A stretch of 64,000 nucleotides of DNA from a phage. The position numbers and the translations under genes were made by a program. The notes under the pieces were generated by a model that saw only the letters and a list, made by a program, of their open reading frames with translations, had not been told where the DNA came from and searched no databases. Shown one piece after another: positions 1 through 64,000 of this stretch. Positions within the stretch are counted from its first letter, which is position 1, and each line of letters starts with the position of its first letter. Location of the stretch: the sequence record PZ295659.1; one strand, given 5' to 3'.

Positions 1-319
1 GATTACATCTCAGGAAGCAGCGTATCAAGCTTCTATTCAGAAATATGCTAATGCTGGCGGCGACCAAGTTCTTTATCATATTAATGAAAATCGTGAGAAA
101 TTTTATAACTTAGTTTCATATCCGGACGAGCCATTAGTATGGTATGATAAAGGCGATAAAGCTCGTAAGTATCCACAATATAAAGGACCTTTAGCTGCAG
201 TAGATACTTATGAAGCGGCTGTACTAGATAACGAAAAACTTCGTAAAATAAAAATTGTTGCAAAAGAAGATATAAACTCGTTTATCACAGATTTGATTCG
301 TGAGATGGAGATTGCATAA
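1..319 (+). CDS. 53: baseplate wedge protein gp53, C-terminal fragment (5' end lies outside window; reading frame 2; stop TAA 317-319 overlaps gp5 ATG)
   Basis: Open frame from window edge to TAATG junction with gene 5; position directly upstream of gene 5 as in T4 gene order. Confidence 0.55.
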   Translation, partial: ITSQEAAYQASIQKYANAGGDQVLYHINENREKFYNLVSYPDEPLVWYDKGDKARKYPQYKGPLAAVDTYEAAVLDNEKLRKIKIVAKEDINSFITDLIREMEIA

Positions 320-2052
320 TGGAAATGATTAGCAGTAGCCTTAATTGGTTCGTGGGCGTTGTCGAGGACAGAATGGACCCATTAAAACAAGGGCGAGTTC
401 GAGTTCGAGTCGTTGGTCTTCATCCGGCGCAGAGAACACAAGGCGATGTACAAGGTATTCCTACAGAAAAACTTCCATGGATGACTGTTATTCAACCTAT
501 TACGTCTGCATCAATGTCAGGTATTGGTGGTTCTGTTACAGGTCCTGTTGAAGGAACTCGAGTATATGGTCATTTCTTAGACAAATGGAAAACAAACGGG
601 ATTGTACTTGGTACATATGGCGGAATAGTACGTGAAAAGCCTAATAGACTTGAAGGTTTTTCAGACCCGACAGGCCAGTATCCGCGACGTTTAGGTAATG
701 ATACGAACGTATTAAACCAAGGTGGTGAAGCTGGTTATTATTCGAACTCTAACGTAATTCAAGATAACAACTTGGATTACGGTATAAACCCAGACGATAC
801 AGATTTAGCAAATATTCCAGAAGATGATGACCCTAATTTTACAATAACAGAAATGTTACGTCGTGATGAAGGTCTTCGTGATAAAGTGTATTGGGACCAT
901 CTCGGATATCCTACAGTAGGTATTGGACACCTTATCGTAATGGAAAAGACCCGAGATATGTCTCGAATTAATAAATTGTTATCTGATCAAGTAGGGCGTG
1001 AAGTAACAGGAAATCCCGGGACTATTACATTAGAAGAAGCAACAGCGTTATTTGAGAAGGACCTTGCTAAGATGCAGAAAGACATTCGTTCTAATTCTAA
1101 AGTAGGTCCTGTTTATGCTAAAATGAACAGATCTCGCCAAATGGCATTAGAAAACATGTGCTTCCAGATGGGCGTTGGTGGTGTAGCAAAATTCAATACT
1201 ATGCTTAAAGCAATGGCCACAGGCGATTGGAAAACCGCATACAAATCCGGACGCGATTCGTTATGGTTCCAACAGACTAAAGGGCGTGCTTCACGTGTAA
1301 CAACAATTATTTTAACTGGTAACATGGAATCATATGGCGTTCCTGTTAAAACACCACCTTCACCAGGAGTTGGTGCCAATTTAGTTACTAGAAATACCGA
1401 TCCAGAAGACCCGGCTGGTCCTCCTGTTCCGTTAGATTCACGTATCCTTTTTAAAGAACCTGAATCAAGTTATCGTGGTGAGTATCCATACGTTCATGCT
1501 ATGGAAACAGAAAGCGGTCATATCCAAGAATTTGACGATACTCCAGGTAATGAACGTTATCGCTTAGTTCATCCAACAGGGTCATATGAGGAAGTTTCTC
1601 CGTCTGGGCGTCGTACTCGTAAAACTGTAGAAGACCTTTTTGACATCACTAACGGCGATGGGAACTTCTTGATTTCCGGTGATAAACTTGTTAACGTTGG
1701 TGCTAATGAAATATATTATAACATGGCAGACCGCCTCCATCAAATAGACGGCAATGACACAATCTTTATTCGTGGTAACCAAGCTAAAACTGTTGAAGGC
1801 GATGGAACTCTTTACGTTAAGGGTAATATCAAAATAGTTGTTGACGGAAATGCAGATATTCTTGTTAAAGGTGATGCTAAAACTCAGGTCGAAGGGAATC
1901 ATGATTACACCGTCAACGGAAACGTTAAATGGACTGTTAATGGTAATGTTGATATGACTGTTGCCGGGGATTGGGCAGAGACAATGTCTACAATGAGCTC
2001 AATAGCTTCAGGACAATACACTGTTGACGGATCTCGTATTGATATTGGGTAA
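319..2052 (+). CDS. 5: baseplate central spike gp5 with tail lysozyme domain
   Basis: 577 aa; N-terminal OB-like region, T4-lysozyme-like segment (DEGLRDKVYWDHLGYPTVGIGHL), C-terminal beta-helix VxGxxxxx repeats; T4 gp5 is about the same length. Confidence 0.95.
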   Translation: MEMISSSLNWFVGVVEDRMDPLKQGRVRVRVVGLHPAQRTQGDVQGIPTEKLPWMTVIQPITSASMSGIGGSVTGPVEGTRVYGHFLDKWKTNGIVLGTYGGIVREKPNRLEGFSDPTGQYPRRLGNDTNVLNQGGEAGYYSNSNVIQDNNLDYGINPDDTDLANIPEDDDPNFTITEMLRRDEGLRDKVYWDHLGYPTVGIGHLIVMEKTRDMSRINKLLSDQVGREVTGNPGTITLEEATALFEKDLAKMQKDIRSNSKVGPVYAKMNRSRQMALENMCFQMGVGGVAKFNTMLKAMATGDWKTAYKSGRDSLWFQQTKGRASRVTTIILTGNMESYGVPVKTPPSPGVGANLVTRNTDPEDPAGPPVPLDSRILFKEPESSYRGEYPYVHAMETESGHIQEFDDTPGNERYRLVHPTGSYEEVSPSGRRTRKTVEDLFDITNGDGNFLISGDKLVNVGANEIYYNMADRLHQIDGNDTIFIRGNQAKTVEGDGTLYVKGNIKIVVDGNADILVKGDAKTQVEGNHDYTVNGNVKWTVNGNVDMTVAGDWAETMSTMSSIASGQYTVDGSRIDIG

Positions 2053-2055
2053 TAT

Positions 2056-2571
2056 ATGGCACAAATACTTCCTTTAAATACCGACTTAGGAGAAGACATG
2101 GAAGGGGCGTCTATTGACGTCCTTTTTACTCCACAGTTAGAAACAACCGAAACTTTAGTGTCAATAAATATAACAGATTATGAACCGACACAAGGCATTA
2201 CGGTAGATGGTAATCGTTTATATGGAACATATGAAAGTGTGTTTAGCTTTTCTTCGGATGCATTGAAATACCGATTAAATGATGATTTTGAAACCGCATC
2301 TTCATGGGATGATTTACCGAAAGATGAATCCACACAGTTATATTTGTGGAGAGCTCCTCAGAATCTTCGTAAAGTGTTTAGTTATACGGTTGAAATGATT
2401 TATAACTACCAAGAAGAAAGTTCATCAGGCGGCTCAAGAAGTGACTCTAGTACAGAACCTCCGCCAGCTCCAGTACAAAAAACTCTTACTAAGGTTTATA
2501 CAAAAACTATAGTAGGAAATTGGAGCAAATGGGCTCAACAATTACGAAACTATGTTTATGCGAGGCCATAA
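2056..2571 (+). CDS. 5.1: gp5.1-like baseplate-associated protein
   Basis: 171-aa ORF immediately after gene 5, conserved position. Confidence 0.75.
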
Positions 2572-2573
2572 AA

Positions 2574-2867
2574 ATGTCTGGATTAAGTTACGACCAGTGC
2601 GTTACAACAGGTCATGAAGCATGGCCTCCTACAGTAATTAATGCTTCTCAATCTAAAGTATTCACCGGCGGTATTCCTGTTCTTGTAGCAGGAGACCAAA
2701 TAACACCTCATACAGAAATTAAAAAACCGTACGAGACTCATGGCGGTGTTACTGAACCTCGTACATCTAAAGTATATGTCACCGGTAAAAAGGCCGTTCA
2801 AATGGCTGACCCAATTTCATGCGGGGATACTGTTTCTCAGGCCTCGTCAAAAGTCTTTATAAAATAG
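2574..2867 (+). CDS. 5.4: gp5.4 PAAR-repeat spike tip protein
   Basis: 97 aa from internal ATG 2574 (track ORF starts upstream at 2520 and overlaps 5.1); conserved position between 5.1 and 6. Confidence 0.8.
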
Positions 2868-2875
2868 GAATTAAA

Positions 2876-4846
2876 ATGGCAAACACTCCTGTAAATTATC
2901 AGTTAGTCAGAACGGCGAATGCTATTCCCGAAATTTTTATCGGGGGCACATTTGCCGAAATCAAACAGAATATTATCGAATGGCTCAACGGACAGAATGA
3001 ATTTCTTGATTATGATTTTGAAGGTTCGCGTTTAAACGTATTGTGTGACCTTTTAGCATATAATACTCTTTATATCCAACAGTTCAGTAATAGTGCAGTG
3101 TATGAAAGTTTTATGCGTACTGCAAACTTGCGTAGTTCTGTTGTACAAGCGGCTCAAGATAACGGATATTTGCCTGCATCTAAATCAGCAGCACAAACAG
3201 AAATTATGCTCACATGTACGGATGCATTAAATAGAAACTATATCACCATTCCACGTGGCACTCGTTTCCTGGCGTATGCTAAAGGTACTTCTGTAAATCC
3301 ATATAACTTTGTCTCTACCGAAGACGTCATTGTAGTTAAAGATAAAAATAATCAATATTTCCCACGTCTTCGATTAGCTCAAGGACGTATTGTTCGCACT
3401 GAATTAACATTTGATAAATTAAAACCTATCATTATTCGCGATAAGAACATCGATCGTAATTTGGTTAAATTGTATGTTGACGGAGCAGAATGGATCAACT
3501 GGACTCGCAAATCGATGGTTCATGCCGGTTCTACTTCAACCATTTATTATATGCGAGAAACTGTTGACGGGAACACTGAATTTTATTTTGGTGAAGGTGA
3601 AATCTCTATTAACACATCAGAAGGTGCTTTAACATCCAACTACATTGGTGGCCTTAAACCTGTCCAGGGTTCTAAAATCGTAATTGAATATATTTCTACT
3701 AATGGCGCTGAAGCAAATGGTGCAGTAGGATTCTCTTATGCTGATACATTAGCTAATATCACAGTTATTGGAATTAATGAAAACCCAAGTAATAACCCTG
3801 ACTTCGTTGGTGCGGATGGCGGTGGCGACCCTGAAGATATTGAACGTATCCGTGAATTAGGTACAATTAAACGCGAAACTCAACAACGATGTGTGACTGC
3901 AACTGATTACGACACATTCGTCTCTGAACGATTTGGTTCTATTATTCAAGCGGTTCAGACATTTACGGATTCATCTAAGCCTGGGTACGCATTTATTGCT
4001 GCTAAACCTAAGTCTGGGTTATATTTGACTTCAGTCCAACGAGACGATATTAAAAATTATCTTAATGAGTATAACTTAGGGACGATAACTCCTGTTGTTA
4101 TTTCTCCTGATTATTTGTTTATTAAAATGAATATTCGCGTTACGTATGCATTGAACAAACTACAGGAATCTGAACAATGGTTAGAAGGCCAAATTATTAA
4201 TAAAATCGACCGTTATTATATTGAAGACGTGGAAATTTTTAACTCGTCATTCGCAAAATCTAAAATGTTAACATATGTCGATGACGCAGATATTTCTATC
4301 ATTGGTTCGTCTGCGACTATTCAAATGGTTCGCGAGGTACAGAACTTCTACAAAACACCTGAAACAGGTATTAAATACAATAACCAGATTAAAGATAGAA
4401 CATTAGAATCTAACGTGTTTTCATTTGATAGTTTACGCGTTGACCCTGAAACGGAAGCTACTATTAAATACGACGTTCGCATTGTAGGTTCAGATAGAAA
4501 TGACCGCGGCATTGGACAAGTTATTATTGGCCCGTTTGCAGATGGCGACGTTATAGAAAACGCTTATATTCAACCATATACTGGTGACGATTTTAATAAA
4601 CTTCATGTTACGGACGGAAGAAGCAAATATTACTCTATAGGTGAAGTAAATTATCCGGCTGATTCAATTTATTGGAATATAGCTAAAATTGATTTAACTT
4701 CTGATAGGTTTGAAGTTCAAACTATTGAACTCTATTCAGACCCAGCTGATGATGTTATCTTTACTAAAGACGGGTCATTAATTGTATTTGAAAATGACTT
4801 ACGTCCACAATATTTAACCATAGATTTGGAGCCTATTTCACAATGA
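2876..4846 (+). CDS. 6: baseplate wedge protein gp6
   Basis: 656 aa from ATG 2876 preceded by AGGAA; T4 gp6 is about 660 aa; stop overlaps gene 7 start (ATGA). Confidence 0.9.
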   Translation: MANTPVNYQLVRTANAIPEIFIGGTFAEIKQNIIEWLNGQNEFLDYDFEGSRLNVLCDLLAYNTLYIQQFSNSAVYESFMRTANLRSSVVQAAQDNGYLPASKSAAQTEIMLTCTDALNRNYITIPRGTRFLAYAKGTSVNPYNFVSTEDVIVVKDKNNQYFPRLRLAQGRIVRTELTFDKLKPIIIRDKNIDRNLVKLYVDGAEWINWTRKSMVHAGSTSTIYYMRETVDGNTEFYFGEGEISINTSEGALTSNYIGGLKPVQGSKIVIEYISTNGAEANGAVGFSYADTLANITVIGINENPSNNPDFVGADGGGDPEDIERIRELGTIKRETQQRCVTATDYDTFVSERFGSIIQAVQTFTDSSKPGYAFIAAKPKSGLYLTSVQRDDIKNYLNEYNLGTITPVVISPDYLFIKMNIRVTYALNKLQESEQWLEGQIINKIDRYYIEDVEIFNSSFAKSKMLTYVDDADISIIGSSATIQMVREVQNFYKTPETGIKYNNQIKDRTLESNVFSFDSLRVDPETEATIKYDVRIVGSDRNDRGIGQVIIGPFADGDVIENAYIQPYTGDDFNKLHVTDGRSKYYSIGEVNYPADSIYWNIAKIDLTSDRFEVQTIELYSDPADDVIFTKDGSLIVFENDLRPQYLTIDLEPISQ

Positions 4847-7800
4847 CAGTAAAAGCGCCAGCAGTCACGAGTCTCAGATTATCTAAATTGTCCGCAAACC
4901 AAGTTCAAATTCGCTGGGATGAGGTTGGCGCCAATTTCTACTATTTTGTGGAAATAGCTGAGACCAAAACAGCTAATGGGGAAGCAATTCCCCGTAATAG
5001 CTATAGATGGACTAATTTAGGATATACCGCTGATAACAATTTCTTTGAGTCTGGTTTAAATTCATTAACAACATATATGATGCGTGTGGCTACAGCAGCA
5101 GAGGGATTTGAGCAGTCTGATTGGAGATACACCGAAGAGTTTGAAACATTTGAAATAAACGCTTACACATTCCAACATATGATTGAAATGCAATTAGCTA
5201 ACGAGTTTATTTCTGAAAAATTTACAAAAAATAATACCAACTACGTTGATTTTAATAATGACACGATCATGGCAGCACTGATGAGCGAGTCGTTCCAATT
5301 TAGTCCTGCATACACGGATGTGTCATCGATTAGAAATTTTATAATTGGCGAAAATCAGTATCATGAAATCCAGGGGCATATCCAAGATGTATGTAAAGAT
5401 ATAAATCGAGTATATCTAATGGAATCTGAAGGAATTCTTTACCTTTTTGAAAGATTCCAACCTATTGTAAAAGTGTCTAATGATAAAGGCCAAACATGGA
5501 AAGCGGTTAAATTGCTTAATGACCGCGTAGGATATCCACTTTCACGAACCGTATATTACCAATCAGAATATACGACGTATTTGCTCGGCTATGATAAGAT
5601 TTTTTACGGGCGTAAATCATCCGATATTCGTTGGTCTGCTGATGATGTTCGTTTCAGTTCACAAGATGTAACATTTGCTAAAATCGGGGATCGATTAAAT
5701 TTAGGTTTTGATGTAGAGATTTTCGGTACATACGCATCATTACCAGGAAACGTATCACGTATTGCAGAAGCTATTACTTGTAATGATGACTATGTTTATA
5801 TTGCGGCCAGAGATAAAGTTCGCTTCGTTAAAACCAGTAACGCTCCTATTGATTCAGATCCGTTATCTCCGACCTATTCCGAACGATTGTTTGAACCTGA
5901 GACGTTTACAATAACAGGCAACCCTAAAGCAGTTTGTTATAAAATGGATTCTGTTGGTGGAAGAATATTCGCTCTTATTATTGGTGAAGTCGAAAACGTT
6001 AATGACGACCCAAGAACAAAGCCTATTTTGGATTCCGTTGATAAAGGTGTATACGTTTTAGACCATGACGCTGGAACATTTAAAAGAATATTTGGTAATA
6101 CCGAAGAAGAACGCCGTCGTATAGAACCGGCTTTCACCAATATGTCTACTGATGGTGTTGAGCTTTATATCTCTTCTAGTAATTTTAAATTTTTAGAATC
6201 CGATATTGTTGACGACCCAGAAACGCAATCTAAGTATGGACTTTTAGGAGCAGTTAAGTACGAATATCCTAGAGAATGGCTCGCAGATAAACATTACCAT
6301 ATGATGATTTTCGCATCAAACGAAGAAAGTAATTGGGAAACTTTTTCACCAACTCCTATGCAGTATTATGCAGAACCTTTCTTTAGTTATTCTAGAAAAT
6401 CAGGCACACGTTCTTGGATTAATAACTCTGATAGAGCAGTAGTGATTTATTCTGATTTGCTTTACACAAAGGTAGTGGAAAGCCACCCTAGCACTTCACC
6501 TGATCGTAAAGTTCATGAATACTGGAATGATGGTGATTGTAAGATTGTTATGCCGAATATAGAATTCACTGGATTTAAAAAATACGCATCTGGTATGTTG
6601 TTTTATAAATCATCAGGTGAAATAATTTCATATTACGATTTTAGTTATCGTGTTAGAGATAATGTTTCTATAATTTGGAAGCCCACTAACGTATTTTTGA
6701 CCTCCTCATTACAAAACCAAGAAAAAGAAACTTCTTGGGTTCCTGTTGAAGAGACAGGTCTAGCTGACCCGGATTTACGCCCATTACTCACTACAATGAT
6801 GCCAGAGTCTTATCTGTTGGATAATACAAACTTTGAAGCATTTTGTGAAGCGTATATTCAATATCTTTCTGATGGATACGGGACTCATTATAATAACTTA
6901 TTGAATTTGATTAAAAATAAATACCCACGAGAAGAACACGCATGGGAATATCTTTGGTCTGAAATTTATAAACGGAACATTTATTTGAATGCTGAGAAAC
7001 GTGATTTAGTTTCTAGGTTCTTTGAGTCCAGAAGTTACGATTTTTATTCTACTAAAGGAACTGAAGCGTCGTATAAGTTTTTGTTTAAAGTTCTTTATAA
7101 CGAAGACGTTGAAGTGGAAATTGAGTCATCTGCTGGAACAGAGTACGATATCATAATTCAATCTGATTCTATAAGTGAAGATTTGGTTGGACAAACTATA
7201 TACACCGCTACAGGTAGATGTAATGTTACATATTTAGAAAGAAGCTATTCTAAAGGTAAATTACAATGGACTGTGACTATTCATAACCTTTTAGGTAGGC
7301 TTTTAGTCGGTCAAGAAGTAAAAGCCGAAAGACTAGCAGATTTTGAAGGTGAAATAGTTCGCGGTATTAAAGGTAAAGAACTTGCCCAAAACACTATTGA
7401 TTATTTTAATCGTGGTAGAGCTTATTACGTCATGAAAATAAAGTCAAATCTTCCATCCTCTCGTTGGAAATCTGACGTACTACGTTTTGTACATCCGGTA
7501 GGATTTGGATTTATTGCAATAACCTTATTAACAATGTTTATTAATACAGGATTAACGCTTAAACATGTTGAAACTATTATTAATAAATATAAAAATTATA
7601 AGTGGGATTCCGGACTGCCTACGGAATATGCAGACCGCGTCGCTCGTTTAGACCCTCAAGGTAATGTAGAATTCAATCCTGTTACAGGTGAAGTAATTTA
7701 TGATGCCGGTCCTTATGCCGGTATCGAATACCCTTTACCTGCAAATTATAACGAAGAAAATGATAACTCTATTTTCCAAGGACAATTACCGTCTGAACGA

Positions 7801-7941
7801 CGCAAGCCAATGAGCCCATTATTTGATGCATCAGGTACAACGTTCTCTAGATTTAGAGAGCTTGTTAATGAAAGATTGTTAGATAACGTGGGAAATCCTA
7901 GAGACCCGATTAATCCACCACAGGTTAAATTAGATGAATGA
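4843..7941 (+). CDS. 7: baseplate wedge protein gp7
   Basis: 1032 aa, same length as T4 gp7; translational coupling to 6 and 8. Confidence 0.92.
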   Translation: MTVKAPAVTSLRLSKLSANQVQIRWDEVGANFYYFVEIAETKTANGEAIPRNSYRWTNLGYTADNNFFESGLNSLTTYMMRVATAAEGFEQSDWRYTEEFETFEINAYTFQHMIEMQLANEFISEKFTKNNTNYVDFNNDTIMAALMSESFQFSPAYTDVSSIRNFIIGENQYHEIQGHIQDVCKDINRVYLMESEGILYLFERFQPIVKVSNDKGQTWKAVKLLNDRVGYPLSRTVYYQSEYTTYLLGYDKIFYGRKSSDIRWSADDVRFSSQDVTFAKIGDRLNLGFDVEIFGTYASLPGNVSRIAEAITCNDDYVYIAARDKVRFVKTSNAPIDSDPLSPTYSERLFEPETFTITGNPKAVCYKMDSVGGRIFALIIGEVENVNDDPRTKPILDSVDKGVYVLDHDAGTFKRIFGNTEEERRRIEPAFTNMSTDGVELYISSSNFKFLESDIVDDPETQSKYGLLGAVKYEYPREWLADKHYHMMIFASNEESNWETFSPTPMQYYAEPFFSYSRKSGTRSWINNSDRAVVIYSDLLYTKVVESHPSTSPDRKVHEYWNDGDCKIVMPNIEFTGFKKYASGMLFYKSSGEIISYYDFSYRVRDNVSIIWKPTNVFLTSSLQNQEKETSWVPVEETGLADPDLRPLLTTMMPESYLLDNTNFEAFCEAYIQYLSDGYGTHYNNLLNLIKNKYPREEHAWEYLWSEIYKRNIYLNAEKRDLVSRFFESRSYDFYSTKGTEASYKFLFKVLYNEDVEVEIESSAGTEYDIIIQSDSISEDLVGQTIYTATGRCNVTYLERSYSKGKLQWTVTIHNLLGRLLVGQEVKAERLADFEGEIVRGIKGKELAQNTIDYFNRGRAYYVMKIKSNLPSSRWKSDVLRFVHPVGFGFIAITLLTMFINTGLTLKHVETIINKYKNYKWDSGLPTEYADRVARLDPQGNVEFNPVTGEVIYDAGPYAGIEYPLPANYNEENDNSIFQGQLPSERRKPMSPLFDASGTTFSRFRELVNERLLDNVGNPRDPINPPQVKLDE

Positions 7942-8938
7942 TTCAAGTGTTGTCTATCGTGCGATAGTTACTTCAAAATTTAGAACTGAAAAAATGTTGA
8001 ATTTCTACAATTCAATAGGTGATGGTGATAATAAAAACACCATCTTTATAACGTTTGGTCGGTCTGAACCATGGGCTGCTAATGAAAATGAGGTGGGCTT
8101 CGCCCCACCGTATCCAACAGACTCGGTTTTAGGTGTAACAGATATGTGGACTAACATGATGGGTTTAGTTAAAGTTATCCCATCTATGTTAGACTCGGTT
8201 ATTCCTAGACGTGACTGGGGAGATATTCGTTATCCGGACCCTTATACATTCAAAATAAATGATATAGTCGTATGTAATACAGCCCCATATAATGCCACTG
8301 AAGTCGGGGCCGGATGGTTAGTATACCGTTGCGTAGATGTTCCTGATGTTGGGATGTGTTCTATTGAGTCTCTCGACAACAAAGAAGAATGTCTTAAATT
8401 AGGTGGTAAATGGACTCCGTCTGTTAGGTCTTTAACACCTCCTGAAGGCCGTGGAGATGCTGAAGGGATTATCGAAGTTGGTGATGGATATATATGGGAG
8501 TATCTTTATGAGATTCCACCTGATGTGTCTATAAACCGATGTACTAATGAATATATAGTCGTTCCATGGCCGGAAGAAGTTAAAGAAGACCCTGCTCGTT
8601 GGGGATATGAAAACAATCTAACCTGGCAACAAGATGATTTTGGCCTTGTGTATAGAGTTAAAGCAAACATAATTCGTTTTAAAGCCTATTTAGACTCAGT
8701 TTATTTCCCTAATGCAGCACTGCCTGGTAATAAAGGATTTAGACAAATTTCTATTATCACAAACCCCTTGGAAGCTAAACTCCGTCCTAATGACCCTAAT
8801 ATAAAGGCTGAAAAGGATTATTATGACCCCAGAGATTTACAGCGTCATTCTGGTGAAATGATTTATATGGAAAACCGTCCACCTATTATTATGGCAATGG
8901 ACCAAACCGAAGAGATCAATATTTTGTTTATGTTCTAA
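7934..8938 (+). CDS. 8: baseplate wedge protein gp8
   Basis: 334 aa, gene order. Confidence 0.9.
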   Translation: MNDSSVVYRAIVTSKFRTEKMLNFYNSIGDGDNKNTIFITFGRSEPWAANENEVGFAPPYPTDSVLGVTDMWTNMMGLVKVIPSMLDSVIPRRDWGDIRYPDPYTFKINDIVVCNTAPYNATEVGAGWLVYRCVDVPDVGMCSIESLDNKEECLKLGGKWTPSVRSLTPPEGRGDAEGIIEVGDGYIWEYLYEIPPDVSINRCTNEYIVVPWPEEVKEDPARWGYENNLTWQQDDFGLVYRVKANIIRFKAYLDSVYFPNAALPGNKGFRQISIITNPLEAKLRPNDPNIKAEKDYYDPRDLQRHSGEMIYMENRPPIIMAMDQTEEINILFMF

Positions 8939-8942
8939 TTTA

Positions 8943-8960
8943 GGGAGACTTCGGTCTCCC
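8943..8960 (+). terminator. stem-loop GGGAGAC-UUCG-GUCUCCC followed by U-tract (after gene 8)
   Basis: perfect 7-bp GC-rich stem, UUCG tetraloop. Confidence 0.7.
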
Positions 8961-8967
8961 TTTCGTG

Positions 8968-8975
8968 TATAAATA
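8968..8975 (+). promoter_or_regulatory. late promoter TATAAATA (gene 9)
   Basis: exact TATAAATA about 25 nt upstream of ATG. Confidence 0.7.
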
Positions 8976-9000
8976 GTATAAACTATTAAGGATTAGCCAC

Positions 9001-9864
9001 ATGTATATTCAAACTCCAAAACAATTGATTGACGTTGGCGAAATTGGTAACGCTTCTACAGGCGATATCCTTTTTGACGGCGGTGTTAAAATAAACAATG
9101 ATATAAATGCTATTTACAATGCGTTTGGTGACCAACGAAAAATGGCAACTGCTAATGGGACAGGACCAAATGGACAAATAATCCATGCCACTGGATACTA
9201 CCAAAAAGGAGGTCCTACTGATTATTTCACCCCTGTTCCAGTAGGAAGTAGACACGACATAGATGCTTCTACCGGTGGTGTTATTGTTACTGTTGCTAGA
9301 GGTGAACTCGGTGATTCCGTGGAATTTATAAATTCGAACGGGTCAATTTCTGTAAACAACCCATTAAGTATCCAAGCATTAGATTCTATTAAAGGTGTTG
9401 CAGGTAATTTAGTTATAACTACACCTTATACTAAAGTTACTCTTCGTTGTATTTCTTCTGGTGCAGGCGGTTCAATATGGGATTATTCTACAGAAAGTAT
9501 GTTTAGTCATACCGAAATTCCTGTAGACGGGACATGGAATATTATTTCAGACTATGTCAATATTCCTCTATTTTATAAAACTGAATATAACGCTGCTAAA
9601 CTTTTGGTTACATGCCAATCTGCCAACGGCAGAAAAATTAAATCATGCGAAATAAATATTCTAATAGATACAATTAATTCAAGAGTTATTTCAACCGAAT
9701 ACGCAGTTATGCGCGTTGGTAATGATAACGAAGAAGATGAAATTGCGAATATTAGTTTTTCGATAATTAACAATTTTGCCACTATGACAGTTTCTTCACA
9801 TATAAATGGTCTTCGAGTGGCAGCTAAAGTTATTTCAACTCAGAAAATTAGGGTCGCTCAATAA
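9001..9864 (+). CDS. 9: baseplate wedge / long-tail-fibre socket protein gp9
   Basis: 287 aa; late promoter upstream; TAATG overlap with gene 10. Confidence 0.9.
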   Translation: MYIQTPKQLIDVGEIGNASTGDILFDGGVKINNDINAIYNAFGDQRKMATANGTGPNGQIIHATGYYQKGGPTDYFTPVPVGSRHDIDASTGGVIVTVARGELGDSVEFINSNGSISVNNPLSIQALDSIKGVAGNLVITTPYTKVTLRCISSGAGGSIWDYSTESMFSHTEIPVDGTWNIISDYVNIPLFYKTEYNAAKLLVTCQSANGRKIKSCEINILIDTINSRVISTEYAVMRVGNDNEEDEIANISFSIINNFATMTVSSHINGLRVAAKVISTQKIRVAQ

Positions 9865-11678
9865 TGAAACAAAATATTAAAATTGGGAACGTCGTTGATG
9901 ACGGACAAGGCGATTACCTTCGTCGTGGTGGTGCAAAAATTAATGAAAACTTTGATGAGTTGTATTATGAATTAGGCGATGGCGAAGTTCCGTATTCCGC
10001 TGGTGCCTGGAAAACATACCATTCTTCAGATGGACTTAATTTAGCTGCTGAATGGGGTAAATCATACGCAATTGATACCTCAACAGGGCGTGTTTCTATA
10101 AATTTACCTAAAGGAACAGTGGAAGATTATAATAAAGTAATTAGAGCCCGTGATGTATTCGCCACATGGAATATTAACCCTGTAACATTAATTGCTGCCA
10201 GCGGTGATACTATTAAAGGTTCTTCTAGCCCAGTAGAAATCAATGTGCAGTTTTCAGACTTAGAATTAGTTTACTGTTCTCCTGGGCGCTGGGAATACGT
10301 TAAAAATAAACAAATAGACAAAATTACTAGTTCTGATATTAGTAGTGTAGCTCGTAAAGAATTTTTAGTCGAAGTTCAAGGTCAAACTGATTTTCTTGAT
10401 GTATTTGGGCCTGTTTCTTATAATGTGAATAATATCCGTGTAAAACATCGTGGTAACGAATTATACTACGGTGATGTGTTCAGTGACAATAGTGACTTTG
10501 GTTCTCCAGGAGCTAATCCTGGAGAAATCGTTGCATTAGACGGTAAAAACATTCGTTTAAGACAACCATGTAATATTGGCGACACCGTACAAATTGAAAC
10601 CTTTTTGGACGGGATTACACAATTACGCAGTTCTTATTCTCGCCGCCAAATACGTATTTTAGATTCGAAATTAACAACCCGTCCTTCCTTAGAAGGAAGT
10701 GTATATGTCGCTGATTTGTCAACTTTGAAATCTATTCCTTTTTCGGCATTTGGAGTTAATCCTTCAGAACCGGTCAATACTAATTCTTTAGAAGTTCGTT
10801 TTAATGGCATTCTTCAAGAATTAGCTGGTACTGTTGGTTTACCTATGTTCAGATGTGAAGGTGCTGATGCAGAAACTTCTACTGAGTGTTCAGCTTTAGG
10901 TGGGACTTGGGTTACATCTAACACAGATTATTCTATTGAATATGATGATAACGATGCAACTATTGCACGTGCTTTAGTCTTTGACCGTAAGTTTGAAGAC
11001 CAAGACATTATTGATATTACATGGTTTAATAACGATTTAGGCACCTTATTAAGTATCGATGACATTTTAGATACAACTGATGAAAAGTATGTCGCACAAG
11101 GTGCAACCGTAAATGTGACCGGCGATGTGGCTTTGACCGATTTCAATAATATCGGATGGCCTAATGTAGAATCTGTTCCGGCATATAGCAGGGAATTCTC
11201 ATCTATTGCAAATATTTTTAACACTATTTACCCTGTCGGTACTATTTACGAAAATGCAGTGAACCCTAATAACCCAGCCACGTATTTAGGATTTGGTTCT
11301 TGGAAATTATGGGGACAAGGAAAAGTATTAGTTGGATGGAACGACGATATTAGCGATCCTAATTTTGCATTAAATAATAACGACCTTGATTCTAGCGGGA
11401 ATCCTACACATACCGCCGGTGGAACAGTCGGAACAACGTCTAACACACTAACTAATTCTGATTTACCTCCTACTCAAACTGACGAGAAAGTTCTTATTTC
11501 CGATGAGAACGGTACAATTATTATTGGTGGATGTCAATACGACCCTGATGCAGAAGGTCCTATATACACCAAATACCGTGAAGGCCACGCCACAACGAAT
11601 AGTACACACGTACCGCCTCAAACCGTAAATAATATTCAACCGTCAATTACCGTATACCGTTGGGTAAGGATTGCATAA
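9864..11678 (+). CDS. 10: baseplate wedge protein gp10
   Basis: 604 aa, gene order. Confidence 0.9.
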
Positions 11679-12337
11679 TGACCATACTTAATACTAAAGC
11701 GGGAGTAATATCCCGCGAAGCAGATTTTTTAGGATTTAGAAAAAATCCTACTCAAATTGATATTTTAAACAACCAAGGCGTAGGTTCTGTAACTATTTCT
11801 CAATTGGCAAAAGGATTCTACGATGATAACGTAGAATCTGCAATAAACGATGTTCATAATATTGCTAGAGCAGATGTAGGAACAGTTACAATTAACACCT
11901 CAGGTGTATCTCCTGAAGGAACTTCACAGGTAGATTATTGGTCCTTTAGTGGAAGTGTAACTGACCCTAGTTTGCCCGATGGAAGCCCTGTTATTGTAAA
12001 AGTTTACGGACTTCCTGTTAATGCTACTGTAGGTATGACAGCCGACGAATTTGTTGTACAATTACGTACTACTCTCCGGAATGCGATTTCCGACCAATTG
12101 GCCATTGCAGAGTATAAAGATGACCCTACTGTTGGGACTAAATTACAAATAACATATTTAGATAACCAAAGACACGTACTCCCAACGTATTCCGCTTATG
12201 GTATCACGGTTTCTCAAGAAATAGTGTCTCAGGCTAAGTCCGGGTACGGCACTTGGAATTTACTAGGTGCGCAAACCCTTACTCTTGACAACCATAATTC
12301 ACCTACAACCTTTTATTATTTTGTGAGAACCGCATGA
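11678..12337 (+). CDS. 11: baseplate wedge protein gp11 (short tail fibre attachment)
   Basis: 219 aa from ATG 11678 overlapping gp10 stop (track ORF uses upstream TTG at 11660). Confidence 0.88.
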
Positions 12338-13884
12338 GTAACAATACATATCAACACGTTTCGAACGAATCTGTATATGTTGAATTTGACCCTACCGGGT
12401 CAAATTTTGATAGTTCAATAACCAATGTCCAGGCGGCCTTAGCCTCAATTAGCGCATATGGTGTTAAAGGTGTTCCGGACGCAAGTGAAACAGAAAAAGG
12501 TGTAATTCAATTAGCGTCGGAACAAGAAGTTCTTGACGGTTTTAATAGTACTAAGGCCGTTACACCTGCCACATTAAATGCAAGACTTCAGTATCCGAAT
12601 GCGTCAGAAACACAATACGGCGTAACTAAATATGCAACACAAGAGGAGGCCATTGCTGGCACTTTAGACACTGTTTCTATTACTCCGCTTAAATTAAACC
12701 AAACTATTGATAACACGTTCTCTACTCGTTATTCAACAGAAACAACTAACGGTGTTATTAAAATTGCAACTCAAACCGCTGCACTTGCCGGGTCTGATGA
12801 CACCACAGCAATGACTCCGCTTAAAACGCAGCAATTAGCAATAAAATTAATTTCTCAAATAGCTCCTAATAACGACCCGGCTTCAGAATCTATTACCGGT
12901 GTTGTGCGTTTAGCTACGGTGGCTCAAACACGTCAAGGAACTCTTCGCGAAGGATATGCAATTTCCCCGTATACCTTTATGAATTCTGTTGCAACACAAG
13001 AATATAAAGGTGTTATACGTCTAGGAACACAAGCGGAAATTAATAGCAATTTGGGAGATGTTGCTGTAACAGGTGAAACGCTAAATGGTAGAGGAGCTAC
13101 CGGTTCTATGCGTGGAGTCGTAAAATTAACGACTCAGGCTGGTATTGCCCCTGAAGGCGATAGCTCTGGAGCATTAGCATGGAACGCAGATGTAATTAAT
13201 ACACGCGGTGGACAAACTATTAATGGTTCTTTAAATTTAGATCACCTCACAGCAAATGGAATTTGGTCGCGTGGCGGAATGTGGAAAAACGGTGACCAGC
13301 CAGTTGCAACAGAGAGATATGCATCTGAACGTGTTCCTGTTGGAACAATTCAAATGTTCGCAGGTGATAGCGCTCCTCCAGGCTGGGTTTTATGTCATGG
13401 TGGGACCATTTCTGGAAACCAATTTCCGGACTATCGAAATGTGGTTGGAACAAGATTTGGTGGTGATTGGAATAATCCTGGAATTCCGGATATGCGCGGT
13501 CTTTTTGTTAGAGGAGCTGGCACAGGCAGCCATATTTTAAATCAACGAGGACAAGATGGTTACGGGAAGGATAGACTTGGTGTAGGATGTGACGGAATGC
13601 ATGTTGGCGGTGTCCAAGCACAGCAAATGTCATATCATAAACACGCTGGTGGATGGGGCGAATATCAACGTCATGAGGCGCCGTTCGGAGCATCCGTATA
13701 TCAAGGTTATTTGGGTACTAGAAAATACTCTGATTGGGATAACGCATCATATTTCACAAATGACGGCTTCGAATTAGGTGGTCACCGCGACGCAACAGGC
13801 ACTCTTAACCGTGAAGGACTTATCGGATATGAGACTCGTCCATGGAATATATCTTTAAATTATATTATTAAAGTCCATTACTAA
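12334..13884 (+). CDS. 12: short tail fibre protein gp12
   Basis: 516 aa; repetitive Thr/Gly-rich fibre sequence; C-terminal HxH-containing knob region. Confidence 0.9.
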
Positions 13885-13893
13885 GGGTAAAAA

Positions 13894-15336
13894 ATGATCG
13901 AATTAAAAAGTCTACCATACGTTGATGGCCCTCCTGATGAGGGTCAAAAACGTTTAAACTGGATTAAAAATTCAGAAGAAATAACTGGCGCTGATACGTT
14001 ATACGGTTCTGAAGGAGTAATGAACCGTCCAATAACAGAAGTTCAACGAAATGTAGAAACAATTAACGATAACGTTAAGACTATCGCAGAATCTTTAGAT
14101 ACCGCTAATGCTGATATTGTCACAATTAAAAGTATCTTGGATGTTTCTGGTGACGTAGATGCTTTAGCACAAATTGGACATAACACTGATGATATTGAAG
14201 TATTAAAACACACGGTAAATTCACACGGTGTTGATATTTTAAACACTGAAGAAAAACTAGATGATACTATTGCTAATATCGGAGTAGTTAATCCAGAAAC
14301 AGATTCGGTGTATCGTACGGTGCGTAACGACCTTCTTTGGATTAAAACCGAATTAGGGCAATATACTGGACAAGATATTAATGGTGTCCCAACCGAAGGT
14401 AATGAAAGCACCGGGATGAAACGACGTATTATTACTAACAGTTCAGTGTTGGTTGACCAAGGCGTTCGTTTAACCGAGTTAGAAAATAAATTTGCCGATT
14501 CTGATGTTGGGGCTCTGACAACCGAAGTTGAAAACCTCCGTCAAGAAATAGGTCCTAGACCATCGTTAACAGTACCGGTTTACACTCGTTTATCCGGTAT
14601 TGATTCATCCATTTCTATCCAAACTAGAGATATTGCGGCATTAAAAGATTTTGTTGGATATCCTAATTCAACCGCTATTAAAACTCAAGTCGAGGCCAAT
14701 CGTCTTTCTATATCAACAATAAATTCAGACATTAACTCGCCTGGTGGTATTAAACCACGTTTGACAACGTTAGAAACTACTATAGGCTCTCCAGATTTAC
14801 CGACTACTCTTCAGGGTAAGATCAAATTAAATACCGATTCCATTTCAGGTATTAACACAGTTTTAGGTGTTGATTCTTCTAGTGGTTTACGTTTTAATGT
14901 AGCATGGCTTAATCAGGTGGTTGGCGTTGATTCAAATGGTGGACAACCTGAACCGGCTGGTTCACTTTTATATAGGACCCGTATTCTTGAAACTGATGTT
15001 ACTGACCTAGGCAATAACATTCAAAACGTTCAAACCGAATTGGGAACTAATTCGTCCGGTATTAAAGGACAAGTGACTAGTTTAAATAAACTTATAAGCG
15101 GCACCAACCCAAACGGTCAAACCATAGAAGAACGTGGTATATTGCCAACAGTTAAAAACCATGATACGACAATTAATGGTTTAACTTCTAGAATTGCTAC
15201 TCTTGAAACTGATTTGGCCGCCGCAGAAGCAGAAATTCAGGTCCTTAAAGAGGCTGGATATATTGAAGATGCTCCTTCAGACGGTAAATTCTATGTTCGT
15301 AAAGACGGTGCATGGGTTGAACTTCCTACAGCTTAA
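13894..15336 (+). CDS. wac: fibritin (whisker) Wac
   Basis: 480 aa coiled-coil-rich protein ending in foldon-like GYIEDAPSDGKFYVRKDGAWVELPTA. Confidence 0.92.
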   Translation: MIELKSLPYVDGPPDEGQKRLNWIKNSEEITGADTLYGSEGVMNRPITEVQRNVETINDNVKTIAESLDTANADIVTIKSILDVSGDVDALAQIGHNTDDIEVLKHTVNSHGVDILNTEEKLDDTIANIGVVNPETDSVYRTVRNDLLWIKTELGQYTGQDINGVPTEGNESTGMKRRIITNSSVLVDQGVRLTELENKFADSDVGALTTEVENLRQEIGPRPSLTVPVYTRLSGIDSSISIQTRDIAALKDFVGYPNSTAIKTQVEANRLSISTINSDINSPGGIKPRLTTLETTIGSPDLPTTLQGKIKLNTDSISGINTVLGVDSSSGLRFNVAWLNQVVGVDSNGGQPEPAGSLLYRTRILETDVTDLGNNIQNVQTELGTNSSGIKGQVTSLNKLISGTNPNGQTIEERGILPTVKNHDTTINGLTSRIATLETDLAAAEAEIQVLKEAGYIEDAPSDGKFYVRKDGAWVELPTA

Positions 15337-15342
15337 TGAAAA

Positions 15343-15356
15343 GGGCCTTCGGGCCC
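15343..15356 (+). terminator. UUCG-tetraloop hairpin after wac
   Basis: GGGCC-UUCG-GGCCC. Confidence 0.6.
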
Positions 15357-15368
15357 TAAAGGATTTAT

Positions 15369-16295
15369 ATGTCAGGTTATAATGCACAAAACCCTAAAGA
15401 ATTAAAGGACGTAATATTACGTCGTTTAGGCGCTCCTATTGTAAATGTTGAATTAACTACAGATCAAATTTATGATTGTATTTCACGAGCGTTAGAACTT
15501 TATGGCGAATATCATTTTGATGGATTGAATAAAGGTTTCCATGTATTTTTTGTTGATGACGAAGAAAAATACCGTCACGGCGTATTTGATATGCGTGGTT
15601 CTAACGTATTTGCTGTAACAAGAATTATAAGAACAAACGTTGGCTCTATTACTTCAATGGATGGTAATGCAACTTATCCATGGTTCACTGATTTCCTTTT
15701 AGGAATGGCCGGTGTTTCAGGTGGTATGGGTAGTAATTGTGGTAAATTCTATGGACCGAACGCTTTTGGCGCTGATCTCGGGTATTATTCTCAATTAGTA
15801 TCTTATATGGGTATGCTTCAAGATATGATTGCTCCTCTTCCAGATTTTTGGTTTAACTCTGCGAACGAGCAATTAAAAGTAATGGGTAACTTTAGACAGA
15901 AAGACGTCATTATCGTTGAATCGTATGTTCGCTCTTATATCGAGACCCATAAGATGGTAGGAAATACAGTAGGGTACGGTCAAGTAGGTCCTCGCGATTC
16001 ATGGTCTATTTCTGAACGTTATGATAACCCGGACCATAATTTGGTCGGACGTCGAGTTGGTGAAGATCCTGCAACTAAACAAGGCGCATATAACAACCGC
16101 TGGGTTAAAGATTATGCAACTGCATTAGCTAAAGAGCTTAATGGACAAATTCTTGCTAAACATCAAGGTATGATGTTACCGGGCGGCGTCACTGTCGATG
16201 GCGTTCGATTAATCGAAGAAGCTCGATTAGAGAAAGAAGCTTTACGAGAAGAGTTATATTTACTAGACCCTCCTGCAGGTATTTTGGTAGGTTAA
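15369..16295 (+). CDS. 13: neck protein gp13
   Basis: 308 aa, gene order. Confidence 0.88.
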
Positions 16296-16296
16296 T

Positions 16297-17061
16297 ATGG
16301 CAACTTATGATAAAAATCTTTTCGCCAAACTAGAAAATCGCGGTGGGTATTCTCAGACAAATGAGACCGAAATCCTCAATCCATTTGTCAATTTTAATAA
16401 CTATGAGAATAGTCAGACATTAGCCGATGTTCTAGTGGCAGAAAGCATACAGATGCGCGGTATTGAATGTTTTTATGTTCCACGTGAATATGTTGCCGTG
16501 GACCTTATCTTTGGTGAGGACCTTAAAAATAAATTTACTAAAGCATGGAAATTTGCTGCATATCTGAACTCATTTGAAGGTTATGAAGGAGCGAAATCGT
16601 TCTTCAGCAACTTCGGAATGCAAGTTCAAGACGAAGTTACATTATCTATTAACCCAGGTCTTTTCAAACACCAGGTCAACAATCAGGAGCCTAAGGAAGG
16701 TGATTTAATATACTTCCCAATGGATAACAGTTTGTTTGAGATTAACTGGGTTGAACCATATGACCCATTCTATCAAGTAGGTAAAAATGCGATTCGTAAA
16801 ATTACTGCAGGCAAGTTTATTTACTCTGGCGAAGAAATCAATCCGGTGCTTCAGAAAAATGAAGGTATCAATATACCTGAATTTAGTGACTTGGAACTTA
16901 ACCCTGTTAGAAATCTTGACGGTATCCATGACATTAATATCGTTGAATATTCTGAAGTTGAGCAAATCAATTCAGAGGCAAGTGAATATGTTGAGCCGTA
17001 TGTAGTAGTTAACAACCGTGGTAGACAAAATTCACCATTTGACGATGGGTTTATGAATTAA
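16297..17061 (+). CDS. 14: neck protein gp14
   Basis: 254 aa, gene order. Confidence 0.88.
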
Positions 17062-17084
17062 TAAATAGATAAGATAAAGCAAAC

Positions 17085-17102
17085 ACCGGTCGAAAGGCCG
17101 GT
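17085..17102 (+). promoter_or_regulatory. GNRA-tetraloop hairpin (GAAA) directly upstream of gene 15 RBS
   Basis: ACCGGUC-GAAA-GGCCGGU. Confidence 0.5.
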
Positions 17103-17110
17103 TAGGAGAA

Positions 17111-17935
17111 ATGATGTTTGGTTATTTTTACAACTCGTCGTTCAGGCGATATATCACAATGATGGGCGATTTGTTTTCAAATATCCAAGTTAACCGTCAA
17201 TTGTCTACAGGCAATAAATTAATTAGAGTTCCTATTACGTACGCATCTAAAGAGCACTTTATGATGAAACTTAATAAATGGACCTCTATAAACTCACAAG
17301 AAGATGTGGCTAAAGTCGAAACTATTCTACCACGTATAAATCTCCAAATGGTAGATTTCGTTTATAACCCAACGTTTAAAACGAATATATTGAATAACTC
17401 TCTTTTGAGTAAATCGACTAAGGATATTGTAGACCAATACAACCCATCACCAATTAAAATGATTTTTGAACTGAGCATCTTTACTCGTTATGAAGATGAT
17501 ATGTTCCAAATCGTTGAGCAAATTATTCCATATTTTCAGCCGCATTTTAATACGACTATGATTGAGCAATATGGGCAGGATATTCCATTTGAAAGGGATA
17601 TTAAAGTCGTATGGATGTCAGCAGCAATGGATGAACAAATAGACGGTGATAATTTATCCCGTCGACGTTTAGAGTGGTCATTAACATTTGAAGTAAATGG
17701 ATGGATGTATCCTCCGGTAGGCGCAGCTGAAGGCCTTATTAAAACGACTTATCTTGATTTTCATGCTAATGAACGAGACCTTCAAACAGCCGCCAGCGTT
17801 TTTGAATCAGTTGATACAGAAATTAAACCGAGAGACGTTGAAGCACAAGATTGGAATGGCGAAGTTGAACAAACTTATACTCATGATATTCCAATCCCGA
17901 CTCCACCAACCCCTCCTGGTCCTAGAAAACAATAA
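17111..17935 (+). CDS. 15: tail sheath stabiliser / tail terminator gp15
   Basis: 274 aa; AGGAG RBS after GNRA hairpin. Confidence 0.88.
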   Translation: MMFGYFYNSSFRRYITMMGDLFSNIQVNRQLSTGNKLIRVPITYASKEHFMMKLNKWTSINSQEDVAKVETILPRINLQMVDFVYNPTFKTNILNNSLLSKSTKDIVDQYNPSPIKMIFELSIFTRYEDDMFQIVEQIIPYFQPHFNTTMIEQYGQDIPFERDIKVVWMSAAMDEQIDGDNLSRRRLEWSLTFEVNGWMYPPVGAAEGLIKTTYLDFHANERDLQTAASVFESVDTEIKPRDVEAQDWNGEVEQTYTHDIPIPTPPTPPGPRKQ

Positions 17936-20261
<2,326 letters not shown>

Positions 20262-20288
20262 AAATAAAGCAAATTAAGAGGAATTAAA

Positions 20289-22271
20289 ATGGCACTTCTC
20301 TCTCCGGGCGTTGAGCTCAAAGAAACTACCGTACAGAGTACTGTAGTTAATAACTCCACTGGTACTGCTGCCCTGGCTGGAAAATTCCAATGGGGACCGG
20401 CATTCCAGATTAAACAAATCACTGATGAAGTTGCATTAGTTGATATGTTTGGTACTCCTAATACGGATACGGCAGATTATTTCATGTCTGCTATGAACTT
20501 CCTTCAATATGGTAATGACCTTCGTGTTGTACGCGCAGTTGATCGTGCTACTGCTAAGAACTCATCTCCTGTAGCAGGCAATATTGAATTCACAATCTCT
20601 GCTGCTGGTAGTAACTATGCAGTTGGTGATAAAATTATCGTTAAGTATTTGACCGAAACTGTTGAAGCAGATGGTTATGTCACTTCAGTTGATGTCGATG
20701 GTAAAATTCTTAACATTTATATCCCAACCGGTAAAATTATTGCTCGTGCAAAAGAAATTAATGAATATCCGGCATTGGGTTCTAACTGGACCGCCGAAGT
20801 TGCCAGTTCTTCTTCTGGGCTTTCCGGCGTTATTACAATTGGTTCTATCGTAACCGATTCGGGTATTCTGTTAACTGAAGTTGAAACTTCTGAAGAAGCT
20901 ATTACTTCTCTAACTTTCCAAGAATCTATTAAAAAATATGGTGTCCCAGGCGTAGTTGCTCTTTATCCTGGTGAACTTGGCGACCAGCTTGAAATTGAAA
21001 TCGTATCTAAAGCGGACTATGACAAAGGTGCTTCAGCCCAGTTAAAAATTTATCCTGATGGTGGTACTCGTGCATCTACTGCTAAAGCAGTGTTTGGATA
21101 TGGCCCACAAACTGATGACCAATATGCAATTATCGTTCGTCGTAACGATGCTGTAGTTCAGAGCGTAATTCTTTCTACTAAACGTGGTGAACGCGATATT
21201 TATGGTAGTAATATCTTTATTGATGATTTCTTTGCTAAAGGCGCAAGCAATTATATTTTCGCTACTGCACAAGGTTGGCCAAAAGGTTTCTCTGGCGTAA
21301 TCAAACTGAATGGTGGCTTATCATCTAATGAAACGGTTGACGCTGGTGATTTAATGGAAGCTTGGGATTTGTTTGCTGACCGTGAATCTGTTAATGCGCA
21401 GTTGTTTATTGCCGGTTCTTGTGCAGGTGAATCTTTAGAAGTTGCTTCTACAGTTCAGAAACATGTTGTAGCAATTGGTGATTCTCGCCAAGATTGTTTG
21501 GTTCTTTGCTCACCGCCACGTGCAACTATAGTCGGTATTCCTGTTAATCGTGCAGTTGATAATCTGGTTGATTGGCGTACAGCGTCAGGAACTTACACTG
21601 ATAATAACTTTAATATAAGTTCTACTTATGCCGCTATTGATGGTAACTATAAATATCAATATGACAAATATAATGACGTGAATCGTTGGGTTCCATTAGC
21701 TGCTGATATCGCCGGTCTTTGTGCTCGCACAGACAATATTTCTCAGCCTTGGATGTCTCCTGCCGGTTATAACCGTGGACAAATTCTTAACGTTATTAAG
21801 CTTGCAATTGAAACTCGCCAACCACAACGTGATCGTTTGTATCAGGAAGCTATTAACCCTGTTACTGGTACCGGTGGTGATGGGTATGTTCTGTACGGTG
21901 ATAAAACTGCCACTTCTGTTCCTTCACCGTTTGACCGTATTAACGTTCGTCGTTTGTTCAATATGGTTAAAACGAACATTGGTTCAGCATCTAAATATCG
22001 CCTGTTTGAATTGAACAACGCATTTACCCGTTCTTCTTTCCGTACAGAGACTTCTCAATATCTACAGGGTATTAAAGCTCTTGGTGGTGTATATAACTTT
22101 AAAGTTGTTTGTGATACTACCAATAACACCCCAGCAGTTATCGACCGTAATGAATTTGTAGCTACTTTCTACTTACAACCTGCCCGCTCGATAAATTATA
22201 TTACGTTGAACTTTGTAGCAACAGCAACTGGTGCCGATTTCGACGAACTAATTGGTACTGTAAGTGGCTAA
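20289..22271 (+). CDS. 18: contractile tail sheath protein gp18
   Basis: 660 aa; late promoter TATAAATA at 20254. Confidence 0.95.
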   Translation: MALLSPGVELKETTVQSTVVNNSTGTAALAGKFQWGPAFQIKQITDEVALVDMFGTPNTDTADYFMSAMNFLQYGNDLRVVRAVDRATAKNSSPVAGNIEFTISAAGSNYAVGDKIIVKYLTETVEADGYVTSVDVDGKILNIYIPTGKIIARAKEINEYPALGSNWTAEVASSSSGLSGVITIGSIVTDSGILLTEVETSEEAITSLTFQESIKKYGVPGVVALYPGELGDQLEIEIVSKADYDKGASAQLKIYPDGGTRASTAKAVFGYGPQTDDQYAIIVRRNDAVVQSVILSTKRGERDIYGSNIFIDDFFAKGASNYIFATAQGWPKGFSGVIKLNGGLSSNETVDAGDLMEAWDLFADRESVNAQLFIAGSCAGESLEVASTVQKHVVAIGDSRQDCLVLCSPPRATIVGIPVNRAVDNLVDWRTASGTYTDNNFNISSTYAAIDGNYKYQYDKYNDVNRWVPLAADIAGLCARTDNISQPWMSPAGYNRGQILNVIKLAIETRQPQRDRLYQEAINPVTGTGGDGYVLYGDKTATSVPSPFDRINVRRLFNMVKTNIGSASKYRLFELNNAFTRSSFRTETSQYLQGIKALGGVYNFKVVCDTTNNTPAVIDRNEFVATFYLQPARSINYITLNFVATATGADFDELIGTVSG

Positions 22272-22282
22272 TAAGACGCCTG

Positions 22283-22304
22283 ATGGGCTATTTCGGTAGC
22301 CCAT
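22283..22304 (+). terminator. hairpin after gene 18 overlapping the gene 19 late promoter
   Basis: ATGGGCUA...UAGCCCAU. Confidence 0.55.
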
Positions 22305-22320
22305 ATAAATATAACTATAT
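22304..22320 (+). promoter_or_regulatory. extended late promoter TATAAATATAACTATAT (gene 19)
   Basis: motif; extended sequence repeated at 22925 and 33475. Confidence 0.7.
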
Positions 22321-22384
22321 CGTTTAAAAATTAATTCTATGGGCATCTGGTTAATCCTAAGCCCATATTACTACAGAGGCTAAT

Positions 22385-22876
22385 ATGTTTGTAGATGACG
22401 TAACTCGTGCCTTCGAATCAGGTGATTTCGCTCGCCCTAACCTGTTTGAAGTAGAAATCTCTTATCTTGGGCAAAACTTTAGCTTCCAGTGTCGTGCTAC
22501 GGCTCTTCCTGCTGCGATCGTTGAAAAGGTTCCTGTTTCTTATATGAACCGTAAAATTAACGTGGCTGGTGATCGTACATTCGATGATTGGACTATTACA
22601 GTAATGAACGATGATGCTCATAGCATTCGTCAGAAATTTGTTGATTGGCAAGGTATTGCAGCAGGACAAGGTAATGAAATTACTGGTGGTAAACCTGCTG
22701 AATATAAAAAGTCTGCTATCGTTCGTCAATTTGCTCGTGATGCTAAAACTGTCACTAAAGAAGTTGAAATTGTTGGCTTATGGCCTACTAACGTTGGTGA
22801 AGTATCTCTTGACTGGGACAGCAATAACGAGATTGAAACGTTCGAAGTAACTCTTGCTCTTGATTGGTGGGAATAA
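22385..22876 (+). CDS. 19: tail tube protein gp19
   Basis: 163 aa, same as T4. Confidence 0.93.
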   Translation: MFVDDVTRAFESGDFARPNLFEVEISYLGQNFSFQCRATALPAAIVEKVPVSYMNRKINVAGDRTFDDWTITVMNDDAHSIRQKFVDWQGIAAGQGNEITGGKPAEYKKSAIVRQFARDAKTVTKEVEIVGLWPTNVGEVSLDWDSNNEIETFEVTLALDWWE

Positions 22877-22883
22877 TCTGGTT

Positions 22884-22897
22884 GGGGAGAAATCCCC
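22884..22897 (+). terminator. GNRA hairpin GGGGA-GAAA-UCCCC after gene 19
   Basis: stem-loop. Confidence 0.5.
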
Positions 22898-22924
22898 AGC
22901 TTCCCGTGATGACGGAGAAGTCCA

Positions 22925-22941
22925 TATAAATATAACTATAA
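22925..22941 (+). promoter_or_regulatory. extended late promoter TATAAATATAACTATAA (gene 20)
   Basis: motif. Confidence 0.7.
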
Positions 22942-22960
22942 TTCCCATTCGGAGAATACA

Positions 22961-24532
22961 ATGAAATTTAATATCTTAAGTTTGTTTGCTCCATGGGCAA
23001 AAATGGACGAACGTGATTACAAAGACCAAGAAAAAGAAAATTTAGAATCTATCACCACACCAAAATTAGACGACGGCGCTAAAGAATACGAAGTATCTGA
23101 AAATGAAGCACAGCAAACATATAATGCTATGTTTCAGAGAATGTTCGGTAGCCAAGAACCAGGGCTCAAATCAACCCGTGAATTAATCGATACGTATCGA
23201 AATTTGATGACGAATTATGAAGTGGATAATGCAGTCTCTGAAATAGTTTCTGATGCTATCGTATATGAAGATGATACAGAAGTCGTTTCTATAAATTTAG
23301 ACAACACAAAATTTAGTCCAAATATCAAATCAATGATGTTGGATGAATTTAACGAAGTGTTAAATCATTTATCTTTCCAACGTAAAGGTTCAGATCATTT
23401 TAGACGTTGGTATGTGGATTCTCGAATTTTCTTCCATAAAATTATTGACCCTAAACGCCCTAAAGAAGGTATTAAAGAGCTTCGTCGTTTAGACCCACGT
23501 CAAGTTCAATATGTCCGTGAAGTTATTACAACCACTGAAGCCGGTGTTAAAATAGTCAAGGGTTATAAAGAATATTTCATTTATGACACATCACACGAAT
23601 CTTATGCTTGTGATGGTCGCATATATGAAGCTGGCACAAAAATAAAAATCCCTAAAGCCGCGATTGTTTATGCCCATTCTGGTTTAGTTGATTGTTGTGG
23701 TAAAAATATCATTGGTTATTTGCATCGGGCTATTAAGCCGGCGAACCAATTAAAACTTCTTGAAGATGCCGTCGTAATTTATCGTATTACTCGTGCTCCT
23801 GATCGTCGTGTATGGTATGTTGATACAGGTAATATGCCTTCAAGAAAAGCAGCAGAACATATGCAACATGTTATGAATACGATGAAAAACCGTATTGCAT
23901 ATGATGCTACTACAGGCAAGATTAAAAACCAGCAGCATATTATGTCGATGACCGAAGATTATTGGTTACAACGACGTGATGGTAAAGCGGTAACAGAAGT
24001 TGACACATTACCAGGTGCAGATAATACTGGAAATATGGAAGATGTACGTTGGTTCCGTAATGCGCTTTATATGGCTTTACGTATTCCTATTACCCGTATT
24101 CCAAGTGACCAAGGTGGTATACAGTTTGATGCTGGTACTTCTATTACACGAGATGAATTGACATTTGGTAAATTTATTCGTGAGCTGCAACATAAATTTG
24201 AAGAGATATTCCTAGACCCGCTTAAAACTAATTTAATTCTTAAAGGAATTATTACAGAAGATGAGTGGAATGATGAAATAAATAATATTAAGATAAAATT
24301 TCATCGGGATAGTTATTTCTCGGAATTAAAGGATGCTGAGATTCTGGAGCGTCGCATTAATATGCTTCAGATGGCCGAACCATTTATTGGTAAATATATT
24401 TCTCACAGAACAGCTATGAAAGATATTCTTCAGATGTCTGACGAGGAAATTGAACAAGAGGCTAAGCAAATTGAAGAAGAGTCGAAAGAGGCTCGTTTCC
24501 AAGACCCCGACCAAGAACAAGAGGATTTTTAA
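22961..24532 (+). CDS. 20: portal vertex protein gp20
   Basis: 523 aa; late promoter upstream. Confidence 0.95.
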
Positions 24533-24759
24533 TGGACGATTTAATTCAAGCTATTAAATCAAACGACCTCGTTGCTACTCGAAAGTTTTTTGAAAGTGCA
24601 ATGGCAGAAAAAACGGTTCGTTTGATTGAAGCACGCAAAGCAGAAATCGCTTCTCAATTTTTGATTGAAGGCGAAGAACCTGAAGAAGAGAAAGATTCGG
24701 AAGACGACGCTGATGAAGGCGATGACGACGAAGACGAAGATGATGAGGACGATGAATAA
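24532..24759 (+). CDS. 67: prohead core protein gp67 (acidic C-terminal tail)
   Basis: 75 aa; TAATG coupling; polyacidic C-terminus. Confidence 0.8.
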
Positions 24760-25184
24760 TGTATCTTATCCCTGAATCTTATGAATTGGTACTCGAAAAT
24801 GTCGAAGCACTTATTCCTGAAGCACAGGGCCGAATCGATGCATTGTCTTCTGCTCTCGATATTGACGATATAAATACTATTATCGAGAACATGCTTGAAA
24901 CTGAAACGGATTTAGCTGTTGCAATGGCTTCCATTATTAATGAAGAACAGTTAAATGAGTTTATCGTTAAACATGTTTCTTCTCGTGGTGAAGTCACTCG
25001 CACTAAAGACCGTAAAACTCGTGAACGTAACGCGTTCCAAACAACTGGTCTTTCTAAAGCAAAACGTAGACAAATCGCTCGTAAGGTCGTTAAAGCTAAA
25101 AAAGCTAACCCTTCAGGCCAAGTTAAAGGCTTGCGTAAGCGTAAAAAAGCTCTTAAACGTCGTAAAGCATTAGGATTAAGCTAA
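24759..25184 (+). CDS. 68: prohead core protein gp68
   Basis: 141 aa; basic C-terminus. Confidence 0.8.
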
Positions 25185-25825
25185 TGAATAAACCCGAGTT
25201 ACTTATTGAAACTTGGGGTCAACCCGGTGAGATTATTGATGGCGTTCCAATGTTGGAATCTCATGATGGAAAAGATTCTGGCTTAAAACCAGGGCTTTAT
25301 ATAGAAGGTATTTTTCTTCAGGCAGAGGTTGTTAACCGAAATAAACGTTTATATCCTAAACGCGTTTTGGAAAAAGCAGTAAGTGACTATATTAAAGAAC
25401 AAGTCGAAACCAAACAAGCCCTTGGAGAATTAAACCATCCACCTCGTGCAAATGTTGACCCCATGCAAGCCGCTATCATTATTGAAGATATGTGGTGGAA
25501 AGGAAACGATGTATATGGACGTGCTAGAATTATTGAAGGCGACCATGGTCCCGGTGATAAATTAGCTGCTAATATACGAGCTGGTTGGATTCCAGGTGTT
25601 TCCTCTCGTGGTCTTGGTTCTTTAACCGACACCAATAAAGGGTACCGTATCGTGAACGAAGGATTTAAATTAACCGTCGGCGTAGATGCCGTATGGGGAC
25701 CTTCTGCTCCAGATGCTTGGGTTACTCCTAAACAAATATCAGAATCAGAAAATTCGGTGGAAATCACCAAAAACAGTGCTGACGAAGCATTTAAAGCTCT
25801 CGCAGAGAGTTTAAAAGCATTATAA
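25184..25825 (+). CDS. 21: prohead core protease gp21
   Basis: 213 aa; gene order. Confidence 0.92.
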   Translation: MNKPELLIETWGQPGEIIDGVPMLESHDGKDSGLKPGLYIEGIFLQAEVVNRNKRLYPKRVLEKAVSDYIKEQVETKQALGELNHPPRANVDPMQAAIIIEDMWWKGNDVYGRARIIEGDHGPGDKLAANIRAGWIPGVSSRGLGSLTDTNKGYRIVNEGFKLTVGVDAVWGPSAPDAWVTPKQISESENSVEITKNSADEAFKALAESLKAL

Positions 25826-25858
25826 ATAATAATGTAATCTAAACCACAGGACACTAAA

Positions 25859-26671
25859 ATGATCAAAGAACAACTTTTGAAAGAAGCTCAGAACATCGAG
25901 ACTTCAGTTGCTCTTAATAGTGTTTTCGAATCAGTAGAACTGTCTCCGGACGTTAAAGCTAATTTCAGCACTGTATTCGAAGCCACCGTTAAGCAGGAAG
26001 CAGTCAAACTGGCTGAATCTCATATCAAAGCCATCGCCGAAAAGGCCGAAGAAGAAGTTGAAAAGGCTAAAGAAGATGCTGAAGAGAAAGCTGATAAAAA
26101 ATTGGCTGAACAAGCTTCTAAATTCCTAGACCATCTTGCAAAAGAATGGCTCGCAGAAAACCAAATCGCAGTTGATAAAGGCATTAAAGCTGATTTGTTC
26201 GAATCCATGCTTGGTGGTCTGAAAGAACTGTTTGTTGAACATAACGTTGTTGTTCCAGAAGAATCTGTAGATGTTGTAGCAGAAATGGAAGAAGAGCTGG
26301 CCGAACATAAAGAAGAAACCGCTCGTTTGTTCGAAGAAGTTACCAAACGTGATGCATATATCAATTACGTTCAGCGTGAAACCGCTATTAATGAAAGCGT
26401 AAAAGACCTGACTGAATCTCAGAAAGAAAAAGTTATTGGCCTGGTTGAAGGTATGGATTATTCTGACGCATTTGGTACTAAGTTAACTGCTATTGTAGAA
26501 ATGGTTAAAGGTTCTACTAAAGAAGAAGCCGCTATTACCGAAAATATAAATACAGTTGACAATGACGCTGCCGGTCTTAATTTTGTTGCCGAAGCAGTTG
26601 ACACTACCACAACTCAGGTAGAACAGAATTCTAATGTAAGTTTATATGCGAAAGTCGCATCTCGTTTCTAA
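25859..26671 (+). CDS. 22: prohead core scaffold protein gp22
   Basis: 270 aa, highly charged E/K-rich helical protein. Confidence 0.92.
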   Translation: MIKEQLLKEAQNIETSVALNSVFESVELSPDVKANFSTVFEATVKQEAVKLAESHIKAIAEKAEEEVEKAKEDAEEKADKKLAEQASKFLDHLAKEWLAENQIAVDKGIKADLFESMLGGLKELFVEHNVVVPEESVDVVAEMEEELAEHKEETARLFEEVTKRDAYINYVQRETAINESVKDLTESQKEKVIGLVEGMDYSDAFGTKLTAIVEMVKGSTKEEAAITENINTVDNDAAGLNFVAEAVDTTTTQVEQNSNVSLYAKVASRF

Positions 26672-26688
26672 TTTAAAGGTTAACACAA

Positions 26689-28257
26689 ATGACTACTATC
26701 AAAACTAAAGCTCAGCTCGTAGACAAATGGAAAGAACTGCTGGAAGGTGAAGGCCTGCCGGAAATCGCTAATAGCAAGCAGGCTATTATCGCTAAAATCT
26801 TCGAAAACCAGGAAAAAGATTTCGAAGTATCCCCTGAATATAAAGACGAGAAAATCGCTCAGGCATTTGGTTCTTTCTTGACCGAAGCTGAAATTGGTGG
26901 TGACCACGGTTATAATGCTCAGAACATCGCAGCAGGTCAAACCTCTGGTGCAGTAACCCAGATTGGGCCGGCAGTTATGGGTATGGTTCGTCGTGCTATT
27001 CCTAATCTGATCGCTTTCGATATTTGTGGTGTTCAGCCTATGAACAGCCCTACCGGTCAGGTATTTGCTCTCCGTGCAGTATATGGTAAAGACCCTATCG
27101 CTGCTGACGCTAAAGAAGCTTTCCATCCGATGTATGCTCCAGACGCGATGTTCTCTGGTCAGGGTGCTGCTAAGAAATTCCCAGCTCTGGCTGCTAGCAC
27201 ACAAACCGTTGTAGGTGATATCTATACTCACTTCTTCCAGGAAACTGGTACTGTGTATCTACAAGCTTCCGCTGTAGTAACAATTGATGCTGGCGCTACC
27301 GATGCAACTAAACTGGATGCTGAAATTAAGAAACAAATGGAAGCTGGTGTACTGGTAGAAATCGCTGAAGGTATGGCTACTTCTATCGCTGAACTTCAGG
27401 AAGGTTTCAACGGTTCTACCGATAACCCATGGAATGAAATGGGCTTCCGTATCGATAAACAAGTTATTGAAGCTAAATCTCGTCAGTTGAAAGCAGCTTA
27501 CTCCATCGAATTGGCACAAGACCTCCGTGCAGTACACGGTATGGATGCTGATGCTGAACTGAGCGGTATTCTTGCTACTGAAATTATGCTGGAAATCAAC
27601 CGTGAAGTTGTTGACTGGATTAACTACTCCGCTCAGGTTGGTAAATCTGGTATGACTAATATCGTTGGTTCTAAAGCTGGTGTATTTGACTTCCAGGACC
27701 CGATTGATATCCGTGGTGCTCGTTGGGCCGGTGAAAGCTTTAAAGCTCTGTTGTTCCAGATTGATAAAGAAGCAGTTGAAATTGCTCGTCAAACCGGTCG
27801 TGGTGAAGGTAACTTCATTATCGCTTCCCGTAACGTAGTTAACGTACTGGCTTCAGTTGATACTGGTATTTCTTACGCTGCACAGGGTCTGGCTTCTGGT
27901 TTTAATACCGACACTACTAAGTCTGTATTTGCCGGTGTACTTGGTGGTAAATACCGCGTATACATCGACCAGTATGCTAAACAGGATTACTTCACCGTTG
28001 GTTACAAAGGCGCTAACGAAATGGATGCAGGTATTTACTATGCTCCTTACGTTGCACTCACCCCACTGCGTGGTTCCGATCCTAAGAACTTCCAGCCGGT
28101 AATGGGCTTTAAAACTCGTTACGGTATCGGTGTTAACCCGTTTGCTGAAAGTTCCCTGCAGGCTCCAGGCGCTCGCATCCAGTCCGGTATGCCGTCTATC
28201 CTGAACAGCCTTGGTAAGAACGCTTACTTCCGCCGTGTATATGTAAAAGGCATCTAA
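26689..28257 (+). CDS. 23: major capsid protein gp23
   Basis: 522 aa; about 95 percent identical to T4 gp23 as I recall it. Confidence 0.98.
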   Translation: MTTIKTKAQLVDKWKELLEGEGLPEIANSKQAIIAKIFENQEKDFEVSPEYKDEKIAQAFGSFLTEAEIGGDHGYNAQNIAAGQTSGAVTQIGPAVMGMVRRAIPNLIAFDICGVQPMNSPTGQVFALRAVYGKDPIAADAKEAFHPMYAPDAMFSGQGAAKKFPALAASTQTVVGDIYTHFFQETGTVYLQASAVVTIDAGATDATKLDAEIKKQMEAGVLVEIAEGMATSIAELQEGFNGSTDNPWNEMGFRIDKQVIEAKSRQLKAAYSIELAQDLRAVHGMDADAELSGILATEIMLEINREVVDWINYSAQVGKSGMTNIVGSKAGVFDFQDPIDIRGARWAGESFKALLFQIDKEAVEIARQTGRGEGNFIIASRNVVNVLASVDTGISYAAQGLASGFNTDTTKSVFAGVLGGKYRVYIDQYAKQDYFTVGYKGANEMDAGIYYAPYVALTPLRGSDPKNFQPVMGFKTRYGIGVNPFAESSLQAPGARIQSGMPSILNSLGKNAYFRRVYVKGI

Positions 28258-28280
28258 TCTTAATTGATTAAATCTTATTT

Positions 28281-28300
28281 TGGGAGACTTCGGTCTCCCA
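28281..28300. terminator. bidirectional terminator UGGGAGAC-UUCG-GUCUCCCA between gene 23 and the convergent 89-aa ORF
   Basis: identical hairpin to 8943 and 50780; T-tract downstream. Confidence 0.7.
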
Positions 28301-28308
28301 TTTTGGTT

Positions 28309-28578
28309 TTATTTCTGTGCAATTTCGATGTAAGTTTTCAAAATATTTTGCCAATTAGGCATACCTTCTTGGACATATGCTAGAGAACCGTCTTTGTTTT
28401 TGAATGATGCAAGTTTATCAGTGGCCCAATAACCTTTAGCTCGAGCTTCAGAATCAACTTTCATCCATACTTTGTTGAAGGCATTACCATTAACTTTTGC
28501 ACCATATTTTTCTACCAACTTAACTGCTTCAGCTTCCAGAACTTTTAAAGTATCTCGTAAGAAACGTGCTTTAGTCAT
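28309..28578 (-). CDS. hypothetical protein, 89 aa, encoded antisense to the late head operon between genes 23 and 24
   Basis: ATG with GAGGAG RBS, own early-type promoter, ends at the bidirectional terminator after gene 23. Confidence 0.6.
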   Translation of the reverse strand: MTKARFLRDTLKVLEAEAVKLVEKYGAKVNGNAFNKVWMKVDSEARAKGYWATDKLASFKNKDGSLAYVQEGMPNWQNILKTYIEIAQK

Positions 28579-28608
28579 TTTGTTTACTCCTCTGTAGTTG
28601 ATAAGTCT

Positions 28609-28638
28609 ATAGTATCACATACTAAATACGTTGTAAAC
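28609..28638 (-). promoter_or_regulatory. early-type promoter (TTTACA-N17-TACTAT) for the antisense 89-aa ORF
   Basis: GTTTAC -35 and TAnnAT -10. Confidence 0.5.
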
Positions 28639-28644
28639 AATCTT

Positions 28645-28652
28645 TATAAATA
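28645..28652 (+). promoter_or_regulatory. late promoter TATAAATA (gene 24)
   Basis: motif. Confidence 0.7.
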
Positions 28653-28679
28653 ATCTATATCACATAAGGAAAAAATGCA

Positions 28680-29963
28680 ATGAGTAAAATCCAAAAATTA
28701 TTGCGTGAATCTACAACGTCTACTAGCAACTCAATTGGTCGCCCAAATCTCGTTGCTTTGACTCGCGCTACGACTAAATTAATATATTCTGACATTGTAG
28801 CAACACAAAGAACTAATCAACCTGTTGCTGCTTTTTATGGTATCAAATATCTTAATCCAGATAACGAATTCACATTTAAAACTGGTGCTACTTATGCAGG
28901 CGAAGTTGGATATGTAGACCGAGAAAAAATTACTGAGCTCACAGAAGAATCAAAAGTCACACTAAATAAAGGCGATTTTTTCAAATATAATAATATCGTC
29001 TATAAAGTGTTAGAAGATACACCATTTGCAGATATTCAAGAAAGTGATCTAGAATTAGCTCTTCAGATTGCGGTCGTTCATTTAAAGGTACGGTTATTTT
29101 CAGATGCAGCGGTAACAAGCAAATTTGAAAGCTCTGGTAGCGAAATTTCTGATGCAAGATTCCAGATTAATAAATGGCAAACTTCGGTCAAATCTCGTAA
29201 ACTTAAAACTGGTCTTACAGTTGAATTAGCGCAAGATTTGGAAGCGAATGGATTTGATGCCCCTAACTTCTTAGAAGATTTGCTTGCTACTGAAATGGCT
29301 GATGAAATTAATAAAGATATTCTTCAGTCTTTAATTACTGTATCGAAACGTTATAAAGTTACTGGAATTACTGACACCGGATTTATTGACTTGAGCTATG
29401 CATCCGCTCCAGAAGCAGGTCGTTCATTATATCGAATGGTGTGTGAAATGGTATCACACATTCAAAAAGAGACAACTTATACTGCAACGTTTTGTGTAGC
29501 CTCAGCTCGTGCAGCTGCTATTCTTGCTGCTTCCGGTTGGTTGAAACATAAGCCAGAAGATGACAAGTATCTTTCACAAAATGCTTATGGATTCTTGGCA
29601 AATGGATTACCTCTTTACTGCGATACCAACAGTCCGTTAGATTATGTTATTGTGGGTGTTGTAGAAAATATCGGCGAAAAAGAAATTGTAGGGTCCATCT
29701 TTTATGCTCCATACACTGAAGGAGTAGATTTAGATGACCCGGAACATGTCGGTGCATTTAAAGTTGTAGTTGATCCAGAAAGCTTGCAACCGTCTATCGG
29801 ATTATTGGTTAGATACGCTTTATCAGCAAATCCTTACACAGTAGCAAAAGATGAAAAAGAAGCGAGAATAATTGATGGCGGGGATATGGATAAAATGGCA
29901 GGACGTTCAGACTTGTCTGTTTTACTCGGTGTTAAATTGCCAAAAATTATCGTTGATGAATAA
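28680..29963 (+). CDS. 24: capsid vertex protein gp24
   Basis: 427 aa; late promoter TATAAATA at 28645. Confidence 0.95.
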   Translation: MSKIQKLLRESTTSTSNSIGRPNLVALTRATTKLIYSDIVATQRTNQPVAAFYGIKYLNPDNEFTFKTGATYAGEVGYVDREKITELTEESKVTLNKGDFFKYNNIVYKVLEDTPFADIQESDLELALQIAVVHLKVRLFSDAAVTSKFESSGSEISDARFQINKWQTSVKSRKLKTGLTVELAQDLEANGFDAPNFLEDLLATEMADEINKDILQSLITVSKRYKVTGITDTGFIDLSYASAPEAGRSLYRMVCEMVSHIQKETTYTATFCVASARAAAILAASGWLKHKPEDDKYLSQNAYGFLANGLPLYCDTNSPLDYVIVGVVENIGEKEIVGSIFYAPYTEGVDLDDPEHVGAFKVVVDPESLQPSIGLLVRYALSANPYTVAKDEKEARIIDGGDMDKMAGRSDLSVLLGVKLPKIIVDE

Positions 29964-29966
29964 AAC

Positions 29967-29988
29967 AAAGGGACCGTAAGGTCCCTTT
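29967..29988. terminator. bidirectional terminator between gene 24 and convergent rnlB
   Basis: AAAGGGACC-GUAA-GGUCCCUUU with flanking A/T tracts. Confidence 0.7.
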
Positions 29989-29993
29989 TTTCG

Positions 29994-30992
29994 TTATGAT
30001 ACTAATTCAATCCATGCAGGGCGCAGAACATCTTGCACCATTCGGACTAATTCTTTCTTAACAAGATTCGGATTATCAGATGATGTTAATACAATACCTT
30101 CACGAGAAGTTTCTTCCAGAATATCTTGAACAGTCAATCCCATCACTTTACCAAAATCTTTTGGCGTTACAGTCCCAATCTTAGAAATCACATTATTAAC
30201 ACGATTTAATGTAACATAACAAGCTAGAACATCAAGCAAGTTTTTGTCAATTTCGGTTAATGGAACCTGAGTTTTAATAGGCTTATCAGACTTTTTCTTT
30301 TCACTGAATTTAGAGTTCTTGCACTTAATAGCTACACGAGTACCGTTTGGCAGCCATTTAGGGAAACAAGGCTTCAGAACATAACCTTCTGCCGTATTAT
30401 CGCCAATAACATTAGCATCAAATACACAATTATTTGCTTCTACAAGGTCTTCTGACGCAGTAGCATTATAAGCGGCTAAGATTGAATCAAGGTCATTTGG
30501 AATCATGATAAGAGAATCAAATGTTCCACGTCCAAGCATTGGTGCCATTTTAAAACCGAATTCATTACAGAAATCTTGCATTTCGTAATCAGTCAAATAC
30601 GTATTATCACCACTTTCTGTATTGATAAGGATATCGAACACATAAAAATCTTTTTCACCGTAGTCAACACCTTTCTGGATTCCACCACCAGCGAATTCAC
30701 CGAATACTTGATATGATACTGCTCGATCTGCGTGCATTAATTCCTGAACGGCTTTAATAGCTTTATCATACTTCTTGAGTACGATTTCATAGCCGTAAAA
30801 ATCTTCTGCTGGAAGAATAGGGCCTGTGCGCTTAGCGCATGTGACGTTGTCACGTTCAATTATTAACGAGAAGTTGGTCCCATGGATTTTCTCACGTGCT
30901 ACCCAAACACCAGTAGTCAAACCATTAGTGTAGAGTTTTTCAATAAACTTAGAGTTGTAGTGGTTTTCAAGACTGCTGTATTTCTTAAACAT
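29994..30992 (-). CDS. rnlB: RNA ligase 2 (Rnl2)
   Basis: 332 aa; nucleotidyltransferase motif I KIHGTN; matches T4 Rnl2 length and N-terminus. Confidence 0.9.
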
Positions 30993-31111
30993 AAATCACC
31001 ATTATAAATAATAATATCAAAATAATTAGCAGAGACTCTGTCTCCGACCCAATGTTTAATTTGAATGGATAGAACCTAGATTCATTATACCATCAAAAAA
31101 TGTAAAGCATA

Positions 31112-31363
31112 CTAGAACTTGATTTCTATCCAGTGCCCATCACGCTGGTCGTGATTAATTTTGTACTGAAAGCCGTTATCACGGAACCACTGACCGATTT
31201 GCTCGGTGATAGTTAAATCATTCTTTGACGGATAGTATGTAAATTGTGTCTGGCCTTTGTCAGCGGCTTTCTCTGCCATCACAGAGAAGTTAGTAATAAA
31301 ATCTTTCAACAAATTGGCTTTAGTGGCCAGCGCCCTTTCTCTTAATTCCTGTGCAAAACTCAT
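31112..31363 (-). CDS. hypothetical protein (83 aa)
   Basis: ORF coupled (ATGA) to upstream ORF; position of T4 24.2/24.3. Confidence 0.55.
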   Translation of the reverse strand: MSFAQELRERALATKANLLKDFITNFSVMAEKAADKGQTQFTYYPSKNDLTITEQIGQWFRDNGFQYKINHDQRDGHWIEIKF

Positions 31364-31560
31364 TTCTTCACCTTTTTGTTAATAAAACGTTTACGGTATA
31401 CAACTTTTTCTTTTGCTTTAAACTTTGACCGAGCTGTCTCAGCTTTAGTCCATAATAATCCAACTTCTTTAGGTTGTAAACCGATTTTTTGAGCAATTTC
31501 TACGAATGAAAATCCCGCCTCATGTAATGTATAAACTTCAACTTCAGCTCTCATAATCAA
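31360..31560 (-). CDS. hypothetical small helix-turn-helix protein (66 aa)
   Basis: HTH-like segment FSFVEIAQKIGLQPKEV; basic C-terminus. Confidence 0.5.
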   Translation of the reverse strand: MIMRAEVEVYTLHEAGFSFVEIAQKIGLQPKEVGLLWTKAETARSKFKAKEKVVYRKRFINKKVKK

Positions 31561-31630
31561 TCCCGTATTATTTGGTTTGTGCCATTATACATCAATCTCA
31601 AGACGTGTTTGTATGCTTTAAAAACGAAGA

Positions 31631-31646
31631 AAGGGGCCGAAGCCCC
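31631..31646 (-). terminator. UUCG hairpin after hoc
   Basis: AGGGGC-UUCG-GCCCCU on minus transcript. Confidence 0.6.
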
Positions 31647-31652
31647 TTACGA

Positions 31653-32783
31653 TTATGGATAGGTATAGATGATACCAGTTTCTAAAGCAGTTTTATGAAT
31701 GATGTATCCATTACGTGATTCTTGAACATCAACTTCTGGATAGTCTTTCATCATCTTCTGAAGGGTGTAACGATGCAAGTAGTACTTACTATCTGGGTCG
31801 TCAGTTTTCCAGTCTTTACCTTCTTCAGCCATTTTTTGGATTTCATCCATAACCCACCAACCGCACCAGATATAAGCTGAAGTACGATGTGGAAGAGGAT
31901 GAACATAAGGTAATTCACCTTCTGGTTCCGGAGCAACTTTATCAGTTACCTGAACTTGACCTGTTGTTTTAACTGTTTTGCTATCATAGTCAGTTGCTGT
32001 AACGACAGCAGTAACTTCAATAGTTTGACTTCCAACAGATGAGGTATCAATAGTATATACGTTAGTTGACCCTTCTACAGGAGAAGAATCTTTCTTCCAC
32101 GAGTAAGTAATTTGTGCTGCGTCAGGTGCGCCAGTAACATTAGCAGTAAATGTAGCCGAAGCATCTTGCTGAACGTTAATAGAAGGAGGAGTCAATGCAA
32201 TCTGTGGATTCATTGTCTTCTTATTAACCGTCAATGATACTTCATTAGAAGTAACGCTCAGTGCATCATAATCTGTCGCTGTTACTTGAGCTACACACTT
32301 GATTTTTTTAACTCCACTTGTAGTAGGAGTGTAATTGAATGTAGCACTAGTTGCTTCGCTCACAGGAGAACCATCTACATGCCATTGATACGTAGCAGAC
32401 GCCCCGGCCGGTTGAGAAGCTAAGGCAGCAGTAAATTGAACTGGGGTTCCAATTACTCCAGCTGAAGGACTATCAGGAGTTACAGCTAAGGTAGTCGTCT
32501 GTGTCTTGTTTTGAACTGTGATAGTTGTAGTAGCTTCTGCTGTTTCAGCATCAGAATCAGGAATAGTATTTGTTGCAACTACCTTAATAGTCTTTTGACC
32601 GGCAGGTCCTTTTAATACATAATCAAAAGTTGCTTCAGCTCCATCTTGTGGAACATTATCTACAGTCCAAGCATATGTAATAGGTCCATCTCCAGTTTGA
32701 CCACTGGGTGTAGCAGTAAACTGCTTGGTTTCATCAATAACTCCTGTTGGTGTTTTAGGAGTTATATCAACTGTAAAAGCCAT
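31653..32783 (-). CDS. hoc: highly immunogenic outer capsid protein Hoc (Ig-like domains)
   Basis: 376 aa (same as T4 Hoc); repeated Ig-like T/V-rich modules; conserved C-terminal capsid-binding region. Confidence 0.9.
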   Translation of the reverse strand: MAFTVDITPKTPTGVIDETKQFTATPSGQTGDGPITYAWTVDNVPQDGAEATFDYVLKGPAGQKTIKVVATNTIPDSDAETAEATTTITVQNKTQTTTLAVTPDSPSAGVIGTPVQFTAALASQPAGASATYQWHVDGSPVSEATSATFNYTPTTSGVKKIKCVAQVTATDYDALSVTSNEVSLTVNKKTMNPQIALTPPSINVQQDASATFTANVTGAPDAAQITYSWKKDSSPVEGSTNVYTIDTSSVGSQTIEVTAVVTATDYDSKTVKTTGQVQVTDKVAPEPEGELPYVHPLPHRTSAYIWCGWWVMDEIQKMAEEGKDWKTDDPDSKYYLHRYTLQKMMKDYPEVDVQESRNGYIIHKTALETGIIYTYP

Positions 32784-32792
32784 AAGTTATCC

Positions 32793-33461
32793 TTATTTTA
32801 ATGTTACGAAAGAAGAATTACGAGATTCACGAATTAGAACTGATCCATCGCGATTAATATAATAAATTAAGCTAAATAATGTTTGGTGAGCAGAAGCATG
32901 CACAAAACTAGTTGGGCGAGATTTCCAATCTGGGGTTTCGGCTATCCATTGATAAATCCACCAAGGAACAGTAACATATCCTGGGCTTTTGCCTAATTTA
33001 ATGAGTGTAGGACTAAAATTTTCAGGCAGAACAAATTTTACTTCTTTATTTACCTCTGCCTCAGGCTCTTTTTCGGATTCAACAACCTGAGTAATTGCTT
33101 CTTCGAATTTATCATGGTCGAATTCTTTTTCTTGTTCAACAACTTCTAATACTTCAACTTGTTCTGTTGGAGAATCAAACAACAGAATAGCCTCTTCTTT
33201 AACTTCTTCGTTGGTGAAATTAACACCGTCTACATCATCTGCGGCAGTAATTAAATCGGTGATAGATAATCCATCAGTTTCAGGTAATGGTTCATCAGCC
33301 AGTGCGTTAAGAGCTTCTTCGATATCAATAACAATATTATCGAATGATTTTGTTTTCTTAACACTAATGCCAAATTGTTCTGCATATTCAAACAGTTTAG
33401 CTTTGGCTTCCTTTTTATCAGAAAGAGCACGTAACTCTTCAATATAGTCTTTATCGATCAT
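32793..33461 (-). CDS. inh: Inh, inhibitor of prohead protease
   Basis: 222 aa acidic protein between hoc and uvsW. Confidence 0.8.
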   Translation of the reverse strand: MIDKDYIEELRALSDKKEAKAKLFEYAEQFGISVKKTKSFDNIVIDIEEALNALADEPLPETDGLSITDLITAADDVDGVNFTNEEVKEEAILLFDSPTEQVEVLEVVEQEKEFDHDKFEEAITQVVESEKEPEAEVNKEVKFVLPENFSPTLIKLGKSPGYVTVPWWIYQWIAETPDWKSRPTSFVHASAHQTLFSLIYYINRDGSVLIRESRNSSFVTLK

Positions 33462-33474
33462 GGTATTTCCTCAT

Positions 33475-33491
33475 TATAAATATAACTATAT
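33475..33491 (+). promoter_or_regulatory. extended late promoter TATAAATATAACTATAT (uvsW)
   Basis: motif. Confidence 0.65.
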
Positions 33492-33511
33492 TTATTACAT
33501 GGTAATTTGAC

Positions 33512-35026
33512 ATGACTGACATTAAAGTACATTTTTATGATTTTAGTCACGTGCGCATTGAATGCGACGAAAGTACGTTTTACGAACTTCGTGACTTTTT
33601 TAGCTTTGAAGCTGACGGGTATAAATTTAACCCAAAATATCGCTATGGGCAATGGGATGGTAGAATTCGACTTTTAGATTATAACCGTTTGTTACCATAT
33701 GGACTTGTAGGACAAATAAAAAAGTTCTGTAACAATATGAGTTATTCTGTATGGATTGACCCTAAAATCTTTGAGACAGAAGACCTTACCAGGGAAGATT
33801 TTGACGCATGGCTTTCTAAACAAGAAATTTATTCGGGCAACGCCAAAATCGAACCACATTGGTATCAAAAAGATGCAGTATACGAAGGACTAGTTAATCG
33901 TCGTCGAATTTTAAACCTTCCGACATCAGCAGGTAAATCACTAATCCAAGCACTTTTAGCTCGATATTATCTAGAGAACTATGAAGGTAAAATTCTCATT
34001 ATCGTCCCTACAACAGCATTGACAACCCAGATGGCTAATGATTTTGTTGATTATCGCTTGTTTAGTCATTCGATGATTAAGAAAATTGGCGGTGGTGCTG
34101 ATAAAGCAGACAGAGCTAAAAACGACGCTCCAATTATTGTTGGCACATGGCAAACAGTAGTTAAGCAGCCTAAAGAATGGTTCTCTCAGTTCGGTATGAT
34201 GATGAATGATGAATGCCACTTAGCAACAGGCAAAAGTATTTCTTCAATCATCTCAGGATTAAATAATTGCATGTTTAAATTCGGTTTATCTGGCTCATTA
34301 AGAGACGGAAAAGCCAATGTAATGCAGTACGTAGGTATGTTCGGCGAAATCTTCCGTCCTGTTAGCACGTCTAAATTAATGGAAGACGGACAGGTAACTG
34401 AGCTTAAGATTAATAGTATTTTCCTTCGTTATCCAGACGAATTCACTGTTAAATTAAAAGGTAAAACATACCAAGAAGAAGTTAAAATTATTACCGGACT
34501 AAAACGACGTACAAAGTGGATTGCTCAACTTTCAGTCAAATTGGCTAAGAAAGACGAGAACGCCTTTGTAATGTTTAAACATGTTACACACGGTAAAGAA
34601 ATATTTGAAGCTATTAAAGAGCTTGGATACGAAAAAGTTTATTACGTATCAGGTGAAGTTGATACTGAAACACGTAACGCGCTTAAAGTCATGGCAGAAA
34701 ATGGTAAAGGCATCATTATTGTCGCATCATATGGAGTATTCTCTACTGGTATTTCAGTCAAGAATCTTCATCATGTTATTTTCGCCCATGGTGTTAAATC
34801 AAAAATTATCGTACTTCAAACCGTAGGTCGCGTGCTTCGTAAGCATGGTTCTAAAACTGTTGCTACAGTTTGGGATCTCATCGATGACGCAGGTGTAAAA
34901 CCTAAATCATTAAATACTAAAAAGAAGTATACTCATCTTAATTACTTGTTAAAACACGGTATTGATCGTATCCAACGTTACGCTGATGAGAAATTTAACT
35001 ATGTAATGAAAACAATTAATTTATAA
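33512..35026 (+). CDS. uvsW: UvsW SF2 DNA helicase
   Basis: 504 aa; Walker A PTSAGKS, DECH box, helicase C motifs. Confidence 0.95.
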   Translation: MTDIKVHFYDFSHVRIECDESTFYELRDFFSFEADGYKFNPKYRYGQWDGRIRLLDYNRLLPYGLVGQIKKFCNNMSYSVWIDPKIFETEDLTREDFDAWLSKQEIYSGNAKIEPHWYQKDAVYEGLVNRRRILNLPTSAGKSLIQALLARYYLENYEGKILIIVPTTALTTQMANDFVDYRLFSHSMIKKIGGGADKADRAKNDAPIIVGTWQTVVKQPKEWFSQFGMMMNDECHLATGKSISSIISGLNNCMFKFGLSGSLRDGKANVMQYVGMFGEIFRPVSTSKLMEDGQVTELKINSIFLRYPDEFTVKLKGKTYQEEVKIITGLKRRTKWIAQLSVKLAKKDENAFVMFKHVTHGKEIFEAIKELGYEKVYYVSGEVDTETRNALKVMAENGKGIIIVASYGVFSTGISVKNLHHVIFAHGVKSKIIVLQTVGRVLRKHGSKTVATVWDLIDDAGVKPKSLNTKKKYTHLNYLLKHGIDRIQRYADEKFNYVMKTINL

Positions 35027-35040
35027 GGGCTTCGGCCCTT
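35025..35040 (+). terminator. UUCG hairpin after uvsW
   Basis: AAGGGC-UUCG-GCCCUU. Confidence 0.55.
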
Positions 35041-35050
35041 AGGAGATAAA

Positions 35051-35284
35051 ATGGTACTTGAATTTAAACAATTTTTATACGAAGCATCTATTGACGAATT
35101 CATGGGTAAAATTGCTAGTTGTCATACCTTAGAAGGGCTTGAAGAATTGGAAGCTTATTATAAGAAACGTATAAAAGAAACGGAATTAAAAGATACAGAT
35201 GATATTTCTGTCAGGGATGCCTTAGCAGGTAAGCGTGCCGAACTTGAAGGCGACGATGATGAGGATGAGGAAGAAGACTTCTAA
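35051..35284 (+). CDS. uvsW.1: UvsW.1 helicase accessory protein (acidic C-terminal tail)
   Basis: 77 aa following uvsW. Confidence 0.8.
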   Translation: MVLEFKQFLYEASIDEFMGKIASCHTLEGLEELEAYYKKRIKETELKDTDDISVRDALAGKRAELEGDDDEDEEEDF

Positions 35285-35343
35285 TTAAAAAAAGGCCCGA
35301 CCTTTTTGGAAGGGCCAAAAACCATAGGCAAAAAAAGGTAACA

Positions 35344-35511
35344 CTATAGTAAAAGTTGGGTTTCGTTCAATTGCTCTTCTGAACTTTCTGAAACCGGCAT
35401 TTGTTGGACATAATTATAACAAGGTCCAGGATGTGCTGGTCCTTTGTCTGTTTCAACAACCAATGCAGAATCGATTGGAGTTTTACAGACAACACAAATC
35501 TTATCTGACAT
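35344..35511 (-). CDS. small hypothetical protein (55 aa, CxxC...C)
   Basis: ATG with AGGAGG RBS; below 60-aa track cutoff; translation MSDKICVVCKTPIDSALVVETDKGPAHPGPCYNYVQQMPVSESSEEQLNETQLLL. Confidence 0.6.
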   Translation of the reverse strand: MSDKICVVCKTPIDSALVVETDKGPAHPGPCYNYVQQMPVSESSEEQLNETQLLL

Positions 35512-35543
35512 GATTGCCTCCTAAGTTGAAATTACATATCTAT

Positions 35544-35768
35544 TTATACCACTCGCATGCACATATCGATACCCATATCTTTTGTATAAAAATACTCGTC
35601 GATGTACCCAGCAAACTTCCCTTTAATATAAAGGACGTCTTCGCCACAAGGATGGTCTGCCAGAATACGAATATCCTGACGACGTAGACGATACTTTTCC
35701 ATTAAGAATTTAATTTCAGTTTCAAATTCTTCATCATTATTAAAGGCATCTTCAATCGAATAACGCAT
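35544..35768 (-). CDS. uvsY-adjacent small protein (74 aa)
   Basis: ORF coupled to uvsY stop. Confidence 0.65.
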   Translation of the reverse strand: MRYSIEDAFNNDEEFETEIKFLMEKYRLRRQDIRILADHPCGEDVLYIKGKFAGYIDEYFYTKDMGIDMCMRVV

Positions 35769-36181
35769 TATTGCCCCGCTTCAAATTCTCGCATATCCTG
35801 GATATGTTTAAGTGCAAAACTACGAGACTTAACTGCGTCAAGTGCACCACTACAGAACTCAAGTAAAATTCCCCAGTATTGTAAAGTAGTCTCTATTTTA
35901 AGCACATCTTTATCTGCAGCCAGGACAGTTTTCATTTCAGATTTCTCGTATCTGTCCATACTGAATTCATCACCGTCACCTCGTCCCGAGTAGTAGTCTA
36001 ATCTTGCTTTTAGAGCAGTTTTCTTCTGAGTCTCTATACGCAACATTTCTTTACGAATAAATGAGTGCTTACGTAGCCATTTGCTGTATAACTTAACATT
36101 ATTCGCCGTCTCATATTGCAACTTTGTCATATCAATAGCTAAGTCTGCGTCTAACTCTTCCTGTAAATCTTCCAGCTTCAT
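35768..36181 (-). CDS. uvsY: UvsY recombination mediator
   Basis: 137 aa from internal ATG 36181 (MKLEDLQEEL...), near-identical to T4 UvsY; track ORF extended 27 codons upstream. Confidence 0.95.
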   Translation of the reverse strand: MKLEDLQEELDADLAIDMTKLQYETANNVKLYSKWLRKHSFIRKEMLRIETQKKTALKARLDYYSGRGDGDEFSMDRYEKSEMKTVLAADKDVLKIETTLQYWGILLEFCSGALDAVKSRSFALKHIQDMREFEAGQ

Positions 36182-36236
36182 AATGTTCTCTCTTTTAACT
36201 AATAATCTCCCGGCTGTATCGGAAGGACCTAAAACC

Positions 36237-36261
36237 ATTATACATAGGTTGCCTTGAAGCA
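36237..36261 (-). promoter_or_regulatory. middle promoter for uvsY: MotA box TGCTTCA + 12 nt + TATAAT
   Basis: MotA-box consensus at about -30 with correct spacing to -10. Confidence 0.65.
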
Positions 36262-36660
36262 TTACACTCTATTGCTTGACGCTAACTGAAGTTTAATTTG
36301 TTCAATATCATCAGGGTTGTCTACGACAGAAAATCTAATCTCTACTATAACCGTATAGTCATCATATACTGGCGTTACGCTTACAGAAAGTTTGTCGATG
36401 CGTGGCTCATAGTTACGAACAGCTGCCTGGATATTACGTTCAATCGTATCGGCTGTAAGTGGTGTCATGTTCTCGAAAAGTTCGTCGACCAAATCGCATC
36501 CAAATTCAGGGTCGAAGGGGCGTGAGCCTTTTCTAGTTGTCACTATGCCAAGAAGACTATTTTTAATAGAACGAAGTCCTACAGAACGAGCAACATCCTT
36601 GTTCCAATCCATACGCATTTCTGGGTCGATATCTGAATAAAGTTTATTGATATTAGACAT
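36262..36660 (-). CDS. 25: baseplate wedge protein gp25
   Basis: 132 aa, same as T4. Confidence 0.93.
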   Translation of the reverse strand: MSNINKLYSDIDPEMRMDWNKDVARSVGLRSIKNSLLGIVTTRKGSRPFDPEFGCDLVDELFENMTPLTADTIERNIQAAVRNYEPRIDKLSVSVTPVYDDYTVIVEIRFSVVDNPDDIEQIKLQLASSNRV

Positions 36661-37286
36661 TATAGTAACTCAAAGAATTCTTTGAGGCCTCGTATTGTGT
36701 GAACGTGTGACGCCCCACATTTGGGACATTTAATAGGGGTTGCCAGATAAATTGATGGCGATACTAAAAGATTTTTAATATTGATCATGTCATCTTCTGT
36801 TATAAGGCCGTAAAGGTCGTTTATTTCTGCTTCAGTTAAATCTTCAACAGGGATGGACTCTCCATTGACAAAAACGGCCTCAATACATGAAGCAATCATT
36901 AATGCGATATTTTTATCGTCAAATAATTTAGGTTGACGGAACTTAATTTTAATACCACTGAACGAATACCAGGGATCGGCCTGTTCATCTAATTGAGTGT
37001 GCAATAAATTCATATAGACTTGAAATGAATGCCCACAGGAACAATTCCAGGTGTGTTCTTGATTCACTTCACCTAATGAATGTGCCCACAGATTTACCAA
37101 CAATAGCTCGGCTTCTTGTTTAGTCAAGTTTTTAGCATTAGAGCAATTAGTGATAATATTGTTCACTGCTGATTCAATAGTACCGGTAGCCCGCGCACCT
37201 ATGAGTCCTAAATATTCTTTTAAAGTAAAGGCTCTACAATTCACTTCTTTATCGCCTAAACGTACGGTAAACGTATATTTGTACAT
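36660..37286 (-). CDS. 26: baseplate hub protein gp26
   Basis: 208 aa; divergent from gene 51. Confidence 0.9.
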   Translation of the reverse strand: MYKYTFTVRLGDKEVNCRAFTLKEYLGLIGARATGTIESAVNNIITNCSNAKNLTKQEAELLLVNLWAHSLGEVNQEHTWNCSCGHSFQVYMNLLHTQLDEQADPWYSFSGIKIKFRQPKLFDDKNIALMIASCIEAVFVNGESIPVEDLTEAEINDLYGLITEDDMINIKNLLVSPSIYLATPIKCPKCGASHVHTIRGLKEFFELL

Positions 37287-37304
37287 GTTAACTCCTTTAT
37301 TGTG

Positions 37305-37316
37305 TATTTATAAATA
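37305..37316. promoter_or_regulatory. bidirectional overlapping late promoters (TATTTATAAATA) for divergent genes 26 and 51
   Basis: TATAAATA readable on both strands within a 12-bp near-palindrome in the 47-bp divergent intergenic region. Confidence 0.6.
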
Positions 37317-37333
37317 ATAGAAAAGGAGTAATT

Positions 37334-38086
37334 ATGGCTAATATAATTCGTTGTAAATTACCGGATGGTGTTCATCGTTTTAAGCCGTTCACTGTGGCGG
37401 ATTATAGAGACTTTTTACTAGTTAGAAATGATATCGAACATCGTTCGCCGCAAGAACAAAAAGAAATAATTGCCGATCTGATTGATGATTATTTTGGCGA
37501 GTACCCTAAAACATGGCAACCATTTATATTCCTGCAAGTTTTTGCAGGCTCTATAGGCAAAACAAAAGTTCCTGTTATTTTCACTTGCCCTAAATGCTCT
37601 AAAGAAAAAACTGCACCATTTGAGATATATCAAAAAGAACTAGTCGAACCTGAACTTGATGTTGCTGGTATAAAAATACGTTTTTCTTTCCCTGAAAAGT
37701 TTTATGACAATAAAGCATTAATGATAAGTGAAAACATAAAAGAAATATATTATAATGATGAATGGTACCCATGGAATGATTTGACTGAAGAGAACCAAAT
37801 CCAAGTAATAGAAGCAATAGACATTGACTCACTCGAAAAGGTTATTGCTTCTATGAACCCTATTAATTTGACCCTTAGATTAGGTTGTTGTGAACGTCAT
37901 GTTAAAACATATACTGATATCTTAGAGGTTTTTAAATTGTTAGTTAACCCTGATGAGATTTTTACATTCTATCAGATAAACCATTCACTAGTAAAGAGTC
38001 AATACACATTGGATTCTATTATGCAAATGATTCCTGTTGAACGTGGTATTGCTTTAACATTAGTAGAAAAGGACCATAAAAAATGA
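37334..38086 (+). CDS. 51: baseplate hub assembly catalyst gp51
   Basis: 250 aa; gene order. Confidence 0.9.
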
Positions 38087-39255
38087 CAGTATTCCAACGT
38101 CCAGGATATCCTAACTTAAGCGTTAAATTATATCAAGATTATTCGGCTTGGCAAGAAAATAGATATGTTGAACTCGCAGCAACAATAACAACTTTAACCA
38201 TGCGAGATTCGCTATATGGAAGAAATGAAGGGATTCTTCAATTTTATGACACTAAAAACATCCACACTAAAATGGATGGTAGACAGATAGTCCAAATCTC
38301 TGTTTCAAATTCAAACACACCTCTCCAAGTTAGAACTCGAATTTATGGATGCAGACATTATTCTGTGTCTGTGGACTCAAAAGGTGACAATATTATTGCA
38401 ATTGAGCTTGGAACAATACATTCTATAGAGAACCTTAAATTTGGGCGACCATTCTTCTCAGACGCAGGAGAATCTATACGTGAAATGTTAGGTGTCATAT
38501 ATAAAGACCGTACGTTAATTACTCCGCCAATAAACACTATTAATGCTTATGTTCCTGATATTCCTTGGACAAGCACATTTGATGATTATTTGGCATATGT
38601 CAGAGAATTAGGACTTGCTACAGCGAGTGATAAGTTCGTATTCGTATGGCAAGATATTTTAGGCGTAAACATGATTGACTATGATACTCTTATTGGTCAG
38701 GAAGGCATTAAGATGATTGTAGGCGAGCCAAATACTGTAGGTCAGTATATTCAAGAGCTTGAGTATCCATTAGTATGGGATTTCACCTGGATGACTAAAG
38801 CTAACCAATTTACAAGAGACCCTATTAAAAACGCCACGATATTCGCTCATTCATTTTTAGATACATCTATTCCGGTTATTGTTACAGGTGATGGTGATAA
38901 TGCTATTCTTGTATCAAGATCAGGTGGATATTCTGAAATGACCTATCGTAATGGATTTGAAGAAGCAAGTCGTCTTCAGACAATGGCTCAATATGACGGA
39001 TATGCTAAATGCACTACTACAGGTAATTTTAACATAACACCTGCTACTAAAATTATATTTGTTGACCAAAAGAACCAATTCAAATCTGAATTTTACGTGG
39101 ATGAAGTTATTCATGAGTTATCAAATAACAACTCACAAACTCATCTGTACATGTTTACCAACTCAATGGTGTTAGAACCTGTTAACCCAGTTAAGGTTAA
39201 AAATGAACTTAAATCTGATTCTACCTCTAAAGAAAATAATTCTACCACAGTCTAA
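38083..39255 (+). CDS. 27: baseplate hub protein gp27
   Basis: 390 aa. Confidence 0.92.
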
Positions 39256-39736
39256 TAAAAAGGTGATGATTCCCAAATTAGGGCTCAAACATTATAATCT
39301 TTTAAAGGACGTTAAAGGTCCTGACGAAAACATGAAAATCTTAGCTGATTCTATTTGTAAAAATATGAGTCCAGCAGATTTTGATTTTGCGTGTCTACAC
39401 ATATTGGAATTTAATAACAAACTTAAGTCTGAAGTTGAAAAAGATGGATTCACTTATAAACTAGATGACGTCTATGTATGCCAACGAACAGAATTCCAAT
39501 TTCAAGGTAATACTTTTTATTTTAGACCCCCAGGCAAATTTGAACAGTTCGCTACAATCAGTGAAATGCTATCAAATTGCTTAATAAAAGTTAATGACGA
39601 AGAGAAAGAAATTTCTTTCCTTGAGATGCCTGCTTTTGTAATCAAATGGGCAGAAGACCTTTCGACAACTATTGCTATTCCAGGCCCTAATGGTCCTATT
39701 AAGGGTATAGCAGAAATTATTGGATTGCTTGAATGA
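39203..39736 (+). CDS. 28: baseplate hub distal protein gp28
   Basis: 177 aa, same as T4. Confidence 0.88.
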
Positions 39737-41508
39737 AACCTGAAGAAATGAAATCCATGCGTAGAAATAAGGTCATTGCCGATAATAAACCACAAAAAGT
39801 AGCTGCAACAGCAGCTACTGATTCATTAGAAGCATTGAATGACATTTCATCAAAACTAGACGATGTCCAAGCCGCGTCTGAACTCACATCACAAAGTGTA
39901 GAAGATAAAGGCAATGGAATTATTGAATCAATTGGAGACTTAAAGAATTCGACAGATAATACTGCTGAAGGCACAGAGCTTATCGCAGAAGTTATTGAAA
40001 AACAAACTGAAGTCACTAAAAGTATAAACGAAGTTTCTAGTGCAATAAGCTCTAAGTTAGACCGATTAGCTACATTATTAGAGCAAAAATTACAAACATC
40101 TACCGCTATTCAAAATACAGGAGGCACCTCTCTTGAAGTAATTGAGAACGCAATACCTGTTAAAGTGGTTGATAACGAAACTTATGATGAGTTGTTTAAA
40201 GCATTACCTACACCTGAAAAGATTGATAATAAGCCAGACGAAGATTTCTTCCCAGCCCCGGTTCAAGAAAGTGCTAATTCTACTTCTTCTGATTCTAAAG
40301 GCGGAATTAGCTTTAAATTGAGCGATAAAATTGCAATGCTCACCAAAACAGTTCAAGCCGGGTTTAATAAATCAATATCAATTTCAGACAGAATTGCTGG
40401 AATGCTTTTCAAATACACTATAACGGCTGCTATTGAAGCAGCAAAAATGGCCGCACTTATTCTTGGTATTGTTATCGGTATTGATTTATTGATAGTCCAT
40501 TTCAAATATTGGACAGACAAGTTCACTTCTGCCTGGGATTTATTTGATGAAAACTTTACTAAATTCTCCGATGAAGCTAAAGAGTGGGGTAAATTCTTAA
40601 GTGATATATTCACTTCTATTGACTCGATAAAACAATTGTGGGAAGCCGGAGACTGGGGTGGTTTAACCGTTGCTATTGTCAAAGGTGTAGGAACAGCATT
40701 AATGAACTTAGGTGAACTAATTCAATTAGGAATGGCTAAACTCTCCGCGTCTATATTGCGTGCTATAGGTTTTGGTGATACCGCAGACGAAATAGAAGGA
40801 CGTGCTTTGGAAGGATTCCAAGAAACTACCGGGAACAAATTAAAGAAAGAAGACCAAGAGAAAGTCGCTAAATATCAAATGAAGCGTGACGACGGGGAAT
40901 TAGGAACCGTTTCTAAAGGTCTTGATATGTTACAACGCGGCAAAACATTCGTTACTAACTGGGTTCGTGGTAATGACAATAAAGAAGAGTTTAGTACAAG
41001 CGATGAGCGTGCTGCGGAATCGGCAAAATTAAAAGAGTTACCTGAAGAGGAGCGTAAAGAGGCGTATATAAAAGCTAATGAAACTCGTGCGGCACTAGTT
41101 AGATTTGAGGATTATATCGATAAAATCGATATGTCTAATCCGGAAAATGCTAAAAACGTCGAGAAGTCTTATGCTGATTTAAGTAAACTTATTAAAGACC
41201 CTGAACTTAATAAAACTCCTGTTGTTAAAAAGGAATTGGATGCTAGATTTGAAAAGCTAAATAATAAAATGGCTGAAGCCAAAAAGGCTCAGACGACAGT
41301 TAAGCCTGAATCTTCGACTAAATCTCCGGAAGCAAAACAAGTTCAGTCAATAGAGAAAGGACGTGCTTCTGAATCTAAACAACAGCAACCGGTAGCGGCG
41401 ATTAGTAACACAAATAATGTCGTCAAAAAGAATACCGTAGTCCAGAATATGACCCCTGTAACAAGTACAACGGCTCCTGGAATTTTCCATGCCACCGGTG
41501 TTAATTAA
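39733..41508 (+). CDS. 29: tail tape-measure / hub protein gp29
   Basis: 591 aa; helical, internal hydrophobic segment. Confidence 0.92.
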   Translation: MKPEEMKSMRRNKVIADNKPQKVAATAATDSLEALNDISSKLDDVQAASELTSQSVEDKGNGIIESIGDLKNSTDNTAEGTELIAEVIEKQTEVTKSINEVSSAISSKLDRLATLLEQKLQTSTAIQNTGGTSLEVIENAIPVKVVDNETYDELFKALPTPEKIDNKPDEDFFPAPVQESANSTSSDSKGGISFKLSDKIAMLTKTVQAGFNKSISISDRIAGMLFKYTITAAIEAAKMAALILGIVIGIDLLIVHFKYWTDKFTSAWDLFDENFTKFSDEAKEWGKFLSDIFTSIDSIKQLWEAGDWGGLTVAIVKGVGTALMNLGELIQLGMAKLSASILRAIGFGDTADEIEGRALEGFQETTGNKLKKEDQEKVAKYQMKRDDGELGTVSKGLDMLQRGKTFVTNWVRGNDNKEEFSTSDERAAESAKLKELPEEERKEAYIKANETRAALVRFEDYIDKIDMSNPENAKNVEKSYADLSKLIKDPELNKTPVVKKELDARFEKLNNKMAEAKKAQTTVKPESSTKSPEAKQVQSIEKGRASESKQQQPVAAISNTNNVVKKNTVVQNMTPVTSTTAPGIFHATGVN

Positions 41509-41516
41509 GGATTATT

Positions 41517-42626
41517 ATGATTAGTGTAAAAGAAATAGTAGTAGATGCAAAGGATTTAAATAAAGCAATCCCAGTCTCAGAAAGTGCTGGGCAAAGCACT
41601 AAAACCGAAACAACTACTAAAACTTATGTTGCTCAATTTCCTACAGGAAGAGCAGCCGGAAATGACTCCACAGGAGACTTCCAGGTAACAGACCTTTATA
41701 AGAATGGATTATTATTTACCGCGTACAATATGTCTGCACGCGATTCAGGATCCCTCAGGAATTTACGTCCGGCATACGCCGGCACTTCATCTAACGGTAT
41801 CATATCAGATTTAACTGATAATGTGAAAGATGCAGTGACTAAATTCTCTAATGGGTTGCTTCCTGCCGGAGCTAATAAACCTACTATAAATAAAACTCCT
41901 GTTGCTAATATACTTTTGCCACGTTCCAAATCTGACGTTGATACAACTTCACATCGTTTTAATGATATTGGTGATAGCCTTATTACTAAAGGTGGAGGTA
42001 CTGCTACGGGCGTTTTAAGTAACATTGCTTCTACTGCAGTTTTTGGTGCATTAGATTCTATTACTCAAGGGCTTATGGCTGATAATAACGAACAGATTTA
42101 TACGACTTCTCGTAGTATGTATGGCGGTGCTGAGAACCGTACTAAAGTCTTTACATGGGATTTAACTCCGCGTTCAACTGAAGACCTTATGGCTATTATA
42201 AACATTTACCAGTATTTTAACTATTTCTCATATGGTGAGACCGGTAAATCACAATACGCCCAAGAGATTAAAAGTTATTTAGACGAATGGTACCGTTCAA
42301 CGTTTATTGAGCCTATGACGCCTGATGATGCAGTAAAAAATAAGACATTGTTTGAAAAGATTACTGCGTCATTAACAAATGTATTAGTTGTAAGCAACCC
42401 TACAATTTGGATGGTTAAAAACTTTGGTTATACGTCTAAATTTGATGGATTAACTGACGTATTTGGCCCATGTCAAATTCAAAGCGTACGTTTTGATAAA
42501 ACTCCAAATGGACAATTTAATGGTCTTTCTGTTGCTCCTAACTTACCGTCAACATTTACGTTAGAGATAACAATGCGAGAAATTATTACATTAAACCGTT
42601 CTTCACTTTATGCGGGGACTTTCTAA
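41517..42626 (+). CDS. 48: baseplate tail-tube cap gp48
   Basis: 369 aa. Confidence 0.9.
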   Translation: MISVKEIVVDAKDLNKAIPVSESAGQSTKTETTTKTYVAQFPTGRAAGNDSTGDFQVTDLYKNGLLFTAYNMSARDSGSLRNLRPAYAGTSSNGIISDLTDNVKDAVTKFSNGLLPAGANKPTINKTPVANILLPRSKSDVDTTSHRFNDIGDSLITKGGGTATGVLSNIASTAVFGALDSITQGLMADNNEQIYTTSRSMYGGAENRTKVFTWDLTPRSTEDLMAIINIYQYFNYFSYGETGKSQYAQEIKSYLDEWYRSTFIEPMTPDDAVKNKTLFEKITASLTNVLVVSNPTIWMVKNFGYTSKFDGLTDVFGPCQIQSVRFDKTPNGQFNGLSVAPNLPSTFTLEITMREIITLNRSSLYAGTF

Positions 42627-43588
42627 TGTACTCTTTAGAAGAATTTAATAACCAAGCTATAAATGCAGATTTCCAACGAAACAATATGTTTAGTTGTGTA
42701 TTTGCTACTACACCATCGACCAAATCGTCTTCACTAATTTCGTCAATTGGTAGTTTTGCTTATAATAACTTAGGGTTGGATTCCGATTGGCTAGGATTGA
42801 CTCAAGGTGATATCAATCAGGGCGTAACAACCCTGATTACAGCAGGAACACAGAAATTAATTCGAAAATCAGGTGTAAGTAAATATCTGATTGGAGCAAT
42901 GAGTCAACGTACGGTACAAAGCTTGTTAGGCGAGTTCACAGTAGGATCTTATCTGATAGACTTCTTCAATATGGCATATAATAATACAGGTTTAATGATT
43001 TATTCTGTAAAAATGCCTGAGAACCGATTATCTTATGAAACAGATTTCAACTATAACTCCCCGAACATCCGAATTACCGGCCGTGAAATGGACCCGTTAG
43101 TAATAAGCTTTAGAATGGATTCCGAAGCATCTAACTTTAGAGCAATGCAAGACTGGGTAAACTCGGTCCAAGACCCTGTAACAGGTCTTCGTGCTTTACC
43201 ACAAGACGTCGAAGCAGATATTCAGGTTAATTTACATGCACGAAATGGTTTACCACATACCGCTGTCATGTTCACTGGATGTATTCCTGTTAGTGTCTCT
43301 TCTCCTGAGTTAACGTATGATGGTGATAATCAGATAACAGTTTTTGATGTAACATTTGCTTATCGCGTTATGCAATCAGGTGCTGTAAATAGACAGGCCG
43401 CTTTAGAATGGCTGGAATCAGGACTTATTAGTAGTGTTTCAGGAATGTTTGGAAATAATCAGAATGATTCTGGCCTAGGAAGTGCAGTATCAAGACTTTC
43501 TAGATTAGGTGGGACTGCTGGAGGTGTGTCTAATATAAACACATTGACAGGTGTGGTGAATTCTACGTCAAGAGTTTTAGGACTATAA
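42626..43588 (+). CDS. 54: baseplate tail-tube initiator gp54
   Basis: 320 aa, same as T4. Confidence 0.9.
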   Translation: MYSLEEFNNQAINADFQRNNMFSCVFATTPSTKSSSLISSIGSFAYNNLGLDSDWLGLTQGDINQGVTTLITAGTQKLIRKSGVSKYLIGAMSQRTVQSLLGEFTVGSYLIDFFNMAYNNTGLMIYSVKMPENRLSYETDFNYNSPNIRITGREMDPLVISFRMDSEASNFRAMQDWVNSVQDPVTGLRALPQDVEADIQVNLHARNGLPHTAVMFTGCIPVSVSSPELTYDGDNQITVFDVTFAYRVMQSGAVNRQAALEWLESGLISSVSGMFGNNQNDSGLGSAVSRLSRLGGTAGGVSNINTLTGVVNSTSRVLGL

Positions 43589-43597
43589 GAAAAAAAA

Positions 43598-43614
43598 GGG
43601 AGACGTTGTCTCCC
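43598..43614. terminator. bidirectional terminator between gene 54 and convergent minus-strand ORF
   Basis: A8-GGGAGAC-GUU-GUCUCCC-TTT. Confidence 0.7.
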
Positions 43615-43623
43615 TTTAGGGGT

Positions 43624-43917
43624 TTATTTACGGAATGAAAGGAATGCTGGTGCTCGGAATGGAGTATCATCTTTAGAGTATTTAACTAATACGACCATTG
43701 GCACCTCTGTTTCTAAATGACCTGTCACTACACCGACAAAAATTTGATCAGTGTGCTCAGGGTCACGAAAGTTTTTAAGAGGTTCCATAGCAATATGGAA
43801 TGCACCTGGGAATACTCGATTCAATTCGTCAATCACAGCTTCGTTAAAAGCATCATCCGCTGGGATAACATCTTCAACTACTAGTTCTTGACCATTAAAG
43901 CGAAGCATAGATTTCAT
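43624..43917 (-). CDS. hypothetical protein downstream of alt (97 aa from ATG 43917)
   Basis: ORF with GAGGAAA RBS; track ORF extends to 43989. Confidence 0.55.
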   Translation of the reverse strand: MKSMLRFNGQELVVEDVIPADDAFNEAVIDELNRVFPGAFHIAMEPLKNFRDPEHTDQIFVGVVTGHLETEVPMVVLVKYSKDDTPFRAPAFLSFRK

Positions 43918-43975
43918 AACGTTTTCCTCATGTTGTTGATGGGATGATAGTATCACACATCCATGTGTTTGTAAA

Positions 43976-46063
43976 CTATCCTTGGACAAATTTAAACGGA
44001 ACTGATTCTAAATCCATTAAAGATGCTAACAATTTCAATCCTTTAGGAGCACTAGTTTTTTCTACAAATGAGGAGAACGATATCGGCTCATCTGATTCGA
44101 TTTCACCCGTCATAGCAACCACCTCACCTGTTTCCATGAGAACATCACCGTCGTAAATGACAGCTTCGTCCAACTGGTCTGAGGACATGACTTCAGCTTG
44201 AATAAATTTAAGGTTGGATTCTAAACCTGCACCAGTGTCAGATGACGCATCTGTAATTTTATTTATCTGCAAGAGAATGCCTCTAGGCAAAATAATTTCT
44301 TGCTCATTAGGGTGATTACTCAACTGTCCAGGATAAATCACGTTAACTTTATGGGCGCCATCAATAGCCCATCCAACGTTAACACGGATTTGGTCTGGTG
44401 CATGCATAGCTGTTCTTACTTGACTAGGAGAAATAGTAACACCTTCGTCATTATTGTCAATGTTAAGCTCTTTGCGAACTTCTTCAGGAGCAAGTCCAAG
44501 GGCAACGTTCTCTTTAAACCCACCGAAAATAATAGGAGCTAGTGAAGTGGAAACATAGTTTCTGAAGTAGAATACCTTATTTTTAACCATTGCTTCGTAA
44601 ATAGGCATTCTGATAGACTGAGCTCTATATAACGTTAGTCCTTCAGGTAAACGGTCTCCATTTAAAAACGCTGAATCAAGACCATCAATAGCGCGTTTAA
44701 CTTCATCTTCATCTGCAACATCGTAAAAATCTGGTTTATAACGACCTAACAGCATATTATTGATATCGGTATACGCAGAAGAGGCATATTCACGAATAGC
44801 TCGTTTTTCAGCAACAGAGTATTGATTAGGGACCCGATTCATTGTTATATTAAAGGTGCCTCTAGCCGATTCTCGTGCATAAGTATACATCACATTAGAC
44901 AAGAACGCTGATTTACGTTGTTTCCAAGTTTTTTCAGATACTTCAGCTAAAACGTCGTCAGCCAGTTGGAAATTATCACGTCTAAAATCTTCAAACCATT
45001 CGTCTTTAATAGAGTCGGCAATTTCATTTGCAGCTTCAACAAAAGCAGTTAATGCTTTAACAGATGTTGTTTTTTCAGTTTTAATTTTCTTAGCAAACTT
45101 TTCTAAAGTTGGCTTAATAACACTACCATAAGAAACTTCATCAGCAAATCTAAAGGATTCATCAATACGATTATAAATCTTATTTTCGATATCAGCAACT
45201 AAAGTGCCTTTTGCTGTGGACGATGCTTGGGCTAGTACGATTTCATATGCTTCAGGAAGTAATTCGGCTGTAGCTGGGCCACTAACTTCTTTAGCAGAAT
45301 TTTCGTATTTCTGGAATAACTCACCTTCTTGTCGGTCAGCTTCTAAAGATTGACTTGCTGCAATAGCACGACGAGAAATTTTAGTACGAGCAATAACAGG
45401 CTTATCTTTACGTTTTTCTTCTACAGCAGCAATAGAACCAGCGATAGCCGTTTCTTTGGTGACCTTTTCGCCAGTCTTTTTACTCACATAAACTTCGCCA
45501 ACATCAGAATCTACTTTCGTGTACAACTCTGTGTTAATGTTAGGGATGCCTTTAATATCTTCAATGTTGGCATTTTTACGAACCATCATCACATAGGTGT
45601 GTTTACCTGTGAATTGATACATTGCCGACAATACTTTAAAACGACCACCGGTTTTAGTAGAAACTAAACGAGCAAGAAGAGTTTGAAGCTGCTGTCCGCG
45701 TCCTTTCAATTTCTTGGTAGGGAATCGGAATAGAACTGCATCCATACGAAGAGCTTTAACCTGTTCATATACTGTATTGAAAATGGTGTTGATTGCATCA
45801 ATAGGAGCAGGACCAAGGCCATTTTTCAATTCAGCGAGATTGCCCTTTTCAGATAGACTCATAATAACAACATGAGCGTATTTGTCGCCAAGTTTAACTT
45901 GTTTTACAGCATCACCTTCGGAAAGGTAAGAGAATAAGCGAACTACGATGTTTGTATCGATATCACCAATTTTCCAGACTTGTGGAACTTTAGCTTTAGG
46001 GTTCAAATTGACGACAGGAAGACTGCCTTCAGATTCAAACACTTCATTTAATTGTTCAGACAT
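43976..46063 (-). CDS. alt: Alt mono-ADP-ribosyltransferase (virion-packaged)
   Basis: 695 aa; R-S-E ART signatures (LYRAQS, VSTSL, EQEIILP); conserved position between 54 and 30. Confidence 0.9.
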   Translation of the reverse strand: MSEQLNEVFESEGSLPVVNLNPKAKVPQVWKIGDIDTNIVVRLFSYLSEGDAVKQVKLGDKYAHVVIMSLSEKGNLAELKNGLGPAPIDAINTIFNTVYEQVKALRMDAVLFRFPTKKLKGRGQQLQTLLARLVSTKTGGRFKVLSAMYQFTGKHTYVMMVRKNANIEDIKGIPNINTELYTKVDSDVGEVYVSKKTGEKVTKETAIAGSIAAVEEKRKDKPVIARTKISRRAIAASQSLEADRQEGELFQKYENSAKEVSGPATAELLPEAYEIVLAQASSTAKGTLVADIENKIYNRIDESFRFADEVSYGSVIKPTLEKFAKKIKTEKTTSVKALTAFVEAANEIADSIKDEWFEDFRRDNFQLADDVLAEVSEKTWKQRKSAFLSNVMYTYARESARGTFNITMNRVPNQYSVAEKRAIREYASSAYTDINNMLLGRYKPDFYDVADEDEVKRAIDGLDSAFLNGDRLPEGLTLYRAQSIRMPIYEAMVKNKVFYFRNYVSTSLAPIIFGGFKENVALGLAPEEVRKELNIDNNDEGVTISPSQVRTAMHAPDQIRVNVGWAIDGAHKVNVIYPGQLSNHPNEQEIILPRGILLQINKITDASSDTGAGLESNLKFIQAEVMSSDQLDEAVIYDGDVLMETGEVVAMTGEIESDEPISFSSFVEKTSAPKGLKLLASLMDLESVPFKFVQG

Positions 46064-46103
46064 AGTGTTTTCCTTTTAGTAATAATTTATATTTATGCCA
46101 AAA

Positions 46104-46119
46104 AGAGCCCGAAGGCTCT
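46104..46119 (-). terminator. UUCG hairpin upstream of alt
   Basis: AGAGCC-UUCG-GGCUCU on minus transcript. Confidence 0.5.
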
Positions 46120-46307
46120 TAATCCACAATCGGGAGCAAAGTACGATAAACTTCAAAATTAGGGCCTTTTTCGTACCCATTAACGTTATCTACGAAAACC
46201 CGATACGAATTTTCATTAGGAAAATCTAATATAATCTGAGAGCAAGAGGTGGAAACATCTCCACCATCCTTCTTAGCTACAATAACTGTTTCTAAATAAG
46301 CTTTCAT
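46119..46307 (-). CDS. hypothetical protein (62 aa) translationally coupled to DNA ligase
   Basis: ATG overlaps ligase stop (TAATG); ends at hairpin. Confidence 0.5.
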   Translation of the reverse strand: MKAYLETVIVAKKDGGDVSTSCSQIILDFPNENSYRVFVDNVNGYEKGPNFEVYRTLLPIVD

Positions 46308-47800
46308 TATAAACCTGTCTGGGACCACGGTCCAAATACGTCTTCAAATGAATCCGCTTCTGTTTTATCAAAACGGAACCCTTTAATAATTGGAAGGAAA
46401 ATACCTACAGTGCCTTCACGGCCTTTAGAATGAACCCAACCATTACATTCACAATCAGCGATACGTCCGATTAATTTACCTTCACGAGCTTCGGTCATTA
46501 ATCGTTCACGGTCTAAATCATGACGCTCGTCTAAAGGAATAAGAACCTTTACACCGTCAACTGTTTTATGAGTTGTATCTTTAAACCCTGAACCACAATC
46601 GGTTGTAATACGACGACAACGTGATACGAGTTCGACACCACCTAATTTGTTAGGGTCTTTAGAATGTTCATAGTATCCTACAACTTCTAAAGCGATATCA
46701 ATAACTTCTTTAAATTTAATTAGGTTCTTAGAGCGTTTGTTTTCCCAATATGAATCACGGTTTTTAAGGATAATACCTTCAAGACCTTGGTCAACATATT
46801 TTTTATAAACCACTTTAGCTTCGTCAAGATTACGAACTAACTGATTTTCAATTGGCTCAATTCGCTTAAAGCCTTCAGCCATATTTTCAAGAGCAGCAAA
46901 ACGAACATCGTATTTCTGACCTTTAATTTTGCCATCAGAATAGACTTCATCTAAAGGAATATAGTCCCAGGCTTGAAGAACCATACCTTCCGCTTCTTTA
47001 GGAGAAATAGTCCCTTGAAGAGATTTATTTGCTAAACCATTTGAAGTGCTACGGTCTGCAACCTGTACTTCTTCGGATTCTTCATTATCACCAAATAAGA
47101 ACGACAGGTCATTTCCTGAGCTCACAGCCTTTTTAATATCGAATGAATGATAAACTAATTCACCGTCGATTAAAACCCCATTAGGGTGTCTTTCACGAGC
47201 TTCTTTAGTCATTTCCATTAGTTCATCAGCTAATAGAGTAAGACCGTGGTATTCGTTACCAGCACGAGAAAAGAATTGAACACCATCATCGCGAACTTCA
47301 GCGAAACAACGAGCACCATCTGCTTTTAATTGGGCAAATGCGGGCCATTTAATATTTTTAGTAATCAATTTCTCATCATATGCAGATGCTAACATCTGTG
47401 GTTGCAATTGAATAAGTCCAGGCCACACCTTATTCGCGATAGACACTGAAGCACCTACTTCAAGGTCGCGCATCATTACACGACGAAGGACTTCTACATC
47501 ATCAGGTTTACCGTCAGCGATATAACCCATGAGCTCTTTAATTGCAGCATTACCAGTGAGTTTACGAGTGGCTAATGTGAACTCAATAAAATCCAACATG
47601 TCATCTAATTCAAGAAGTCCATATGCTTGAGACCTTTCACCCGGTCCAGGCCATTTCTTAATATAATACTGGATACCACGTGCATATGTTAAACGATACA
47701 CACGTTCAAGTAATTTGTTGTCCTTATTTTTCTTAAGGATTTCTTGTTTTGTTTTAGTAGAACCGATCGCAGCTATTTGGTTTAAAATATCTAAAATCAT
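46307..47800 (-). CDS. 30: ATP-dependent DNA ligase gp30
   Basis: 497 aa; KADGAR adenylation motif; clear alignment to T4 DNA ligase N-terminus. Confidence 0.96.
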   Translation of the reverse strand: MILDILNQIAAIGSTKTKQEILKKNKDNKLLERVYRLTYARGIQYYIKKWPGPGERSQAYGLLELDDMLDFIEFTLATRKLTGNAAIKELMGYIADGKPDDVEVLRRVMMRDLEVGASVSIANKVWPGLIQLQPQMLASAYDEKLITKNIKWPAFAQLKADGARCFAEVRDDGVQFFSRAGNEYHGLTLLADELMEMTKEARERHPNGVLIDGELVYHSFDIKKAVSSGNDLSFLFGDNEESEEVQVADRSTSNGLANKSLQGTISPKEAEGMVLQAWDYIPLDEVYSDGKIKGQKYDVRFAALENMAEGFKRIEPIENQLVRNLDEAKVVYKKYVDQGLEGIILKNRDSYWENKRSKNLIKFKEVIDIALEVVGYYEHSKDPNKLGGVELVSRCRRITTDCGSGFKDTTHKTVDGVKVLIPLDERHDLDRERLMTEAREGKLIGRIADCECNGWVHSKGREGTVGIFLPIIKGFRFDKTEADSFEDVFGPWSQTGL

Positions 47801-48066
47801 TTGATGTCCTCGATTTTGGTTACGGTTCTATTATAAGCCACTTCATCTAGAAGCGATTTCAGCGTTTTCTGATAAGTGGTAACCCATTTACCAAGTCCTT
47901 CAACATAATATTCTGAAATGTAGATGAACCCTTGTTCAACACACTCTTTAAATATTTCTGCGTCTTTTACTGAACGAAACATTGGCCAGTCTCGAAAGAA
48001 CATGTTAACGTGACCGTAGTCACGCGTTGTGTTTTTGCCATCTGTAATATCATGAACTACAAACAT
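47797..48066 (-). CDS. hypothetical protein (30.1 position)
   Basis: 89-aa ORF coupled to ligase. Confidence 0.6.
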   Translation of the reverse strand: MFVVHDITDGKNTTRDYGHVNMFFRDWPMFRSVKDAEIFKECVEQGFIYISEYYVEGLGKWVTTYQKTLKSLLDEVAYNRTVTKIEDIK

Positions 48067-48075
48067 AATTAACCC

Positions 48076-48891
48076 TTAACAATTTGTAGACCAAGTCCAT
48101 TTGGACGAATCTAAAGGAAAGTTTTGAATCGTCCACCACGGCTGCATATCGGTTGGTCCTGGGGTTCGCCAGGTACATGGATTCGACGGACCGCCAATTT
48201 GATTAGGCCATGCGCCTGGACTTGTTGTACCAGATTCTTTAAGCAAATCAGCCAATCGTTTTAAAAGGTCTTCACGATCTGAATCTGAATTATGCTCGGG
48301 TGGAACCAAACGAGATTCAATATCATCCCACGTGTGTACACGTTGTGCAGTACGAGGAATGGCATCACGTTCACCACGAGCCAACCAATAAATCGGTACA
48401 TTAAGAATTTCTGCTGCATGGTCACAGTGATGAGCTAAATCGTCAACGTAACAAATCACGTTATATTTTGTTTTAGCTAGTTCGAATAATTGTTCCTTTG
48501 AAGAATCATGACCACACATCATTACTTCAGAGAAAGCGCCTGGGAACAAAGCATTCAAATTAAATTGTCTATTCAATCGAGCATCAATTGAATCACCTAG
48601 CGCCGTCACGGCTACAAAATTATAGTCTTCTTTTATTTTATTGATAACTCGAAGAGCATCCGAATAAGGCGCTAAGTAACGAATAAAATCAGAGCTATTA
48701 TATTTTTCTATTAATTGTTTACCGAGGTTATCGTCGGTATTGAATAGTTTACCAGGAGAAATAAATTTTTCGTCCTGAATCATTTTTAAAATATGTTCTA
48801 ACGGAAGATTATATTTTTGGGCAAAATAAGGAAGTCCAGATTGCCAACTTAAACATACACCATCAATATCGGTCAAAATAGTAGGCTTCAT
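48076..48891 (-). CDS. HAD-superfamily phosphatase-like protein (30.2 position)
   Basis: 271 aa; N-terminal DIDGV (DxDG[TV]) motif; Trp/Pro-rich C-terminal tail. Confidence 0.65.
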   Translation of the reverse strand: MKPTILTDIDGVCLSWQSGLPYFAQKYNLPLEHILKMIQDEKFISPGKLFNTDDNLGKQLIEKYNSSDFIRYLAPYSDALRVINKIKEDYNFVAVTALGDSIDARLNRQFNLNALFPGAFSEVMMCGHDSSKEQLFELAKTKYNVICYVDDLAHHCDHAAEILNVPIYWLARGERDAIPRTAQRVHTWDDIESRLVPPEHNSDSDREDLLKRLADLLKESGTTSPGAWPNQIGGPSNPCTWRTPGPTDMQPWWTIQNFPLDSSKWTWSTNC

Positions 48892-49340
48892 AAAGAGTCT
48901 CTTAATAGGTTTAACACATCAATAAATTCAGCTTCGGTTAGTATTGTATCATCTTTTGTTAGGTGGCTGGCCATGCTGTGCTTCAAAACTTTTCCTTTCG
49001 AGGCTTGTAATGCATCACGAAAGCCCCTGTTTTGGATCGCTGCTTCAAAATATGCATTTGTGTATAATTCTTTCCACGCCGGAGAGTATCTTGAAAACGG
49101 AACTCCAAGCCAGAAGAGGGTCCCACGGTCCTGAGCTCTAGCATAAGCTCGTCCAGCTTGTTGGGCGGCAAGCCCGGATAACCCAAATATACGTTTTTGT
49201 TGTTCAACATTTTTCACCTTACATCCTTGGAGAAATCCTTCAAGTCCTCCGAATTGAATACCATCCATAACAAAAGGCCATTGAGCAAAGTTACTTAATG
49301 CACATGACGGCCATGGAAAATTGCTTCTGATTTCAATCAT
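48888..49340 (-). CDS. NADAR / YbiA-like (DUF1768-type) protein, putative ADP-ribose-processing hydrolase (30.3 position)
   Basis: 150 aa; LSNFAQWPF..DG...GLEGFLQGCK resembles the YbiA/NADAR core. Confidence 0.6.
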   Translation of the reverse strand: MIEIRSNFPWPSCALSNFAQWPFVMDGIQFGGLEGFLQGCKVKNVEQQKRIFGLSGLAAQQAGRAYARAQDRGTLFWLGVPFSRYSPAWKELYTNAYFEAAIQNRGFRDALQASKGKVLKHSMASHLTKDDTILTEAEFIDVLNLLRDSL

Positions 49341-49531
49341 AGTCTTTTAAGGCTTTTGATAATTTCTAATTCAGAACTCATGCGAACGTCTTCAGTTCCA
49401 TCGACCCATAGGACGGTGTAGGCTTCTTTAATTTGAGTATTACCTAATTTAAAAGCAGGTAGAACCTTGGAAATCATTCCAGGAATACCTATACCTTTTA
49501 ACTGGACTGTTTGTGATAAGAATAGTTGCAT
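49337..49531 (-). CDS. hypothetical protein (64 aa)
   Basis: coupled ORF. Confidence 0.5.
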   Translation of the reverse strand: MQLFLSQTVQLKGIGIPGMISKVLPAFKLGNTQIKEAYTVLWVDGTEDVRMSSELEIIKSLKRL

Positions 49532-49818
49532 TAGAACCTCATCTGAAAGCCGTGCGATTTAACATTACCACCATAGATGTCAGAGGTATTGACTTCACGG
49601 GCGACACTTGGGTCGATATTGATGTCACAGTTGAGCTTAGTGATTGCCAGGGTATCACGTTCATTAACAGTACGGAATTCTACCGGGCATACAACATCAG
49701 CATAAGCCTTAATAGATTCACGAGTAGGTTGTTTGTCGGCAGGAACATCTTTACCAGCTTTAGAGAAAACAACTTCACAGAAATTTTTACGAGTATCAAA
49801 ATAAGTGGTCATAAACAT
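49531..49818 (-). CDS. hypothetical protein (95 aa)
   Basis: ORF after UUCG hairpin; coupled to downstream ORF. Confidence 0.55.
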   Translation of the reverse strand: MFMTTYFDTRKNFCEVVFSKAGKDVPADKQPTRESIKAYADVVCPVEFRTVNERDTLAITKLNCDINIDPSVAREVNTSDIYGGNVKSHGFQMRF

Positions 49819-49833
49819 AATATTTTCCTAAAA

Positions 49834-49849
49834 GGAGGCCGAAGCCTCC
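49834..49849 (-). terminator. UUCG hairpin
   Basis: GGAGGC-UUCG-GCCUCC on minus transcript. Confidence 0.55.
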
Positions 49850-49859
49850 ATTTTTAAGA

Positions 49860-50225
49860 TTAGATATCAAATTCGTTAAGAACTACATCAAAGATTGCTT
49901 CGAGATGTTCAGGTTTAGCTCGGTTGCTCAGGATGTGACGAATCCAAGTTTTAACCAGAAGTTTACGATTAACACCGTTCCAGCAAGGATGAGTACCTAA
50001 ATCACGTTGACGGAAATCGTCATCTAATGCAATTTTGAAGTTGGAACCTTCCATCGTGATTGAAACCGTGATGCCATTTTCAAATCGCATATAAACGTAA
50101 TTAGGAGTCATATACTGCTCAATTTCGCATACTGAACCGTTATTATGCTTCCATAAGCAAATTGTATCGATAGAACCAGCAATACCGTTAGAAACATATT
50201 TACGTTCGAAGTTGATGTAGTTCAT
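49860..50225 (-). CDS. hypothetical early protein (121 aa)
   Basis: early promoter + GGAGAATAAAATGAAC start context. Confidence 0.6.
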   Translation of the reverse strand: MNYINFERKYVSNGIAGSIDTICLWKHNNGSVCEIEQYMTPNYVYMRFENGITVSITMEGSNFKIALDDDFRQRDLGTHPCWNGVNRKLLVKTWIRHILSNRAKPEHLEAIFDVVLNEFDI

Positions 50226-50266
50226 TTTATTCTCCAGATGTTTAAGTTGTTTGTTGGTACAGGTCT

Positions 50267-50295
50267 ATAATAACAAAACCTGTACCAAAGTAAAC
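50267..50295 (-). promoter_or_regulatory. early promoter with inverted repeat (PeSL-like)
   Basis: GTTTAC-N17-TATTAT; IR TTGGTACAGG / CCTGTACCAA brackets the -10. Confidence 0.6.
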
Positions 50296-50299
50296 ATTT

Positions 50300-50671
50300 T
50301 TATTTGATTTTTGTCCACTTAGCTGAATCAATAACACCTTTTGCTTTAATCTTCTCGATTAATGACTCTGCACGATTTCTGGCATTTTCATACCATACAA
50401 CATCTTCAGAGTAACCTGTTTCTTCATCTTCGTAAGTTTTAGAACGAATACAACCATAAACTGTAGAATTCAGACGGTAAATTTCACCAGTGAAAAAGTT
50501 TTCGATTTCGATATGATAACAAAAATCGTCTGAAGGGCCATCAGGAGTTGTACAATAAACTACATCACCTTGAATCGAACGAACCATCCACTGTAACTCG
50601 TTAACAACTTGAGATTTATATCCATCGTGGTCACGGCATTTAATTGTAGCATTTAAATTGATAGTGTTCAT
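50300..50671 (-). CDS. hypothetical early protein (123 aa)
   Basis: early promoter + identical GGAGAATAAAATGAAC start context. Confidence 0.6.
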   Translation of the reverse strand: MNTINLNATIKCRDHDGYKSQVVNELQWMVRSIQGDVVYCTTPDGPSDDFCYHIEIENFFTGEIYRLNSTVYGCIRSKTYEDEETGYSEDVVWYENARNRAESLIEKIKAKGVIDSAKWTKIK

Positions 50672-50713
50672 TTTATTCTCCGGTTGTTTTTATTGATTAG
50701 GTGGTACAAGTCT

Positions 50714-50742
50714 ATAGTAACACATCCTACAGGAGAGTAAAC
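50714..50742 (-). promoter_or_regulatory. early promoter (GTTTAC-N17-TACTAT)
   Basis: motif. Confidence 0.6.
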
Positions 50743-50779
50743 ATCTTTTTTAAACTTTTTCTGCCCTAAACGCACAAAA

Positions 50780-50797
50780 GGGAGACCGAAGTCTCCC
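50780..50797 (-). terminator. UUCG hairpin GGGAGAC-UUCG-GUCUCCC (third identical copy)
   Basis: stem-loop plus U-tract. Confidence 0.65.
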
Positions 50798-50802
50798 TAA
50801 AA

Positions 50803-50982
50803 TTATGCAACAACCTTTCCAAAACGAGAAGCATCATCTCGAAGAACTGCACGTGCTCTGCGCATGATCTTCTCAACGGTTTGATTAATACGAGAGTTCG
50901 ACCCACGCTTGTATCCAGCGCGTTTAGAGGTACCATCAACTTTCTTTTCTACTGCTTTCTTTGCTTTAGCTTGTTTTGCCAT
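50803..50982 (-). CDS. small highly basic protein (59 aa)
   Basis: ATG ORF below track cutoff: MAKQAKAKKAVEKKVDGTSKRAGYKRGSNSRINQTVEKIMRRARAVLRDDASRFGKVVA; ends at terminator hairpin. Confidence 0.5.
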   Translation of the reverse strand: MAKQAKAKKAVEKKVDGTSKRAGYKRGSNSRINQTVEKIMRRARAVLRDDASRFGKVVA

Positions 50983-51251
50983 TATAAATTCTCTTTAAAT
51001 GAAAATGCAGGACTTATTGACATTGCCTGCCCAAGCCCTCAAGGGGAACATAGGTTTTTGGATATTTAACGACAGGATAACCATAAACCCGTCATCATAC
51101 CGACCACGACTTAGACAGATAACCTTTTTCTGACGCGTGATAGTACAAAATACATTCAAGAGGTACACCGTAAAATTGTCGGGGCGGTACTTCTAAAACA
51201 TATCGATTCGCAAATCGATAATCAGACAATTCGACGGCTCCTCGATTTAAC

Positions 51252-51500
51252 TTACTTCAGGGTAATAACAAAATGACGAACTGCTTTACGTGCTGCAGAA
51301 GCCAGAGGCTTAGCATATTTCAATTCATCTTTCTGAACCAGGATATCGCGAAGATCGGCTTGTGCTGGATTCAGATGTTTGAAATACTGTAAGATTTCAA
51401 GAGCTTCGGCTTCAACATCAATAGATGCGCCGTAATTGTCATGGCCATTATTCCATGCATGGCGTTGCAGTTCAAGAGCGTGTTGTAATTGTTTAATCAT
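51252..51500 (-). CDS. rIII: RIII lysis-inhibition accessory protein
   Basis: 82 aa, same as T4 rIII; late promoter upstream. Confidence 0.88.
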   Translation of the reverse strand: MIKQLQHALELQRHAWNNGHDNYGASIDVEAEALEILQYFKHLNPAQADLRDILVQKDELKYAKPLASAARKAVRHFVITLK

Positions 51501-51616
51501 TTTAAATTCTCAATTCGAGATAATACTTAGTAGCCACGTTCTTCTGAATTTCACTTTCTTTCGACAAGTCTCTCAGTTGTAGGCTACCGCTTAGAAGAGT
51601 GTTCTCTTCATATAGT

Positions 51617-51624
51617 TATTTATA
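51617..51624 (-). promoter_or_regulatory. late promoter TATAAATA (rIII)
   Basis: minus-strand TATAAATAACTATAT. Confidence 0.6.
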
Positions 51625-51957
51625 TCACTTATAAAGACATGGAATAGCTTTATAGTGGCATGTTACGAATTTCTGTTTAATTTCTTTAGGTTGTTTAAGA
51701 CCTAAAGCCACAAATGGATGTGGAACATTTCGAATTTGTCCAACCGGTAGTGGAGTCAAATCACCGACTTCAACAAAACCTTCAGGAACATCAGGACCTA
51801 CAGAATGAACTACACATAGTTCAGGAACTTCACCTTGAACACGTTTACCAATCACAAGTCCTGATTCTGTAACTTCTTCATCACCCGCTTGAGCGGGTTC
51901 AGAAACCAGAATGACATATTCACCAACAGCACGAATTGGGAGTTGTACTTCAGACAT
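51625..51957 (-). CDS. 31: gp31 co-chaperonin (GroES analogue for capsid folding)
   Basis: 110 aa, essentially identical to remembered T4 gp31. Confidence 0.95.
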
Positions 51958-51987
51958 CTTATTTCCTTGTTGTTTGACGATAGATTA

Positions 51988-52012
51988 ATAATACCATACT
52001 ATTCGTAAAGCA
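51988..52012 (-). promoter_or_regulatory. middle promoter for gene 31: MotA box TGCTTTA + 12 nt + TATTAT
   Basis: motif and spacing. Confidence 0.6.
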
Positions 52013-52014
52013 TA

Positions 52015-52323
52015 TTACATAAGAAGCAAACTTTCCACCGGAGTACCATCAACCGAAATTACTTTATCAAGGCGGAAAGAACGCCACTGACCTAACTTGG
52101 TGTCGAATGCTCGAACTGATTCACGAGGTTCATAACGAACTTCTGTTGCTGGATTGTTATTTTCATATTTGACTTCAAGTTCATCGCGCGAAGCAAACAT
52201 AGTGCGTACCTCGCCGTTAGCCTTTTCAAATACAACACAATGAACGCCTACAGATAGAATAGTTTTAATACGTTCACGAAGAACCATAGTTTCTTGTTCA
52301 GTTAAAATCATATTATTCACCAC
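52015..52323 (-). CDS. hypothetical protein (102 aa; 31.1/31.2 position)
   Basis: ORF between cd and 31. Confidence 0.6.
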   Translation of the reverse strand: MVNNMILTEQETMVLRERIKTILSVGVHCVVFEKANGEVRTMFASRDELEVKYENNNPATEVRYEPRESVRAFDTKLGQWRSFRLDKVISVDGTPVESLLLM

Positions 52324-52894
52324 AAAAGTTTCGGATTTGTTCCCAATTCAGAGAACGAAGATTATTACGAGAGTACTGAATTACTTCAATACCGGCTTGT
52401 TTTAGAATGTCTGCCCAATTTTCAGGAGATCTGTCATATAATTCTGCGTATACAACCTTTTTAATACCTGACTGCGTAATAGCTTTAGTGCAATCAGGAC
52501 ATGGAGAAAGCGTCGTATATAACGTAGCACCTTCAATAGAATTACCTTTACGAGCTGCAAACAAAATTGCATTCAATTCTGCATGGATTTCATTATTAGC
52601 AGACCATGCACTATGAGCGGCCCGATGTTCTTTAGCCAAAACAAAATTATCTGCCCGTCCAAATGCTGTAGTGCCTTCTTTATGTCCAGCAACGATGACC
52701 GGGCTTGGTTTATTCTTCAACCAACCGTTTTCGGATGCATGTTCGCAACAGTTTGTACCACCTGAAGGAGAGCCATTATAACCTGTAGAAATAATGCGTC
52801 CATCTTTTTCAATGACTGCGCCAACTTTCCATGAACAACATTTTGATTCTTGAGAAATCAGATATGCAATCTGAAGGTATGTGCTAGCTTTCAT
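52313..52894 (-). CDS. cd: dCMP deaminase
   Basis: 193 aa; zinc motifs HAELNA and PCPDC. Confidence 0.93.
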   Translation of the reverse strand: MKASTYLQIAYLISQESKCCSWKVGAVIEKDGRIISTGYNGSPSGGTNCCEHASENGWLKNKPSPVIVAGHKEGTTAFGRADNFVLAKEHRAAHSAWSANNEIHAELNAILFAARKGNSIEGATLYTTLSPCPDCTKAITQSGIKKVVYAELYDRSPENWADILKQAGIEVIQYSRNNLRSLNWEQIRNFCGE

Positions 52895-53886
52895 TATTGA
52901 ACCTTATTAATATAAGTTAACAGCTCTTTAGTTTGTTCCCAACTGATGCACGCATCGGTAATGGAAACGCCATAGGACATATTATCAGAAATTTTTTGAT
53001 TTCCTTCATGTAGGAATGATTCTATCATAATTCCTTTGACCAAATCATTAGCTGCTAAATTTTTACCAATACCAATTTGATTGCTATAATGCCCATCAGC
53101 GTTTGCATGGCTACAGTCAACCATTACATAATGATTCAGACCTACTGCACTTGCTTTGTTAGAAGCTTCTTGAATATCAGAAGAATGATAGTTCGGGCCG
53201 TTGGTCCCGCCACGCAATACGATATGCGTATTCTGATTACCTTCAGCTTCAACAATGCCTATAGTACCATCGACGTCCATACCCATATACCGATGAGGCC
53301 AGGCGGCACTATACATCGCGTCTGTAGCTACTTTAATAGAACCATTGGTTGCGTTCTTGAAGCCTACGCACATCGGTAGACCTGAAGCAATTTCACGATG
53401 TGTCTGACTTTCAGTCGTACGGGCGCCAATAGCAACCCATGAGAAAATACCAGAAAGATACTTAATCGTGAATGGGTCTAATACTTCAGTTGCTAATGGA
53501 AGTCCCATACGTAGAAGTTTACGACACAATGTTCGTGCAACTATAAGACCGTGGTTCATATCAAAACTTCCGTCAAGATATGGATCATTTACAAGACCTT
53601 TCCAACCTACGGTAGTTCGAGGCTTTTCAAAATAAACGCGCATCACTAACAGAACATTAGGAAGACGAGTTTGAAGTTCAGCCAGACGTTTGCCGTATTC
53701 AACAGCAGCAATAGGGTCATGAATTGAACAAGGACCTACAACAATAAGTTTGCGTGGGTCTTCACCGTTCATAATCGAATTAACTTGTTCGCGATGAGAA
53801 GCCACTTGTGATGCGTAAGCTTCCGACAAAGGAATAATCTCAGCCAGTTCTTTTGGAGAAATAAGTTTTCTGACGATAGGTAACAT
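52894..53886 (-). CDS. 3-deoxy-D-arabino-heptulosonate-7-phosphate (DAHP) synthase, class I (AroG/AroF-like)
   Basis: 330 aa with near full-length similarity to bacterial AroG: VVGPCSIHDP, MRVYFEKPRTTVGWKGL, IGARTTESQTHRE, VGFKN, LRGG, SHAN, HEGNQ, SITDACI. Confidence 0.85.
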   Translation of the reverse strand: MLPIVRKLISPKELAEIIPLSEAYASQVASHREQVNSIMNGEDPRKLIVVGPCSIHDPIAAVEYGKRLAELQTRLPNVLLVMRVYFEKPRTTVGWKGLVNDPYLDGSFDMNHGLIVARTLCRKLLRMGLPLATEVLDPFTIKYLSGIFSWVAIGARTTESQTHREIASGLPMCVGFKNATNGSIKVATDAMYSAAWPHRYMGMDVDGTIGIVEAEGNQNTHIVLRGGTNGPNYHSSDIQEASNKASAVGLNHYVMVDCSHANADGHYSNQIGIGKNLAANDLVKGIMIESFLHEGNQKISDNMSYGVSITDACISWEQTKELLTYINKVQ

Positions 53887-54006
53887 AACAATCCTTAGGA
53901 GATATAAACAGATTCTGATTCAACAATACCTTTAACCGGATTAGACAGGCTAAGTTGGTAGTGCTCAGATTTATGACCATTCTCGATAGTAATGAGATAG
54001 CTCTAA

Positions 54007-54243
54007 TTATAGTGTTCCATATACTCGAGTTGCTTCAACAAGACCATCACTGCCTAATTTAAGATTAGTAATTTGGTCACCATCTTTAGGATTAACGATT
54101 ATGAGAAAAGAACGTGGAGATTCTTGAATAACTCGTAATGTTGCATCCTGGAAACGTTCAGACACTTTATTGATGAGTGCTTGAGCGAATTCTTTTACTT
54201 TAATCTGAAATTCGTGTACTGTAATTGGATTTTCACTTAGCAT
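54007..54243 (-). CDS. hypothetical protein (78 aa)
   Basis: ORF with early promoter upstream. Confidence 0.55.
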   Translation of the reverse strand: MLSENPITVHEFQIKVKEFAQALINKVSERFQDATLRVIQESPRSFLIIVNPKDGDQITNLKLGSDGLVEATRVYGTL

Positions 54244-54270
54244 TTCGATTTCCTCATTTTAGTAGAGTTA

Positions 54271-54300
54271 ATCATATCACAACTCTACTGTGTTGTAAAC
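54271..54300 (-). promoter_or_regulatory. early promoter with inverted repeat (AGTAGAGTT / AACTCTACT)
   Basis: GTTTAC ... TATGAT. Confidence 0.55.
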
Positions 54301-54576
54301 TTAAATTGCAAAACATTTAATTTCTTGTGAATCGAAATCAACTTCACATTGAATTACTAGATCAGCGTCAAGTCCAAACACAACAATCACATGAGCCGAG
54401 CTTGGCAACAGTGTAACAGACACAGAATCCACTTGGTCCGGGACCAGAGTATTCAAAACGTAAAGTAGTTCAGAGTGGACCTTAAGCTCAGTAGCCGTAT
54501 CCGGCTTATCAAAGAAATGATTTGCGATAATCTGACTAAAAACTACCTTTACAATTTCAGAATATTTAGGGAACAT
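54301..54576 (-). CDS. hypothetical protein (91 aa)
   Basis: ORF. Confidence 0.5.
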   Translation of the reverse strand: MFPKYSEIVKVVFSQIIANHFFDKPDTATELKVHSELLYVLNTLVPDQVDSVSVTLLPSSAHVIVVFGLDADLVIQCEVDFDSQEIKCFAI

Positions 54577-54583
54577 AATTACC

Positions 54584-54808
54584 TCAGTGTACAGTATTTA
54601 CTTTAACTCGAACAACAAATTGCTCGGTCGGTTCACCTACAGGAACAAACTCTACATGATATTCACCTTTGTAACGAGTATTCAGGTCGTTACGAATTTC
54701 GGTAAGCTTGTTGATTAATGTAGAACTCATATTAAGTCCCACTAGTTTACGAAGCATTTTGTATGCTTCATCTTCGATTTCATGATGTTTATCGTACATA
54801 GTTTTCAT
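54584..54808 (-). CDS. hypothetical protein (74 aa)
   Basis: ORF. Confidence 0.5.
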   Translation of the reverse strand: MKTMYDKHHEIEDEAYKMLRKLVGLNMSSTLINKLTEIRNDLNTRYKGEYHVEFVPVGEPTEQFVVRVKVNTVH

Positions 54809-54979
54809 TTAACCATTCAATTGCCTGGTCGACGTTATCAAATATACCGCCGTCCAAACGTTCTTCATGCTCATAGTCCAGCACATCAATACCGAACTGT
54901 CCATTTACTAAAGGCCAGGCTACAAACAAATATTCTTTATGCTGTTCGATGGCCTCAATCACTTCATATAATCGTTTCA

Positions 54980-54980
<1 letters not shown>
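54789..54980 (-). CDS. hypothetical protein (63 aa)
   Basis: ORF coupled to pseT. Confidence 0.5.
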
Positions 54981-56066
<1,086 letters not shown>

Positions 56067-56067
<1 letters not shown>

Positions 56068-56366
56068 TATTTTATTCCTAAGAAAGTTTCAAGAATACGA
56101 ATGTTATGCTCGCGCCGATCTTTGTTAATTTCAGCAACGTTTTTATTAATTGACGTACTTCTAACGTTTGAAGAAATAAATTTAATCATATGGCTTTTGA
56201 GTTGTTGCAAATCTAACCCTTTTTCTTTAGCAGCTTTACGAAGAGCTTTACCTGCTTCATCTAGTGCCTTTGCTGCATCTTTGTCATAATCACCAAGTGA
56301 CATTCCACGGCAGATGTCAATATACTCATCAGACCGTTTGATGTAATTCTCTAGTAATGTTTTCAT
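56067..56366 (-). CDS. hypothetical early protein (99 aa)
   Basis: ORF with consensus early promoter (GTTTAC-N18-TATAAT). Confidence 0.55.
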
Positions 56367-56394
56367 TTAGATTTCCTCAATTATCCATAGGAGC

Positions 56395-56424
56395 ATTATA
56401 CTCTGCTCCCGAGAGTTTGTAAAC
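56395..56424 (-). promoter_or_regulatory. early promoter GTTTAC-N18-TATAAT with inverted repeat (GGGAGCA / TGCTCC)
   Basis: motif. Confidence 0.65.
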
Positions 56425-56648
56425 TATTTTACTAAAGATTCAATATACTCATGAAGAGCTTTAGTCGCTACTGCCCACTTATTCTGATATTCATTTTTCA
56501 GATTAGCACGAGACTGAACTAACAAGCGGTCGTTAGTCGGAGGCAAAGACTCTAATCGTTGAATCTGACGGCCATAAATCATAGCCGCCATTTCAGAGTC
56601 ATAGATAAGTCCTTTAAGGTATTCATGCTGTTCTTTAGTCATTGACAT
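56424..56648 (-). CDS. hypothetical protein (74 aa)
   Basis: ORF. Confidence 0.5.
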   Translation of the reverse strand: MSMTKEQHEYLKGLIYDSEMAAMIYGRQIQRLESLPPTNDRLLVQSRANLKNEYQNKWAVATKALHEYIESLVK

Positions 56649-56929
56649 TTTTCCTCTTTTAAACCACTACGATAATAACATAACATAGTCTTCTGGTCAT
56701 GTACATATCTTTTTACGTCGTTTAACCAGATACGAAATTCTTGAGAGTCTTCAAATGGCATTCCAACCCACGGACTACCATCAATAACCTTTACTTGCCA
56801 TTTCTGGTTATATTCACCAATAGATTCAGGCCATGGCGGATGTAAAGTTTCTTTAGGGCTTAAGGGCACATCCTGGGCACATCCGGCTAAAATGCCAATA
56901 GATAATACAACTGCGGTTAATTTAATCAT
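56639..56929 (-). CDS. outer-membrane spanin (o-spanin lipoprotein, Rz1 equivalent)
   Basis: 96 aa; signal peptide with lipobox LAGC; Pro-rich; overlaps i-spanin gene. Confidence 0.8.
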   Translation of the reverse strand: MIKLTAVVLSIGILAGCAQDVPLSPKETLHPPWPESIGEYNQKWQVKVIDGSPWVGMPFEDSQEFRIWLNDVKRYVHDQKTMLCYYRSGLKEEKCQ

Positions 56930-57282
56930 TCTGAGAGCTTCCTGAGGTCTTCTGCAAAGGAATCGAAGGACCTGTTGATTTGTTTTTCGACCAATCCTGG
57001 TTTACTTGCCACCACGTTCTTCTTCTTCGAATCCTTACGGAGCTTTTCATTTTCGGCCTTAAGTTGGTCAACTAAAACACGGTTCTTATAAGTCATTTCT
57101 TCGATTGACTGATATTGAACCTTGAAGTCGTCTAATACTTTAGCATTGTTTTTAGCGGTCTCTTTGACAGAAGCTAATTCAGTATTCAACGAATCAACTT
57201 TGTTGTTTAAGACAACTATTGTTACCGTAGAAACTAGAGCAAAAGCTGCTACTATAGCGTAAATCGGATTTACTTTAAGCAT
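56926..57282 (-). CDS. inner-membrane spanin (i-spanin, Rz equivalent)
   Basis: 118 aa; N-terminal TM helix then coiled-coil periplasmic domain. Confidence 0.8.
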   Translation of the reverse strand: MLKVNPIYAIVAAFALVSTVTIVVLNNKVDSLNTELASVKETAKNNAKVLDDFKVQYQSIEEMTYKNRVLVDQLKAENEKLRKDSKKKNVVASKPGLVEKQINRSFDSFAEDLRKLSE

Positions 57283-57770
57283 GTTTTAATAATCTCAATG
57301 ATTTCATCTCGGGATAATCCATTGATAAGAACGGTTTTCGGGCCATCACACTGGATTTTGTACGATTCAAACAATACACACAACTCTTCTGCTGTATGAT
57401 ACGGACTTGAAATTCCGAGGCGGTTGAATTTGTCGGTAAGAGGGTCGCAAATAATGTAGAATTTTATACCTGCGATATGTACGTTTGGTTGACTAATATT
57501 AATGAACACATTAGCGTCGTATTTAGTCAAATTGTTTTGAAGAAATTCTACCATGGCATTAACTGCTTCTGGCATCGCTTCACGTTTCTCTTCGGTGTAA
57601 CGTGTTGAATATTCCTTTTGCTTTAACTTCTTTTTAAGATTTTTGGCCAGTGTAACACGTAGGTCAGTAAGATAACCAACTGGACGTCCTTTCTTAAAGA
57701 CTCGGATTCCATCTGTAGAATCACCAAATGCTGCCACAACCATATCGTTAGTAATCAATTGCATATTCAT
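57270..57770 (-). CDS. alc: Alc transcription terminator (host transcription shutoff)
   Basis: 166 aa from internal ATG 57770 with GGAG RBS; position between rnlA and spanins. Confidence 0.75.
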   Translation of the reverse strand: MNMQLITNDMVVAAFGDSTDGIRVFKKGRPVGYLTDLRVTLAKNLKKKLKQKEYSTRYTEEKREAMPEAVNAMVEFLQNNLTKYDANVFINISQPNVHIAGIKFYIICDPLTDKFNRLGISSPYHTAEELCVLFESYKIQCDGPKTVLINGLSRDEIIEIIKTCLK

Positions 57771-57800
57771 AATTTTCTCCTCGTGATGTTGATAAAAGCC

Positions 57801-57830
57801 ATAGTAACACCATCCTTGGTGTTTGTAAAC
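57801..57830 (-). promoter_or_regulatory. early promoter (GTTTAC ... TACTAT) upstream of alc
   Basis: motif. Confidence 0.55.
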
Positions 57831-57832
57831 CA

Positions 57833-58966
<1,134 letters not shown>

Positions 58967-58984
58967 TCAGTTAGTTTTTTTTAA

Positions 58985-59014
58985 ATTGTACCACAATCCT
59001 TGTGGTATGTAAAC
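58985..59014 (-). promoter_or_regulatory. early promoter GTTTAC-N18-TACAAT with inverted repeat (ACCACAA / TTGTGGT) upstream of rnlA
   Basis: motif. Confidence 0.6.
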
Positions 59015-59424
59015 TACTTTTTCTTATGTTGGATATTCCAAGGCGGGTTGAACTTTTTGATAAAAAGCGGTTCTTCAAGGTCCATTGTTGCGATGGTCAT
59101 TGAACCAAGTTCATTGGTGACTGAAAGGTCAAAACATTGGCGGGCCCAGAATTCAACCTTTTTGCCTTGCATTAAGGCATCCAAAATCATAAGTGATTTT
59201 CTTGAATCTGAAGTCTGGTCTTTTCGATTTATGGCTGTTCGATAATAGTTAATGCGTTTCTTTAAATTCTTGGTTTTACCAATATACACAAGTTCGTCAT
59301 CTATAGCAATAGCATATATAACATTTTTCTTATTAGGGGCATCAATGGTTTTAATTGTTGCATCTTCTAATAGCTCCAATTCTATATATTTAATAAAGGA
59401 ATATTCGGCGGCAATATCTTTCAT
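59014..59424 (-). CDS. denA: endonuclease II (GIY-YIG family)
   Basis: 136 aa; GIY-YIG elements VIYAIAI / VYIGKT; near-identical to T4 DenA. Confidence 0.93.
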   Translation of the reverse strand: MKDIAAEYSFIKYIELELLEDATIKTIDAPNKKNVIYAIAIDDELVYIGKTKNLKKRINYYRTAINRKDQTSDSRKSLMILDALMQGKKVEFWARQCFDLSVTNELGSMTIATMDLEEPLFIKKFNPPWNIQHKKK

Positions 59425-59432
59425 AATAAAGT

Positions 59433-59446
59433 GGGACCGAAGTCCC
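59433..59446 (-). terminator. UUCG hairpin between nrdB and denA
   Basis: GGGAC-UUCG-GUCCC on minus transcript. Confidence 0.55.
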
Positions 59447-59450
59447 GTCC

Positions 59451-60629
59451 TTAGAAATATTTTTTGTATGAATTGATTACATTTTGGTCTACATCATTAT
59501 CAATTTGTGCAACAAGATAAGAACTGATTTCAACTTCCTGAGGAGCTGCTTGAACTAAATCAGAGTTCAGATATTCACGAATCCAAGGATAAGGATGTTT
59601 GGTCGGAGCATCAGTAATTGGACACGGCAAACCACACTGTTTCATACGAGACACAGTCAAGTAATCAACAAAAGCACACATACTCTGTGTATTGATACCT
59701 GGACATGTACCGTCTTTAAAGAGATGTGCAGCCCATTCCTTCTCTTGTCTATTTACTTCCATAAAAATGTCAACTGCTTCTTGTTCACATTCTTTAACAA
59801 TTTGAACCCACTCATCACCATCAGTACCAGATTGAAGTTGACGGATAATGTACTGAGTACCCTTGAGGTGGAGTTGTTCGTCACGAGCAATGAACTTCAT
59901 AATCTTTGCATTACCTTCCATAATTTCCATATTTTTATGGAAGTTGAAAGTACATGCAAATGATACGTAAAAACGAATAGCTTCTAAGGCGTTGATAACA
60001 TGCAAACAGAGATAAAGAGACTTCATTAAATCACGCTTAGCAGCGGCTTCTTGCTTAATAGCACGTTCTAATTGAAGGTCTGCATTAATTGACGCTTTGG
60101 CTAGTTCCGTGAATTCTTTCTGGTTTTCCCAATGGCGAGTCTTGACTAGAACATCATCGTAATATTTACCTATTGATTCAGCTCGTTTCATGATTGCTTC
60201 GTCTAATACAATTTCATCAAATACCTTAGATGGATCAGTATAAAGATTTCGCATAATATGAGTATACGAACGAGAGTGAATAGTTTCACTGAATGTCCAT
60301 GTTGCAACCCACGTATCTAATGAAGGGTCAGAAATCAGTGCCATAAGTACCGCAGATGGGGCCCTGCCTTGGATAGAATCTAATAATGATTGATATTTAA
60401 GATTGTTTGTAAAGATGTCCTGTTGGAACTGAGGAAGCTTATTGAACTGCGCAGAGTCCAACATCAAGTTTACCTCTTCAGGACGCCAGAAAAATGATAA
60501 TTGCTTTTCGGTTAAATCTTCAAAAACTTTATGGCGTTGAATATCATAACGCGCAATACCAAGACCAGAACCAAAGAACATCGGTTCATTCAAAACATCG
60601 ACTTGTTGTGTGTTAAAAACTGTACTCAT
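59451..60629 (-). CDS. nrdB: ribonucleotide reductase class Ia beta subunit (intronless)
   Basis: 392 aa continuous ORF. Confidence 0.93.
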   Translation of the reverse strand: MSTVFNTQQVDVLNEPMFFGSGLGIARYDIQRHKVFEDLTEKQLSFFWRPEEVNLMLDSAQFNKLPQFQQDIFTNNLKYQSLLDSIQGRAPSAVLMALISDPSLDTWVATWTFSETIHSRSYTHIMRNLYTDPSKVFDEIVLDEAIMKRAESIGKYYDDVLVKTRHWENQKEFTELAKASINADLQLERAIKQEAAAKRDLMKSLYLCLHVINALEAIRFYVSFACTFNFHKNMEIMEGNAKIMKFIARDEQLHLKGTQYIIRQLQSGTDGDEWVQIVKECEQEAVDIFMEVNRQEKEWAAHLFKDGTCPGINTQSMCAFVDYLTVSRMKQCGLPCPITDAPTKHPYPWIREYLNSDLVQAAPQEVEISSYLVAQIDNDVDQNVINSYKKYF

Positions 60630-60682
60630 TATATTTTCTCACTTAGTTTAACTCATCCATGAGTAAATTATAATCAAAAGTC

Positions 60683-62938
60683 TTAAAGCTTACAAGCAGA
60701 GCAATCTTCAGCTTTAGGTGTTTCTAATTCATAGTCATCTGTACCTGACCCATCACGAGTGTTATGATAGTAGAGGTTTTTTCCACCAAAGTACCAGAAG
60801 TAAAGCAGATCGTCAAGCATTACCGACATTGGCACTTTACCTTTCTCAAATACCGCAGGGTCATAATAAGTATTAGCAGAAGCAGATTGGCACACCCATT
60901 TCAACATGATAGCAACTTGGGTCAAATAAGGTTTATTACCTTTCTTAGCAAGTTTCCACGCGTAGTCGTAAAGACTCATGTTATGTTCGATATTAGGAAC
61001 AACCTGACGGAAGTTACCTTCTTTAGATTCTTTAATACTTACCGGACCACGTGGAGGTTCGATACCGTTTGTAGAGTTTGATACTTGACTGCTTGACTCA
61101 CAAGGCATGAGTGCAGACAACGTCGAGTTACGAATTCCATGTTCTTTGAGTTCAGCTCGAAGTTCTTCCCAGTCACAGACGTAGTTCGGGGCTGCGATTT
61201 GGTCAATCTTTTTATTGTACCAGTCGATAGGTAATTCGCCTCTAGACCATTTAGTATCTGAATAATACTCGCAAGGTCCTTTTTCTTTGGCGAGTTTGAT
61301 TGAAGCTTTAATAAGGCCATATTGCAATCTCTCGAACAATTCATGAGTCAAATCGTTAGCGTCTTCATATGAAGCAAAGTTAGAAGCTAACCATGCAGCA
61401 TAGTTCGTCACACCGACACCGAGATTTCGACGCTTTTTAGCTTTTAAAGCTTCTGGAACCGGATAATCTTGATAGTCTAACAGGTTATCAAGTGCACGTA
61501 CTTGTACTTCAGCAAGTTCATTAATTTTATCTTGGTCTTGCCAATCAAATTTATCTAATACAAAAGCAGATAATGTGCATAAACCAATTTCAGCATCAGG
61601 ACCATTCACATCATTAGTTGGAATAGCGATTTCACAACATAAGTTACTCTGACGAATTGGAGCTTTTTCACGAATAAACGGAGTGTAGTTATTCGTGTTA
61701 TCAACAAACTGTGGATAAATTCGAGCAGTGCCAGAACGTTCAGTCATGAACAATTCAAAGAGTTCTAGTGCTTTGATTCTTTTCTTTCTGATTGTTGGGT
61801 CTTTTTCAGCTTTCTCATAAAGCTCACGGAATTTATCTTGATCTTCAAAGAACGAGTAGTATAGTTCGCCTGACATTTCGTGAGGGCTAAATAAAGTAAT
61901 ATAATCATTTTTACCAAGGCGTTCCATCATGAGGTCATTAATCTGAATTCCGTAGTCCATATGTCGAATACGGTTTTCATCCACGCCTTTGTTATTTTTC
62001 AGAACTAATAGGTTCTCTACTTCTAAGTGCCACATCGGATAATACGCTGTAGCAGCACCACCACGAATACCACCTTGAGAACAAGATTTTACTGCAGTTT
62101 GGAAATGTTTCCAGAATGGAATAACACCAGTATGTCGAACTTCACCCATACCGATCTTAGAACCTTCTGCACGAAGCATACCAACGTTGATACCGATACC
62201 AGCTCGTTTAGAAATATATTCAATAATTGATGCTGAAGTTTTGTTAATAGATTTTAACGAATCACCGGCTTCAATAACTACACAACTAGAGAACTGGCGA
62301 GTCGGAGTACGAGCACCTGCCATAATTGGGGTTGGCAATGAAACTTGATGAGTAGAAACGGCATCATAAAAACGAATAATATGTTTCAAACGGTCATGAG
62401 TTTCGTCTTGATGTAAGGCCATACCGATAGCCATGATAGCAAACTGTGGAGTTTCATAAATCTTACCAGTTGTTTTATCTTTAACCAGGTATTTTTCTTT
62501 AAGCTGCATAGCACCAGCATAAGTCAGATCAAAATCTCGCTCATGTTTAATCCGAGAATCAAGATAAATGATTTCTTCTGCAGAATATCTAGACAACAAC
62601 TCAGGATCATATTTGCCTTCATTAACACAATAAGAAATATGGTCGATAAAAGCAGGCGGTTCAAACTGCCCATATACATCTTTACGAAGTGCAAACATTA
62701 GCCCTTTGGCGGCGACATACTGATAATCAGGTTCTTCGACAGAAATCGAGTTAGCTGCAACTTTAATACAAATCTTCTGAATATCTTTGGTGCTCATCCC
62801 ATCGACAAGATGGGTCTTAATTTCTTCGTATAATTCATATGGGTCAATTTGTGTTCCTTCACATTGCCAAGTTAAAACTTGAATAATTTTCTGTGCATCA
62901 AAATTTTGGGATACACCACTGCTCTTAGTTACTTGCAT
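60683..62938 (-). CDS. nrdA: ribonucleotide reductase class Ia alpha subunit
   Basis: 751 aa; active-site NLCCEIAIPT; C-terminal CSACKL. Confidence 0.95.
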   Translation of the reverse strand: MQVTKSSGVSQNFDAQKIIQVLTWQCEGTQIDPYELYEEIKTHLVDGMSTKDIQKICIKVAANSISVEEPDYQYVAAKGLMFALRKDVYGQFEPPAFIDHISYCVNEGKYDPELLSRYSAEEIIYLDSRIKHERDFDLTYAGAMQLKEKYLVKDKTTGKIYETPQFAIMAIGMALHQDETHDRLKHIIRFYDAVSTHQVSLPTPIMAGARTPTRQFSSCVVIEAGDSLKSINKTSASIIEYISKRAGIGINVGMLRAEGSKIGMGEVRHTGVIPFWKHFQTAVKSCSQGGIRGGAATAYYPMWHLEVENLLVLKNNKGVDENRIRHMDYGIQINDLMMERLGKNDYITLFSPHEMSGELYYSFFEDQDKFRELYEKAEKDPTIRKKRIKALELFELFMTERSGTARIYPQFVDNTNNYTPFIREKAPIRQSNLCCEIAIPTNDVNGPDAEIGLCTLSAFVLDKFDWQDQDKINELAEVQVRALDNLLDYQDYPVPEALKAKKRRNLGVGVTNYAAWLASNFASYEDANDLTHELFERLQYGLIKASIKLAKEKGPCEYYSDTKWSRGELPIDWYNKKIDQIAAPNYVCDWEELRAELKEHGIRNSTLSALMPCESSSQVSNSTNGIEPPRGPVSIKESKEGNFRQVVPNIEHNMSLYDYAWKLAKKGNKPYLTQVAIMLKWVCQSASANTYYDPAVFEKGKVPMSVMLDDLLYFWYFGGKNLYYHNTRDGSGTDDYELETPKAEDCSACKL

Positions 62939-62973
62939 ATAGTCCTCAGTATAGGTTGATAGACATTACTCCA

Positions 62974-62996
62974 AACGGGATAGTATTTATCCCGTT
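62974..62996 (-). promoter_or_regulatory. 8-bp stem / 7-nt loop hairpin in the nrdA 5' leader region
   Basis: AACGGGAU ... AUCCCGUU. Confidence 0.4.
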
Positions 62997-63025
62997 AATT
63001 TATTATAAACTTTTAAACTGAAGCG

Positions 63026-63280
63026 TTAATTATCTTCAGCAATAATTTCTTCGTATTCTTTAGGTGTCAAGACTGTGATATCGAAATAAACCAACGGTTC
63101 TTTTTCTATACCGTAACCACCACAAAATTCACGATAGTCATAAATTCGTTCATGTGAATAGCAAATGAATCGTTCACCTTTAACTGTGATTTCACTATTC
63201 GGTGAAGGGATATCCAGTTCGGTAGGATTTTTCATTTCAAAAATTGTGGTGCCGTATGAATTAATAAAACGTAAAATCAT
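63026..63280 (-). CDS. hypothetical protein (84 aa)
   Basis: ORF between td and nrdA. Confidence 0.55.
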   Translation of the reverse strand: MILRFINSYGTTIFEMKNPTELDIPSPNSEITVKGERFICYSHERIYDYREFCGGYGIEKEPLVYFDITVLTPKEYEEIIAEDN

Positions 63281-63281
63281 T

Positions 63282-64000
63282 TTATACCGCCATTTTAGCT
63301 TTGATAGCTGGATGTGATTCGTAATTTTTAAGAACGAAATCAGAATATGTCATCGTTCCAGTAACCCAGTCCATTTGGATTTTTGTAGGCCAATTCTCAA
63401 AATTACTAGGCCAATTAATTTCAAGAGAACATAACTCTTTAGGTTCACGACGAAGAACTTCTTTGCATTGTTCTACATGATTGCTGTAGATATGCGTGTT
63501 GCCGCCTGAGAACACTAAATCACCTGGGATAAGGTTACACATCTTCGCTACAATATGCGTCAAGGCAGCGTACGAGGCAATGTTGAACGGCAGGCCTAAG
63601 AAAACATCTACACTGCGTTGGTACCATTGTAAATCAAGATGTCCATTACGCACATTAAATTGATAGAACATATGACAAGGAGGAAGAGCCATTTGGTCAA
63701 TTTCGGCCGGGTTCCATGCAGAAACTATTTGACGACGATCATTAGGAAGAGCTTTAATACGGTCGATAGTTTTGACCAATTGGTCTACACCGCCGAAATC
63801 ACGCCATTGCTTACCATAAATAGGACCAAGTTCGCCACTATGATATCCAAGGTCTTTTGCCTGATTTTCATAGTTATCGTCCCAAATAGTTTTACCTTGA
63901 ATAAGACTACCATGAGTACGAATACGCAAATCATTAACATTGGTAGAACCAGACATGAACCACAGCAACTCGGCAATACAAGCTTTCCATGCAAGCTTCT
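63282..64000 (-). CDS. td: thymidylate synthase, C-terminal ~239 codons (5' end outside window; no intron in this part)
   Basis: active-site ALPPCHMFYQF; continuous frame to window edge. Confidence 0.93.
   Translation of the reverse strand, partial: KLAWKACIAELLWFMSGSTNVNDLRIRTHGSLIQGKTIWDDNYENQAKDLGYHSGELGPIYGKQWRDFGGVDQLVKTIDRIKALPNDRRQIVSAWNPAEIDQMALPPCHMFYQFNVRNGHLDLQWYQRSVDVFLGLPFNIASYAALTHIVAKMCNLIPGDLVFSGGNTHIYSNHVEQCKEVLRREPKELCSLEINWPSNFENWPTKIQMDWVTGTMTYSDFVLKNYESHPAIKAKMAV

Follow-up and report, generated by a model that had tools for sequence, protein, structure and literature searches.

What is a short minus-strand gene doing between two of the main head genes of a T4-like phage? 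The window analysed here, a stretch of 64,000 nucleotides from phage record PZ295659.1, belongs to Mosigvirus (RB69/HX01-like), and in a DNA search the region under study is 99% identical to HX01, JS09, PhAPEC2 and APCEc01. Genes 23 and 24 are separated by a gap of 422 bp. A preliminary description, made from the letters alone, had placed there an antisense open reading frame (ORF) with its own early-type promoter, bounded by a bidirectional terminator and perhaps serving anti-defence or host takeover. The gap has exactly the size announced. It holds a single ORF of at least 60 aa, which starts with ATG, encodes 89 aa and runs, as described, against the late head genes (Table 1). Taking the evidence together, we consider it probable that the 23-24 gap of Mosigvirus is a self-contained accessory cassette, made of an early promoter, a Shine-Dalgarno site and the 89-codon ORF, and that it encodes a host-takeover or counter-defence factor.

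Table 1. Positions of the features of the 23-24 region in the window and of the tracts compared with them
Feature	Position	Strand	Basis or remark
Gene 23, major capsid protein (left flank)	26689..28257	+	
Gene 24, capsid vertex protein (right flank)	28680..29963	+	
89-aa ORF, RB69ORF188c/189c family, PHROG 6003	28309..28578	-	ORF list, profile match, dN/dS, AlphaFold
Shine-Dalgarno GAGGAG	28587..28592	-	sequence and comparison of 10 loci
T4-type early (sigma-70) promoter: GTTTAC(A), 17-bp spacer, TG, TACTAT	28609..28638	-	scan, conservation, RB69 Pe:109605
Gene 23 intrinsic terminator hairpin GGGAGAC-UUCG-GUCUCCC	28281..28300	+	T-run at 28301-28310
Gene 24 late promoter TATAAATA, perfect match	28645..28652	+	invariant in all lineages compared; RB69 Pl:109573
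segD and Dhaka-type allele tract, JQD51	L013 3008-3937		
segD and Dhaka-type allele tract, LF82-5	L015 931-1860		
Promoter element, T4	L029 243-271		homologous to window 28609-28638 (-)
Promoter element, PST	L014 about 1140-1170		homologous to window 28609-28638 (-)

Promoters, hairpin and boundaries of the unit

The GAGGAG ribosome-binding site proposed for the ORF is present 8 nt 5' of its ATG, and the GGAG core is found in all homologous loci (comparison of 10 loci). Upstream of it, the promoter TTTACA-N17-TACTAT was also confirmed on the minus strand (28637..28609). When the preceding G is included, the -35 element reads GTTTAC, the T4 early -35 consensus (PMC1524935). A TG stands one base upstream of the -10 hexamer, and the 17-bp spacer ends with GTGA. 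The hallmarks of T4-type early promoters are GTTTAC at -36 to -31, a GT-rich stretch before -12 and an A-rich upstream region (PMC1524935); the window element, GTTTACA-N17-(GTGA)TACTAT, conforms to this T4-type early (sigma-70) consensus. The predicted early start is near 28602.

In AT-rich DNA, a single match of this kind is not above chance: the scan found 2 promoter-like matches where 3.5 were expected from shuffles. The promoter is credible because it is conserved across lineages, not because of the scan count. Column conservation, scored on the aligned upstream regions of eight lineages, reaches 100% for the reverse complement of the gene 24 late promoter, 96% for the -35 GTTTACA columns, 90% for the -10 hexamer columns (TAYTAT, but CATAAT in VR20) and 88% for the TG element. 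It is only 48% over the first 12 positions of the spacer, the length of which is constant at 17 bp. This pattern, in which the hexamers are kept while the spacer varies, supports the early-type assignment. In addition, Nolan et al. 2006 had predicted, with an HMM-based method, the RB69 early promoter Pe:109605 on the minus strand at exactly this place (PMC1524935 additional file 3). The RB69 late promoter Pl:109573 was predicted in the same study on the plus strand, exactly at the place of TATAAATA (PMC1524935 additional files). Our literature search found no transcriptome of a Mosigvirus or a Dhakavirus. The host RNA polymerase would transcribe the ORF within minutes of infection, at a time when no late head transcripts are present yet.

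The late promoter, on the plus strand, and the early promoter face away from each other; TATAAATA lies at about -43 to -50 relative to the predicted early start (window 28602-28652). Since this is the position of the A-rich UP-like element in T4 early promoters, the same A/T block may serve both the late and the early promoter.

At the other end of the unit, the hairpin GGGAGAC-TTCG-GTCTCCC starts 8 nt beyond the stop codon of the ORF. It is conserved across homologous loci and folds strongly on both strands (z about -4.6 to -4.8). A T-run 3' of the hairpin, TTTTGGTTTT, is found on the plus strand only; on the ORF's own strand the hairpin is followed by AAAATAAGATTT / AAAATAAG, with no U-tract. 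Because the T-run follows on the plus strand alone, the hairpin is, in the window's genome, a canonical terminator for gene 23 only, and the bidirectional terminator of the preliminary description is not borne out here. In Gaprivervirus VR20, both sides of the hairpin are T-rich. The same 18-nt hairpin, with its UUCG tetraloop or the complement, occurs three times in the window (8943-8960, 28282-28299 and 50780-50797), where none is expected by chance, and appears to be a recurrent terminator module. These copies may account for the second DNA-search match ('2 places') obtained with many records.

Three related phages, Shfl2, Marfa and CC31, have an empty 23-24 slot. It holds the hairpin and TATAAATA alone, over about 85-90 bp, with no GTTTACA. 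From this comparison, the cassette therefore consists of precisely the early promoter, the Shine-Dalgarno site and the ORF. As judged from sequence, its insertion point has the terminator hairpin of gene 23 on one side and the late promoter of gene 24 on the other.

The slot varies in other genera as well. In RB49, the 23-24 spacer is 740 bp long (locus L012, 2948-3687) and contains a 50-aa plus-strand ORF unrelated to the one studied here. Since the RB49 slot carries an unrelated ORF, the 23-24 slot would be a general insertion hot spot, the cargo of which differs among genera. Downstream of the slot, two tandem gene 24 paralogues are observed in Dhakavirus, Gaprivervirus and two metagenomic lineages (L002, L003, L025, L027), and a single gene 24 in the window, MX01 and T4.

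Family, selection and dispensability

The ORF product matches phrog_6003 from end to end (residues 1-89 against profile positions 1-90 of 90; E 7.2e-45). PHROG 6003 has no assigned function, and the ORF already figures as a "hypothetical protein" in about 120 Mosigvirus genomes. It is 99-100% identical to the annotated hypothetical proteins of HX01, TU01 and PhAPEC2, and the PhAPEC2 record notes its similarity to RB69ORF188c. Hence, the gene and its promoter are already on record and not a new discovery; we are dealing with an ordinary accessory gene of RB69-like coliphages. We found no paper naming the protein together with a function.

A tblastn search retrieved the ORF in 240 phage records, of which about 120 are at least 90% identical and 119 are below 60%; the Tequatrovirus records searched gave no match. 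Closest to the Mosigvirus type are homologues of metagenomic T4-like contigs (60-71% identity), followed by those of Dhakavirus JS10 and MX01, Gaprivervirus VR20 and one further metagenomic lineage (30-38%). The comparison of 23-24 regions across T4-like genomes that had been proposed as a check was favourable to the gene. In every T4-like homologue examined, that is in Mosigvirus, Dhakavirus, Gaprivervirus and three metagenomic contigs, it lies antisense in the 23-24 slot (synteny loci L001, L002, L003, L010, L025, L026 and L027), and it is near full length in 238 of the 240 records. No paralogue was detected within the 64-kb window.

Distant homologues, at about 29% identity, occur in rV5-like/Vequintavirinae phages, the genomes of which are roughly 140 kb long. 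In these phages, the homologues form part of extended co-directional arrays of unannotated small ORFs, and their neighbours are all orphans. In the rV5-like phage ABPH49, the homologue has a GTG start, is bracketed by GC-rich hairpins with GAAA tetraloops (L004 2930-2945 and 3275-3290) and has no promoter of its own. The family is very small: when 1.84 billion representative proteins were searched exhaustively with the profile, 9 matches were obtained, of which six belong to the family (five full length and one truncated). Two repeat proteins and one chimeric contig make up the rest and were judged spurious. A scan of IMG/VR yielded Dhaka- and Gapriver-type loci only.

Synonymous and non-synonymous changes were counted pairwise according to Nei-Gojobori. 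There are 8 synonymous changes and no non-synonymous one between JS10 and MX01 (ω 0), 18 and 5 between JS10 and LF82-5 (ω 0.06), and 17 and 3 between ABPH49 and a metagenomic relative (ω 0.04), while more distant pairs give ω values of 0.18-0.27. These counts show that the ORF is a genuine coding gene on which purifying selection acts. Protein identity is 32% between Mosig-type and Dhaka-type alleles, as compared with about 85% for the C-terminus of the adjacent gp23 between Mosigvirus and Dhakavirus; to judge from these values, the gene evolves much faster than its neighbours.

In the RB69 reference (NC_004928), one +1 and one -1 indel split the gene into ORF188c and ORF189c. This broken copy may be a real pseudogene of the laboratory strain or else an old sequencing error. 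A cluster of substitutions is also observed in the split region (L028 5292-5532). Three related phages that we examined have an empty slot, and the RB69 reference has a broken copy; on this comparative evidence, the gene is dispensable. It is broken in phage 310Ecol104PP too, to judge from one truncated product (P0022; 64 aa, frameshifted, diverging after residue 43). The product of phage mogra is annotated from an internal Met.

Alternative readings and the relation to segD

The unit could act through its RNA. An early 'anti-late' transcript would pass the hairpin into the 3' end of gene 23 and modulate genes 23 and 24, the ORF being secondary. On the minus strand, both the window and JS10 indeed lack a U-tract 3' of the hairpin, and the promoter is kept even ahead of another coding sequence, T4 segD being the example. 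However, the large excess of synonymous over non-synonymous changes shows that the peptide is selected, and the rV5-like homologues lie in ordinary co-directional arrays with no capsid gene opposite. Moreover, the VR20 hairpin has T-runs on both sides, and an Rfam search gave no family match. We regard this reading as unlikely: since the peptide is under selection and distant homologues are found in a non-capsid context, the main function cannot lie at the RNA level. The transcript may have an antisense effect in addition.

A second alternative starts from the statement that segD occupies this slot in T4, which is correct: in T4 the slot holds an antisense segD (PMC2988022 and sequence), and segD is also found there, on the minus strand, in Yersinia phage PST. 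The ORF could thus be a degenerate SegD remnant or an accessory of SegD (an immunity or targeting factor, or a homing site). But T4 and PST have segD without the 89-aa gene. Neither GIY-YIG nor HNH was matched in Pfam, nor HNH in NCBIfam, in agreement with the first reading of the sequence, yet Pfam finds GIY-YIG in the neighbouring SegD of other phages. The search for a degenerate seg fragment by BLASTP, against T4 SegD and Mosigvirus SegD, produced no alignment. Profile-profile comparison with SegD also led us to reject a remnant (hhalign probability 0.9%). From sequence comparison, the ORF is unrelated to the Seg endonucleases.

A link between the two genes is nonetheless apparent in phages JQD51, F2 and LF82-5, which carry both. 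In these phages, an intact segD starts 3-4 nt after the stop codon of the ORF and apparently forms a second cistron. SegD of this type is 59% identical to T4 SegD and has a GIY-YIG Pfam match (SegE_GIY-YIG for JQD51). The gene 23 and gene 24 flanks of JQD51 and LF82-5 are 93-100% identical to those of the window; therefore, both phages have a Mosigvirus backbone. Their ORF, on the other hand, is the Dhakavirus-type 88-aa allele, 89-98% identical to JS10 and MX01 in DNA and about 32% identical to the window ORF in protein. The segD-carrying cassette thus brings its own Dhaka-type ORF allele into Mosigvirus backbones, a point in favour of a tie to SegD.

Against such a dependence, all the directly examined loci of the window's kind lack segD, and the ORF is present in about 240 records versus 33 with the segD variant (at least 95% identity). 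The linkage of ORF and segD would be explained by co-conversion of flanking DNA: co-conversion during the acquisition of segD would produce the mosaic that we observe. The left junctions differ, being at GAGGAG in LF82-5 and about 100 bp further out in JQD51; gene conversion linked to segD may thus have occurred between genera at least twice. The remnant idea is, on these comparisons, largely refuted, and either reading, remnant or accessory, is very unlikely. For T4 specialists, the slot may be of more use than the main result, as a clear case of segD-linked replacement of a neighbouring gene between phage genera.

As a unit, the window cassette closely resembles that of T4 segD. Slot and orientation are the same, and so are the flanking signals, namely the hairpin of gene 23 and, at the other end, the promoter TATAAATA of gene 24; a homologous sigma-70-like promoter stands at the same distance from the late promoter. 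The cargo differs: T4 has a 220-aa GIY-YIG endonuclease, the window an 89-aa orphan protein, and in some Mosigvirus genomes the two genes are in tandem. Just before segD, T4 and PST have TTTACA-N17-TATTAT with an upstream TG (10/12 matches). The -35 element is closer to the early consensus in the window (GTTTAC) than in T4 (ATTTAC). According to a 2010 review, attempts to identify a promoter specific to segD had failed, and transcripts of the gene might be vanishingly rare (PMC2988022). In contrast, in time-resolved T4 omics data, segD is classed as early RNA and middle protein, and a SegD peptide was detected (PMC9697503 supplementary files 4-6). Since the T4 segD RNA is early, the antisense unit of the slot is expressed early in T4, and by analogy these data lend indirect experimental support to early minus-strand transcription of the slot. 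That T4 segD, said to be promoterless, sits behind a homologue of a conserved early promoter is again a point possibly more useful to T4 specialists.

A late or virion-associated protein, either internal or decorating the head, is slightly less likely still. The location between genes 23 and 24 is suggestive, the product weakly matches phrog_8765 (E 0.022), a PHROG family labelled 'internal virion protein', and a 7/8 match to TATAAATA (TATAAAGA) lies upstream on the minus strand. However, the ORF strand has no consensus late promoter and carries instead the conserved sigma-70 early promoter, in an orientation opposite to that of all head genes. Furthermore, the rV5-like homologues stand among small non-structural ORFs, and many phages with the same capsid are missing the ORF. 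Finally, that a functionless ORF has arisen in an AT-rich spacer is barely credible and already refuted by the dN/dS counts: promoter-like matches are not above chance in the region and the RB69 reference copy is broken, but at least four phage groups keep the protein, at identities of 30-99% and with a dN/dS far below 1, the predicted fold is confident and the product is a member of a PHROG family.

Protein properties and possible role

The protein has 89 aa, a mass of 10.2 kDa and a pI of 9.6. It is lysine-rich, as had been remarked (13 of the 89 residues), and contains no Cys and no His. All family members are basic (pI 9.5-9.8, net charge +4 to +7) despite 30% identity, although this charge could be incidental. 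AlphaFold2, run on an alignment of 16 family sequences, gave a model with a pLDDT of 92.7 and a pTM of 0.79, in which a first helix (3-25) is followed by a second (31-48), a β-hairpin (52-70) and a C-terminal helix (76-88). The predicted fold, three helices with a β-hairpin, is thus a confident one. Invariant positions in the family are M1, K3, F6, N30-G31-N32, N35, A45 and Q70. Most of them map to the turn between the helices, to its immediate vicinity or to the end of the β-hairpin, and they may be purely structural.

Searches by sequence, profile and fold gave no informative relative. Foldseek found no structural match in the PDB and a single one among viral models, an unnamed 88-aa protein which we take to be a family member. 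Searches of PDB sequences with the single protein and with the profile returned noise only, and the ORF product matched nothing in NCBIfam or PADLOC (0 matches). The Pfam family DUF4859 was considered and discarded (E 0.003, below the cut-off; matched by only 2 of the 16 family members). The supplements of two accessory-gene screens were checked for sequence motifs of the family and contained none. Homology, fold match and genomic association do not point to a target.

A 10-kDa protein with no catalytic motifs would most likely act stoichiometrically, by binding a polyanionic or acidic host target, nucleic acid or protein, in enterobacterial hosts. The most likely role is that of a host-takeover or counter-defence accessory factor. 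We infer this because of the early promoter, the small size, the lack of catalytic motifs and the dispensability, and because the family is mostly restricted to coliphages and found among small unassigned ORFs in rV5-like phages. The anti-defence or host-takeover idea of the preliminary description is accordingly worded here as plausible, its only grounds being that the gene is early, small, fast-evolving and dispensable.

This picture is familiar from the immediate-early accessory ORFs of T-even phages (those behind early promoters termed 'novel ORFs' by Nolan et al. 2006; functionally, genes such as tifA/61.2, dmd and arn of T4), which share with the ORF a size of about 10 kDa and a T4-type early promoter of their own and are likewise dispensable, patchy and fast evolving. 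In contrast, the ORF has no sequence or fold similarity to any characterised member, and it lies inside the late head operon rather than in the early hyperplastic region. The cassette may also be compared to lambdoid morons: like them, it is a unit with its own promoter and a terminal hairpin, set between two late structural genes, and its presence or absence varies among phages with precise boundaries, so that it is moron-like. It differs in that the window phage is virulent, with no lysogenic expression, and in that the cassette borrows the gene 23 terminator, which is non-canonical on the ORF strand.

A bolder proposal would be that the protein founds a fold family lacking any relative that is solved or annotated, restricted to enterobacterial myoviruses, and that it is an immediate-early effector against a host factor or a defence system, carried by an arms-race cassette with allele swaps driven by the homing endonuclease. 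It is suggested by the presence, in Mosigvirus backbones, of two co-circulating alleles that share only 32% identity and change hands along with segD; we consider it rather improbable as a whole. Should a target be found, the protein would be one more phage early effector with an unmatched fold.

For the present, the results mainly serve to tidy annotation: the "hypothetical protein" that recurs in the head-gene cluster of therapeutic coliphages of the RB69 type is, on the evidence of the substitution counts, a selected gene with a conserved early-type promoter, and not endonuclease debris. Several labels in current records are at odds with the sequences. A 90-aa homologue is named 'NADPH-dependent curcumin reductase CurA' in one source, which is clearly wrong (P0006), and P0026 is a chimeric prediction in which a bacterial enzyme fragment is fused to 30 residues of a Dhaka-type protein. 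In the JQD51 record (PV204681.1), the product names seem to be displaced by one gene: 'homing endonuclease' stands on the gp23-sized CDS, 'hypothetical protein' on the segD-sized one, 'capsid vertex protein' on the 88-aa ORF and 'RNA ligase' on gp24.

What the first reader, a model, noticed from the sequence alone, without database searches (positions are those of the whole stretch)
48076..49340. NADAR/YbiA-like plus HAD-phosphatase gene pair next to the Alt ADP-ribosyltransferase and ligase
ORF 48888..49340 carries an LSNFAQWPF..DG...GLEGFLQGCK core that resembles the NADAR (DUF1768, E. coli YbiA) fold; NADAR enzymes have been reported as ADP-ribosyl hydrolases acting on ADP-ribosylated guanine. 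It is coupled to a 271-aa HAD-type protein (DIDGV motif) with an unusual Trp/Pro-rich tail. Both sit about 2 kb from alt. This could be an ADP-ribose/nucleotide-processing pair, possibly counteracting host DNA-ADP-ribosylating defence toxins or balancing phage ARTs.
Basis: partly seen in the sequence, partly recalled or inferred. Interest (0 to 1): 0.5.

Follow-up and report, generated by a model that had tools for sequence, protein, structure and literature searches.

The report
T4 AdfN NADAR plus uncharacterised phosphatase
The two genes are T4 genes 30.3 and 30.2: 30.3 is AdfN, an enzyme already shown to strip ADP-ribose off phage DNA and defeat the bacterial DarTG1 defence, and 30.2 is an unstudied nucleotidase-like phosphatase that keeps company with the DNA ligase gene rather than with 30.3.

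Summary
The window is a T4-like coliphage (Tequatrovirus).

**ORF 48888..49340(-)** is gene 30.3.
- It matches Pfam PF08010 at E 1e-69 and is 94-95% identical to T4 gp30.3, full length.
- The predicted fold matches the three solved NADAR structures and nothing else.
- T4 gp30.3 is AdfN, shown by experiment to be a guanine-ADP-ribose DNA glycohydrolase that defeats DarTG1 (PMC11825919, PMC11125620). Its nearness to phage ADP-ribosyltransferases was noted in 2022 (PMC9503650). This half is correct but already published.

**ORF 48076..48891(-)** is gene 30.2.
- It is a real HAD phosphatase. All four catalytic motifs are conserved across 53 homologues (motif II in at least 90%), and it has a C1 helical cap.
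- It is a divergent branch of the NT5C 5'(3')-deoxyribonucleotidase family.
- The Trp/Pro-rich tail is disordered, hypervariable, and absent from about a third of homologues.

**The pair is not a conserved module.**
- The ATGA overlap is one of several in a chain of tightly packed genes.
- 30.2 abuts the ligase gene in about 70 of 78 loci, while 30.3 is within 4 kb in only 38.
- In phage PG7 the two genes lie 58 kb apart.

One open lead remains: AdfN needs an unidentified T-even factor. gp30.2 is an untested, low-prior candidate.

The parts
48888..49340 (-). Gene 30.3 = adfN (anti-DarT factor NADAR), 150 aa, full length including the C-terminal helix (residues 136-149)
   Evidence: PF08010 E 1.2e-69. 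94-95% identical to T4 NP_049816 with no C-terminal truncation. AF2 model pLDDT 83. Foldseek top three are YbiA 2b3w, NADAR 8bat and 8bau.
49239..49241 (-). Codon for Glu34, equivalent to catalytic E36 of T4 AdfN
   Evidence: Alignment with T4. Invariant in 25 homologues down to 35% identity. E36A abolishes activity in vitro (PMC11825919).
49218..49220 (-). Codon for Lys41, equivalent to K43 of T4 AdfN
   Evidence: Lys, Arg or (in one sequence) His at this column in the wider family. K43A gives only partial rescue (PMC11825919).
48978..48980 (-). Codon for His121, the phage-clade replacement of the last-strand Glu/Asp of other NADARs
   Evidence: Invariant in 25 homologues. It follows the last strand (119-120) of the model. 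Described as the phage NADAR signature in PMC11125620.
48292..48891 (-). Gene 30.2, residues 1-200: HAD phosphatase core with a C1 helical cap (cap about residues 16-86), NT5C-like
48856..48870 (-). HAD motif I, D8-I-D10-G-V12 (nucleophile Asp8, acid/base Asp10)
   Evidence: D8, D10 and G11 are invariant in 53 homologues. D/D is invariant in 84 more distant relatives.
48604..48606 (-). HAD motif II, Thr96
   Evidence: At least 90% conserved in 53 homologues and in the distant set. It sits at the end of strand 91-96.
48496..48498 (-). HAD motif III, Lys132
   Evidence: Invariant.
48439..48444 (-). HAD motif IV, Asp150-Asp151
   Evidence: Invariant in 53 homologues. It sits at the end of strand 145-150.
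48229..48285 (-). Gene 30.2, residues 203-221: linker helix between core and tail
   Evidence: DSSP helix 203-221 in the model.
48079..48228 (-). Gene 30.2, residues 222-271: Trp/Pro-rich tail, predicted disordered; only the short TWRTPG motif is shared with T4
   Evidence: pLDDT below 50 over most of 232-271. 28% W+P. 24% identity to the T4 tail against 85% for the core. 34 of 98 homologue clusters have a tail shorter than 20 aa.
48888..48891 (-). ATGA overlap of the 30.3 stop and the 30.2 start
   Evidence: The same -4 overlap occurs at 30.5/30.3 and 30.1/ligase, and a -1 overlap at 30.6/30.5.

Best explanation
These are two neighbouring early genes of a T4-like coliphage. They sit next to each other through inherited gene order, not because they work as a unit. 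Gene 30.3 encodes AdfN, a small NADAR-fold N-glycosidase. When the host DarT1 toxin ADP-ribosylates guanines in replicating phage DNA, AdfN hydrolyses the guanine-ADP-ribose bond, restores the base and lets replication proceed. The copy here is intact (catalytic Glu34, Lys41, His121 and the C-terminal helix), so this phage should resist DarTG1. This step is shown for T4 and inferred here from 94-95% identity. Gene 30.2 encodes a C1-capped HAD phosphatase of the NT5C (5'(3')-deoxyribonucleotidase) lineage. Asp8 is the predicted phospho-acceptor, Asp10 the acid/base, and Thr96, Lys132 and Asp150/151 complete the Mg2+/phosphate site. The closed helical cap and its many invariant aromatic residues point to a small nucleotide substrate, most likely a (deoxy)nucleoside monophosphate. 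Its steady partner in genomes is the DNA ligase gene within the replication and nucleotide-metabolism block. I therefore infer a role in the nucleotide pool or DNA metabolism that does not depend on AdfN. The substrate and the role of the disordered Trp/Pro-rich tail are unknown.
Confidence: 0.8

Rival explanations
1. One reading: 30.3 and 30.2 form a dedicated ADP-ribose/nucleotide-processing pair. The NADAR releases ADP-ribose and the HAD phosphatase processes it or a derived phospho-sugar or nucleotide. Together they counter DNA-ADP-ribosylating toxins or balance the phage's own ARTs.
For: ATGA translational coupling. Direct adjacency in Tequatrovirus, Mosigvirus-type and some other loci. 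Both genes are widespread in the same phage groups. They lie 2 kb from alt.
Against: The same coupling is seen between unrelated neighbours. In Acinetobacter and Aeromonas phage loci other genes or short gaps separate the two. Adjacency is absent in 39 of 78 loci and in PG7, where the genes are 58 kb apart. AdfN alone removes ADP-ribose from DNA in vitro, and ectopic AdfN alone restores RB69 plaquing (PMC11825919). HAD phosphatases do not cleave the pyrophosphate of ADP-ribose. Alt modifies proteins and RNA, not guanine in DNA (T4 record annotation).
Confidence: 0.07
2. gp30.2 is the unidentified T-even-specific factor that AdfN needs for full activity. For example, its disordered aromatic tail could stabilise or localise AdfN at replicating phage DNA, with or without catalysis.
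For: PMC11825919 (sections 10, 12) reports that AdfN-T4 cannot rescue DarT1 toxicity in uninfected cells and only weakly rescues T5 and Bas25, and proposes an unknown T-even factor. 30.2 is the translationally coupled downstream gene. It is present in T4 and in the Mosigvirus-type loci that include RB69-like phages. It carries a fast-evolving disordered tail typical of interaction modules.
Against: Any of roughly 200 genes shared by T-even phages fits the same genetics. Adjacency is not conserved. The tail is missing in a third of homologue clusters, including phages that keep 30.3 next door, such as the JS10 type with 30.2 of about 196-212 aa.
Confidence: 0.07
3. gp30.2 is a DNA-end 3'-phosphatase (PNKP/Tpp1-like HAD) that prepares nicks for the adjacent DNA ligase.
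For: Very stable 30.2-(30.1)-ligase adjacency in about 70 of 78 loci. A 25%-identical HAD sits about 600 bp upstream of an ATP-dependent ligase in an unrelated 43-kb viral contig, L076. It has a DxDG motif I, as in PNKP-type phosphatases (the PNKP motif is recalled from memory, not tested here).
Against: The model has a roughly 70-residue C1 helical cap between motifs I and II, which in HADs usually closes over small substrates, whereas DNA 3'-phosphatases are capless (established HAD classification; recalled, not tested here). T4 carries PseT, annotated with this 3'-phosphatase activity. The nearest families by profile and fold are nucleotidases, not PNKP.
Confidence: 0.06

Closest known systems
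AdfN (T4 gp30.3), anti-DarT factor NADAR; Pfam PF08010 Phage_30_3
   Same: 94-95% identical over the full length and in the same genomic position. Same catalytic Glu, Lys and phage-type His, same intact C-terminal helix, same predicted NADAR fold.
   Different: Two residues shorter at the N-terminus and seven substitutions. None affects a residue that is invariant in the family.
DarG1 / NADAR antitoxins and E. coli YbiA (PDB 8bat, 8bau, 2b3w; Pfam PF08719)
   Same: Same fold (Foldseek TM 0.46-0.61) and the same LSNF...EGxxQxxK active-site motif.
   Different: 15-18% identity and no PF08719 hit at E <= 1. It lacks the N-terminal extension of DarG1, has His instead of Asp/Glu in the last strand, and the T4 protein cannot replace DarG1 in uninfected cells (PMC11825919, PMC11125620).
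5'(3')-deoxyribonucleotidases cdN/mdN and bacterial homologue 3bwv (Pfam PF06941 NT5C)
   Same: For gp30.2: HAD core plus C1 helical cap, and a DxDGV motif I followed by an aromatic residue and SGL (alignment). Best Foldseek hits. Distant relatives of gp30.2 pass the NT5C threshold.
   Different: 14-18% identity, and the window protein itself is below the NT5C and HAD thresholds. It has family-specific invariant motifs (WQSGLPYF, YNxSDFIRYL, LNRxFNLNxLFPGAF) and, in two thirds of members, a disordered aromatic/proline-rich tail of 40-150 aa. Substrate unknown.
T4 PseT / PNKP-type HAD 3'-phosphatase
   Same: HAD DxDG phosphatase encoded in the same phage genome region, and linked in function to ligation.
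   Different: By recall, PseT's phosphatase is capless and acts on polynucleotide ends; this was not tested here. gp30.2 has a C1 cap and groups with nucleotidases.

Membership tests
NADAR superfamily (YbiA fold) | [quoted passage not shown] | tested here: met
   AF2 model has pLDDT 83 and pTM 0.81, with two hairpins (23-30, 74-83) and core helices. The only Foldseek PDB hits with probability >= 0.95 are 2b3w, 8bat and 8bau.
NADAR superfamily (YbiA fold) | [quoted passage not shown] | tested here: met
   E34 and K41 align to T4 E36 and K43. E34 and H121 are invariant in 25 homologues. His is the phage-clade variant (PMC11125620).
NADAR superfamily (YbiA fold) | Match to Pfam PF08719 (NADAR/DUF1768) | tested here: not met
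   Only PF08010 is reported at E <= 1. The family profile hits YbiA only at E 0.055. This is sequence divergence, not evidence against the fold.
AdfN (anti-DarT factor NADAR, T4 gp30.3 clade, PF08010) | PF08010 match above threshold and orthology with T4 30.3 | tested here: met
   232.9 bits against a cut-off of 36. 94-95% identity. Same gene order 30.5-30.3-30.2-30.1-30.
AdfN (anti-DarT factor NADAR, T4 gp30.3 clade, PF08010) | Intact C-terminal helix (lost in the inactive RB69 allele) | tested here: met
   The alignment runs to the last residue ...LNLLRDSL, and helix 136-149 is in the model.
AdfN (anti-DarT factor NADAR, T4 gp30.3 clade, PF08010) | Hydrolysis of guanine-ADP-ribose on DNA and protection from DarTG1 | not testable with these tools
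   Shown for T4 AdfN (PMC11825919; PMC11125620). Inferred here from identity.
HAD superfamily phosphatases | Four catalytic motifs: DxD, T/S, K, DD | tested here: met
   D8, D10, K132 and D150/D151 are invariant, and T96 is at least 90% conserved, in 53 homologues. The same holds in 84 distant relatives.
HAD superfamily phosphatases | Rossmannoid core fold | tested here: met
HAD superfamily phosphatases | Curated Pfam HAD model above the gathering score | tested here: not met
   HAD_2 scores 14.1 bits against 23.8. Family members give only sub-threshold hits to PF00702, PF13419 and PF06941.
NT5C 5'(3')-deoxyribonucleotidase family (PF06941) | Sequence membership in PF06941 | tested here: inconclusive
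   The window protein gives no hit. 9 of 53 close homologues give weak hits. Relatives found by the 30.2 profile at E about 1e-17 to 1e-19 pass the threshold (34.6 and 29 bits), and 27 of 84 hit at E <= 1e-3. hhalign between the two sets gives E 5e-55. This makes it a divergent sister group or subfamily by transitive evidence.
NT5C 5'(3')-deoxyribonucleotidase family (PF06941) | C1 helical cap inserted after motif I | tested here: met
   Helices at 16-26, 32-40, 46-49, 54-65, 68-72 and 77-86 lie between strands 4-7 and 91-96.
NT5C 5'(3')-deoxyribonucleotidase family (PF06941) | Dephosphorylation of (deoxy)nucleoside 5'/3'-monophosphates | not testable with these tools
   No assay found in the literature.

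The most novel reading that the evidence does not exclude
gp30.2 is the missing T-even-specific potentiator of AdfN, or is otherwise required for counter-defence against nucleic-acid ADP-ribosylation. Its hypervariable Trp/Pro-rich tail would tether AdfN or the phosphatase to the phage replication machinery. That would explain why AdfN works only in T-even infections.
Probability: 0.07. Interest if true: 0.6.

Novelty: already known. Interest (0 to 1): 0.2.

Why it matters
The main value here is a clear filing. The NADAR gene that drew attention is AdfN, a published anti-DarTG1 counter-defence enzyme. The copy in this window is intact, which predicts a DarTG1-resistant phage. The remaining interest lies in gp30.2. 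It is found in more than 1,400 sequenced phage genomes and has a conserved catalytic site, yet nobody appears to have studied it. It is a nucleotidase-like enzyme in a phage that otherwise hoards nucleotides, it stays next to the ligase gene, and it carries a fast-evolving disordered tail. Finding its substrate would fill one of about 100 functional gaps in the T4 genome. It would also test cheaply whether gp30.2 is the unknown factor AdfN depends on.

Tried and rejected
1. Direct Pfam and NCBIfam assignment of both proteins to NADAR or HAD models. For 30.3 only PF08010 was found. For 30.2 only sub-threshold HAD_2 was found, and NCBIfam gave nothing.
2. Sequence and profile searches against the PDB. 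For the 30.3 profile YbiA is on top but at E 0.055. For 30.2 nothing is significant.
3. afdb50 fold search: the library was unavailable.
5. Fusion partners of distant 30.2 relatives (P0176, P0219, P0122, P0167): the extra regions have no Pfam match and the contexts are uninformative, except L084, which repeats the T4-like order.
6. Literature searches for gp30.2, HAD phosphatases in Tevenvirinae, and phage deoxyribonucleotidases found nothing on this gene.
7. Promoter and terminator scan of 46000-51700: counts equal the shuffled expectation, so no transcription-unit boundary can be called.
8. I checked whether the odd tail arises from a frameshift of the T4-type tail. Neither alternative frame contains the GIEYL..NRPT motif. 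It is instead a distinct allele, found at 95% identity or more in about 146 phage records.

Full report
**What the window is.** The 1.9-kb region is 95-97% identical at the DNA level to many Escherichia Tequatrovirus genomes. Its gene order matches T4: alt, alt.1, 30 (ligase), 30.1, 30.2, 30.3, 30.5, 30.6, 30.7, 30.8, 30.9, rIII, 31. All of these genes are on the minus strand.

**Checking the observation.**
- Both ORFs are present exactly as described.
- The 150-aa ORF 48888..49340 contains ALSNFAQWPFVMDGIQFGGLEGFLQGCK.
- The 271-aa ORF 48076..48891 begins MKPTILTDIDGV.
- Its last 50 residues are 28% Trp+Pro, against 6.5% in the core.
- The two ORFs overlap by ATGA.
- alt (PF03496) begins 2,013 bp beyond the end of the 271-aa ORF, with the ligase gene in between.

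**Gene 30.3 is AdfN.** The 150-aa protein scores 232.9 bits on Pfam PF08010 'Bacteriophage protein GP30.3'. It is 94-95% identical to T4 gp30.3 over its whole length.

I tested the NADAR reading independently:
- A profile of 25 homologues, down to 35% identity, has E. coli YbiA as its best PDB sequence hit.
- An AlphaFold2 model (pLDDT 83) gives exactly three credible Foldseek hits in the PDB: YbiA 2b3w (E 3.8e-4, TM 0.61), Geobacter lovleyi NADAR 8bat, and Phytophthora NADAR with ADP-ribose 8bau.
- Glu34 and Lys41 correspond to T4 E36 and K43.
- His121, just after the last strand, is invariant. It is the phage-clade substitute for the Glu/Asp of other NADARs (PMC11125620).

**The function is already published.**
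- Johannesman et al. (PMC11825919) mapped DarTG1 resistance of T-even phages to gene 30.3 and renamed it adfN.
- They showed that the purified protein removes ADP-ribose from DarT1-modified DNA, and that E36A is inactive in vitro. In plaque assays E36A, K43A and an RB69-type C-terminal truncation gave only partial rescue.
- Toxins 2024 (PMC11125620) showed guanine-specific de-ADP-ribosylation by T4 gp30.3 in vitro.
- Iyer et al. 2022 (PMC9503650) had already noted that NADAR genes of T4-like phages are early genes near the ARTs.
- The copy here keeps the C-terminal helix that RB69 lacks, so it should be active.

**Gene 30.2 is a real but divergent HAD phosphatase.**
- The 271-aa protein is the orthologue of T4 gp30.2: core residues 1-195 are 85% identical and the tail 24%.
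- Curated models barely see it. HAD_2 gives 14.1 bits against a cut-off of 23.8, and NCBIfam gives nothing.
- In 53 homologues down to about 38% identity, the invariant residues include D8, D10 and G11 (motif I), K132 (motif III) and D150-D151 (motif IV). T96 (motif II) is at least 90% conserved.
- The second Asp of motif I marks a phosphotransferase rather than a dehalogenase (established HAD biochemistry; recalled, not tested here).
- The AlphaFold2 model is confident over residues 1-222. It shows a Rossmannoid core with a helical C1 cap of about 70 residues between motifs I and II.
- Foldseek ranks the cytosolic and mitochondrial 5'(3')-deoxyribonucleotidases and the staphylococcal homologue 3bwv first, at E 4e-8 to 3e-7.

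**Placing the 30.2 family.** I searched 1.84 billion representative proteins with the family profile.
- The search found 1062 relatives at E <= 1e-3 and 414 at E <= 1e-10. Most are proteins of 190-215 aa without a tail.
- Of 84 distant relatives, 27 match Pfam NT5C (PF06941) at E <= 1e-3. Some are above the curated cut-off: P0230 at 34.6 bits and P0263 at 29 bits.
- The two alignments match each other at probability 100% and E 5e-55.
- Two viral relatives at 25% identity score 24.0-24.3 bits on NT5C, just under the 24.8 cut-off.

gp30.2 is therefore a divergent branch of the NT5C-like nucleotidases. The cap, with many invariant aromatic residues (W16, Y22, F23, F43, F50, Y64, F69, Y72, Y76), suggests a nucleotide-sized substrate. 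That last step is inference.

**The tail.**
- After a helix at residues 203-221, the last 50 residues or so are predicted disordered, with pLDDT below 50.
- Across 98 homologue clusters, 34 have fewer than 20 residues beyond the core. The rest carry 40-150 residues rich in W, P, Y and F, with several unrelated short motifs: TWRTPG, GTGIEYLNRQPT, PESYRN..DLRAYY.
- The window allele keeps TWRTPG but lacks the GIEYL..NRPT motif of T4. This is not a frameshift artefact. The allele is common, with about 146 phage records at 95% identity or more.
- Compared with T4, identity falls from 94% (30.3) and 85% (30.2 core) to 24% (tail), 56% (30.1) and 65% (ligase). A mosaic breakpoint therefore lies inside 30.2.
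- What the tail does is unexplained.

**Is it a gene pair?**
- The ATGA overlap is not specific to this junction. The junctions 30.6/30.5 (-1), 30.5/30.3 (-4), 30.3/30.2 (-4) and 30.1/ligase (-4) are all overlapping.
- In 78 viral-contig loci that encode a 30.2 relative, the ligase gene follows directly, or after 30.1, in about 70.
- A 30.3 homologue lies within 4 kb upstream in only 38 of the 78. It directly abuts 30.2 in only about 14, mainly Tequatrovirus and Mosigvirus-type loci; in Acinetobacter and Aeromonas phage loci short gaps or other genes separate the two.
- In Karamvirus PG7, 30.3 sits among tRNA genes at 72.8 kb while 30.2 is at 131 kb.
- In L084, four genes separate them while 30.2 still abuts the ligase.
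- A distant NT5C-like relative in an unrelated 43-kb viral contig also lies about 600 bp from an ATP-dependent ligase.
- Both genes are near-universal in the same phage groups, at 1511 and 1442 records with near-equal counts per host genus. That is expected of any two near-core T4-like genes.
- On the chemistry, NADAR hydrolysis yields free ADP-ribose and an intact base, and AdfN alone suffices in vitro and when expressed ectopically for RB69 (PMC11825919). No phosphatase step is required.

**The one open lead.** PMC11825919 reports that AdfN-T4 does not rescue DarT1 toxicity in uninfected cells and barely helps T5 or Bas25. The authors infer an unknown T-even factor. gp30.2 is a candidate because it is the coupled downstream gene and has an interaction-type tail. 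However, roughly 200 other shared genes fit the same genetics, the adjacency is not conserved, and tail-less alleles sit next to intact 30.3 genes. I give it about 7%.

**Verdict.** The central element is already known. The HAD partner is an uncharacterised member of a known enzyme family.

Noticed in passing
window 52894..53886 (-): A 330-aa class I DAHP synthase (PF00793, E 5.5e-75), the first enzyme of aromatic amino-acid synthesis. It sits directly downstream of dCMP deaminase, where T4 has cd.1/cd.2. Copies at 95% identity or more are in 140 phage records, annotated variously as aroF or hypothetical.
   Followed up: partly
window 48983..49210 (-), inside gene 30.3: The 75-aa alternative-frame ORF that the T4 record annotates as 30.3' is kept here. 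The +1 frame stays open for 76 codons in all but one of the 30.3 genes at 84% identity or more (61 codons in L010), and for a variable length (22-91 codons) in those at 36-46% identity. Whether it is translated is unknown.
   Followed up: partly
window 49337..49531 (-): Only one small ORF lies between 30.3 and 30.6. It matches T4 30.5 (65%) and not 30.4 (22%), so T4 gene 30.4 is absent. This accounts for the roughly 220-bp indel seen against many relatives.
   Followed up: yes
database homologues of window 48888..49340: Many natural 30.3/adfN alleles are truncated or fused (83-126 aa, for example P0102-P0105, P0111 and P0113 from phage UGJNEcP4). This suggests the kind of decay that made RB69 DarTG1-sensitive recurs.
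   Followed up: no
window 48076..48300 vs T4 (L001 3475..3700): There is a mosaic breakpoint inside 30.2. Identity to T4 drops from 85% (core) to 24% (tail) and stays low through 30.1 (56%) and ligase (65%), while 30.3 and 30.7 are 94-98% identical.
   Followed up: partly
L076 3977..6288 (IMGVR_UViG_3300022074_000105): In an unrelated 43-kb viral contig, an NT5C-like HAD (25% identical to gp30.2) lies about 600 bp upstream of a 372-aa ATP-dependent DNA ligase. The nucleotidase-ligase neighbourhood may therefore recur outside T4-like phages (one lineage only).
   Followed up: partly
window 46119..46328 (-): A 69-aa GTG-start ORF sits in the position of T4 alt.1 and overlaps the end of the ligase gene by 22 nt. 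Its identity with alt.1 was not checked.
   Followed up: no

Follow-up and report, generated by a model that had tools for sequence, protein, structure and literature searches.

Why should two adjacent and unrelated small genes of a T4-type phage each be introduced by the same arrangement of early promoter, leader and start context, and what might this arrangement do? The locus lies in a 64,000-nt stretch of sequence record PZ295659.1 (the window, in what follows), which comes from an RB69-like Mosigvirus, a T4-type phage. The two genes are:

50300..50671, minus strand: gene 30.8 (gp30.8), 123 aa, Pfam PF06019; hypervariable module between the two cassettes
49860..50225, minus strand: gene 30.7 (gp30.7), 121 aa, Pfam PF06919; highly conserved

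The original prediction had placed two adjacent genes of ~120 aa at these positions and had described their products as not obviously similar; both genes are present there, and the proteins are unrelated (BLASTP E = 13, separate Pfam families). Searches of Pfam and PHROG with gp30.7 and gp30.8 returned solely families of unknown function, no relatives of either were found in the PDB, and a literature search found no paper on their function. In a time-resolved omics study of T4, the phage for which early expression has been demonstrated, 30.7 and 30.8 are classed as 'early RNA / early protein'. With 995 records gp30.7 is widespread and is not an ORFan, and the plastic module of the locus is 30.8, whereas 30.7 is widely conserved. 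Judging by record counts, some records of Klebsiella and Salmonella phages may carry 30.7 and lack 30.8.

The locus had also been likened to the promoter-early-stem-loop (PeSL) cassettes. In the available portions of the defining reports, a PeSL comprises an AT-rich tract, a sigma-70-like early promoter of the form TTTACW-N17-TAYWAT (T4/PST type), a stem-loop, an SD and a start codon (PMC2839356; PMC4122927), and is defined in addition by promoter and attenuator activity and by mini-circles (Arbiol et al. 2010, PMC2839356; Comeau et al. 2014, PMC4122927).

Early promoters and terminators of the 30.8-30.7 block

The transcription signals of the block are as follows:

50776..50798, minus strand: intrinsic terminator after 30.9, upstream of P30.8; AGGGAGAC-UUCG-GUCUCCCU plus U-tract, -18.3 kcal/mol, z -3.5
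50737..50742, minus strand: P30.8 -35, GTTTAC; RB69 orthologue is predicted early promoter Pe:132117
50714..50722, minus strand: P30.8 extended -10, TGT plus TACTAT (TACTAT at 50719-50714), from sequence
50290..50295, minus strand: P30.7 -35, GTTTAC; RB69 orthologue is predicted early promoter Pe:131670
50267..50275, minus strand: P30.7 extended -10, TGT plus TATTAT (TATTAT at 50272-50267), within a hairpin loop
49830..49849, minus strand: intrinsic terminator after 30.7; GGAGGC-UUCG-GCCUCC plus UUUU, -16.9 kcal/mol, z -4.5

A GTTTAC-N17-TAnTAT promoter had been predicted ahead of each gene. Both were located, with 17 nt between GTTTAC and the -10 at P30.8 and at P30.7, and the 64-kb window holds no match to GTTTAC-N17-TANTAT other than these two (shuffle expectation 0.07). 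Each reads GTTTAC-N17-TAYTAT, includes a TGn element and has an A-rich tract 5' of the -35 (gcagaaaaagtttaaaaaagat at P30.8, acaaaaatcaaataaaaat at P30.7); the available part of a review of T4 early promoters describes a UP/-35/TGn/-10 architecture and an extended consensus shared beyond the hexamers (PMC2988021), and that part does not mention the 30.7/30.8 locus. Read with a standard sigma-70 -35 hexamer, the two sites become TTTACT-N16 (followed by TACTAT at P30.8 and TATTAT at P30.7), a spacer 1 nt below that of the window's other early promoters, which are GTTTACA-N17; the subfamily can be written as TTTACT-N16 / TATAGACYTGTACC. The RB69 orthologues of both promoters were predicted with an HMM and flagged '1 bp del' (Nolan et al. 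2006, PMC1524935). The present pair thus resembles the T4 'uber' early promoters and RB69 Pe:131670 and Pe:132117 in elements, genomic positions and shortened spacer; in the RB69 annotations the pair is marked neither as a repeat nor as PeSLs. From these elements both promoters are predicted to be strong. A generic sigma-70/terminator scan scored P30.7 as TTTACT-N16 with 9/12 matches and is uninformative for promoters of the T4 type; a literature search found no paper with direct transcription-start mapping for T4.

A hairpin and T-run equivalent to the 30.9 terminator precede P30.8 in nearly all relatives, and the 30.7 terminator closes the two-gene early block. Between the genes the -35 of P30.7 begins 4 nt past the 30.8 stop codon, which leaves no room for a terminator at P30.7. 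An 18-mer of the 30.9 terminator occurs in three copies in the window, and an Rfam search and folding of the 30.9 leader gave nothing.

A diverged direct repeat and its ribosome-binding sites

The two promoters lie in larger units of similar sequence, each ending in a ribosome-binding site:

50655..50759, minus strand: P30.8 cassette repeat unit, comprising A-rich tract, promoter, leader, SD/RegB site and first 30.8 codons (BLAST cross-hits, alignment, identity)
50671..50681, minus strand: 30.8 SD and RegB/S1 target 11-mer GGAGAATAAAA; perfect target, last A is the A of ATG
50209..50312, minus strand: P30.7 cassette repeat unit, with its A-rich tract inside the 30.8 CDS, at the 3' end (BLAST cross-hits, alignment, identity)
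50225..50235, minus strand: 30.7 SD and RegB/S1 target 11-mer GGAGAATAAAA; perfect target, unpaired in the promoter-initiated fold

Alignment of the upstream regions, as the original prediction had suggested, reveals similarity past the -35/-10 hexamers: the cassettes align from ~17 nt 5' of the -35 to ~16 nt inside each CDS and are 73.8% identical over 105 nt, against 54.9 ± 4.1% (maximum 63.1%) for the other early-promoter cassette pairs in the 64-kb window, within which the specificity of the repeat was judged. Each cassette also finds relatives' copies of the other by BLAST (75-78% over 93-105 nt, E 1e-12 to 1e-15). The shared core TAYTATAGACYTGTACCA was considered as a cassette mark before other genes and rejected, as its matches in IMG/VR lie only at the 30.8/30.7 cassettes of T4-like contigs, bar four further contigs that are mutually related, unrelated to T4-like ones and look like chance.

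Such likeness might reflect only a shared functional constraint, namely the need for a strong early promoter, a good translation initiation region and a RegB site, the cassettes having no special part in recombination and 30.8 being merely a fast-evolving gene between conserved neighbours. The extended consensus of T4 early promoters is compatible with this explanation, as is the SD 11-mer, which is under selection of its own. The leader between -10 and SD, however, has no known consensus, yet its identity is 78.8% between P30.8 and P30.7 as opposed to a mean of 52.3% for other promoter pairs. Moreover, in JS98-like and Providencia phages the two leaders are 92-96% identical within a genome and differ between lineages, which indicates concerted evolution and counts against constraint alone.

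The identical start context claimed for the two genes is likewise present: GGAGAATAAAATGAAC occurs exactly twice in the window, at 50681-50666 and 50235-50220 (shuffle expectation 0.13 with up to 2 mismatches), and SD and start codon read GGAGAATAAAATG at the 3' end of both cassettes. In the available text of Durand et al. (2006, PMC1702504), the target of RegB with ribosomal protein S1 has the T4 optimum GGAGAAUAAAA and the consensus GGAGRAYARAA, and must be single-stranded. The SDs of 30.8 and 30.7, two of 13 SDs of GGAG type, are the only matches to GGAGRAYARAA in the window, and both are the exact optimum GGAGAAUAAAA, overlapping the A of the ATG. Across genera the consensus is conserved at 32/43 loci for 30.7 and 36/41 for 30.8, in leaders that otherwise differ. 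The leader 3' of the P30.7 -10 is unstructured (0 kcal/mol) and no significant structure is found in the P30.8 cassette; in RNA reading through from upstream, the centroid fold leaves the 30.7 SD unpaired, and pairing in the minimum-energy fold is confined to its first three bases, in a weak 5-bp helix. The regB gene is annotated in RB69, and RB69 RegB cleavage sites have been published; in the present phage the gene would, by synteny, lie outside the 64-kb window.

The two SDs resemble the T4 RegB/S1 sites in being exact copies of the optimum and in belonging to early genes with unstructured leaders; the phage presumably encodes RegB, as RB69 does. They differ in that cleavage at 30.7 and 30.8 is a sequence-based prediction for T4 and for this phage alike: the available text of PMC1702504 does not name the two genes, and no published report of RegB cutting at their T4 SDs was found. 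The identical start context is best explained by the RegB/S1 cleavage consensus and not merely by shared cassette ancestry.

The hairpin embedded in P30.7

The second promoter carries an additional element:

50278..50288, minus strand: hairpin 5' arm TTGGTACAGGT, in the P30.7 spacer (inverted repeat, fold, covariation)
50254..50264, minus strand: hairpin 3' arm ACCTGTACCAA, expected to span the start region (inverted repeat, fold)

An inverted repeat of 10 bp had been predicted to bracket this promoter. The repeat, TTGGTACAGG / CCTGTACCAA, does bracket the -10 of P30.7; its perfect length is 11 bp, and the RNA stem reaches 13 bp counting one G·U pair. The RNA fold has an energy of -20.8 kcal/mol (z -4.9, 0/200 shuffles as stable), and the equivalent hairpin of other lineages scores z -4.3 to -6.2. 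Compensatory change has kept the hairpin in at least eight sequence classes (permutation p ≈ 5e-5), such that across classes an arm forms a duplex of -20.4 kcal/mol with its own partner as against -10.4 kcal/mol with mismatched ones. The window holds about five perfect, hairpin-capable inverted repeats of at least 10 bp, and the P30.7 repeat alone is therefore not unique; its significance comes from its placement in a promoter and from its covariation across relatives. An embedded hairpin at P30.8 was considered and rejected (z -0.4 in the window, and only a weak difference between own and other pairing across lineages, -10.5 vs -8.4 kcal/mol), as were significant stem-loops at all early promoters of the window, where small spacer palindromes give folds of z -0.3 to -2.3.

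Generic sigma-70 promoter-like matches are not enriched in the region (32 found vs 31.2 expected), and this, with the handful of long inverted repeats in the window, is what might be said for the entire pattern being a product of chance in AT-rich DNA. The shuffle expectations of 0.07-0.30 for promoter pattern, start context and RegB consensus, the z-score and covariation of the hairpin and the conservation across genera leave that explanation with a negligible probability.

A palindromic operator for a dimeric DNA-binding regulator might likewise be centred on the core promoter, as this repeat is. Across lineages, however, the arms are wholly different in sequence and retain their complementarity, the arm varies from 9 to 14 bp and the loop from ~6 to ~45 nt, and Moon and TG1 use the SD itself as 3' arm. 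Changing arms with conserved complementarity point to selection on a nucleic-acid structure rather than on a sequence recognised by a protein. We regard an operator as very improbable.

In the lineage of the window the 3' arm ends ~20 nt before the 30.7 SD, so that the SD is not occluded. With the 5' arm in the spacer and the 3' arm expected over the start region, RNA initiated at P30.7 would lack the 5' arm, and the hairpin should form only in RNA read through from upstream, that is, from P30.8. Promoters placed between two hairpin arms are known from T4 genes e, soc, 49 and I-TevI (PMC3014915), where upstream transcripts can fold but those started at the internal promoter cannot; the same would hold here, given the usual distance of the start from the -10. 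The likeness extends in Moon, AS6 and TG1 to a 3' arm that coincides with the SD. The present case differs in that the internal promoter is an early sigma-70 promoter and not a late one, and in that the SD of the window's phage stays free.

The most likely role of the hairpin is to insulate or attenuate the transcript that reads through from P30.8. Alternatively, it may be a true terminator of 30.8, making 30.8 and 30.7 strictly separate monocistronic units. One PeSL stem-loop of RB49/phi1 reduced expression of a downstream reporter as strongly as the rrnB T1 terminator, according to the available part of the report, and the hairpin is present only where no upstream terminator exists. The stem, however, is followed by CAAACAACUUAAAC (next bases CAAACAAC) and no U-tract, and therefore is not a canonical intrinsic terminator; the terminator scan did not call it. 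The ~45-nt loop of Moon, AS6 and TG1 and their stem, which extends up to the 30.7 SD, also suit occlusion of the SD better than termination. True termination thus seems to us possible and rather doubtful.

Mosaicism among relatives and the proposed working of the locus

Gene replacements bounded by the cassettes had been anticipated in related genomes, and such changes are found there: 30.8 replacements, a deletion of ~1 kb in one relative (L050), and 0-2 extra ORFs in others. Compared with relatives L004, L006 and L013, the window has cassettes that are 90-99% identical around a 30.8 CDS of 65% identity, with sharp boundaries, and the edges of the allele replacement fall just past GGAGAATAAAATGAA and at the -35 of P30.7. 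Relatives L011 and L016 similarly share cassettes of 96-97.5% identity and a 30.8 of 55.7%. In both comparisons (L011 vs L016, and window vs L004/L006) the 30.8 alleles are incongruent with their flanks, and among the relatives compared three deeply divergent 30.8 alleles occupy one cassette-bounded slot. The replacement is detected by segment-wise identity only; close relatives show no breakpoint in either cassette at megablast level. In L050, a Klebsiella-phage-type relative outside the window's own lineage, a deletion of ~1010 bp fuses both cassettes at a junction that aligns to both, and the resulting hybrid cassette stands behind the 30.9 terminator and is without the embedded hairpin. 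In other genera the extra ORFs follow 30.8 and precede the P30.7 cassette; divergent alleles, optional ORFs and the deletion all share the one slot. For distant relatives, an origin of the extra ORFs beside 30.7 by duplication, as paralogues, was considered and rejected (BLASTP E = 0.006 over 32 residues, no family match).

These data bear again on the explanation by functional constraint. Sharp junctions of block replacement also occur nearby in phi25-307, at 49812 and 49334, at start codons without a promoter, and selection for intact genes together with recombination anywhere in the conserved flanks could yield part of the mosaic pattern. Against it stand the incongruence of 30.8 alleles with their flanks and the L050 deletion, a direct product of one cassette recombining with the other. 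Constraint as the whole explanation is, in our view, improbable.

The anatomy of both cassettes fits the published PeSL definition and supports their assignment, from sequence, as PeSL-type. The assignment made in the original prediction stands as regards anatomy, repeat and mosaicism; it needs amending in that a promoter-embedded stem-loop is present at P30.7 only, the stem-loop associated with P30.8 being a separate intrinsic terminator shortly upstream of the -35 (the 30.9 terminator, z -3.5). Like PeSLs, the cassettes occupy a plastic region, where they precede small early genes of unknown function, are repeated within the genome and flank ORFs that are replaced, inserted and deleted; the upstream stem-loop at P30.8 follows the PST/T4 style, and the stem-loop overlapping the -10 at P30.7 follows the RB49/phi1 subclass. 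In contrast to PeSLs, both spacers fall 1 nt short of the consensus, the P30.7 stem-loop has neither a U-tract nor the G-run/C-run make-up, 30.7 is conserved widely and is no ORFan, and the locus is known here from sequence alone. The available passages of the PeSL papers mention neither cross-genus covariation of an embedded hairpin at one orthologous promoter nor a link to RegB. Published work already covers PeSLs, the RegB consensus and the promoter predictions for RB69, and the locus is a clear example and no new kind of system.

Our current working hypothesis, which builds on the observed sequence architecture, repeat specificity, hairpin covariation, mosaic boundaries and deletion, is that 30.8 and 30.7 are governed by two tandem PeSL-type early cassettes, each driving one immediate-early gene and serving as recombination homology, and we consider this likely. 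Genes 30.8 and 30.7, in that order, would have one cassette apiece, the pair being flanked by the two intrinsic terminators. Each cassette would supply a strong sigma-70 early promoter of T4 type (A-rich UP-like tract, GTTTAC, TGn, TAYTAT), a short unstructured leader and the 11-mer GGAGAAUAAAA, presumably both SD and optimal target of phage RegB with ribosomal protein S1. Immediately after infection 30.8 and 30.7 would be transcribed and translated, and later RegB would cut inside the SD and functionally inactivate both mRNAs. The need for a stem-loop appears to be met differently at the two promoters, at P30.8 by its position behind the 30.9 terminator and at P30.7 by the embedded hairpin, the equivalent of which would occlude the 30.7 SD/RegB site in some other genera. 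Since the cassettes form a direct repeat of ~100 nt and are conserved between co-infecting relatives, they would act as portable recombination homology, permitting swaps of 30.8 alleles, gain or loss of extra ORFs and precise deletion between cassettes.

On this hypothesis the locus would be a compact natural example of the T4-type small early gene as a plug-in unit, composed of a promoter, an insulator and a ribosome site that contains its own RNase target, whose packaging doubles as recombination homology. It also suggests a rule for annotation, namely that an exact GGAGAAUAAAA at the SD predicts an immediate-early gene controlled by RegB, and the covarying promoter-embedded RNA structure offers a tractable target for mutagenesis.

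It is interesting to speculate further that the 30.7 hairpin is a conserved 'transcript-origin discriminator' on an early sigma-70 promoter and that the RegB/SD 11-mer doubles as recombination microhomology, a combination that we hold to be conceivable and on balance unlikely. Through this mark on RNA coming from the upstream promoter, read-through and self-initiated copies of the leader would differ in translation and in access for RegB/S1, overtly in Moon, AS6 and TG1, where the SD/RegB site lies inside the stem, and indirectly in the window and T4 types. If true, post-transcriptional shut-off, transcriptional insulation and modular gene exchange would be tied to one element of ~100 nt. As to microhomology, the junction in L050 and the left edge of the 30.8 swaps each lie in or adjoin the RegB/SD 11-mer.

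Locus, promoters and terminators

The window comes from an RB69-like phage of T4 type (Mosigvirus), and between 49400 and 51300 it shows 97% identity to phage PHB12 and 92% to RB69. The minus-strand gene order (rIII, 30.9, 30.8, 30.7, 30.6 and onward) is the same in RB69 and T4, and in T4 both 30.7 and 30.8 are known experimentally to be early at the RNA and protein level. The original prediction described two dissimilar proteins, each gene preceded by a promoter, and both points held: sequence comparison revealed no similarity between gp30.8 and gp30.7, and P30.8 and P30.7, the promoters of the two genes, were located as listed, P30.7 starting 4 nt past the 30.8 stop codon.

Features of the 30.8–30.7 locus
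Upstream of P30.8, minus strand: canonical terminator, GGGAGAC-UUCG-GUCUCCC-UUUU (z = -3.5)
50742–50714, minus strand: P30.8, GTTTAC-N17-TACTAT
50300–50671, minus strand: gp30.8 gene (Pfam PF06019)
50295–50267, minus strand: P30.7, GTTTAC-N17-TATTAT
49860–50225, minus strand: gp30.7 gene (Pfam PF06919)
After 30.7, minus strand: second terminator (z = -4.5)

The two promoters are the sole matches to GTTTAC-N17-TANTAT in 64 kb (shuffle expectation 0.07). Both also have a TGn element and an A-rich upstream tract, in the 'uber' UP/-35/TGn/-10 arrangement reported for early promoters of T4 (PMC2988021). With a sigma-70 -35 hexamer they read TTTACT-N16, and their spacer is 1 base shorter than in the 6–7 other GTTTACA-N17 early promoters of the window. 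They match the RB69 orthologues predicted in 2006 as early promoters Pe:131670 and Pe:132117, both marked '1 bp del' (PMC1524935). For this phage, we infer all activity of these elements. Three other minus-strand promoters of the GTTTACA type (28609–28641, 43947–43979 and 57801–57833) have a common palindromic spacer (ACAC..GGA..GTGT) and form a repeat family, the individual folds of which were not significant.

P30.8 begins a short distance 3' of the canonical terminator. The 18-nt hairpin of this terminator, GGGAGACTTCGGTCTCCC, occurs in three identical copies in the window (8943–8960 and 28282–28299, plus strand; 50780–50797, minus strand; expected 0), and therefore terminators, besides promoters, may be repeated and possibly exchangeable modules.

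A direct repeat with RegB-like start contexts

The proposal of paired cassettes was borne out on alignment, similarity extending beyond the promoter hexamers, from ~17 nt upstream of the -35 to ~16 nt inside each coding sequence. BLAST of one cassette against relatives' copies of the other gave 75–78% identity over 93–105 nt (E 1e-12 to 1e-15). Among the eight early-promoter cassettes of the window, this pair is 73.8% identical, against a mean of 54.9 ± 4.1% (maximum 63.1%) for the remaining 27 pairs; for the leader alone the values are 78.8% and 52.3 ± 5.4%. The two cassettes thus make up a direct repeat of ~100 nt, diverged but specific to this pair. Their shared core was not found before any gene other than 30.8 and 30.7, in a search that included IMG/VR. 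In four mutually related IMG/VR contigs, apparently non-T4-like at the locus, the core occurs in reverse complement beside a likewise reverse-complemented GGAGAATAA (L060 1353–1370, L065 1186–1203, L072 3907–3924 and L073 11679–11696), probably by chance.

The identical start context of the original prediction, GGAGAATAAAATGAAC, is present exactly twice in the window and, from its sequence, is a predicted site for the early-mRNA endoribonuclease RegB, which RB69 encodes. S1-activated T4 RegB requires an 11-nt single-stranded site (optimum GGAGAAUAAAA, consensus GGAGRAYARAA), and such sites are mostly the Shine–Dalgarno sequences (SDs) of early genes (Durand et al., 2006; PMC1702504). Both SDs are the exact optimum, base 11 being the A of the ATG, and they alone in the window match the consensus; none of the other 11 GGAG-type SDs shares more than 10 of the optimum's 11 bases. 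The P30.7 leader 3' of the -10 is fully unstructured (0 kcal/mol). The full consensus is present at 32 of 43 loci for 30.7 and 36 of 41 for 30.8, in leaders that otherwise differ between lineages, and the exceptions are mostly GGAU followed by an A-rich run, also reported to be cleavable (Durand et al., 2006; PMC1702504). RegB cleavage at the 30.7 and 30.8 SD sites is a prediction from sequence.

Upstream of a 523-aa ORF, GGAGAATACAA (22951–22961, plus strand) has one mismatch to the RegB optimum, C at position 9, which was never found in cleaved sites (Durand et al., 2006; PMC1702504); this C could allow a non-early gene to retain a strong SD yet evade RegB. The rIII product has been reported (2022) to bind ribosomal protein S1 and inhibit RegB activation (PMC9409239), and rIII (51252–51500) lies ~600 nt upstream of both perfect RegB sites.

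The hairpin at P30.7

At the 30.7 promoter, the inverted repeat predicted as 10 bp proved perfect over 11 bp. The RNA folds as a 13-bp stem with a 9-nt loop containing the -10 box (-20.8 kcal/mol, z = -4.9; 0 of 200 shuffles equally stable). Within P30.8 there is no significant structure (z = -0.4), and P30.7 has its hairpin in place of the upstream terminator seen at P30.8. We gathered the orthologous promoter from 40-odd loci of Tequatrovirus, Mosigvirus, JS98-like, Moonvirus, Karamvirus, Jiaodavirus, Tegunavirus, Providencia and other phages. In nearly all lineages the promoter contains an inverted repeat whose 5' arm lies directly past the -35, and the arm sequences vary.

Arms (5'/3') of the P30.7 inverted repeat by lineage class
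Window and T4: TTGGTACAGG / CCTGTACC
Further class: TTGGTGTAGGAG / CTCTTACACCAA
Further class: TTGGGTGGT / ACCACCCAA
Further class: GCTGATTGAGTGT / ACACTCAATCAGC
Further class: TTTGTAGGAGAC / GTCTCCTACAAA
Further class: ACTGAGGTTATATA / TATATAACCTCAGT
Moon and AS6: CTCCGTTGTAT / ATACAACGGAG
TG1: CTCCGAGGTTT / AAACCTCGGAG

In a composition-controlled test, spacers paired with their own downstream segments at a mean of -20.4 kcal/mol and with those of other lineages at -10.4, the own partner ranking first in 7 of 8 classes (permutation p ~5e-5); individual lineage folds gave z of -4.3 to -6.2. Such retention of pairing between differing arms indicates that selection has acted on nucleic-acid structure rather than on a protein-binding sequence.

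Because the 3' arm overlies the expected transcription start region, the hairpin would form only in read-through RNA from an upstream start. The SD/RegB site is itself the 3' arm in Moon, AS6 and TG1, which follows the logic of the classic T4 cases of a 'promoter inside a hairpin', whereas in the window and T4 types the SD is essentially free in the predicted fold. The stem has no U-tract 3' of it and so is not a canonical terminator. A read-through insulator or attenuator role has been proposed for the stem-loops of promoter-early stem-loop (PeSL) cassettes (Arbiol et al., 2010; PMC2839356), and by analogy this is the role that we consider most likely here. An AAAC(A) motif lies 3' of the 3' arm in most lineages, and predicted folds pair it with the -35 hexamer's GUUU (window 50290–50295 with about 50247–50252), so that the read-through hairpin spans the whole core promoter.

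Evidence for recombination at the cassettes

Cassette-bounded gene changes were found among relatives, as 30.8 allele swaps in two backgrounds and a deletion. While ~715 phage records contain a gp30.7 of at least 90% identity, gp30.8 exists as three deeply divergent classes of allele, that of the window occurring in only 24 of 1038 records. Three Mosigvirus loci (L004, L006 and L013) match the window at 90–99% in both cassettes and 96–97% over the last part of 30.9, yet the 30.8 coding sequence reaches only 65%; identity stops directly past GGAGAATAAAATGAA and returns exactly at the GTTTAC of P30.7. Two JS98-like loci, L011 and L016, are a second, independent case of 30.8 replacement (cassettes 96–97.5%, 30.7 97.5%, 30.8 only 55.7%). 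Within genomes of JS98-like phages and one Providencia phage the two leaders are 92–96% identical, and they differ between lineages, a pattern pointing to concerted evolution.

L050, a 167-kb genome of Klebsiella-phage type, is without 30.8 and a 170-aa ORF next to it. The 83-nt stretch at the junction aligns with both cassettes, P30.8 and P30.7, of the sister genome L049, leaving a hybrid cassette with P30.8-type spacer and leader, behind the 30.9 terminator and without a hairpin. This is a ~1010-bp deletion between the two repeats, a clean cassette-to-cassette event in a distant relative outside the window's own lineage. These comparisons provide evidence that the cassettes serve as recombination points. 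Gene-edge junctions are not unique to cassettes, since other block replacements near the locus, such as that in phage phi25-307 (49812 and 49334), have their junctions at start codons that lack a promoter.

The original prediction likened the cassettes to PeSLs, and their anatomy and behaviour fit those described by Arbiol et al. (2010; PMC2839356) and Comeau et al. (2014; PMC4122927). We judge the locus a genuine, well-supported representative of an already described class; it serves as an exemplar and is modest in what it adds. What apparently adds to earlier descriptions is that the embedded hairpin covaries between genera at a single orthologous promoter, that the cassette's 3' homology coincides with the RegB/SD 11-mer, and that 30.8 provides specific examples of allele swap and deletion.

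As further evidence of recombination at the cassettes, 0, 1 or 2 extra ORFs lie between 30.8 and the P30.7 cassette, depending on the genus. Moon-, Karam-, Jiaoda- and Teguna-type phages have 1–2 of ~160–170 aa there (L021 942–1430 and 1892–2380; equivalents in L022–L025) and a similar-sized one after 30.7; the ORFs flanking 30.7 in these types showed no detectable paralogy and no Pfam family. Two further differences concern window 49334–49370 and 49530–49818: in phi25-307 (L005) three other ORFs stand in place of 30.6 and 30.5, with junctions only 6–7 nt inside the 30.6 and 30.3 start codons, and the window is without gene 30.4, present in relatives (junction 49334/49368). Between rIII and 30.9, the gap at 50983–51251 contains a promoter-like GTGTAC-N17-TACTAT (51168–51140), the leader there giving no significant fold and no Rfam match. 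This gap is indel-rich among close relatives (breakpoints 51101–51252), and in NHEP29 it holds an additional 204-nt ORF.

Follow-up and report, generated by a model that had tools for sequence, protein, structure and literature searches.

The DNA analyzed here was a window of 64,000 nucleotides (sequence record PZ295659.1) from a T4-type phage of the RB69-like group (Mosigvirus), for which phage SQ17 was the top database match at 99.4% identity. Genes on the minus strand of this window are ordered cd, 31.1, 31, rIII, a spacer, 30.9, a UUCG hairpin terminator, and 30.8. The features described below lie on this same strand, the rIII-sense strand, unless the plus strand is named. The spacer is a non-coding intercistronic interval of 269 nt at 50983-51251, located between rIII (51252-51500), which lies upstream in the same transcription unit, and gene 30.9 (50803-50982), which follows directly and encodes a very basic protein of 59 amino acids. 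A preliminary description of this DNA had given the same interval, and its limits were exact, running from the rIII stop codon to the 30.9 start codon. Just upstream of rIII is the T4-type late promoter motif TATAAATA (51617-51624), which we take to be a late promoter based on established knowledge of T4. After 30.9, a hairpin (GGGAGAC-UUCG-GUCUCCC, 50780-50797) followed by UUUUGU is a likely intrinsic terminator; it was missed by a simple terminator scan and carries a terminator annotation in phage PhAPEC2. Intergenic gaps in the window had a median of 9 bp by a crude gene call, and only seven were at least 100 bp. The rIII-30.9 gap was missing from those seven because the gene call counted a spurious GTG ORF within the spacer as a gene. 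The sole larger gap in the window (279 bp, 39454-39732) is free of ORFs and lies between divergent genes; therefore, the spacer is the longest co-directional gap in the window, and its description as unusually long was borne out.

The product of gene 30.9 matched phrog_1427, a family of unknown function, and carries the invariant motif KRxGYKRxxNxRI. No Pfam match and no PDB relative were found for this protein. Several deposited genomes, such as OR352942.1 and MZ868638.1, label 30.9 as a "1,4-alpha-glucan branching enzyme, GH-13-type". For a basic protein of 59 amino acids this label is implausible, and it looks like a propagated annotation error.

The spacer was matched in 774 phage records, T4 among them, and the match extended over at least 80% of the spacer length in 487 of these. 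The T4 counterpart is a gap of 244 bp at 130541-130784. Aligned nucleotide identity between the spacer of the window and those of five relatives was 90-97%. In the same five relatives rIII was 82-88% identical (53-73% at 4-fold degenerate sites), and identity of gene 30.9 went down to 73-77% in more distant pairs. Conservation is thus higher in the non-coding interval than in the genes on either side. RNA or regulatory annotation across the gap was absent in all five records inspected (RB69, PhAPEC2, HX01, TU01, and T4), and HX01 and TU01 annotate only small hypothetical ORFs there. The ORF content of the spacer differed from what had been stated. Contrary to the claim that neither strand has an ATG ORF of more than 20 codons, there is one of 44 codons on the plus strand (50999-51133) and one of 29 codons on the minus strand. 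Similarly, a minus-strand frame said to be open for 51 codons without a start codon is indeed open, but is actually a 57-codon GTG ORF at 50995-51168. The frame of none of these ORFs is conserved in relatives. Indels of 1 nt among close relatives (GACG-GG versus GACGAGG, and CCAAAAACC versus CCAAAACC) shift every candidate frame, an indel of 5 nt falls within a loop, and ORF lengths and C-termini vary among the window, RB69, T4, L006, L009, and L027 (L numbers denote the related sequences collected). No relative has an intact or longer gene at this position. Alignment to the rIII-30.9 interval of T4, which had been proposed as a check for a pseudogene remnant, found the T4 gap to be homologous and to hold no conserved ORF. 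A coding or pseudogene reading was rejected because reading frames are not conserved among relatives. The suggestion of a scar left by a deleted gene is likewise not supported, given the absence of an intact ORF in any relative, the frame-shifting 1-nt indels, and a spacer more conserved than rIII. We would advise annotators to make no more tiny-ORF calls in the rIII-30.9 interval.

Scans for transcription signals found no sigma-70 promoter-like site on either strand of 50983-51251 and no intrinsic terminator in the spacer. The hairpin designated D2 below would be weak as a terminator, having a 5-bp stem and a 14-nt loop followed by AUUUUCAUUU. By eye, the sense strand of the spacer contains neither a MotA box (TGCTT) nor TATAAATA. 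The TTGACA reported earlier on the plus strand was confirmed at 51017-51022; the promoter scan found no -10 partner for it, and it is the complement of the D2 hairpin loop, reading TTGGCA in T4. Also on the plus (antisense) strand, TATAAATT at 50983-50990 overlaps the 30.9 start codon and matches the T4 late-promoter motif at 7 of 8 positions. Judged by sequence, this site could drive an antisense late transcript across the spacer. Rfam searches by cmscan of 50000-52500, run with E up to 10, gave no hit within the spacer, and searches of eleven related loci (E up to 1) and of the L028 spacer (E up to 10) found nothing and nothing relevant, respectively. Minimum free energy (MFE) z-scores were -0.93 (not significant) for the sense strand and -2.37 for the plus strand; the folding program is blind to pseudoknots, and these scores are uninformative and do not favor the sense strand.

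We aligned 60 spacers that were retrieved via rIII from viral and metagenome collections. The near-palindrome of the preliminary description exists, but its true position is 51201-51220, ten bases to the left of the 51211-51230 that had been given. Its sequence, TATCGATTCGCAAATCGATA, forms a perfect 8-bp stem with a 4-nt loop, and a stem as long occurred in 1.85% of 2000 dinucleotide shuffles. This palindrome is the apical hairpin, UAUCGAUU-UGCG-AAUCGAUA, of a larger structure that we designate module A, an irregular hairpin of 84 nt (51160-51243). Module A has four stacked helices, namely GAGG/CCUC, GCCGU/ACGGU, GAAUUGUC/GACAAUUU, and the apical hairpin, whose UGCG loop matches the UNCG pattern. 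The apical hairpin in T4 and most relatives is UAAUGAUU-UGCG-AAUCAUUA, so that two pairs differ at both positions, with a U-G intermediate seen in L003 and L026. Among 17 distinct sequences with 25 pairs each, 99.1% of the 425 pair cells were standard pairs, compared to 25-61% in slid controls, and 5 pairs were changed on both sides. The covariation score for module A was 0.145 versus 0.080 for shuffles, with 0 of 500 shuffles as good; because the spacer sequences are related, this and the other shuffle statistics given here overstate independence. G-U pairing is invariant at two positions and occurs at a third in 11 of the 17 sequences. Folding of the opposite strand would turn these pairs into A-C mismatches, and the fold is therefore placed on the rIII-sense RNA.

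Module C (51046-51098) is an H-type pseudoknot. P1 pairs GACGGG (51088-51093) with CCUGUC (51071-51076) and is 5-6 bp with a bulged G. P2 pairs GGUU (51079-51082) with AACC (51053-51056). In general, P2 is formed by the hairpin loop pairing with a downstream AAC(C/U)nnn segment, and it is only 4 bp in the clade of the window. The linker, GUUAAAUAUCCAAAA, is conserved and A-rich with an invariant AAA...AAA. In 25 distinct sequences, aligned with MAFFT and with one unpaired linker A deleted from five of them to hold P2 in register, 83.4% of the cells were paired and 8 pairs were changed on both sides. The covariation score was 0.325 versus 0.131 for shuffles (0 of 500 as good), and slid controls scored 0.15 at most. 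The preliminary description had listed a small RNA among several options and had proposed covariation analysis across related phages; modules A and C were both clearly supported by that analysis. The part of the small-RNA option that stood is RNA structure, in that the palindrome caps an 84-nt hairpin that is conserved and shows compensatory changes, and the module C pseudoknot covaries.

The covariance model of C found a single copy in the window (65.5 bits) and copies in 55 of 65 related sources, among them a divergent clade absent from the seed alignment (24-29 bits). It also found a copy at L048:6796-6848 (minus strand, 64.5 bits), where it fills the gap between tRNA-Asp and tRNA-Pro. L048 is an unrelated, uncultured phage contig of 55 kb with a 12-tRNA array, a terminase gene, and a portal gene, and with no rIII or 30.9. 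Such a location marks module C as a self-contained and mobile RNA element. A degenerate pattern of C searched in 185,579 bacterial genomes gave 18 single matches, none with the pseudoknot pairing, and these matches are thus chance-like. The conserved unpaired nucleotides, in the linker of C and in the loop of D2, suggest recognition by a trans-acting factor.

The remaining elements of the spacer are smaller, and the evidence for modules M and D is qualitative, with less covariation support than for A and C. Module M (51103-51144) is a hairpin with an outer stem of AUCACG/CGUGGU and an inner stem of CAGA/UCUG. Compensatory variants were observed in L004 (AUCAUG/CAUGGU) and in L009 and L024 (CAGC/GCUG), and a mismatch was observed in L003; because the variants are few, support for M is weak to moderate. 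Module D1 (51036-51046) is a mini-hairpin, CCC-CUUGA-GGG, set in a recurring motif, GUA-CCCnnnnGGG-CUUG. Its stem is retained while loop and stem vary in sequence (CCCUUCGAGGG, CCCUAUGGGG, and CCUCUUAGAGG). The motif directly follows the rIII stop codon in L021, L024, L025, L031, L045, and L052. The window has one copy of D1, and no other copies of C or D1 were found within its 64 kb. In a metagenome contig of 1.5 kb (L073:648-675), D1 is fused directly to approximately codon 22 of 30.9; this junction reflects either loss of D2 together with the 30.9 start by deletion or a chimeric assembly. Module D2 (51007-51030) is a hairpin, GCAGG-(CAAUGUCAAUAAGU)-CCUGC, whose 14-nt loop is conserved. L027 and L030 keep this loop on a stem of ACUGG/CCAGU, and a G-U pair is seen in L007. 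In other clades the position is taken by different hairpins, with stems of GGGAGC/GCUCCC, GGGAAC/GUUCCC, GAGAG/CUCUC, or GUGGAG/CUCCAC. Finally, a weak hairpin, AUUUUC-AUUUAAA-GAGAAU (50988-51006), is predicted in the MFE fold over the Shine-Dalgarno region of 30.9. Other clades have an analogous pairing of (U)CUCC...GGAAG.

Comparison of the relatives revealed that their spacers are assembled in mosaic fashion from discrete modules, all of which read in the rIII sense. Between A and C, one of three allelic states is found: nothing (T4), module M (RB69 and the window), or a 140-nt module B (many others). Cassette order depends on clade, being either C-E-B-D or E-A-(M or B)-C-D, where E is a further module described below. 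Some phages have only D1-C and a terminator-like hairpin, which is GGCUCUA...UAGAGCUCUUUU in L024, L045, and L052. In the distant T4-type phages L037-L042 (positions ~1720-1760 of each), rIII overlaps or abuts the next gene, and both 30.9 and the spacer are absent. In L040, a 30.9-like gene of 44 aa lies 9 nt downstream of rIII. The absence of both 30.9 and the spacer from the distant phages makes the RNA modules and 30.9 look like one accessory insertion.

Module B, absent from the window, is an RNA of approximately 140 nt found between A and C in many relatives (for example, L022:1761-1895 and L028:1868-2002). It was present in 404 phage records, mostly at 94-100% identity, and the hosts of these T4-type phages were Klebsiella, Escherichia, Enterobacter, Citrobacter, Erwinia, and Edwardsiella. 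Eight helices make up its structure, among them a loop-loop pseudoknot (CGAUGG/CCAUCG) and a hairpin with a GNRA cap. Pairing was retained in 98.2% of cells, 19 pairs showed changes at both positions, and 0 of 500 shuffles matched it. Rfam had no match to B, and this RNA makes a strong candidate for a novel structured class.

Module E is a single ToxI-like unit that T4 and many relatives carry close behind rIII; it was located in T4 at 130749-130778 (L005:2250-2279, minus strand), at L006:1750-1782 and L028:1834-1864, and also in L052. A BLAST search with E matched 66 small plasmids of E. coli, Salmonella, Klebsiella, Yersinia, Pectobacterium, and Serratia, at several places in each record. 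The match in pNMEC-O75B is a 36-nt repeat present in 5.6 copies, AGGTGATTTGCTACCTTTAAGTGCAGCTAGAAATTC. Phage E units are identical to the 36-nt ToxI repeat at 25 of 36 positions (T4) to 32 of 36 (L006), and the matching ToxI repeat sits upstream of a ToxN/AbiQ toxin gene on E. coli plasmids. By sequence, module E is homologous to ToxI. The inner stem of E changes from UGC/GCA to CAC/GUG or CGC/GCG, which look compensatory by eye. No ToxI-like unit was found in the window by nhmmer with a ToxI/E profile. BLAST of the window spacer (A, M, C, and D), and of a composite of the non-E modules of relatives, against PLSDB plasmids and complete E. coli genomes returned nothing meaningful. In the papers searched, we found no description of the rIII-30.9 spacer and no mention of a ToxI-like unit in T4 or T4-type phages.

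Taken together, the spacer is very probably a set of RNA structures maintained by selection on the sense strand. These form a chain of independently folding elements in the order A, M, C, D1, D2, and the ribosome-binding site hairpin. The spacer would be transcribed together with rIII, from the late promoter at 51617-51624 and from early or middle promoters further upstream, and transcription would end at the terminator after 30.9. The cassettes belong to a common pool, from which T-even-type phages assemble varying sets at this single site. E, as a single unit, and B are also members of the pool, and the window carries neither. As for what the cassettes do, we tentatively prefer the reading that they are autonomous folded RNAs, co-transcribed, possibly released as separate RNAs, and recognized by proteins. 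Modules C and A would then act as decoys or antitoxin-like ligands for RNA-binding or RNA-cleaving proteins of the host or the phage, and only D2 and the ribosome-binding site hairpin would work in cis, tuning translation of 30.9. This reading is favored because of the cassette behavior of the modules, the ToxI-like neighbor in relatives, the copy of C in a tRNA array, and the conserved unpaired nucleotides. Against it, A, M, C, and D have no counterpart in the bacterial sequences searched and are single-copy, and the window lacks E. The nonsignificant MFE z-score of the sense strand and the findings on phiTE and T4 described at the end of this account also weigh against it. Furthermore, in T4-type phages the RNA modules nearly always accompany 30.9, a co-occurrence that fits a cis role or a role as a partner of 30.9 as well.

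The main rival is that the interval serves as a cis-acting leader or operator of 30.9, together with the rIII 3' UTR, and controls translation and stability of the 30.9 message. This is possible, though we hold it less likely than action of the cassettes as protein ligands, and it is favored by position and by co-occurrence with 30.9. The modules are directly upstream of 30.9, with D2 and the weak hairpin abutting or covering the Shine-Dalgarno region, the distant relatives without 30.9 have no spacer, and C is in nearly all 30.9 loci. The very basic gp30.9 with its invariant motif might bind C or D2 and repress its own synthesis, by analogy to gp32 at the gene 32 pseudoknot, an operator that is a T4 precedent for such control (PMC3014915). 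However, neither module order nor distance to the 30.9 start is conserved, as C ends approximately 70 nt upstream in the window and T4 and approximately 280 nt upstream in L028, where E and B intervene. The 30.9-like gene of L040 has no leader, C is also found within a tRNA array that lacks a neighboring 30.9, and presence or absence of cassettes between close relatives is atypical of an operator. Stable UNCG-type hairpins are an established theme of T4 intercistronic regions, and the hairpins could instead be RNA processing or stability signals. As such they would be barriers or entry sites for nucleases (host RNase E, G, or III, 3' exonucleases, or T4 RegB) that uncouple the rIII and 30.9 messages, and D1 would be a recurring cleavage or insulator motif between cassettes. 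The D1 motif does recur at cassette borders, GGAG is present at the foot of module A, and L024, L045, and L052 have the terminator-like hairpin cassette. We nevertheless consider this explanation unlikely as it leaves the pseudoknot, the conserved loops, and the 140-nt B of relatives unexplained, and the GGAG of module A is base-paired, a state in which RegB does not cut it (PMC3014915).

Two further explanations were considered. In one, the interval is functionless or acts as DNA, whether as a recombination hot spot, a leftover of PeSL-like exchange, or a palindromic site for a DNA-binding protein, and conservation reflects recent horizontal spread rather than selection. The locus is indeed mosaic and rich in indels, short shared motifs flank the cassettes, an apparent deletion in L073 joins D1 to the inside of 30.9, and PeSL-mediated shuffling is documented in T4-type phages (PMC2839356). 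Yet the spacer has no sigma-70 promoter and so is not a PeSL, compensatory changes and G-U pairs confined to one strand indicate selection at the RNA level, and conservation exceeds that of neighboring coding DNA across several genera, all of which makes this explanation quite improbable. Least probable of all, and barely credible given the data on frames, is that the spacer encodes a small protein, yields an antisense product, or is a decayed gene. Candidates would be the 57-codon GTG ORF or an MMT... ORF on the minus strand, or the 44-codon ATG ORF on the plus strand driven by TATAAATT, a 7-of-8 late promoter motif. Such ORFs do exist, and tiny hypothetical proteins are annotated here in some deposited genomes. 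However, their frames are shifted by 1-nt indels, their lengths and C-termini are variable, the plus-strand ATG has no Shine-Dalgarno sequence, and relatives have no longer intact gene.

Returning to the reading of the cassettes as protein-recognized RNAs, a broader proposal is that the rIII-30.9 interval is an undescribed accessory "RNA cassette island" of T-even phages that neutralizes RNA-dependent or RNA-cleaving host defenses in trans. The swappable A, C, E, and B, perhaps with gp30.9, would be the agents, and the targets would perhaps be such systems as type III toxins. We regard this proposal as rather doubtful, though if it is true, modules C and A of the window would be new classes of phage anti-defense RNA. 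T4 is one of the best-studied viruses. A review from 2010 noted that no T4 riboswitch or trans-acting regulatory RNA had been functionally characterized and that related genomes might yield candidates (PMC3014915). The present locus offers several such candidates, which have covariation support and occur in therapeutic and model phages with hundreds of sequenced genomes. Should the cassettes prove to be decoys, RNA-based anti-defense would be widened from the single case of the phiTE pseudo-ToxI to the whole T-even group and would provide handles for prediction of host range. If instead they regulate 30.9, they would constitute a new leader-RNA system beside a lysis-timing gene.

Several known systems bear comparison with this locus. 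The stable RNAs C and D of T4 (rnaC and rnaD; species 1 and 2 of the tRNA cluster) are also phage-encoded structured RNAs of unknown function, and module C, like these RNAs, can occupy a phage tRNA array (L048). The spacer modules differ from them in locus and have no sequence similarity to them. PeSLs (PMC2839356) resemble the spacer in being small intergenic stem-loop cassettes at sites of modular shuffling in plastic genome regions, whereas the spacer lacks their sigma-70-like promoter, has a far more elaborate 84-nt hairpin and pseudoknot, and has covariation of the RNA type. With the pseudoknot of the T4 and RB69 gene 32 mRNA, a translational operator, module C shares its H-type fold, its place in a T4-type gene leader, and its conservation among T-even phages. 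It differs from that operator in that it lies from approximately 70 to approximately 280 nt from the 30.9 start, is one of several shuffled cassettes, is found also in a tRNA array, and is unrelated in sequence.

Type III antitoxins provide the remaining comparisons. Mimicry of ToxI is known from phage phiTE, in which 1.5 pseudo-ToxI repeats gave the phage no protection (PMC3475682). The spacer resembles the phiTE pseudo-ToxI and the ToxI of toxIN in being phage non-coding RNA, intergenic and on the sense strand, at a locus that in relatives holds E. It differs in that the window has no ToxI-like unit, none of the antitoxins searched matches its modules in sequence, and these modules are single-copy with no tandem repeat by inspection, unlike the tandem repeats of 34-45 nt of type III antitoxins. 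E. coli toxIN continues to restrict T4 despite its E unit, and T4 requires the protein TifA to escape (PMC9391042); TifA is the known anti-ToxIN factor of T4 (PMC9391042, PMC10853763). The antitoxins CptI and TenpI are H-type pseudoknots in which an A-rich stretch or conserved adenosines contact stem 1 (PMC12283969). Module C, compared with them by description, is likewise an H-type pseudoknot with a conserved A-rich stretch by stem 1, a likeness that falls short of establishing membership in that group.

Follow-up and report, generated by a model that had tools for sequence, protein, structure and literature searches.

A DAHP synthase gene between cd.2 and cd in a T4-like Mosigvirus phage, with a rebuilt inhibitor pocket and a recombination scar

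DAHP synthase is the first enzyme of aromatic-compound biosynthesis. Among solved structures, the best match by sequence to the phage protein analyzed here is the Tyr-sensitive AroF of E. coli (PDB 6AGM/6AGL), with 354 bits and ~50% identity for 6AGM. The Phe site is formed by the N-terminal extension together with a beta-hairpin (PMC4735112); Q151/Q152 and S180/S181 contact the bound Phe or Tyr, and feedback-resistant AroG variants include P150L and S180F (PMC9529685). The engineered feedback-resistant enzymes that we compare with the phage protein are AroG P150L, S180F and D146N, C. glutamicum AroF Q159A, S188F and P155L/I, and N-terminally engineered variants. The phage gene itself is already known: it has long been annotated in T4-like phages, and there is a phage family, PHROG 5045, with copies in Mosigvirus phages of the phapec2 type and in other T4-like phages (PhAPEC2, HX01, ST0, AlbertHofmann, PEi20, F48 and CHI14). 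Two genome papers mention it in passing (PMC11845039, PMC8022965), and a full-text literature search found no functional study (assay, expression or phage knockout) of any phage DAHP synthase. What the present analysis adds to the existing annotation is a rebuilt inhibitor pocket and a recombination scar.

The window, that is, the whole stretch of DNA analyzed, comprises 64,000 nucleotides of a T4-like Mosigvirus phage (PZ295659.1). The features of the locus, all of them on the minus strand, are as follows.

54271..54299 (-): promoter-like site of sigma-70/T4-early type (consensus match: gTTTACA, 17 nt, TATGAT, with TG)
54007..54243 (-): resident cd.2, 78 aa, DUF7320, the upstream neighbour (Pfam PF24005, E=1.5e-35)
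53895..54002 (-): recombination scar, a divergent and truncated duplicate of the cd.2 3' half (DUF7320) (Pfam match, DNA alignment)
53892..53896 (-): Shine-Dalgarno-like AAGGA, 5 nt before the ATG (sequence)
52898..53991 (-): segment of ~1.09 kb holding the DAHP synthase gene and the cd.2 remnant, absent from RB69 (blastn of the window against RB69)
52894..53886 (-): DAHP synthase CDS, 330 aa, type I-alpha, AroF-like (ORF, family scores, residue mapping, AlphaFold model)
52892..52896 (-): TAATG stop/start overlap of the DAHP synthase gene and cd (read from the sequence)
52313..52894 (-): cd, dCMP deaminase, 193 aa, directly downstream (Pfam PF00383, E=1.6e-26; annotated as dCMP deaminase in relatives)

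The DAHP synthase ORF opens with an ATG at 53886, and its translation contains all eight of the motifs listed in the original prediction (VVGPCSIHDP, MRVYFEKPRTTVGWKGL, IGARTTESQTHRE, VGFKN, LRGG, SHAN, HEGNQ and SITDACI). Its family scores lie far above chance: a Pfam search returns a strong match to PF00793 (E=5.5e-75, 252 bits against a cut-off of 25.5), and the product scores 427.3 bits with the NCBIfam aroFGH equivalog TIGR00034 (cut-off 173.2) and 454.6 bits with PRK12755 (cut-off 343). All the listed NCBIfam matches and all 21 listed solved-structure matches by sequence are DAHP synthases, and the PHROG 5045 profile matches the protein end to end (residues 1-330, E=5.2e-182). Residues were mapped by alignment to E. 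coli AroF/G/H, and no catalytic residue has been lost with respect to these enzymes. The metal ligands (C53, H260, E289 and D311), the KPRT motif (K88-T91) and the PEP/phosphate residues (R83, R156, K177 and R225) are invariant in 25 phage-clade and ~95 bacterial sequences; expressed in AroG numbering, C61, R92, K97, R99, R165, K186, R234, H268, E302 and D326 are kept in 25/25 phage-clade sequences. The AlphaFold model (pLDDT 91.3) compares to AroG and NmeDAH7PS with a TM of 0.95 and an rmsd of 1.6-1.7 A, and the top 50 fold matches listed for it are all DAHP synthases. It displays the (beta/alpha)8 barrel with I-alpha decorations, with the strands of the beta6a/6b hairpin predicted at residues 198-203 and 209-214, and predicted N-terminal helices from whose extension the first 8-9 residues are missing.

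The identification of this ORF as a class I (type I-alpha) DAHP synthase is thus upheld by PF00793, TIGR00034, catalytic residues and fold alike. Its description as full-length holds for the catalytic barrel, which is complete, but not for the protein, which is 18-26 residues shorter than AroF/G/H: 8-9 residues are missing at the N-terminus, 5 and 3 aa in two short internal stretches, and the tail at the C-terminus. Features common to it and AroF are the (beta/alpha)8 fold, the metal ligands, KPRT, the DCSH motif and Gly at specificity position 211; unlike AroF, it is missing the first 9 residues, both internal stretches and the tail. The phage protein is very probably an active DAHP synthase, and it would operate as a metal-dependent type I-alpha enzyme, condensing PEP and erythrose-4-phosphate into DAHP.

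Many T4-like coliphages and Klebsiella phages carry this auxiliary metabolic gene, and its presence here is ordinary. It is carried by ~200 phage records, most of them already annotated, and 140 phage records contain a 95-99% identical protein, in most cases under the annotation DAHP synthase. Most sequenced Mosigvirus genomes have it, including phages considered for therapy. The window protein differs in nothing of substance from the PHROG 5045 family, with the same gene order cd.2-DAHPS-cd, and the window gene stands at 7 nucleotide differences (3 synonymous, 4 not) from that of AlbertHofmann. At least five other T4-like genera have more divergent copies in the corresponding cd.2-cd slot, and the position between cd.2 and cd (or cd.1) recurs in Kanagawa-, Marfa-, Winkler-, Braga- and Gualtarvirus and in a metagenomic T4-like contig; the location seen in the window is one shared with phage relatives. 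Linkage to cd is tight in most genera, and in three of them cd.1 or a homing endonuclease gene separates the two. Across genera, DAHP synthase identity tracks that of the adjoining cd gene (76/83, 67/80, 68/70, 60/67 and 63/65%). T4, as the original prediction stated, has only the small ORFs cd.1-cd.5 in its cd-pseT interval and no DAHP synthase gene, and the gene is absent from RB69 as well. Because these two phages lack it, the gene is accessory, and not a core gene present in T4 and all its relatives.

A neighbour-joining tree (Kimura distances, 123 sequences, 200 bootstraps) places all phage copies, the window protein among them, in one clade in 200/200 bootstraps, with enterobacterial AroF, E. 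coli AroF included, as the sister group. This clade is restricted to T4-like phages (Straboviridae) and is ~51-55% identical to any bacterial protein. The GC3 of the gene is 29%, as opposed to 50-57% in E. coli aroF/G/H (50% in aroF), and its RSCU values correlate at 0.88 with those of 37 other long ORFs in the window, the median for those 37 ORFs being 0.86 and the value for E. coli aroF 0.27. The codon usage is phage-like, as had been proposed from the sequence, and the accompanying claim that this is no recent host fragment also stands: a recent host origin is rejected on composition, on divergence (51-55% identity to the closest bacterial homologues) and on the monophyly of the phage copies. 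A single old capture, of an AroF-like gene from enterobacteria, seems to lie behind the clade, whose members have since evolved with phage genomes and been exchanged among them.

At its downstream end, the TAA of the DAHP synthase gene (52896..52894) and the ATG of cd (52894..52892) have one base in common and read as gttcaaTAATGaaagct, which bears out the overlap at 52894 noted in the original prediction. An identical TAATG junction is found in RB69, where it joins cd.2 to cd. The overlap suggests that translation of the DAHP synthase gene and of cd is coupled. At the upstream end, AAGGA and the TAA of the cd.2 remnant share bases (TAAGGA), and in PEi20 and F48 cd.2 ends in the same TAAGG stop-plus-SD arrangement just ahead of the DAHP synthase genes. 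The promoter-like site at 54271..54299 is located between cd.3 and cd.2 and scores 10/12 consensus matches plus the TG, in a region where matches of promoter type are no commoner than in shuffled sequence; from the promoter/terminator scan, which stays at background level here, we used just the one site falling in the T4 early-promoter slot, the same cd.3/cd.2 gap being occupied in T4 by the early promoter Pe133295. The scan returned no terminator-like site on the minus strand between the promoter-like site and cd, and the 120-nt spacer, checked by eye, showed no match to a MotA box (TGCTT) or a late promoter (TATAAATA). The promoter-like site is the probable start of a cd.2-DAHPS-cd transcript, and we infer that the DAHP synthase gene is expressed early, probably as part of this unit.

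The 120-nt spacer upstream of the gene (53887..54006) is mostly filled by the cd.2 remnant, beside which lies an in-frame TAG (54005..54003). The remnant matches positions 45-76 of the 78 in Pfam DUF7320 (E=2.6e-6, 27.8 bits against a cut-off of 27); a BLASTP comparison with the resident Cd.2 gives no match, and only the profile search detects the relationship. Its identity amounts to 18/30 with Cd.2 of Klebsiella phage F48, 18/32 with that of PEi20 and 10/31 with the resident Cd.2, which is itself 95% identical to its RB69 counterpart; the remnant is hence closest to the cd.2 of other phages carrying the DAHP synthase gene. In phage AlbertHofmann this stretch is annotated as a 41-aa ORF upstream of the gene, which in the window is interrupted by a stop codon. 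In the blastn comparison with RB69, homology blocks stop at window positions 52897 and 53992. For the left junction, a duplication of the cd 5' end was considered, since 11/15 bases after the cd.2 stop match the start of RB69 cd, and this reading was rejected on the Pfam match and the alignments to F48 and PEi20 Cd.2, which identify the spacer as a 3' fragment of cd.2; the short match to cd may represent microhomology at the crossover. Since the second cd.2 copy is closest to the cd.2 of phages that carry the DAHP synthase gene, Mosigvirus probably acquired this gene from another T4-like phage, and it would have arrived along with the 3' half of the donor cd.2.

Alignment indicates that the phage copies lack the inhibitor-pocket residues of regulated isozymes (Q151, S180, P150, D155, F209 and the N-terminus). 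Inhibition by one aromatic amino acid through this pocket is a characteristic of the regulated isozymes, but it does not define the type I-alpha family. Fixed in the phage clade are, in AroG numbering, P150I, Q151K, D155G, S180P and F209Y (in AroF numbering, P151 is replaced by I, Q152 by K, D156 by G and S181 by P), and the substituted positions are known feedback-resistance or inhibitor-contact positions. Q151 is present in all ~95 bacterial homologues and S180 in all but one, which has Thr; full-length phage copies have K at 151 (R in one) and P at 180 in all cases. PMC9529685 lists 9 inhibitor-site residues, and of the 12 positions at which the phages have a fixed residue of their own, 4 coincide with these (hypergeometric P=1.2e-4). 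The phage clade is also without the first 8-9 N-terminal residues, and the D6/D7 region is absent from all copies. Shumilin et al., in 2002, are said to have found D6 and D7 of AroG involved in inhibitor contact. On the other hand, D146, L179, V221, hydrophobic residues at 10 and 13 and Gly at 211, the latter as in Tyr-sensitive isozymes, are retained in the phage clade, and with these residues and the beta6a/6b hairpin the pocket may still bind ligand to some extent. Conservation in the rebuilt segment (residues 131-170 of the window protein) is 0.96-1.0 among phages, against 0.77-0.96 among bacteria, a pattern that fits retained pocket function better than simple loss.

The phage changes fall on positions 150, 151 and 180 and on the N-terminal segment, as do those of the engineered variants, a likeness in how the enzyme may work and not of family. 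Unlike in those variants, the phage residues (I, K and P) occur together and are naturally fixed, and they depart from the residues that have been tried; the pocket substitutions differ as well from the exact mutations tested in E. coli. Given that the pocket is rebuilt and the N-terminus trimmed in every phage copy, insensitivity to aromatic amino acids seems the likeliest behaviour of the enzyme, and as far as sequence can tell the balance tips towards a feedback-insensitive phage DAHP synthase. The possible bypass of host feedback inhibition raised in the original prediction thereby gains support at the sequence level.

It is conceivable that the enzyme is instead an ordinary Tyr- or Phe-regulated DAHP synthase of AroF type, which only adds enzyme copies after host transcription shut-off and whose pocket changes are neutral or compensating. 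The sister-group position of AroF, the Gly at 211 typical of Tyr-sensitive isozymes and the preservation of D146, L179, V221 and the hairpin all speak for such an enzyme. We nonetheless consider it unlikely: Q151 and S180, which contact the main chain of the inhibitor and are invariant or nearly so in ~95 bacterial homologues, have become K and P in phages, P150 and D155 are replaced too, the N-terminus is trimmed, and the clade-specific changes are enriched at inhibitor-site residues defined in the literature (P=1.2e-4). Far less plausible still is a protein that is functionally not a DAHP synthase, whether KDO8P synthase-like, repurposed or a host-derived relic without activity. PF00793 takes in KDO8P synthases as well, and one genome paper ties the domain loosely to lipopolysaccharide synthesis (PMC8022965), but the aroFGH equivalog model gives 427 bits, the KPRT motif and all DAHP synthase catalytic and metal residues are retained, and the best structure and sequence matches are all DAHP synthases; a relic is further at odds with conservation across six genera and phage-like codon usage. 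KDO8P synthase as such is rejected, since the protein has KPRT and every listed NCBIfam, sequence and fold match is a DAHP synthase.

The conservation of the rebuilt segment invites a further reading, in which the pocket has taken on a new role in regulation or interaction, responding to a different effector or binding a phage partner, such as a nucleotide-synthesis component encoded nearby. Among phage genera whose overall identity is no more than 57-77%, the DPFTIKYL(S/T)GIFSWVAIGAR segment and the GLPM motif hardly vary, the former being more conserved in phages than its counterpart is in bacteria; a Lys takes the place of the inhibitor-contacting Gln, and in most genera the gene is tightly linked to cd. 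This reading strikes us as decidedly doubtful, for the high conservation could reflect the large dimer interface that the segment partly builds (PMC4735112), and cd.1 or a homing endonuclease gene breaks the linkage to cd in three genera. It also seems improbable that the clade represents a natural case of rewired allostery, with the Tyr/Phe pocket of an AroF ancestor converted for another effector or partner under strong purifying selection. Were that true, chorismate/folate supply could be linked through the site to the phage's programme of nucleotide synthesis (cd, td, frd, hydroxymethylase), and the value of the enzyme to the phage would reside in folate or pentose-phosphate economy, not in aromatic amino acids.

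The explanation we favour, an active, feedback-insensitive phage DAHP synthase derived from an AroF-like capture and expressed in an early cd.2-DAHPS-cd unit, is held as a whole with slightly better than even confidence. Such an enzyme would go on supplying DAHP once the host isozymes are inhibited and their resynthesis has stopped, and would during infection add entry flux into the shikimate/chorismate pathway, from which either aromatic amino acids or folate might be the product that matters to the phage. From the conserved remodelling of the pocket one would expect a type I-alpha DAHP synthase that is naturally insensitive to feedback, and this property, if true, would be of interest to the metabolic engineering of aromatic compounds, where such variants come from mutagenesis. 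The cd.2 remnant, in turn, provides a worked example of the passage of accessory genes from one T4-like genome to another at conserved gene boundaries.

The gene on which this analysis centers encodes a DAHP synthase (DAHPS), and its placement at 52894-53886 in the original prediction is confirmed, with the accompanying interpretation supported. The features referred to below are as follows.

52894..53886, minus strand: DAHPS ORF of 330 aa, beginning at the first available start codon past the upstream stop
5 nt ahead of the DAHPS start, minus strand: AAGGA, read from the sequence
53895..54020, minus strand: cd.2 remnant, a small ORF in relatives; fragment of a second cd.2 gene
54299..54271, minus strand: promoter-like site gTTTACA-17-TATGAT with TG, between cd.3 and cd.2, from a consensus scan

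All eight predicted hallmark motifs (8/8) are present in the translation of 52894..53886, and the suggested profile search matches the ORF to Pfam PF00793 (DAHP_synth_1) with E=5.5e-75. The NCBIfam AroF/G/H equivalog TIGR00034 (427 bits; cut-off 173) and the subfamily model PRK12755 (454 bits; cut-off 343) also match, and among solved structures the top sequence match is the E. coli Tyr-sensitive AroF (6AGM, 354 bits), followed by N. meningitidis DAH7PS and E. coli AroG. An AlphaFold model built with 54 homologues as input (mean pLDDT 91.3) superimposes on AroG and NmeDAH7PS with a TM-score of 0.95 and an rmsd of 1.6-1.7 A. Residue mapping reveals that the type I-alpha catalytic residues are all kept in every phage copy, namely, in AroG numbering, the metal ligands C61, H268, E302 and D326, the K97-P-R-T motif, and R92, R165, K186 and R234. 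With the catalytic residues retained and the predicted fold intact, the protein is very likely an active DAHP synthase.

Several lines of evidence argue that this gene is not a host fragment, in agreement with the original prediction, which noted its phage-like codon usage. Its GC3 is 29%, against 50-57% in E. coli aroF/G/H, and its RSCU values correlate at 0.88 with those of 37 further long ORFs in the window (the median of those ORFs is 0.86; aroF scores 0.27). In a search of 5.8 billion clusters the closest bacterial proteins are only 51-55% identical, and phage homologues form a graded series at 98, 77, 67-70 and 57-62% identity. An NJ tree built from 123 sequences places all 25 phage-type members in a single clade (200/200 bootstraps), sister to the enterobacterial AroF group. 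The database protein at 98% identity (P0001) carries the label '[Escherichia coli]', yet it lies on a 170,875-bp contig, which is therefore a phage genome entered under bacteria. The reverse also occurs: a 691-kb Salmonella houtenae contig stands in the phage collection, and its chromosomal DAHPS is listed among 'phage' matches (H37 and H38 in tblastn).

DAHPS is already known as a widely annotated phage auxiliary metabolic gene. The window protein aligns over its full length with the PHROGs profile phrog_5045 (E=5e-182), a family in the category 'moron, auxiliary metabolic gene and host takeover', and tblastn with the protein finds 213 phage records, most of them annotated as phospho-2-dehydro-3-deoxyheptonate aldolase or DAHP synthase: 140 at 95% identity or more (Escherichia and Shigella Mosigviruses), 47 at 60-80% (Klebsiella, Edwardsiella, Enterobacter, Serratia, Erwinia) and 26 below 60% (Proteus, Providencia and others, including a few contaminant or unrelated records). 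Two genome papers name it only as a presumed AMG, in Kanagawavirus KLB31 (PMC11845039) and phiC120 (PMC8022965), and full-text searches found no functional work on a phage DAHP synthase.

The window comes from a Mosigvirus genome, and many 'Mosigvirus phapec2'-type phages match it at 97-98% identity over the 5 kb surrounding the gene, where the order is pseT - cd.4 - ORF227-like - cd.3 - cd.2 - [120-nt spacer] - DAHPS - cd - 31.1 - gp31 - rIII. The predicted overlap with cd, whose identity as dCMP deaminase is confirmed by Pfam, amounts to one base shared by the DAHPS stop and the cd ATG (TAATG, 52896..52892). The promoter-like site, the T4 early promoter Pe133295 in the same cd.3/cd.2 gap, and a scan that found no terminator-like site on the minus strand from 54299..54271 to cd make early co-transcription of cd.2-DAHPS-cd plausible; because the promoter scan overall stands at background level, we only infer it from this candidate promoter. 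Just upstream of pseT, a 99-aa ORF (56067..56366, minus strand) is called a 'putative homing endonuclease' in AlbertHofmann (bas47_0056); its RB69 counterpart (ORF231c) is shorter.

DAHPS occupies the same slot in five further genera, as cd.2-DAHPS-cd in Kanagawavirus PEi20 and Marfavirus F48, as cd.2-DAHPS-cd.1-cd in Winklervirus CHI14 and Bragavirus SdyM_006, and separated from cd by a homing endonuclease gene in Gualtarvirus PSTRCR_121. In Kanagawa-, Marfa-, Winkler-, Braga- and Gualtarvirus its identity to the window protein (76, 67, 68, 60 and 63%) parallels the identity found for cd (83, 80, 70, 67 and 65%). Two additional clade members lie in T4-like contexts, one with the order rnlA-alc-spanins-pseT-x-DAHPS-cd. 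In agreement with the original prediction, T4 has no DAHPS here, carrying only cd.5 - cd.4 - cd.3 - cd.2 - cd.1 before cd, and in RB69, the type Mosigvirus, cd.2 overlaps cd directly. This empty RB69-type junction occurs in 20 records, 11 of them Mosigvirus-level matches (RB69, ECO111 5-P, mar005P1, JK42, JK36, moha), so the gene is accessory but common. Presence seems to vary even inside one named species, since the vB_Eco_mar005P1 records (LR027383-91) have the empty junction and the 'Mosigvirus mar005p1' record OZ035759.1 gives a split match consistent with the insert. The RB69 cd (6743..7252 of its locus, L006) is annotated at 169 aa, against 193 aa in the window (52313..52894) and T4, with a 76-nt unannotated gap ahead of gene 31.1; this could stem from a frameshift, from a sequencing error in the RB69 record or from genuine C-terminal truncation.

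Relative to RB69, the window carries some 1.09 kb of extra DNA (52898..53991). The 'intergenic' 120 nt that separate cd.2 from DAHPS are not spacer: one reading frame yields a match to the Cd.2 family over its C-terminal half (Pfam DUF7320, positions 45-76 of 78; E=2.6e-6, 27.8 bits, cut-off 27). This remnant resembles the Cd.2 of DAHPS carriers (18/30 identities with F48, 18/32 with PEi20) and only 10/31 positions agree with the resident Mosigvirus Cd.2; it closes with TAAGG (stop plus Shine-Dalgarno), which likewise precedes DAHPS in F48 and PEi20. AlbertHofmann has it annotated as a 41-aa hypothetical protein (bas47_0049), and in the window a GAG-to-TAG change (54005..54003) stops this frame after its fifth codon; the small ORF is probably a pseudogene over-annotated in GenBank records. 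The simplest reading of this scar is a cassette in which DAHPS was joined to the 3' half of cd.2 from a donor, another T4-like phage, and which would have entered an RB69-like cd.2/cd junction by recombination. No sequenced phage is this donor, as DAHPS identity beyond Mosigvirus peaks at about 77%. Homing endonucleases could, through co-conversion, be one means by which the DAHPS cassette spreads among T4-like phages. In Providencia phage PSTRCR_121 (L011) the homing endonuclease gene lies at 3990..4556, with a SegD-like one nearby (796..1512). The cd.2-DAHPS gap of Klebsiella phage F48 (L008, ~2958..3000) holds a GC-rich hairpin, GGGCTTCGGCCC, absent from the window and PEi20, which might be a lineage-specific terminator or RNA-processing element.

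In type I-alpha enzymes the N-terminal extension, together with the beta6a/6b hairpin, forms the inhibitor pocket at the interface of the tight dimer (PMC4735112). Inhibitor-site residues, as AroG equivalents, are 147, 151, 155, 179, 180, 209, 211, 212 and 214; the main chain of Phe or Tyr is contacted by Q151/Q152 and S180/S181, feedback-resistant AroG variants include P150L, S180F and D146N, and C. glutamicum AroF with Q159A or S188F loses inhibition by 50 uM Tyr (PMC9529685). Among some 95 bacterial homologues Q151 is invariant, as is S180 save for one Thr. All 25 phage-clade members carry K at 151 (R in one) and P at 180, P150 is replaced by I in all but one, D155 by G and F209 by Y; these proteins also begin 8-9 residues later than AroG, and therefore lack its D6/D7 region. 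Twelve positions are clade-specific, that is, fixed in phages for a residue present in at most 5% of bacterial sequences, and four of them fall on the nine literature-defined inhibitor-site residues (hypergeometric P=1.2e-4), or five on a 14-residue list that adds feedback-resistance positions (P=4e-5). The best explanation for this pattern of substitutions is a DAHPS that has become unresponsive to Tyr and Phe. The pocket may, on the other hand, have kept a role or gained a new one, since phages conserve its rebuilt segment (window residues 131-170, DPFTIKYL(S/T)GIFSWVAIGAR...) more strongly than bacteria do.

A Tyr/Phe-insensitive DAHPS would keep the shikimate entry step going while the host isozymes are inhibited and not renewed. 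Candidates for the relevant chorismate product are the aromatic amino acids and pABA/folate, with an effect on PEP or E4P pools as a further candidate. Folate is linked to phage thymidylate and hydroxymethyl-dCMP synthesis in T4 nucleotide metabolism, and the idea that pABA/folate would serve both draws solely on this general knowledge and on the genomic neighbourhood. Beyond what database annotation already records, the cd.2 remnant documents lateral movement of the DAHPS cassette, and the inhibitor pocket, remodelled alike across the phage clade, provides a testable prediction.
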